Shown piece by piece: positions 1 to 20,000 of a stretch of 20,000 bases of DNA. A program made the position numbers and the translations under genes. This DNA is from an uncultured virus (IMG/VR IMGVR_UViG_3300046506_000102) (Duplodnaviria > Heunggongvirae > Uroviricota > Caudoviricetes): IMG/VR virus record IMGVR_UViG_3300046506_000102, one strand, 5' to 3'. Position 1 is the first letter of the stretch. Each line of letters opens with the position of its first letter. The notes under the pieces were generated by a model. That model ran no database searches. It was not told the DNA's origin and saw nothing but the letters and a program-made list of their open reading frames with translations.

Positions 1-1134
1 GTCCAAGCCAGCAACCCAATTATCACCGATCAGGTAATCAGGAATACCGGTGATGATTGAACCGTCTTTGAACTGCCAACGTATCTTTAGATGCGCGTCA
101 ACCGCCGCAGCAATCCATTCATATGGAATGATCGTATTCGAAACCGCAGCACTATAGTTACGGTCAACCTCTTGCGCGAATAGATGCTGCAACCCTTCGC
201 GTTCGGCCTTGGCTTTACGCTGTGCGTACCAAGCCGGGGTCTTCTCCGGATGATCCTTATAATCAAAGATGAAAACGCGCGTATGGCCCGGTTGCAGGTT
301 GATCGCACCCGGACGCCAGTCAATGCCCGCCTCGCGCCGACGATGGAAGACGTTGCCCAAACCGTTGACGGAGGAAATATCAATCTGAACGTTGGTGTTA
401 TCCTCTAGCGCGGCCTGCACCATTTCCGGATGCGTATAATGGGCGCTTTCGTCTTTGAAATAGACGCGCGTTCGCCCGCCTCGCCCGATGCTATCGCCAA
501 TTTCACCCGATATCACCGAACCGTTTTCCGGGTTGATCATCTTCATAAACGTCAGATGATCGCGGACGCTTAGGCCCTTCGGTTTCCAAATGTCGGGCAA
601 ACGACGAACAAGCAACCGCATCTTTTCGAAGATGGATGATGGATCGCCGATCTTATCGACCAACTCTTGCTTGCGACTTCCCCAACCAATCGAGTCATTC
701 GGGATGAACAACCACGAATGAACGCTATAACCGCAACACGCCCATGTTGCGCCCATGTCGCGGCACTTCTCAGTTAGACCGCTTTCAGCATCGCGCGTGC
801 ATTCTTGCAGGAAGTCAATGAACTCGGCTTGCCGCTTGAAGAAAACAAACGGTATCCACTTTGAACCTTTGCGACGCGGGTCATAAGTATCCATCCAATG
901 CATGATGAATTCTTTGGGCCGCTTGCGATAATACGCCTTCGCACTCGCGAGCAATGCGGGGTTCGATCGCAACTTGTGCAATTGCTGCAAACGCCACGCA
1001 TAAACAGCCTTGTAATTCGGGGGCCATTGTTCACGCGTCAAAAATTCCGGTTTCCACGGCTTAACGCTATCGGATAGCCCGAAAGCGCGCCAACCGATCA
1101 CGTCCGCGTTTGGCGTGGAATAGCTCTTGACCAT
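1..1134 (-). CDS. terL: Phage terminase large subunit, N-terminal part; gene continues past the left window edge
   Basis: Manual translation of the minus frame 1134->1 is open throughout: ...MDTYDPRRKGSKWIPFVFFKRQAEF...EKCRDMGATW (Walker A-like)...GWGSRKQELVDKIGDPSSIFEK...GEIGDSIGRGGRTRVYFKDESAH (Walker B)...ISSVNGLGNVFH...WYAQRKAKAEREGLQHLFAQEVDRNY...WVAGLD (start of nuclease domain). Start uncertain: ATG 1146, ATG 1134 or GTG 1101; in-frame TAG at 1165-1167. Confidence 0.93.
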   Translation of the reverse strand, partial: MVKSYSTPNADVIGWRAFGLSDSVKPWKPEFLTREQWPPNYKAVYAWRLQQLHKLRSNPALLASAKAYYRKRPKEFIMHWMDTYDPRRKGSKWIPFVFFKRQAEFIDFLQECTRDAESGLTEKCRDMGATWACCGYSVHSWLFIPNDSIGWGSRKQELVDKIGDPSSIFEKMRLLVRRLPDIWKPKGLSVRDHLTFMKMINPENGSVISGEIGDSIGRGGRTRVYFKDESAHYTHPEMVQAALEDNTNVQIDISSVNGLGNVFHRRREAGIDWRPGAINLQPGHTRVFIFDYKDHPEKTPAWYAQRKAKAEREGLQHLFAQEVDRNYSAAVSNTIIPYEWIAAAVDAHLKIRWQFKDGSIITGIPDYLIGDNWVAGLD

Positions 1135-1155
1135 CGCAATATTCATCGCTATTCC
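1127..1155 (+). promoter_or_regulatory. Repeated sigma70-type promoter, copy 1
   Basis: TTGACC-atcgcaatattcatcgc (17 nt)-TATTCC; divergent from terL and overlapping its possible start codons. Confidence 0.75.
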
Positions 1156-1252
1156 AAATACAACCTAGATGGTCCTAGTTCGGGTTTAGTGCTTCGTTTC
1201 CATCTTATCATACTTTCCGCCTACTTTCCACAAGGCCGGGGGATATCTCGCC

Positions 1253-1510
1253 ATGCGCAAGACAAGCAAATATTATGGTCTCGACTACTTTGTGCAGTGC
1301 TGTTGGCCCGGAAAGCACCATTTCGAGACCATCGCGGCGCTTGGCTTCAGTTCAGTCGCAATCGACTATGCCAAGGAAGTCTTGGCCCGACAGTGCGTGC
1401 CCGGCTTTCGTTACCGCGTGGTGCATCACAAAAACAATGAACCGACGTGCGTTTGGCGTAGTTATGAAGACGCAAAAGAAAAATCGACCGAAGCAACAAT
1501 CAGCGCTTGA
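1253..1510 (+). CDS. Hypothetical phage protein (85 aa)
   Basis: ATG preceded by GGGGG; lies downstream of promoter copy 1; stop overlaps the -35 of copy 2. Confidence 0.65.
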   Translation: MRKTSKYYGLDYFVQCCWPGKHHFETIAALGFSSVAIDYAKEVLARQCVPGFRYRVVHHKNNEPTCVWRSYEDAKEKSTEATISA

Positions 1511-1535
1511 CCATCGCAATTTTCATCGCTATCAA
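1507..1535 (+). promoter_or_regulatory. Repeated sigma70-type promoter, copy 2
   Basis: TTGACC-atcgcaattttcatcgc (17)-TATCAA. Confidence 0.8.
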
Positions 1536-1581
1536 TTACGTAATGGTTCACGGCAATTCCGCCCCAACCATCGGAGTTAAG

Positions 1582-1791
1582 ATGCATAACGAATTCGTCA
1601 CTTTCGCCGCCCGCTTCGGTGTCGCTGTTGCCGATGCTTACGTGCTGCCCGCTCTTTTCGAGCGTAGCGCGGAAATGGCGAAAATGCCGGTTCGTGCGCT
1701 GCTTTCGCAAGCAACGTATTCCAACAAGGCTTTGGGCGAATACCTCGCCAACGCTGCCCGCAAGGTCGCAACCGAAGATCGGAAAGGCTGA
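1582..1791 (+). CDS. Hypothetical phage protein (69 aa, MHNEFVTF...)
   Basis: GGAG RBS then ATG at 1582; the ORF-track start at 1507 is the TTG of the -35 box. Confidence 0.7.
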   Translation: MHNEFVTFAARFGVAVADAYVLPALFERSAEMAKMPVRALLSQATYSNKALGEYLANAARKVATEDRKG

Positions 1792-1794
1792 CCG

Positions 1795-2112
1795 ATGCTG
1801 TTGAACTGGCGAACCGTTACCCCGTCGAATGAACCGCGCCATATGGTGCGCGGTACGGAGTTGGAAAGCGCAATTCCGGACGGGTTTCGCTCGCGGTTCG
1901 CCGTTTACAGCATTCGAACGGTTGAACGTGATCTGTCATTCACGTTCGAACACGTGAACCAATACGATCGGCGCTATGTCGTCCGCGATGCCGAAACGGT
2001 TAGCGATGCCGACGTGAAAGACGGCAAGCGCCCTGCCATCATCGCGCAATTTGCGACCGAAATCGAGTTGTGCGCTTGGTTGGATCAGCAACCGAAGGCC
2101 AACGAACAATGA
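1795..2112 (+). CDS. Hypothetical phage protein (105 aa)
   Basis: Tightly packed operon; ATGA overlap with the next gene. Confidence 0.7.
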   Translation: MLLNWRTVTPSNEPRHMVRGTELESAIPDGFRSRFAVYSIRTVERDLSFTFEHVNQYDRRYVVRDAETVSDADVKDGKRPAIIAQFATEIELCAWLDQQPKANEQ

Positions 2113-2363
2113 AAGTCATCTATCAGGCATCAACCTACACACCGGAACTAGTGACCGGTCTTTATGTGCGGTGCCATGGGCGCAAAGGCGCGTACCTGTT
2201 CCGCGTGATCGAAGCTGCAAGCGGTCAAGCGCACCCGTTCAAGGGCAAGCCCGGCCACGGCAACACCCTGCGCGAGTATGATTGCGACGGATCGGGATTG
2301 CCGGTTGAATTGCGCGATCGGTGCATTGCGTCGAAGCGAACCGAGTTATGGAAATATCAATAA
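2109..2363 (+). CDS. Hypothetical phage protein (84 aa, MKVIYQ...)
   Basis: ATGA coupling at 2109-2112. Confidence 0.7.
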   Translation: MKVIYQASTYTPELVTGLYVRCHGRKGAYLFRVIEAASGQAHPFKGKPGHGNTLREYDCDGSGLPVELRDRCIASKRTELWKYQ

Positions 2364-2433
2364 CGCTGATATGCCCATCAGCGTTAGCCCGGTCAAAATT
2401 TGTTTTCCTCCAAGTTGCTCATTTTGACCGGGC
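2361..2433. repeat. Two adjacent inverted repeats in an intergenic gap
   Basis: TAACGCTGAT(2361-2370)/ATCAGCGTTA(2377-2386) and GCCCGGTCAAAAT(2387-2399)/ATTTTGACCGGGC(2421-2433). Confidence 0.8.
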
Positions 2434-2451
2434 AATGAATTTGAAGGTGAA

Positions 2452-2808
2452 ATGATGCTGCGCTTAAAAGACGAAACCACCGATCACGACACGTTGCATT
2501 TCGCCATTGAACGCGAGTGGAAGCGCGATCAAGTTCAGCGCGATTTCTGGCGCGATCACGGATGGGGCAAGTTCTATATTCCTCCGATCGGAGGGCTGAC
2601 CGCAACCGCTATCGGCCCGGCTAATATGACGCATGATGACATCGGCCCGCAGCCCTGCGCATTCGCTCGATACGATCGGGAAACCGGCTTTATCGTTGTT
2701 ACAACGCCGCTCGATACGTCTTACAAATGGATGATTCCGCTTCGCTTCAATCCGTGGGGTATGATCCGGACGCCGCTAATCAACCCCACAAATCGAGGGC
2801 GCTATTGA
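2452..2808 (+). CDS. Hypothetical phage protein (118 aa)
   Basis: GAAGGTG RBS; TGATG coupling to the next gene. Confidence 0.65.
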   Translation: MMLRLKDETTDHDTLHFAIEREWKRDQVQRDFWRDHGWGKFYIPPIGGLTATAIGPANMTHDDIGPQPCAFARYDRETGFIVVTTPLDTSYKWMIPLRFNPWGMIRTPLINPTNRGRY

Positions 2809-3209
2809 TGACCGATAAACCGCCCTACGCGCGCAACTGCGCTTTCAATCAGTGTATCCAGCCCGCTATTTGCGACGCATCGCAGGCTTGTATCTGGAAT
2901 GCGAGCGACGTGCCGATGATTGAGGGAACGGTGATCGCGAAGCAAAGCAACCCGCTTGACGACACGCCAAAAGCCACGCCTACTCGCGTCGCATACATCG
3001 TGTGGAATGCTGCGCGCACCGAGGGCTATATCACCTTTGACCAACAAGTGGCGTATGAAGCGCGCAAAGGTGCTGAAAGCAATTGCTTCGATGAAGACGG
3101 AACGCAAATGAAACTCGCGCAAGCGTTCTGCGAAATTTACAGCGGTCACGAAGACGCAACGAAACAGATTGTTGTAATCAGCGAGCCGCCAGCGTATCCG
3201 GGGGATTAG
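2808..3209 (+). CDS. Hypothetical phage protein (133 aa, Cys-rich N-terminus)
   Basis: TGATG overlap at 2806-2810 with GAGGG RBS; converges on 3206..3589. Confidence 0.65.
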   Translation: MTDKPPYARNCAFNQCIQPAICDASQACIWNASDVPMIEGTVIAKQSNPLDDTPKATPTRVAYIVWNAARTEGYITFDQQVAYEARKGAESNCFDEDGTQMKLAQAFCEIYSGHEDATKQIVVISEPPAYPGD

Positions 3210-3589
3210 GACGGGCGAGGAATAAGCCCTTCGTCATAGCAGTAAGCCTGCATCTGCGACGCAACGCCTTCAATCCCATCCTTGGCGACGAAGCCCGGAA
3301 CGTTAGCGACGAATTCGCACACCGGGCAACGCTCCGAACCGTCTTCTTTCGGCATCATCACAGCAAGCCCGCCGCATTCGAGCGCGCTGTTCATCCAATG
3401 CCAATTCATTGACATCAGCGGATCAAACGGCGCGGCCTTGTGCGGTTCGGGATCACCGTTCTTTGCGGCTTCCAACTGCGCAACTTCGTTCGCAATTGCC
3501 GTTGCACCATCCTTCGCGATCAGCAATGACATGCCTTTGTTGTCGATTGCTTCGCGCATCATCGCCCAATGGTCTTTGCACATTCGCAT
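3206..3589 (-). CDS. Hypothetical phage protein, possibly Zn-binding (CxxH, CPVC)
   Basis: AGGA RBS; directly follows the SGNH gene on the same strand. Confidence 0.75.
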   Translation of the reverse strand: MRMCKDHWAMMREAIDNKGMSLLIAKDGATAIANEVAQLEAAKNGDPEPHKAAPFDPLMSMNWHWMNSALECGGLAVMMPKEDGSERCPVCEFVANVPGFVAKDGIEGVASQMQAYCYDEGLIPRPS

Positions 3590-3613
3590 GGGTAATTCCT
3601 TGAAGGGGGCGGA

Positions 3614-5044
3614 CTAGACAATGATCGCAGGGTTGAACACGCCGCCCGTGTTGAATAGCATGTTCATGGGCGGGCACTCATGGATGCCGTCACTTGTCGG
3701 CGGGTTGCAGAACATCGTTGTTGCACTGCCGATGGTGTTCGTGAGAGCCATGTTATAGGTGCCCGTCCCGCCAGTACCGGTTCCAAAGGTTTGAATTTGC
3801 TGAGCCGCGAGCCCACCAACCTCACTGATTGCTGTGTTGGCCGTCAAAGCACCACTAGCAACCGCCGATACCGTCATAGTTTTGGTGGCAATAGTCGCGG
3901 TGAATTGCGATGTGATCGTATCGACACGCCACTTACCGCTGTTGCGTGTAATCTCTGCAACGTCCGCAAATTCAAGGAAGCCGGAGACCCCTGCAATACC
4001 ACCCGCCCTAAGTAAATCGTTATAGGCGGTGCGTTGAGCTTCCTTGGTTGAGACAGTTTGGTTAGCCGTCGTCGAAAATGCGTCGGTGGATGTAGTAACA
4101 GGCGTGAGCGTGCATAAAAACGCAGGCTTTCCCGCAAGGTACTGCATCCCTAGAATGCTCTGCGCGTCGGAAACGCTCTGTGCGGGCGTCCTTGCAGGGA
4201 AGTTGTTGATACCAAGCTCATAGACGATGTGCGAACACCACTGAGCAAGCTCACGCTGCTTCGTGCTCTGCGCGATATAGTTAGGTGTTGACTGAGAATG
4301 CACACCGTCGTTGATGTACGGGAAGTAAGGCCCGATCGATCTAGCCAACTGTCCGGTGTCGGTTGATGCATCGTTGAAGAAATCAAGCGCGCCTTCAACA
4401 CGACTATCACCAAGCAAGAAGATCGCGGGAGTATTCGACGGTCCAATAATAGCAGCGGGACAGAAACCAGCATCACCGACTGTATTAGTGCTGGTGATCG
4501 TGCCGCCCATGGTTTGGTCGGTAAGCCCGGATGCCGCCTGCTTGAAGCGCTCACCGTTGAGTTCATCGCGACCACCATTGTAGATGGAAGCAACACCCAA
4601 AGCAGCCGGGGAATTGTTCAAAAACCCTGCGGCTGATTGCCAGAAGATGCGCACAAAGAACGCCGCACCTGCGGGGATACTTACTGACATCATGTCAGAT
4701 ACGTTGTTCGTGTTGTCGGGCAATACACCCGTTGCTGAGCCGCCGAAGGTGATTTGCGTAAACGTACCGTTGTACTCAAACGCTGCTGTAACAGTCGCCG
4801 TTCCACCTAGAGCATGTTCAGCCAAATCTTGGTGCTTCACCCACCACGTAGGAATAACAATAGCGGCCCTAGTGATTGTCGTACGCGCAATGTGCCTAGA
4901 CCGCGACATGACTTGATTGGTCGCGCCGAATGTTGCCGTGTTGTTTGGATGGCGTGAACGTGTAGCCAACTGTCGAATTGGCTTGCTCGCTCCACCAATG
5001 GGATCGAAAACGCCACCAATTTTTTGCGATGGTGCGAGTTGCAT
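3614..5044 (-). CDS. SGNH/GDSL hydrolase domain protein, probably virion-associated (tailspike-type esterase)
   Basis: Block I IFLLGDSRVEG, block II NDG, block III ELGINN, block V DGIH; Gly/Thr/Ala-rich beta-type flanking regions. Confidence 0.8.
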   Translation of the reverse strand: MQLAPSQKIGGVFDPIGGASKPIRQLATRSRHPNNTATFGATNQVMSRSRHIARTTITRAAIVIPTWWVKHQDLAEHALGGTATVTAAFEYNGTFTQITFGGSATGVLPDNTNNVSDMMSVSIPAGAAFFVRIFWQSAAGFLNNSPAALGVASIYNGGRDELNGERFKQAASGLTDQTMGGTITSTNTVGDAGFCPAAIIGPSNTPAIFLLGDSRVEGALDFFNDASTDTGQLARSIGPYFPYINDGVHSQSTPNYIAQSTKQRELAQWCSHIVYELGINNFPARTPAQSVSDAQSILGMQYLAGKPAFLCTLTPVTTSTDAFSTTANQTVSTKEAQRTAYNDLLRAGGIAGVSGFLEFADVAEITRNSGKWRVDTITSQFTATIATKTMTVSAVASGALTANTAISEVGGLAAQQIQTFGTGTGGTGTYNMALTNTIGSATTMFCNPPTSDGIHECPPMNMLFNTGGVFNPAIIV

Positions 5045-5072
5045 ATTCTAATCCCACTATTGCGAATTGCGA

Positions 5073-5639
5073 TTAGGCGAAATCGCCGCCGACCTTGTAT
5101 TCGGCGGATGCACCGTCAGCATTTTTCAACACGACAAGTGATCCGGATTGATATTGCGATGATGTTGCGGCACCGCCCGCTCGTTTCGTTGCGCCTGTAT
5201 CTGATGCAAGCGTGATCGTTCCGGTTGACCATTGCGCAAAGCCGACGTTGAACCCTTCCATAAGGGTGTTCGGCACGGTGATCGTCACGTTGGCGCTATC
5301 GTCGCAACGGAAGATTTTTCCGTTATCTTCGTTTTTGAGCGCAAACGATCCGGTGAAACCTTCGATGTTTCCGACTTCGGTTGCAGCGCTAAAGCCCGGC
5401 TTGGCGATGGTGTAAGTGAGAAAATCGGCAGCGCTCGCTTCGATCGAATATTCGCGACTTGTCGGGAATGGGCCAAACTTTTTCGATTGCCCTGCTGCGA
5501 TGTTCGTAAGCTGATAGCCGGTAAGGTTGTTTCCGATTTTGCGAACAACACCGGTTGCGAGGTTCTTTGACAAAACCGTCAACGTATATCCAGCCTCCAA
5601 CACAATCTTTTGCGATGAATTTGCGTTGATATCGGGCAT
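5073..5639 (-). CDS. Putative virion accessory / fibre-like protein (188 aa)
   Basis: GGAG RBS and own promoter; the C-terminal segment (EDNGKIFRC...VTITVP...GFNVGFAQWSTGTIT...QYQS...GDF) resembles C-terminal modules of phage fibre proteins. Confidence 0.6.
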   Translation of the reverse strand: MPDINANSSQKIVLEAGYTLTVLSKNLATGVVRKIGNNLTGYQLTNIAAGQSKKFGPFPTSREYSIEASAADFLTYTIAKPGFSAATEVGNIEGFTGSFALKNEDNGKIFRCDDSANVTITVPNTLMEGFNVGFAQWSTGTITLASDTGATKRAGGAATSSQYQSGSLVVLKNADGASAEYKVGGDFA

Positions 5640-5677
5640 GGCTGAAATCTCCGAAAAAAACTTATCTTACCAACGCA

Positions 5678-5705
5678 CCTATCTGATTTATGCCATGTGG
5701 TCAAT
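5678..5705 (-). promoter_or_regulatory. Duplicated minus-strand promoter, copy A
   Basis: 28 bp identical to 8431-8458; minus strand reads TTGACC-acatggcataaatcaga (17)-TAGGTG. Confidence 0.75.
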
Positions 5706-5721
5706 TACGGATAATTCGCAA

Positions 5722-6108
5722 TCAACTTGTTTTTTCAACCGGACTTGGTGGAATAACGCTAAGATCGATTTCGCCGATGAAGCCGCCATGAATGAGCGTA
5801 TAGGCGATGCGACCATGCGGCTTTGCGCTGCTATCCGCCATGCGCAAGCAATTCCCGGTAACGCCAGAGATCGCGCCGCAAATCGCTTTCACCAATTCAT
5901 CGGACGTGCTGACGTTGTGTTCGCGCCACGCAACAGCAACTAGATCGATATCGCGCTTTAGCGATCCATGAACCGCAACCGCGTAGCCGTGATGACGTGC
6001 GGCAATCCTGATCGGCGGTAAGATCGCATCAAGCAACGAACGGCAAAATGCGCCCGTTGCTTCGCGGATCGCTTCCGTTTGATCGCGCTTCACGTCATCA
6101 TCAGCCAC
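5722..6108 (-). CDS. Small nucleotidyltransferase-fold-like phage protein (128 aa)
   Basis: GYAVAVHGSLKRDIDLVAV (hGS...DxD) plus a later IDLSV strand, Pol-beta NTase-like; GTG start. Confidence 0.6.
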   Translation of the reverse strand: MADDDVKRDQTEAIREATGAFCRSLLDAILPPIRIAARHHGYAVAVHGSLKRDIDLVAVAWREHNVSTSDELVKAICGAISGVTGNCLRMADSSAKPHGRIAYTLIHGGFIGEIDLSVIPPSPVEKTS

Positions 6109-6111
6109 GGG

Positions 6112-6204
6112 CTAACCCGTATTCCAGTGCTTTTGCAACCACTTCGCGAGCGCTGGCAGCACCATCAGAAACGCGACGATCAACACAATGATGATCAACG
6201 TCAT
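6112..6204 (-). CDS. Membrane micropeptide (30 aa, MTLIIIVLIVAFLMVLPALAKWLQKHWNTG)
   Basis: GGGGA RBS; fills the gap between neighbouring minus-strand genes; one hydrophobic helix. Confidence 0.55.
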   Translation of the reverse strand: MTLIIIVLIVAFLMVLPALAKWLQKHWNTG

Positions 6205-6224
6205 CGGGTTTTCCCCATATGATG

Positions 6225-6551
6225 CTAAGCGAGAACCGGCACGCGAGCAGAGGGATGGCCCGCGTCTTCGTGGAAGTCGCCATTTTTATCCACGAAACCA
6301 GAGATCAAATAAATGGCGATCACCTTTTCATCGAGATCGCTGTTATGATCTTCGACCCCACCATAAATATGGTAGTCGATACCCATAACCGTTTTATCGA
6401 ATTCGACATCATCGATCGTCACTTTCACCTGCTGCTTGGCGAAAAGCTCGTCAAGAGCATCTGACAATTTCTGCTGATCCACCTTGATAGGTTTGTCACC
6501 ATCGATGATGTTGTTAACGATCGCGATCGCTTGCGCTTTATCGAAAGACAT
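6225..6551 (-). CDS. Hypothetical acidic phage protein (108 aa, MSFDKAQ...)
   Basis: GAGGA RBS before ATG at 6551, just after the stop of 6563..7921. Confidence 0.7.
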   Translation of the reverse strand: MSFDKAQAIAIVNNIIDGDKPIKVDQQKLSDALDELFAKQQVKVTIDDVEFDKTVMGIDYHIYGGVEDHNSDLDEKVIAIYLISGFVDKNGDFHEDAGHPSARVPVLA

Positions 6552-6562
6552 TTCTAATCCTC

Positions 6563-7921
6563 TCAGAACGAATTGCGCTTGACGACTTGACACTGCTGCG
6601 CGCGAATTGTCGGAGCATTCGCACCGGACGCTTGCACAATGAAGCGATAGGAAATGAACGCACCCGCGCCTTTCGTTTGGATTTGATATGCAGGCGTGCG
6701 GAACGTGACGTAATAGCCTTCGGTTCCTAGTGCGATATTGTTCAAAGGGATCAAATCGCGCAGGATGAAAGTCGTGGTGCCGTCGTTGTACTGCAATTCG
6801 ATGTAGCAGCCCGCGATTGCAACACCAGCATCAATCACGGCAGCGCCAACACCTTCGATGATATCGCCGATGTTGATGTTACCGATTGCCGGGTCTTGTT
6901 GAAGACGAATAAGATCACCAGCCGCCGACATGGTACACGCCAAGACGCATTCCGATCCGGGCGCACCGTTGGCCGGAGCAGCATTGACCGACGCCGCAAC
7001 ACTCTGCGTTCCGCTGCCACCGGAACGAAGCGCCGTCCAGCTTCCGGGTGGCGTTCCCGTTGAACCCGCGCCGTTGGTGCCGCCAGTGGTGACGAATAGC
7101 GGATTGGCGAGCAGGTTACGCAACGAGATCGATGGAATTTCGGTAACATCAGAAGGCAGGAACGACACTGCGGGCCAATTCGCCTGAATATACGCCGCAC
7201 GGGCGACACTGAGATAATACGCACCCTTGTTGCTATCATGCGTGCCGCTACCAACACTTTCCTGCATGTAGCCGGATTTCATGCGGATGGTCGTCGTGGT
7301 CGATGCGGTCGGATCGTGCGACGCGGCCCAATCATCGATCAAGTTGACGCGTGCATCGCCCTCATACGCATCGCGACACAGACGATTATACTCAATGCCC
7401 GTCGCGATTTGTGCCGCAGTGTAGTTCTCTGCGCAGCGATCTAGATTGAGCGAGACGACTTGACCACCCATGCGGAAAAAGCGATCGATCGCGTATTGAG
7501 CGAAAGAAAACTCAACCGCTGCGACGTTGGCAAGGGTCACAGCAACGCCTTGGTTTGGAAGCGCGGGCCAACGGCTAGGCCAACCCGACTGCACCACCGT
7601 TGTATAGCCTGCAACGGCAGGACCGGGGGCGTTGACGAAACATTCCAATATCATATGGCCGGGTTTCAACGCGAGCAGCGTCGGCAACCGCGCAATCATC
7701 TGGTCGCCGCGCTCACCGCTCACACCGCCGTTGTATATGAACTTGAGCCTATGTCCGCTGCGTGCATTCGCAAACGTCCACGTATTGTAGCCGCTAACAG
7801 TCGTTGGCACCAACGCGCCAGCCGTTACCGTTTGGCTGGAATACATCTGCGCCATGCGACTATTACCAAGCGTGGCAGTCCTAGACCGTGCCCAAGCCGC
7901 ATCGAAAGTGTTGACGTTCAT
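6563..7921 (-). CDS. SGNH-like hydrolase with C-terminal beta-sandwich/carbohydrate-binding-like region, probably virion-associated
   Basis: Block I ATLGNSRM (GNS variant), block II GGVSGERGDQM, block III ECFVNA, block V SGTH; C-terminal region begins NLLANPLF...PPGSW. Confidence 0.7.
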   Translation of the reverse strand: MNVNTFDAAWARSRTATLGNSRMAQMYSSQTVTAGALVPTTVSGYNTWTFANARSGHRLKFIYNGGVSGERGDQMIARLPTLLALKPGHMILECFVNAPGPAVAGYTTVVQSGWPSRWPALPNQGVAVTLANVAAVEFSFAQYAIDRFFRMGGQVVSLNLDRCAENYTAAQIATGIEYNRLCRDAYEGDARVNLIDDWAASHDPTASTTTTIRMKSGYMQESVGSGTHDSNKGAYYLSVARAAYIQANWPAVSFLPSDVTEIPSISLRNLLANPLFVTTGGTNGAGSTGTPPGSWTALRSGGSGTQSVAASVNAAPANGAPGSECVLACTMSAAGDLIRLQQDPAIGNINIGDIIEGVGAAVIDAGVAIAGCYIELQYNDGTTTFILRDLIPLNNIALGTEGYYVTFRTPAYQIQTKGAGAFISYRFIVQASGANAPTIRAQQCQVVKRNSF

Positions 7922-7922
7922 T

Positions 7923-8105
7923 TCAACTTGTTCCTACAGCTATGGTGATACGTTGTTCATCACCGTTGATGTCGGTGACTGTCTCAAATTGCTCAACACC
8001 ATCGATATCGGTGACAGTCACGAACTGTTGGCCGGATGGGGGATTATTCGTTCCACCGATTGGAGCGGTCACGCTGCTGATATCGAGGCCAATCCCGATC
8101 CGCAT
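7923..8105 (-). CDS. Small protein (60 aa) with MRIGIGL N-terminus and an internal 12-aa tandem repeat
   Basis: QFVTVTDIDGVE/QFETVTDINGDE repeat; packed between neighbouring genes. Confidence 0.7.
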   Translation of the reverse strand: MRIGIGLDISSVTAPIGGTNNPPSGQQFVTVTDIDGVEQFETVTDINGDEQRITIAVGTS

Positions 8106-8110
8106 TGCGA

Positions 8111-8398
8111 TTAACTCGCGGCTTTGATGTTGATCACCGCGCCACGCTTGGCAAAGATCGGGTAGGAAACGCCACCGCTCGGAATGGGAATGCCGTTGAC
8201 GTTTGCGTCCGGTGCGCCGAGATCAACCGCAGCGAGTATCATTCCGCTTTCGGTGTTTCCGATGATGATAAATTCGTTGTCGGATACCTGATCGGTGCTT
8301 GTCGCGCCGACTGCGAGCGATACGGTTTTCCGAACCTGATGAATTCCGGACGCTGAACCGGATGCTTTCGGAGTGCAGAAAGACACATAGGCGGGCAT
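8111..8398 (-). CDS. Small beta-rich hypothetical protein, possibly virion-associated (95 aa)
   Basis: GGAG RBS; first gene after duplicated promoter copy B. Confidence 0.7.
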   Translation of the reverse strand: MPAYVSFCTPKASGSASGIHQVRKTVSLAVGATSTDQVSDNEFIIIGNTESGMILAAVDLGAPDANVNGIPIPSGGVSYPIFAKRGAVINIKAAS

Positions 8399-8430
8399 GG
8401 CAAATCTCCGAAAGGTGGCTACCCTTCGCG

Positions 8431-8458
8431 CCTATCTGATTTATGCCATGTGGTCAAT
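8431..8458 (-). promoter_or_regulatory. Duplicated minus-strand promoter, copy B
   Basis: Identical 28-mer to 5678-5705; both copies are followed by the same TTTCGGAGATTT RBS segment. Confidence 0.75.
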
Positions 8459-8474
8459 CACGAACGGTTGCCAA

Positions 8475-8672
8475 TTAACCGTTTTCGCTATCAACGCTCA
8501 TAACGCCGACTAAGACGCTATAGCGCACACCATCCATTTCGAAATTCCATGATGCTTTCGTGCTCGGTGCCATCTGATGAATTTTGCGAACACGATCGGC
8601 CATTTCCACAATCTTGAAACCGATTTGCGCAGCATCATCGATCGCTAGCAACGTCGCATCTTGATCAGCCAT
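8475..8672 (-). CDS. Hypothetical phage protein (65 aa)
   Basis: Starts 2 nt after the terS stop with a GGGGG RBS. Confidence 0.7.
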   Translation of the reverse strand: MADQDATLLAIDDAAQIGFKIVEMADRVRKIHQMAPSTKASWNFEMDGVRYSVLVGVMSVDSENG

Positions 8673-8674
8673 CG

Positions 8675-9298
8675 CTAACCCCCAATCTCACGTGCATAAA
8701 GCGCCGCCGCCGCATCTTCGTCGATACCATTCGGCAACATCGTGGCTTGTGACGGCTGAACCGACTGCTCTTGTTTGAGCCAATGCGCGTTGTTGTCAGT
8801 CAACAATCCCTGATAGCGCATCATATTGCCAAGCGCGGCCAACTTGTCATGCAACGTGAACTTGATCTTTTTGCCACCGCGCGGCTTTTCTTCGATCTCG
8901 ATAGACTTGACCGCTTCCATCATTTCAGGCGTGCAATTAGCGAAATCGGGTTCGGGTTCGCCCCACTCGTTGATTTTGACGTAATTGCTGATGTTCGAAT
9001 ACGCGATGACGGCGTTTGCCTTCAACGTCCGCATAATCGAAATATCGTACAGTTCCGATAGCTCTTTCACCCGTTCAGCAATCGCAGCGCGGACCATGGG
9101 GCGCGCAAGCATCGCAACGGCCCGCTGATCCAATTCCCAAGGGAACGGCTGCTGTAGGACCGCTAGAAGCCGTTGGCCGGTCTTTTCCGCGATGCCCTCG
9201 ATATCCTTCACATACCCGTCAACGAACTTCCGTTCCCATTGGTCGATTTGACCATAGGCCGGGCGGAAATCCATCGGTGGCGTAATCGGCGCAAGCAT
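8675..9298 (-). CDS. terS: Phage terminase small subunit
   Basis: ERKFVDGY...AMLARPMVRAAIAER...RTLKANAVIAYSNI...KIKFTLHDKLAALGNMMRYQGL matches the typical TerS pattern; same strand as, and upstream of, terL. Confidence 0.82.
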   Translation of the reverse strand: MLAPITPPMDFRPAYGQIDQWERKFVDGYVKDIEGIAEKTGQRLLAVLQQPFPWELDQRAVAMLARPMVRAAIAERVKELSELYDISIMRTLKANAVIAYSNISNYVKINEWGEPEPDFANCTPEMMEAVKSIEIEEKPRGGKKIKFTLHDKLAALGNMMRYQGLLTDNNAHWLKQEQSVQPSQATMLPNGIDEDAAAALYAREIGG

Positions 9299-9305
9299 AG
9301 CCCTA

Positions 9306-9420
9306 GATATTGGCTATTCGTCCAATTTTGTCAATTTTGCCTGTTGACCATTGTTGACCGAACGGACCATCGCAATTAATTTCGCCTATTGACTGCCTAC
9401 TTTCCACGTGGTTGGGATAT
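9306..9420. promoter_or_regulatory. Divergent promoter region between terS and the plus-strand gene block
   Basis: Minus TTGACA at 9334-9329; plus TTGACC at 9344 and 9354 and TTGACT at 9389; 12-mer operator pair at 9368-9391; ACTTTCCACGTGG at 9399-9411. Confidence 0.6.
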
Positions 9421-9458
9421 TAACACAACGATAACAGTTATAGGCGAGTACCGAAATC

Positions 9459-9602
9459 ATGCGTTATACCATTGCGATCAGCGACGCGACCGGCCAAATC
9501 CACGTGTTTGATGAGAACGGGAACCCCTGCGGTGGACCGTACAAAGACGAAAAGAGCGCGAAACGTGGAATTCGTCGCTTGAAACGCAAAGAAAGAGATT
9601 GA
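9459..9602 (+). CDS. Microprotein (47 aa, MRYTIAISDATGQIHVFDENGNPCGGPYKDEKSAKRGIRRLKRKERD), paralog of the next gene's N-terminus
   Basis: Manual translation; shares CGGPYKxExSAKRxxRxL with 9663..10031. Confidence 0.75.
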   Translation: MRYTIAISDATGQIHVFDENGNPCGGPYKDEKSAKRGIRRLKRKERD

Positions 9603-9662
9603 CCAGAAACTTTCCACATGGTTAGTTTGCATCACCGTCAACCACCAGAGCGAGACATCGCA

Positions 9663-10031
9663 ATGACCAACTACATCATTACCAACGATCTGTTTGTTGT
9701 GAATTCCGACAACGTTGTTTGCGGCGGACCATACAAGAATGAAGAAAGCGCTAAGCGCCGCGTTCGCAATCTTCGGCAGAAAGACGCCGATGCGCTGGCA
9801 AATGTTGCCGCCTGCGATGCGCCCTCAACGGATTTCGAGACAAACCCGGTAACGGCCACTATCAAGCGCGCCCCCGAATTGCTCGAAACTGCCGCAACTT
9901 CCATCGCGCCGCCTGCCCTGCCCGATGCCGCGAAACTCGCTGCGCAGCATTCGCCATACGGCACAACGCCTGCCGGTGTTTATCCCGCGATCAGCAAGCG
10001 CGAACGTCGGCGGCAGTGGAATTACGCGTGA
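9663..10031 (+). CDS. Hypothetical phage protein (122 aa, MTNYII...)
   Basis: GAGA-type RBS; promoter TTGACC at 9599; Ala/Pro-rich C-terminal half. Confidence 0.72.
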   Translation: MTNYIITNDLFVVNSDNVVCGGPYKNEESAKRRVRNLRQKDADALANVAACDAPSTDFETNPVTATIKRAPELLETAATSIAPPALPDAAKLAAQHSPYGTTPAGVYPAISKRERRRQWNYA

Positions 10032-10114
10032 CGCTTTACACCGCGTATCCATTCATCGTGATCGGGGCATTCTGTGCCCTGATCTACGCAACCCACTAAT
10101 CAGGCACAACGCCA

Positions 10115-10294
10115 ATGATCGCGCGCAATATCTATCGTTATCGCAATACGCTTTACGTTGAACGTTTGTTCGAAGCGCACGCGGTTAACTATTGGGCGAA
10201 CTACCTGCGCAAGCATATTGCGGCGATCGTTCGGCAGGAAGGGCGAAAACATGCTAATCAATGGCGTTCTTTATATGTCGCCACGCGAGGTTGA
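10115..10294 (+). CDS. Hypothetical microprotein (59 aa, MIARNIYRY...)
   Basis: Manual translation; fills the operon gap; overlaps the start of the next ORF. Confidence 0.45.
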   Translation: MIARNIYRYRNTLYVERLFEAHAVNYWANYLRKHIAAIVRQEGRKHANQWRSLYVATRG

Positions 10295-10517
10295 AGCGAG
10301 CGCGAAGTTTGGCAACCGCATTGCTGCAAGGATCAGCAATGGCAAGCCGATCAAGGCCAATAGCACCTTGCGACATGCGATAATGTTCAACGGTCACGAA
10401 CACGCTGTTAACCTCGCATCGCAAATCATGGGTATCAGCTTTGCGGACGCTAGGCAGCACATCGAAAACCTCGCCAAAACCAGAAGCATCGATATCGTAT
10501 CACCGCATTGCAAGTAA
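10251..10517 (+). CDS. Hypothetical phage protein (88 aa, MLINGVLY...)
   Basis: GGAAGGG RBS before ATG 10251. Confidence 0.6.
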   Translation: MLINGVLYMSPREVEASAKFGNRIAARISNGKPIKANSTLRHAIMFNGHEHAVNLASQIMGISFADARQHIENLAKTRSIDIVSPHCK

Positions 10518-10530
10518 GCGAGTAGCAACA

Positions 10531-10653
10531 GTGAGACCAACCGACTTCTTGAAATTCTGGCGGACTGTTAATGCGTTGCTCGCAACACGCGGATTGCCTG
10601 AATTGAACTACGGTGAAGCGCGCGGCTATTACAACGAGTATCAAGCGCGCTGA
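10531..10653 (+). CDS. Hypothetical microprotein (40 aa, MRPTDFLKFW...)
   Basis: GTG start after GAG; followed by a terminator. Confidence 0.55.
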   Translation: MRPTDFLKFWRTVNALLATRGLPELNYGEARGYYNEYQAR

Positions 10654-10679
10654 TCCGGACGCCCTGCCCGATCATGATC

Positions 10680-10709
10680 AACCCCGGCTAACAACCGGGG
10701 TTTTTCTTT
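10680..10709 (+). terminator. Intrinsic terminator of the CTAAC-loop hairpin family
   Basis: AACCCCGG-CTAACAA-CCGGGGTT then TTTCTTT. Confidence 0.8.
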
Positions 10710-10724
10710 GCGCGCGACCGGACG

Positions 10725-10990
10725 CGTTTCCATAATTTCGAACGCTGTAATTTCCACAATTATGGACGCGGTGATTTTCCTAATCTCTATTAGATCATAG
10801 AATAGATACATATGTATTTATCGTAATTTTACATAAATATCTATTATACCTATTCTATCTATACTTATCTATACTTCTTTTCTATTTTTCTAGATGCGAA
10901 TGTAAATGAGAGCTAGTTTCCATAATTATACAAAATTACAACAACGATAAATGATTTACCGCAGCCATAAATTATGGAGAATTATGGAGC
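10725..10990. other. AT-rich non-coding locus with repeats; candidate replication origin or packaging site
   Basis: Core ~10780-10955 is far more AT-rich than the rest of the window; 9-mer TCCATAATT at 10729 and 10919 and its complement AATTATGGA at 10758, 10970 and 10980; tandem ATCTATACTT at 10857 and 10867. Confidence 0.55.
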
Positions 10991-11102
10991 GCAGTGGAGA
11001 ACGGTGGAGCATGCGAACGATTTAGACCACGTGGAAAGTTTTGCTTGACCGGCAGCGATTGTGCGGCATAATTGCCAATCTATAATCACTTGCCGGGGAA
11101 AC

Positions 11103-11597
11103 ATGACCGCCGCACTAGAGACATTCCACGAAGCGACGTTGACGCTTTCTGTTGATCAGATGCGCAAATCAACGTGCGTCTATGCTCATTACGTGATGCC
11201 AGAAAACACGCTGTTCTTTATCGGCGTGTGCAAGCTGACCGACGTTTACAGGCATCCGGACGCATTTCGCAATCACCATTGGATTGAGACCGTCAAGGAT
11301 GACACGGTTATCAGAACCGTTGTTGTTCAAGCATCGCTGCAACCGATCGATTGCGTTCGATATCAAAACAATTTGGTGAAGCAGTATCGACCGATTTGCA
11401 ACGTGGTCGGGCAACGCATCGCGGGCAGATTTGTAATCACGTGCCTTGAAGGCCCGAACGCTGGCAAGACCTACACCACCACCACACAAGCCGCATACGA
11501 AAACGGCATGTCACAGCCAACGCTATCCAATCACCTGAACGGACGGCGCGGCTATGAAACCGTCCGAGGAATGAAATTCAAACGAGGTTTGGCTTAG
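11103..11597 (+). CDS. Degenerate GIY-YIG-like protein with C-terminal NUMOD1-like helix-turn-helix
   Basis: CVYAH...FFIG; QNNLVKQYRPICN at the usual E-x-x-LI-x-x-Y-x-P-x-x-N position; ITCL...GKTYTTTTQAAYENGMSQPTLSNHLNG...GMKFKR. GGGGA RBS; promoter TTGACC 11045 / CATAAT 11067. Confidence 0.7.
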   Translation: MTAALETFHEATLTLSVDQMRKSTCVYAHYVMPENTLFFIGVCKLTDVYRHPDAFRNHHWIETVKDDTVIRTVVVQASLQPIDCVRYQNNLVKQYRPICNVVGQRIAGRFVITCLEGPNAGKTYTTTTQAAYENGMSQPTLSNHLNGRRGYETVRGMKFKRGLA

Positions 11598-11598
11598 C

Positions 11599-11868
11599 AT
11601 GACAACCGCACCGAGCAATACCGGCCCGTATTTGACAACTGTGATCATTCAAGGTGTTCCAACTACGCTAGAGCAATGGCGCACACTACCGACGTTGCGG
11701 TTTCGATCGTTCAACGATTTAACCGCTTTGCAATCATCGCCGCCCTGCCCCGGTATTATGAGTTACGCAAGAGCAAACGGAGCGCCGTTTGCCGTTGTTG
11801 TCACCAACTATCGACGGCGCGACGTTTACCGCGCTGTGATCCGCGTTCCGATGTGGTCTCAACGATGA
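11599..11868 (+). CDS. Hypothetical phage protein (89 aa)
   Basis: Directly follows the previous stop; ATGA overlap with the next gene. Confidence 0.6.
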   Translation: MTTAPSNTGPYLTTVIIQGVPTTLEQWRTLPTLRFRSFNDLTALQSSPPCPGIMSYARANGAPFAVVVTNYRRRDVYRAVIRVPMWSQR

Positions 11869-12074
11869 CAACCGCACCGAGCAACCCACACCCCGATTAC
11901 ATCACCGTCATGTTGCTAGGCAGCGGCTATGCCGCCGTCCATATGCGCTTCTATGAAGACATGAACGGTTATGACGTTCAGCAAACCGGCATCGGTCGAT
12001 ACGTCCAAAAGAAAGCCGCGATCACCGAAGCCCGCATGTGGTCCGCCAGCGATGAAATCAAGTTGAGGCTGTGA
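11865..12074 (+). CDS. Hypothetical phage protein (69 aa, MTTAPSNPHP...)
   Basis: ATGA overlap; same first 20 nt as 11599. Confidence 0.65.
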   Translation: MTTAPSNPHPDYITVMLLGSGYAAVHMRFYEDMNGYDVQQTGIGRYVQKKAAITEARMWSASDEIKLRL

Positions 12075-12076
12075 CC

Positions 12077-12202
12077 ATGCTAATCCCAAATCACACACTG
12101 AGCGATTTGATGGCGAACGCGATCTTATTTGCGTTCGGTCTACTCACCGAGCCGGTTTTTTGGCTTGTCGCAGTTTTCGCATTAATGTGGTTCATGCCGT
12201 GA
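12077..12202 (+). CDS. Membrane micropeptide (41 aa, MLIPNHTLSDLMANAILFAFGLLTEPVFWLVAVFALMWFMP)
   Basis: GAGG RBS; hydrophobic; GTGA overlap downstream. Confidence 0.55.
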   Translation: MLIPNHTLSDLMANAILFAFGLLTEPVFWLVAVFALMWFMP

Positions 12203-12389
12203 CACGACTGGATTTGACCAATCATCAGGTTATCGCGTTGTACGTTGCCTAGATATGGTCCTTTCAATTCAAGGATCAATCAAGCGCGGTGACAAAGATC
12301 ATCCCCGGTTGTGTGAGATCAGCGCGAAGCTGTTGCCGTTCGCCAATCGGTTAAAGCAAGAGCGACGCAATAAGGACAGATCACGATGA
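12199..12389 (+). pseudogene. Small gene apparently split by a 1-nt deletion at ~12249 (or a sequencing error)
   Basis: Adding one C (GCC CTA GAT ATG) joins GTG 12199 to TGA 12389 as a 63-aa ORF with 4-nt overlaps at both ends. Confidence 0.5.
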
Positions 12390-12601
12390 CAACAACAATC
12401 ATTCGGACAAACGTTGAAGGATGGCCCGTCAATCCGGTCACGCTCAACGATGATGAAACCGGGCTGATCATCACCAACGAAACGCGCGTTGCTATTATCA
12501 AGCTACTCGGAAAGCTGTCACCGAACGACATGACAGGACGCGGTTTGACCGATCGTGAAGCCACTTTGATTTCGCAGCTATGGCATAAGGTGCAAACATG
12601 A
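12386..12601 (+). CDS. Hypothetical phage protein (71 aa)
   Basis: AAGGA RBS; ATGA overlap with the next gene. Confidence 0.7.
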   Translation: MTTTIIRTNVEGWPVNPVTLNDDETGLIITNETRVAIIKLLGKLSPNDMTGRGLTDREATLISQLWHKVQT

Positions 12602-12996
12602 CAAGCACAGCAGACAGGCGCACGGCTTGGCAGGAAGCAGCGATTGCATGGGCGTGTTGCGCATCGATCCATCGCGAGTATGCAAAGGGCCGCGATCCGC
12701 TCTTTACAACGCGACAAGCCGATTACGTGAAGCACGAACAGCACGCGCGGGAAATGGATCAACGCGATTTGCACGCATCACCGGGAAGCCCCGATATTGT
12801 CATTGTTGCCAATGATCCGGGCGACGTGAAAGATTTTCTAGTAGGACACTTGCGCGAACAAGCATCGATCCGCCGACGACAAGCAGCGCTTGCGAGGATA
12901 AAGACCGATGCGCGATATTACACCGGAATTGCTAACAACCTAGATTTCATCGCCAATCAGTTAGCGCGGGCAACGATGCGAGGCGACGGCGAATAA
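12598..12996 (+). CDS. Hypothetical phage protein (132 aa)
   Basis: AAGGTG RBS; coupled start. Confidence 0.72.
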   Translation: MTSTADRRTAWQEAAIAWACCASIHREYAKGRDPLFTTRQADYVKHEQHAREMDQRDLHASPGSPDIVIVANDPGDVKDFLVGHLREQASIRRRQAALARIKTDARYYTGIANNLDFIANQLARATMRGDGE

Positions 12997-13071
12997 TCGC
13001 TTGACCATGTGGTAAGTTTGTGCGATCGTCCGCCCGCTCACTTAGCCATGGGCAGGACGTTGGGAAGGTGG

Positions 13072-13111
13072 AATGCCGCCAGTGTGTCGCCGCACTGGCG
13101 GCATTTTCTTT
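13072..13111 (+). terminator. Intrinsic terminator
   Basis: AATGCCGCCAGTG...CACTGGCGGCATT 13-bp stem then TTCTTT. Confidence 0.8.
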
Positions 13112-13146
13112 GTTGACCACATGGTTAGATCGTGAGACTATTTCAC

Positions 13147-13232
13147 GGTTCGGAGTGGTTTCCTTGGCTACACCGGGCGTTTCCTCCCTTAGACTTTCAA
13201 CCCCGCGCACCCCAATGCGCGGGGTTTTTTTT
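13147..13232 (+). ncRNA. alpha-r8 / MmgR (suhB)-like small RNA
   Basis: Own promoter (TTGACC 13113, 17 nt, GACTAT 13136); 5' hairpin with TCCTT loop; core GGGCGTTTCCTCCCTTAGACTT (13175-13196) matching the recalled family core GGGUGUUUCCUCCCUAGACUU; terminator AACCCCGCGCA-loop-TGCGCGGGG-T8. Confidence 0.75.
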
Positions 13233-13284
13233 ATCTGTAACAAGCATCCCGAACGGATTGTAACAATCCGTGATGCACCATCGC

Positions 13285-13339
13285 TTGACCATCGCAATTA
13301 TCATCGCTATAAACAACGCATCAACACGGAGCGGCGACG
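13285..13339 (+). promoter_or_regulatory. Repeated promoter plus leader, copy 3
   Basis: TTGACC-atcgcaattatcatcgc-TATAAA-caacgcatcaacacGGAG. Confidence 0.85.
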
Positions 13340-13495
13340 ATGACAAAGCGGCAGATTACCATTCGGTTCACCACCGATAAGAACGGAAAACCCCGTGCCC
13401 ATTATTGGGGTTTGGCCCGCCGTTGGTTGCCGATCGGCATTGACGAAGCAAAGTTGAAGATCGCAACCGGCGAAGCCGTGGAACAGGAAAAGTAA
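13340..13495 (+). CDS. Microprotein (51 aa, MTKRQITIRFTTDKNGKPRAHYWGLARRWLPIGIDEAKLKIATGEAVEQEK), paralog of 18362..18586
   Basis: GGAG RBS after promoter copy 3; not in the ORF track; aligns with 18362..18586. Confidence 0.8.
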   Translation: MTKRQITIRFTTDKNGKPRAHYWGLARRWLPIGIDEAKLKIATGEAVEQEK

Positions 13496-13499
13496 TCCA

Positions 13500-13757
13500 A
13501 TGCACACGCGCAGCAGCCAGAACAAAACCACCGGCAAATTCACCGTTACGGTTTGGGATTGGAACGGCGTTGAGTGCTTTCGGGGCGAGTTTACGGACGT
13601 GATCGATGCTGACCGGGCAGCGCAGCGCGAAGAACGGACCATGACGCTGCGGATGCAGGAAACCCCGGACGGTCATTCGGCCCGTCGCTACTTCGAGACC
13701 ATCGAAGATGACAACAGCATCAGCGATGACGAATTGCTGAAACTCTTGGAAGAATAA
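13500..13757 (+). CDS. Hypothetical phage protein with acidic C-terminus (85 aa)
   Basis: AGGA RBS; operon packing. Confidence 0.75.
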   Translation: MHTRSSQNKTTGKFTVTVWDWNGVECFRGEFTDVIDADRAAQREERTMTLRMQETPDGHSARRYFETIEDDNSISDDELLKLLEE

Positions 13758-13769
13758 GGAACCGCTCCT

Positions 13770-14126
13770 ATGAACTTCGAACCCGGCAAGACCTATTCCA
13801 CCCGCTCAATCGGCGATCACAACTGCATCATCAGCGTGACGATCGCCAAGCGGACGGCAAAGACCGTCACGACCACGGAGGGCAAAACCTTCCGCGTCAG
13901 CCTGTACGATGGCAACGAGCAAATCCGCCCGTGGGGCAACTACAGCATGGCCCCAATCATTGGCGCGGATGACAAAGACTTGTCGCGCGTGATCCACCCG
14001 GCCATTCATGAAGCCGCCGAACGCGACAACCGCGAGTATGACGCGCTGTTGCAGACGATCGGCAAGGCTGTAACCGAGCGATCGGGCAACGTTGTCAATC
14101 TCGCCGATTACCGCAAGGCGTCCTGA
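13770..14126 (+). CDS. Hypothetical phage protein (118 aa)
   Basis: AAGGA RBS; C-terminal NVVNLADYRK tail. Confidence 0.8.
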   Translation: MNFEPGKTYSTRSIGDHNCIISVTIAKRTAKTVTTTEGKTFRVSLYDGNEQIRPWGNYSMAPIIGADDKDLSRVIHPAIHEAAERDNREYDALLQTIGKAVTERSGNVVNLADYRKAS

Positions 14127-14128
14127 CC

Positions 14129-14296
14129 ATGCGTTGCCCGGAATGCGGTTCGGTTTGCTGGCGAAACGAAATTGATGTTGGCGTTGGCATCGTTTCCGAT
14201 GAATGGAAATGCACTGAATGCGAATGGGATGAAAATCAAGCGTTCCCAATGAGCGCTGAAAATTGGGAAGATTTTTTGCGCACCAACGATAACTAA
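14129..14296 (+). CDS. Small zinc-ribbon protein (55 aa, MRCPECG...WKCTEC...)
   Basis: Manual translation; two CxxC motifs; AAGG RBS; exactly fills the gap before promoter copy 4. Confidence 0.75.
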   Translation: MRCPECGSVCWRNEIDVGVGIVSDEWKCTECEWDENQAFPMSAENWEDFLRTNDN

Positions 14297-14300
14297 CCGC

Positions 14301-14356
14301 TTGACCATCGCAATTATCATCGCTATAAACAACGCATCAGATACGGAGTTGACGCG
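14301..14356 (+). promoter_or_regulatory. Repeated promoter plus leader, copy 4
   Basis: TTGACC-atcgcaattatcatcgc-TATAAA-caacgcatcagatacGGAG. Confidence 0.85.
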
Positions 14357-14623
14357 ATGACCAACGAACAGATGAAGCCCGGCCGGTTCCTCAAACTGCA
14401 CAAGGCCCGCCGCATGTTCCGGTTCATCCTTGGCAACTTGGACGCTGGCAATTCGGTTTCCCTGACCACCTACACCCGCAGCGTAAATTACAAGGCGAAG
14501 CACCGCGCGATGTTCAAGCTTGTTGGTTCGTCCGTGTATGTTCAGCGCGGCAAGGCTTGGGATTGCATCGATGGTTGCCGCATCACCGCGTTCGGCGATA
14601 CTAACAAGTTGGTGCCCGCATGA
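14357..14623 (+). CDS. Hypothetical basic phage protein (88 aa)
   Basis: GGAG RBS after promoter copy 4. Confidence 0.8.
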   Translation: MTNEQMKPGRFLKLHKARRMFRFILGNLDAGNSVSLTTYTRSVNYKAKHRAMFKLVGSSVYVQRGKAWDCIDGCRITAFGDTNKLVPA

Positions 14624-14687
14624 TCACCGAGACACCACAACAAACCGCCGAACGCCTATTGCGCGAATTCTTCAAGGGGAAATGACC

Positions 14688-14888
14688 ATGGGTAAACGCC
14701 CGGTTCGGAACGGCCCGCCCGACACAAGCAAAGCATGGGTTGCGGGATGGGACGCGAGCATAACGTTTGAAAGCAACCCGTATAAGCGGCGCGACTATTC
14801 GCGAGCGTTCGAAAGCGGACGGTTGCACGGCAAACGATCGAACGCGAACGATGTTGCAATCTTGAACCGGATGCTTGCGCGCAGATGA
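14688..14888 (+). CDS. Hypothetical protein with weak ribosome-modulation-factor-like pattern (66 aa)
   Basis: GGGGA RBS (start 14682 or 14688); AWVAGWDA...NPY...RAFESGR. Confidence 0.6.
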   Translation: MGKRPVRNGPPDTSKAWVAGWDASITFESNPYKRRDYSRAFESGRLHGKRSNANDVAILNRMLARR

Positions 14889-15085
14889 CAAAGGTTTGCA
14901 CATACGACAACCCCGCGACGATGGCGCGCGAATGTTGGTCGGACGGTGTTTTGCGTTATTCGTATTCCGTTACGCTGTTGGAAAGTTCCAAACCCATCTC
15001 ATCCAAACATTTTTTCTTTGGTGCCAACATCGGCCCGTGGAAGACCGGCCAACTTGTCGGCGATAGCGAAGCCATGCGCAAATGA
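14885..15085 (+). CDS. Hypothetical phage protein (66 aa)
   Basis: ATGA overlaps at both ends. Confidence 0.7.
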   Translation: MTKVCTYDNPATMARECWSDGVLRYSYSVTLLESSKPISSKHFFFGANIGPWKTGQLVGDSEAMRK

Positions 15086-15306
15086 CCACTACCGGCTATT
15101 ACGTGACCGTACAGCGCGACGGCAAAACCGGTTGGCTGTTCGGCCCGATCGCGGATCACAACGTTGCAATGGCCTTCGTTGAGCCGGTGCGCGCCCTCGC
15201 CTGCCGCATTGATCCGTGGTGCGACTTCGACGCGTTCGGCACATCATCCATCACCACAACAGGCGCCCTGCCCGTTGGTCGTTTAAACGATAGGTGGCAA
15301 GCGTGA
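15082..15306 (+). CDS. Hypothetical phage protein (74 aa)
   Basis: ATGA overlap at start; GTGA overlap at end. Confidence 0.72.
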   Translation: MTTTGYYVTVQRDGKTGWLFGPIADHNVAMAFVEPVRALACRIDPWCDFDAFGTSSITTTGALPVGRLNDRWQA

Positions 15307-15506
15307 TCCGGTATGAAATCGATCTAAGGCAACGCAGCGGAAAATGGGTTCCGCAATGCGAGCGCAACACGCAAGATGAAATCAACGCCGAATGGTACCG
15401 CATAACGGAAACCATGAAACGCCGCTTGCGCGAAAACCGAAAGACGTTGCGTTGCACCAAGATTGAAAACGGCACGCGCACCATTCTTGCGAATTACGTT
15501 CCGTGA
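15303..15506 (+). CDS. Hypothetical basic phage protein (67 aa)
   Basis: GTGA overlap with AGGTGG RBS; ends before promoter copy 5. Confidence 0.65.
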   Translation: MIRYEIDLRQRSGKWVPQCERNTQDEINAEWYRITETMKRRLRENRKTLRCTKIENGTRTILANYVP

Positions 15507-15521
15507 TCGCAAAATAACCGC

Positions 15522-15579
15522 TTGACCATCGCAATTTTCATCGCTATAAACAACCGTATCGACAACGGAGCGATGACCA
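15522..15579 (+). promoter_or_regulatory. Repeated promoter plus leader, copy 5
   Basis: TTGACC-atcgcaattttcatcgc-TATAAA-caaccgtatcgacaacGGAG. Confidence 0.85.
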
Positions 15580-15780
15580 ATGGCTAAGGCAAGTGTGATT
15601 GTGACGATCAAGGAAACGAAGAACGGCTTTGGTGAAAAGGCATTCAAGTTCGGAACGCCTTCGGTCTATCGCAAGGGTGAAATCAGCTACACGCTGAATA
15701 GCTGGAAATCCAAGACCGAAGCGAAGCGGGTTGCCCGCCGCGAATACGGCAAAACCCCCGTTCGGTTTGTCGAAGCCTGA
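15580..15780 (+). CDS. Hypothetical Lys-rich phage protein (66 aa)
   Basis: GGAG RBS after promoter copy 5. Confidence 0.78.
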   Translation: MAKASVIVTIKETKNGFGEKAFKFGTPSVYRKGEISYTLNSWKSKTEAKRVARREYGKTPVRFVEA

Positions 15781-15826
15781 ACCCCTCCCCGGCCCGGCTA
15801 ATCACCCGTCAACAACGGAAACCCAA

Positions 15827-16003
15827 ATGCCCCGCTACATTGTGACCGCGAAAGATAAGTTCCCCGCCGCTGGCGAAACCCCTAGCACCTATGAAATCGA
15901 CGCCAAGACCAAGGCGGACGCGATCAAGGAAGCGAAGAAACGGGCGGGATGGCGAAGCCGCCACGATAGCCCGGTGATCTACACCGCCGTAAAAGACGAA
16001 TGA
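15827..16003 (+). CDS. Hypothetical phage protein (58 aa, MPRYIVTAK...)
   Basis: caacaacGGA leader; followed by a conserved hairpin. Confidence 0.72.
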   Translation: MPRYIVTAKDKFPAAGETPSTYEIDAKTKADAIKEAKKRAGWRSRHDSPVIYTAVKDE

Positions 16004-16009
16004 CCACGT

Positions 16010-16030
16010 GGCCCGGCTAACAACCGGGCC
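16010..16030 (+). repeat. Conserved hairpin GGCCCGG-CTAACAA-CCGGGCC
   Basis: 7-bp perfect stem just after the stop at 16003; no long U-tract. Confidence 0.85.
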
Positions 16031-16062
16031 GAATTATTTTGATCATCACGATAAACAACCGC

Positions 16063-16118
16063 TTGACCATCGCAATTTTCATCACTACAAATAACGCATC
16101 AACAACGGAGCGGCGATC
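16063..16118 (+). promoter_or_regulatory. Repeated promoter plus leader, copy 6
   Basis: TTGACC-atcgcaattttcatcac-TACAAA-taacgcatcaacaacGGAG. Confidence 0.85.
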
Positions 16119-16412
16119 ATGACGATGCAAATTGCGAACACCATCCTTCAACAGCTTGGCGGTAATAAGTTCCTCGCGATGACCGGTGCAAAGAACCTTG
16201 TCGGCGGTGACGATACGCTGCGGTTCAAAATCCCGGCTTCGAACGGTATCAATCACGTTTCGATTACGCTCGATTGCAACGATACGTACCGCGTCACCTT
16301 CGGCAACTTCCGCAAGCTAGAACTGCGCATCGTCCATGCGGTCGGCAACGTGTACGCCGATCAGTTGCGCGAGTTGTTCACCAACCAAACCGGGCTGGAA
16401 ACCAGCCTTTAA
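16119..16412 (+). CDS. Conserved phage protein of unknown function (ILQQLGGNKFLAMTGAK type, 97 aa)
   Basis: GGAG RBS; motif pattern ILxQLGG..F..MTGAK...DTY...VYxDQL..F...TGL recognised as common in phages. Confidence 0.85.
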   Translation: MTMQIANTILQQLGGNKFLAMTGAKNLVGGDDTLRFKIPASNGINHVSITLDCNDTYRVTFGNFRKLELRIVHAVGNVYADQLRELFTNQTGLETSL

Positions 16413-16419
16413 GAACCCC

Positions 16420-16440
16420 GGCCCGGCTAACCACCGGGCC
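16420..16440 (+). repeat. Conserved hairpin GGCCCGG-CTAACCA-CCGGGCC
   Basis: Identical to 18142-18162; intergenic; no U-tract. Confidence 0.85.
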
Positions 16441-16464
16441 ACAACTCCACTAGGAACCGCAGCG

Positions 16465-16947
16465 ATGACTAGGATGAATATCACCAACGTCAAGGTTGAC
16501 GCCAACGGACGCACGTCCGTTCATTGGGATATCGGGGAATTCTATTTCCACTATTGGCAACAGGACCGCGATCAGAACCCCGGAACTTTCACCATCTATA
16601 AGAACCGCGATAACGAGGGCATCAGCTATCACGATAGCCGATATTTCCACACCAAGCACTTGAAGGCCGCAGCCGCGATCAATCGTCAGATGATCCAACA
16701 GGTTGATGCGATCGTGAAGGCCGGTGACTTGTTCGCAAAGGCATCAGCCGAATACGCCGCCAAGGAAGCAGCTAAGGAAGCGGAAGACGCCGAACGCGGC
16801 CGGGTGTTCGATCTAGCGCGCGGAACGATCAGGCGCATGCAGGAAACCGTTGCAAGCGGTGCCGAAGCATATCAATGCGTGACCATTGGCGAGGTTAAAG
16901 CACTGCTGATGTTTATGGAGGGGCACGGCGTTCAGATCAGCAACTAA
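16465..16947 (+). CDS. Hypothetical phage protein (160 aa, MTRMNIT...)
   Basis: AGGA RBS before ATG 16465; helical Ala/Glu/Lys-rich C-terminal half. Confidence 0.78.
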   Translation: MTRMNITNVKVDANGRTSVHWDIGEFYFHYWQQDRDQNPGTFTIYKNRDNEGISYHDSRYFHTKHLKAAAAINRQMIQQVDAIVKAGDLFAKASAEYAAKEAAKEAEDAERGRVFDLARGTIRRMQETVASGAEAYQCVTIGEVKALLMFMEGHGVQISN

Positions 16948-16951
16948 CCCC

Positions 16952-16982
16952 AAAACCCGGCAATTAGCCGGGTTTTTCTTTT
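16952..16982. terminator. Bidirectional intrinsic terminator
   Basis: AAAACCCGGC-AATTA-GCCGGGTTTT plus TCTTTT; A- and T-tracts on both sides. Confidence 0.8.
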
Positions 16983-17056
16983 GCACCGCACACGCGGGGG
17001 CGAGACCTTTCCCAACATCCGCAACAATATAGAAAAGCGCAAATCGGTCAACCCAC

Positions 17057-17104
17057 CATCGCAATTTTCATCGCAATTTATTTCGCAATCTTCATCGCAA
17101 TTCG
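17057..17104 (+). repeat. Four tandem 12-bp repeats (operator array candidate)
   Basis: CATCGCAATTTT/CATCGCAATTTA/TTTCGCAATCTT/CATCGCAATTCG immediately upstream of TTGACC 17106. Confidence 0.85.
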
Positions 17105-17105
17105 C

Positions 17106-17160
17106 TTGACCGGATGGAAAGCAGCCGCTACAAATAACGCATTAACAACGGGGAACGGCA
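17106..17160 (+). promoter_or_regulatory. Promoter plus conserved leader
   Basis: TTGACC-ggatggaaagcagccgc (17)-TACAAA-taacgcattaacaacGGGG. Confidence 0.8.
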
Positions 17161-18135
17161 ATGCAGAACATCGAAACCATCACCAAGCACCTGAACGAAC
17201 GCCGCGCAGCACAGTTGCCCGCGATCGTTGAACAGCTTGAAGCCGCGATTGCTGCCGGTGTCGTTCCGAATACCCTGATGACCGAAGCCAAATGGATCAT
17301 CAACAGCGTTGCGCATGACGCGACCGAAGCCTTTCTTGCGACCGGCCCGCGCTCCAAACCCGGTATGTCTGATTGGTGGCATGCCGCTTACGGTGCGGAC
17401 GCGTTCGTCAGCGGCGCGACCAACATCCCGACCGCGATCAAGCGCACTGCGAAGGTTGACGCGCTCAAGGCATACAATGAATTCCTGAACGCGCTGCTGC
17501 CGCTCCACACGATGATGCAGGCTGCAAAGCCGCTGATCGCGAAGCGTGGTGACAACCGCTTGCCGCCCAAGCCGAAGACTGTTGAGCAGATCGCGATGGA
17601 AGCCCGTCAGATGACTTGCCAGTGCTGCGGCCGGAAGCACCTCGCCAATACCGGCAAGATGGCCCATCATGGTTATGAGCGGCCCGGCTTCGGCTATCAA
17701 ACCGCCTCTTGTATGGGTGCCCGCAAACTGCCGTTCGAAGTCTCCCGCGATACGTTGGGCCGGTTGCTCGAAATGCTCCGTGATATGCTGGCGAACAAGA
17801 TCGCCAACCGTAACGCGATCGAAGCCGAAATTCGTTCATTCACGATCACCCTGACCGACTACACGCAAAAGCGCGATCCGCGCAGCGGTTCTTTCCCGAC
17901 CGTCGATTACATGATCAACCGCGAGAATTACGAAACCATCCGCACCGAGAACGCAACCAACTTCGGCAAGTCGAGCAAGGGTTCATTTGATGACGTGAAA
18001 GCGTCCGAACTGAAAAGTCGTGATCGTGAAATTAAGAACCTGAAAGACGAAATCGACGCACAACAGAAGCGATACGACGGATGGAAGCAAACCCATAAAT
18101 GGGACGCCGACGCCGATGAATGGCAAACCATCTGA
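17161..18135 (+). CDS. Phage protein with Zn-finger-like CxxC...HHGY...C motif and C-terminal coiled coil (324 aa)
   Basis: TCQCCGRKHLANTGKMAHHGYERPGFGYQTASCMG; strong RBS; own promoter and terminator. Confidence 0.85.
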   Translation: MQNIETITKHLNERRAAQLPAIVEQLEAAIAAGVVPNTLMTEAKWIINSVAHDATEAFLATGPRSKPGMSDWWHAAYGADAFVSGATNIPTAIKRTAKVDALKAYNEFLNALLPLHTMMQAAKPLIAKRGDNRLPPKPKTVEQIAMEARQMTCQCCGRKHLANTGKMAHHGYERPGFGYQTASCMGARKLPFEVSRDTLGRLLEMLRDMLANKIANRNAIEAEIRSFTITLTDYTQKRDPRSGSFPTVDYMINRENYETIRTENATNFGKSSKGSFDDVKASELKSRDREIKNLKDEIDAQQKRYDGWKQTHKWDADADEWQTI

Positions 18136-18141
18136 CCAACC

Positions 18142-18170
18142 GGCCCGGCTAACCACCGGGCCATTTTTTT
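18142..18170 (+). terminator. Terminator of the CTAAC-loop hairpin family
   Basis: GGCCCGG-CTAACCA-CCGGGCC-A-T7. Confidence 0.8.
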
Positions 18171-18183
18171 AATTGACCACCTA

Positions 18184-18212
18184 TTGACCATCTGGAAAGT
18201 TTCTGACATTAT
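18184..18212 (+). promoter_or_regulatory. Promoter carrying the second motif in its spacer
   Basis: TTGACC-atctggaaagtttctga (17)-CATTAT. Confidence 0.7.
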
Positions 18213-18241
18213 CCACAGGGCCGGAACAGGGGTTGATTTTT

Positions 18242-18361
18242 TTGAATATCATCGAAATCATCGCAATCGCCGCAATTCTCATTGCAGGCGCAACACTCGT
18301 TGGCACGGTGCTAATCACCACCGGGGCAAACATCGAACACGCAACTACCGAGCATCGTTAA
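18242..18361 (+). CDS. Membrane micropeptide (39 aa, MNIIEIIAIAAILIAGATLVGTVLITTGANIEHATTEHR)
   Basis: TTG start after AGGGG; stop abuts ATG 18362; one hydrophobic helix. Confidence 0.55.
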   Translation: MNIIEIIAIAAILIAGATLVGTVLITTGANIEHATTEHR

Positions 18362-18586
18362 ATGGCCGCTGTTCGTAAAATCTATGTGCGCTTCTACACA
18401 AGCGCGGACGGCAAGAGATACGCCCATTACTTCAAAGCGAAGAAATGGCACCCCATCCCAAGGGCTGTTGCGCAAGCAATGATTGCCACCGGGCACGCCA
18501 AGATTGACACGCGGCCCGAAAGGGTATCCCCTCCCCCGGTTATAAAGCCGGGGATACTAGAACATGCACACGGTTCAAGAGCCTGA
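18362..18586 (+). CDS. Hypothetical protein (74 aa), paralog of 13340..13495
   Basis: Shared R.I..RF.T...GK..AHY...W.PI....A...IATG.A. Confidence 0.75.
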   Translation: MAAVRKIYVRFYTSADGKRYAHYFKAKKWHPIPRAVAQAMIATGHAKIDTRPERVSPPPVIKPGILEHAHGSRA

Positions 18587-18854
18587 CCGCACATCGAACG
18601 GGCTTCTGATTTTCATTATCGCCATGATCGCCGCCACGATGGGCTTGACCGTGCTTTTCGGCCCGATGTTCGATAAATGGCGCATGGATCAGCCTTCGAT
18701 AACCAACGGTGAACGTTGGGCGCGCATCTGTGCGGTTGAATTCGATCGCGGCACCGAACAAGAGCGCAAAGACTGTGTGTTGAAATATTCCATGGGCGCG
18801 GCATATGAACGCGACAAGCAAGAGCATCAGCAACGATTGCGGGAAGCGAGATAG
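18564..18854 (+). CDS. Single-pass membrane protein (96 aa)
   Basis: GGGGA RBS; hydrophobic LLIFIIAMIAATMGLTVLFG. Confidence 0.7.
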   Translation: MHTVQEPDRTSNGLLIFIIAMIAATMGLTVLFGPMFDKWRMDQPSITNGERWARICAVEFDRGTEQERKDCVLKYSMGAAYERDKQEHQQRLREAR

Positions 18855-18885
18855 CCCGCCCTGCGCGATTGTCGGCACCGACAAC

Positions 18886-18908
18886 AACCCCGCTTCGGCG
18901 GGGTTTTT
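18886..18908 (+). terminator. Intrinsic terminator between convergent gene blocks
   Basis: AACCCCGC-TTCG-GCGGGGTT-TTT. Confidence 0.85.
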
Positions 18909-19005
18909 ACATTCCCCACATCTGCAACACGCCCCGGATGATTCCGATAATCAACGCAGATGAAGTGACGAAGATCAGGAAGCCGCTAACGGAACGCTGC
19001 GTCAC
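18907..19005 (-). CDS. Membrane micropeptide (32 aa, MTQRSVSGFLIFVTSSALIIGIIRGVLQMWGM)
   Basis: GTGA overlap with the upstream gene; ends at the terminator. Confidence 0.45.
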   Translation of the reverse strand: MTQRSVSGFLIFVTSSALIIGIIRGVLQMWGM

Positions 19006-19214
19006 GACGCAGCGTCCAGCGTGCAAACCTCCGCCTCGCGAAACACCAACACGTGCGGGCTATCCGGTTCCGGCGAAAACGTTGCGTTTTCGAAATAGTA
19101 ATAACGCCCGGCATTGATCGCGATTGCTGATCGCGAAATTGCATCGGCGTCGGTGTCAACGGTCACGTTATTCGCGTTGTCGTGACCAATCAAAACCACT
19201 TTGAATTTAGCCAT
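19002..19214 (-). CDS. Hypothetical phage protein (70 aa, MAKFKVV...)
   Basis: GGAAAGGAAAGAG RBS directly after the helicase stop. Confidence 0.7.
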   Translation of the reverse strand: MAKFKVVLIGHDNANNVTVDTDADAISRSAIAINAGRYYYFENATFSPEPDSPHVLVFREAEVCTLDAAS

Positions 19215-19227
19215 TCTCTTTCCTTTC

Positions 19228-20000
19228 CTAGTACCCCTGCCACATCGCAAATTCTTCAACACGCGCGTTGCGATCAATTGCGTATAGGTCGGCGCGAGCA
19301 TCCTTGTTTTCCGCGAAGTACGGACGCGGCGCGCGGCCAACATGGTGATAACCGAGCGTTTCGCAGATGGTGCCCAACGTCTTCGCGGAGACGTTGCGGA
19401 CGGGCGTTCCCTTGATCCGGTTCGCTACTGCCTGCGAGCTAATCCAGCCGCCACGGAAGCCCGGCAGCGCGTCCGCGATGGCGTCTAGGATGGCGATCTC
19501 AACCGGCCCGCGCGACTGCCGCACGGCTTCCGGAGTTGACGTGGTGTCGGGCGCACGCATCGGAATGGCCCCGCGCTCGATTGGGTAGTTCAGCAACCAA
19601 TGCGCAATGTATCGATCGCCGCCGACGTTCAACCACCCGTCATAGAACCAATCGAAATAACGCTTATCCATGCCGCGCTTTTCCAAGTCTTCTTTCGACT
19701 GCAACGCGCTGTAGAAGATCGCAAAGCGACGGCTGTTCTTATCGATCGGGATAGCGTCTTTGTGGTTGCTAAAGAAAATCCAGTTGGCCGGGTTGTCTTC
19801 AATATCCTGATCAACGCCCTTGCCCTGAATTTCGATCGTGTCTTCTGAAATCATCGGCTTTAGAATTTCAATCATGTCGCGGCGTTCGTCGGTTTTGATT
19901 TCGTCAACGATGATGAACAGCTTTGAACGCATCCACGCGTTGAACTTCGAACCGCTTTCGATTAGCTCGCGCGCCTTCGGTTCGTACGTGTACATTTTAC
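19228..20000 (-). CDS. Primase-associated SF3 helicase (NrS-1/DUF5906-like), C-terminal part; gene begins beyond the right edge
   Basis: SKFNAW...LFIIVDE (Walker B)...LKPMISEDTIEIQGKGVD...ANWIFFSNHKDAIPIDKNSRRFAI (motif C and Arg finger); frame open to the window edge. Confidence 0.88.
   Translation of the reverse strand, partial: KMYTYEPKARELIESGSKFNAWMRSKLFIIVDEIKTDERRDMIEILKPMISEDTIEIQGKGVDQDIEDNPANWIFFSNHKDAIPIDKNSRRFAIFYSALQSKEDLEKRGMDKRYFDWFYDGWLNVGGDRYIAHWLLNYPIERGAIPMRAPDTTSTPEAVRQSRGPVEIAILDAIADALPGFRGGWISSQAVANRIKGTPVRNVSAKTLGTICETLGYHHVGRAPRPYFAENKDARADLYAIDRNARVEEFAMWQGY

Follow-up and report, generated by a model that had tools for sequence, protein, structure and literature searches.

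Does a phage carry its own version of a regulatory RNA that belongs to its bacterial host? This question is raised by a short locus near position 13150 of the window, the 20,000-nt stretch of uncultured-virus DNA that we analysed. AlphaR8 is among the most widely conserved small RNA (sRNA) families of Alphaproteobacteria, and a first-pass annotation of the letters had proposed that the locus encodes an RNA of this kind, under its Rfam name suhB/mmgR. In the following, we describe the anatomy of the gene, its relation to the family and its surroundings, and then we weigh what such an RNA could do for a phage.

Anatomy of the sRNA gene

The alphaR8-type unit is located on the plus strand (13148-13232) and can be followed from promoter to terminator. 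Its parts are a hairpin at the 5' end, the mostly unpaired UUUCCUCCCU and a terminator (11 bp) that ends in a U8 run. The promoter-like site (13113..13141, +) consists of the -35 hexamer TTGACC (13113-13118), a spacer of 17 nt that opens with the phage box CCACATGG, and the weak -10 hexamer GACTAT (13136-13141). The 12-mer at its beginning is common to sites at 13001 (+), 8457 (-) and 5704 (-). This promoter was missed by a consensus scan, as its -10 hexamer agrees with the consensus at only 3 of 6 positions. We infer a transcription start near 13148, from which an RNA of ~85 nt is predicted.

In both the MFE and the centroid fold, the 5' hairpin (13148..13178, +) is formed by two 6-bp helices with a 1x1 internal loop between them, and it is closed by the loop UCCUU. 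With 12 bp in total, it is longer and stronger than the weak 4-bp hairpin of the family. An unpaired linker of 20 nt follows the hairpin and contains both UUUCCUCCCU and UAGACUU. At DNA level, the 10-mer reads TTTCCTCCCT (13180..13189, +); it is an exact match to the family core and corresponds to the conserved anti-Shine-Dalgarno seed. TAGACTT stands directly 3' of the 10-mer, within a segment UAGACUUUC (13190..13198, +) that has one extra U relative to the commonest form of the core, seen as a 1-nt insertion in the Rfam alignment. The intrinsic terminator (13199..13232, +) comes right after the core. A terminator scan and the fold agree on an 11-bp stem with 8 G-C pairs, a 6-nt loop and a U8 run, in which the hairpin covers 13199-13226 and the T-run covers 13225-13232. 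3' ends with such a U run typically bind Hfq.

The fold of the sRNA (87 nt) reaches -36 kcal/mol, compared with -22.3 +/- 2.8 kcal/mol for shuffled sequences (z -4.9), and 0 of 200 shuffles were as low. The mean unpaired probability of the 10-mer is 0.85-0.87 when the 5' end is set at 13140-13148, and 0.60-0.66 when it is set at 13150-13155. Every element that the first-pass annotation had listed (promoter, 5' hairpin, 10-mer, TAGACTT and terminator) is present in its place, and the single-stranded character that it ascribed to the 10-mer is reproduced by these probabilities. We rejected two ORFs that overlap the sRNA region (13020-13343, +, and 12947-13297, -); both of them cross two terminators, and neither has a PHROG match.

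Membership in the alphaR8 family

The family is represented in Rfam (release 15) by RF00519, named suhB and described as 'Makes More Granules Regulator RNA', with a gathering score of 41 bits. Its covariance model matches 13154..13239 (+) with 43.2 bits and an E-value of 4.4e-6, covering model positions 1-77 of 77, and the proposed suhB/mmgR identity is borne out by this test. RF00519 is the sole Rfam family that reaches its gathering score within the window, and it is the best clan member at the sRNA site. When the whole window was scanned permissively (E ≤ 0.05), the only further match was one to rli32 at chance level, with 30 bits against a cut-off of 100, and no tRNA genes were found in the window. 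In the alignment to RF00519, the core is exact, one U is inserted ahead of AGACUU, and the terminator is good. At only 2 bits over the cut-off, the score is the lowest among 18 above-cut-off matches outside bacterial genomes.

The 4-bp helix of the model is aligned to the sRNA with 2 non-standard pairs, and the stronger 12-bp hairpin with the loop UCCUU is found instead. The 5' stem-loop of suhB-like RNAs is described as variable or missing in the available part of PMC3346310, so the different 5' domain of our sRNA is within the known range of the family. Among the matches listed, 51 of 120 IMG/VR copies have a TCCTT motif that precedes the core by no more than ~20 nt. The study of alphaR8 RNAs in Caulobacter (PMC12559287, cited here and below from its available part) describes an internal single-stranded 10-mer for the family, and we find UUUCCUCCCU exactly at 13180-13189. 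The linkage to N-formylglutamate amidohydrolase, which applies to the primary chromosomal copy only, is absent, and the neighbours of the sRNA are phage ORFans. Paralogous bacterial copies of alphaR8 are also without this linkage (PMC12559287), so its absence here does not exclude membership. Taken by its sequence and covariance-model match, the sRNA is very probably a member of the alphaR8 (RF00519) family.

On the other hand, the suggested kinship with Caulobacter GsrN found no backing. The Caulobacter members of alphaR8 are SisA, SisB, SisC and SisD (SisA-D; PMC12559287), and the GsrN paper (PMC5869019), in its available part, never mentions suhB, Rfam or MmgR; likewise, GsrN is not mentioned in the available part of PMC12559287. 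GsrN is defined by a sigma-EcfG promoter, a position near sigT-phyR and an exposed C-rich 5' loop (PMC5869019, same part). A GsrN locus of the sigT-phyR type is absent around the sRNA, and the surroundings are phage DNA.

Phage context and the closest relative

We identified the genes of the window with PHROGs and Pfam. On the minus strand, they include the terminase large subunit (TerL, 1-1146), esterase/lipase-like and virion-like genes (3614-7921), the terminase small subunit (TerS, 8675-9298) and a DUF5906 primase (19228-19995). On the plus strand, many small ORFs without a family extend from 9.6 to 19 kb. Phage genes flank the sRNA on both sides, in agreement with the earlier claim that it is phage-encoded. 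TerL is 67% identical to that of Rhizobium phage vB_RglS_P106B and 63% identical to that of RHph_X2_24. In P106B, the same block of small hypothetical genes is located between primase and terminase, on the strand opposite to the terminase. Because this layout matches, we place the sRNA gene, in the same orientation, in the apparent early ORFan block of a Rigallicvirus-like siphophage. Rigallicvirus is a genus of Rhizobium phages, and the host, judged from these relatives, is probably a member of Rhizobiales. Megablast of the window against phage records gave no close match, and IMG/VR relatives were found neither with single-protein queries nor with the promoter pattern of the upstream unit described below. 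No integrase is found among the 33 ORFs of the window, and none is annotated among the 96 features of P106B.

The closest relative that we found is a phage region in a 201-kb MAG contig, referred to as L124. Its TerL is 77% identical, and the region is collinear with the window and more compact. In the contig (G001 C77, which holds L221, L124 and L220), GC rises from ~0.51 to ~0.65 only ~11 kb beyond TerL, and a full structural module would not fit into this distance. A scan of 24 ORFs of the contig revealed no integrase. The region may represent a defective prophage, or the contig may be chimeric. On another contig of the genome to which L124 belongs, there is a single canonical chromosomal RF00519 copy (74.3 bits), and a copy above the cut-off is present in 17 of 21 genomes when this genome and 20 relatives are considered together.

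The alphaR8 core is absent throughout the 21 kb of L124. No relation between the window and L124 is seen in the stretch that separates the terminator of the upstream unit from the following early promoter. We conclude from the missing core and the unrelated gap that the alphaR8 gene at this place is variable cargo. The cultured relatives P106B, RHph_X2_24, RHph_I72 and HMSP1-Susan were also searched, and RF00519 at E ≤ 0.01 was found in 0 of 4. An IMG/VR fragment of 4.9 kb whose TerL is related (L078) contains an RF00519 copy of 63.4 bits at a different position. As the sRNA is absent from L124 and from all four cultured relatives, it looks like sporadic, moron-like cargo by its distribution in these sequences.

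Directly upstream of the sRNA gene, the terminator scan and the fold revealed a second sRNA-like unit (unit 1; 13001..13112, +). Its promoter TTGACCATGTGG is of the same class, the RNA would be ~75 nt long, and the 17-bp terminator forms a hairpin at 13070-13107; the z-score of its fold is -4.2. Unit 1 belongs to no Rfam family and gives only chance-level matches at E ≤ 10. L124 has one such unit, which is syntenic and located on the minus strand (5098-5220), and its promoter and 5' part can be aligned to unit 1. The linker of the L124 unit has an unpaired CCUCC motif. We considered this unit as a degenerate alphaR8 member and rejected the idea, as it has no RF00519 match at E ≤ 10. From its sequence features, unit 1 is a candidate phage-specific sRNA.

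Promoter classes of the phage

The 12-mer TTGACCAYRTGG, which belongs to the TTGACCACATGG type, occurs exactly at 5693-5704 (-), 8446-8457 (-), 13001-13012 (+) and 13113-13124 (+). With three further sites at one mismatch (11023, 16000 and 18184), the window contains 7 sites where 0.35 are expected, and none of 200 shuffles has as many. The first-pass annotation had noticed that the sRNA promoter starts with TTGACCACATGG like two promoters on the minus strand, and the exact 12-mer at 8457 (-) and 5704 (-) confirms this observation. The annotation had read a hint of late expression into this shared start, which is not supported; the sRNA gene itself is located in the early-type ORFan block.

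The two minus-strand TTGACCACATGG sites both head operons within a 5.9-kb stretch (~2740-8656) between TerS and TerL. This stretch encodes SGNH-esterase/lipase-like proteins (476 and 452 aa) and one protein with a virion-protein-like C-terminus, and blastn finds no counterpart of it in L124. Directly next to the -35 hexamer stands a near-palindromic CCAYRTGG box, which is strongly over-represented in both phages, with 7 occurrences against 0.35 expected in the window and 5 against 0.38 in L124, where box sites are located at 5207-5218 and 5860-5871. The box may be an operator for a phage regulator.

The promoter class of the sRNA differs from the early-type element that is repeated in the window. 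This element (TTGACC, 17 nt, TATAAA, then GGAG and ATG) precedes small plus-strand ORFs at 13285, 14301, 15522 and 16063; a looser copy is found at 17106, and copies with altered -10 boxes at 1127 and 1507. The one at 13285..13342 (+), in which a GGAG site and the ATG of a 51-aa ORF follow TTGACC, 17 nt and TATAAA, forms the right-hand bound of the sRNA cassette. The promoter-plus-leader of the early type is ~45-75 nt long and is kept between the window and L124, which has many such sites.

Divergence of the phage copy

We compared the sRNA with ~207 sampled copies of the family. Over the full 87 nt, the closest of them share only 60-64 positions. The best local match is a 32-nt stretch (13175-13206) with 97% identity to two metagenome contigs that have the extra-U core and represent host-type copies. 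Identical copies of the 18-nt extra-U core occur in 87 metagenome contigs, with a terminator in 77 of 88 of their matches, and we regard this core as a natural variant. The long 5' hairpin is seen in none of the ~207 sampled copies, and among them we found neither a second copy of this variant nor a visible recent donor. Blastn with the sRNA region against phages and plasmids gave no match, and the closest core variant gave one weak and uninformative Methylobacterium match against plasmids. Judged by its longer 5' hairpin, the extra U, the low number of shared positions and the phage 12-mer promoter, the copy in the window is a divergent one. We also considered a chimera, in which the 5' arm would derive from phage sequence seen in L124, and rejected it, because no more than a 7-mer (E 2.6) is shared.

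Other copies in phages and viral DNA

The exact core is present in at least 120 IMG/VR contigs, a set that was gathered by this core and cannot measure the conservation of the seed. Among these 120 matches listed, a strict heuristic found a terminator with a U-run in 92 and the usual upstream hairpin in 84, and the matches represent 110 distinct contexts. Coordinates are available for 80 loci among the matches listed. Of these, 17 lie <1 kb from a contig end, while 41 lie at least 5 kb and 25 at least 10 kb from either end. We tested 17 of the 25 mid-contig loci (again among the matches listed), and 13 passed the Rfam cut-off. A PHROG scan of the flanks covered 12 of the 13, leaving out L053, which mirrors L050. 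Function-annotated phage genes flank the copy on both sides in 4 of the 12, on one side in 6 and on neither side in 2. In L011 and L045, an antiterminator, the sRNA and HNH/terminase genes follow each other in the same order.

Using a canonical copy as the query, we found matches in a cultured-phage collection, namely the Bradyrhizobium phages ppBeUSDA76-1 and ppBdUSDA122-1 and the 'Microcystis' phage Mwe-JY08. Two of the three pass Rfam, ppBeUSDA76-1 (OP596613) and Mwe-JY08 (PP395640), with 62.8 bits each, and ppBdUSDA122-1 does not. The records of all three have no RNA annotation for these copies. Overall, the RF00519 cut-off is reached in 15 of the 20 viral and phage sources tested, and the search of phage databases that accompanied the original proposal has thereby turned up further copies. 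Taken together, the viral contigs and the phage records without RNA annotation suggest that phage-borne alphaR8 copies are general. In the literature searched, we found no description of phage-borne alphaR8/MmgR copies; the work of Lagares et al. 2016 (Mol Phylogenet Evol), reportedly a phylogeny of the suhB/mmgR family, may bear on this point.

The copy of Mwe-JY08 (L123, PP395640) is located at 3995-4078, and a hypothetical CDS on the opposite strand overlaps part of it. The record gives a cyanobacterium as the host of Mwe-JY08, yet all other descriptions of the family come from Alphaproteobacteria. Two explanations offer themselves: a transfer of the gene, or an alphaproteobacterium in the culture as the true host.

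A putative mimic of the host regulator

What could such an RNA do for the phage? In Caulobacter crescentus, SisA is a member of alphaR8 that binds Hfq, and its 10-mer pairs with Shine-Dalgarno regions, as demonstrated by compensatory mutations (PMC12559287). When nutrients are plentiful, SisA represses many TonB-dependent receptors, transporters and metabolic genes, whereas under carbon starvation the sponge CrfA removes it; this control of a large nutrient-uptake regulon through the anti-Shine-Dalgarno 10-mer was reported in 2025 (PMC12559287). The Caulobacter sponge pairs with exactly the UUUCCUCCCU 10-mer (PMC12559287). In addition, MmgR without the 10-mer leads to over-accumulation of PHB (PMC12559287; PMC7143759, available part).

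By analogy with SisA, we propose the following course of events. The free-standing gene, a divergent alphaR8 member in the early ORFan block of a Rigallicvirus-related siphophage, would be transcribed from the phage-type promoter (TTGACC and then the CCACATGG box) into an RNA of ~85 nt with a stable 5' hairpin, an exposed UUUCCUCCCU and the U8 terminator. This RNA would bind Hfq, and the seed would pair with Shine-Dalgarno regions of host mRNAs and repress their translation. Candidate targets by analogy are TonB-dependent receptors, transporters and metabolic genes, as in Caulobacter, or PHB and phasin functions, as in S. meliloti. In this way, the phage could control a nutrient-status regulon of the host from its own promoter, independent of host signals, and may benefit from doing so. 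The RNA of the window retains the parts needed for the SisA mechanism, that is, the seed, the terminator and the U tail, and the host promoter is replaced by a phage one. Because these parts are kept and the promoter is swapped, we consider a phage-controlled mimic of the host alphaR8 regulator that acts on host mRNAs the most likely reading, with a probability of roughly 60% for the mechanism as a whole.

Several other explanations have to be weighed. The locus might stem from a host fragment that the phage captured and that has become neutral or is decaying, or it might be a mere terminator or insulator between early units; in either case, it would produce no trans-acting RNA of use. An RF00519 score barely over the cut-off, a weak -10 hexamer and the lack of conservation in L124 and in 4 of 4 cultured relatives are what one would expect of such a fragment, and the locus comes directly after another strong terminator and is part of a gap that is filled differently in the window phage and L124. 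However, neither the 10-mer nor the core next to it is damaged, although the full RNA resembles the closest sampled copies at only 60-64 of 87 positions; the seed remains unpaired, and a complete promoter-like site with the phage 12-mer is placed at the right distance. As unit 1 already has its own 17-bp terminator, a second one is not needed. We therefore regard a useless fragment or a simple terminator as unlikely. The first-pass annotation had also suggested that the RNA silences the phage's own early genes, as a timing switch that covers GGAG ribosome-binding sites. Early phage genes do use GGAG-type sites in the repeated leader, and the seed could in principle pair with them. The duplex energies speak against this idea: for 44 phage start regions, the mean is -11.0 kcal/mol with the seed and -11.5 +/- 0.9 kcal/mol with shuffled seeds, and the best phage site reaches -16.9 kcal/mol compared with -19.5 +/- 1.8 kcal/mol for shuffles. 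Since these energies are no better than those of shuffled seeds, pairing is not enriched at phage starts. Complements of the 10-mer with at most one mismatch are found in the window only at 368 and on the antisense strand of the gene itself, and self-regulation appears quite improbable to us.

The fact that the Caulobacter sponge pairs with exactly the 10-mer (PMC12559287) leads to another possibility, in which the RNA is a decoy that titrates Hfq or a CrfA-type sponge of the host; in a variant of this idea, the adjacent unit 1 is its sponge. Unit 1 has a G/A-rich stretch, and its duplex with the seed region reaches -19.5 kcal/mol, a value reached by 2.5% of 998 background windows. With structure included, however, the gain is -5.8 kcal/mol compared with -4.5 +/- 2.5 kcal/mol for shuffled unit 1, and 27% of the shuffles gain at least as much. 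The complementary stretch is partly inside the terminator stem of unit 1, and the L124 counterpart has CCUCC and not the G/A-rich stretch. We rejected unit 1 as a sponge, as it is no better than shuffles once structure is counted, and consider the decoy explanation as a whole very unlikely. Finally, the locus could reflect attP-type homology, in which the phage would insert itself into the alphaR8 gene of the host and restore it with the 3' part that it carries. The 32-nt stretch at 13175-13206, 97% identical to host-type copies, would suit such a site, as would the 17 of 80 located IMG/VR copies (among the matches listed) that lie <1 kb from a contig end. It is hard to reconcile with an integrase count of 0 of 33 window ORFs and 0 of 96 annotated P106B features, with a site that is internal and collinear in the relative L124, and with a full-length unit that has its own promoter. 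Integration at this site is the least credible of these explanations, and we give it hardly any weight.

Comparison with known systems places the proposed phage-controlled mimic of a host regulator among related RNAs. A close parallel for the proposed mechanism is SisA-D, the family members for which direct Shine-Dalgarno pairing, Hfq dependence and a sponge have been demonstrated (PMC12559287). In these RNAs, as in the sRNA of the window, a hairpin precedes the single-stranded UUUCCUCCCU, and a Rho-independent terminator comes after it. SisA-D are chromosomal and have unrelated host promoters (PMC12559287), whereas the gene of the window belongs to a phage and has the 12-mer promoter, a longer 5' hairpin and the extra U. 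MmgR of Sinorhizobium meliloti shares with our sRNA the RF00519 model and the anti-Shine-Dalgarno core followed by a terminator. In contrast to the copy of the window, MmgR is a single chromosomal copy under the control of NtrC and AniA that limits PHB accumulation (PMC7143759). The window's copy is without an MmgR-type context, and its best full-length matches are limited to 60-64 of 87 positions. The copies of ppBeUSDA76-1 and Mwe-JY08 resemble it as RF00519 members (62.8 bits each) inside phage genomes, but they are canonical, while the copy studied here is divergent and located in an early ORFan block. AsxR and AgvB of enterobacterial prophages are likewise independent phage sRNA genes that interfere with Hfq-dependent networks of the host (PMC12559287). 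They are anti-sRNAs (sponges) without homology to a core host sRNA, whereas the sRNA of the window is a homologue of a host regulator.

Implications and positions of phage-borne copies

As the sRNA belongs to a known family, it is not a new kind of RNA. Both the family and its mechanism are already known, and what is new is a member in a phage setting. If the proposed mechanism is true, such copies would let phages impose or hold the nutrient-replete translational state of the host, and TonB-dependent receptors and transporters could be shut off during infection or lysogeny. A phage copy expressed from a phage promoter could override the nutrient-uptake regulon. The copy of the window would then be an old, domesticated example, with a phage-specific promoter box and a rebuilt 5' domain, and it would offer a simple, testable case of host takeover through mimicry of a core host sRNA. 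Whether the capture of alphaR8 is a widespread strategy of phages of Alphaproteobacteria is a more tentative matter. We consider it possible, at somewhat less than even odds, that copies with exchanged promoters are found in many unrelated phages and at differing places in their genomes.

The positions of the copies do vary. They include the early ORFan block of the window, the leader of late genes upstream of HNH/terminase in other phages, and a site between head genes in L021. In the Bradyrhizobium phages OP596613 (L121, 4028-4108) and OP596612 (L122, ~4001-4064) and in the IMG/VR contigs L011 and L045, the copy is located in the gap just upstream of the HNH endonuclease/terminase genes. This late-leader position is recurrent and differs from the early ORFan block of the window. 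We also notice tRNA genes near two copies. In L046, three tRNA genes (1056-1346) are located ~1.6 kb upstream of the family copy, and in L023, one tRNA gene (2883-2953) is within ~50 nt of the copy, which scores below the Rfam cut-off.
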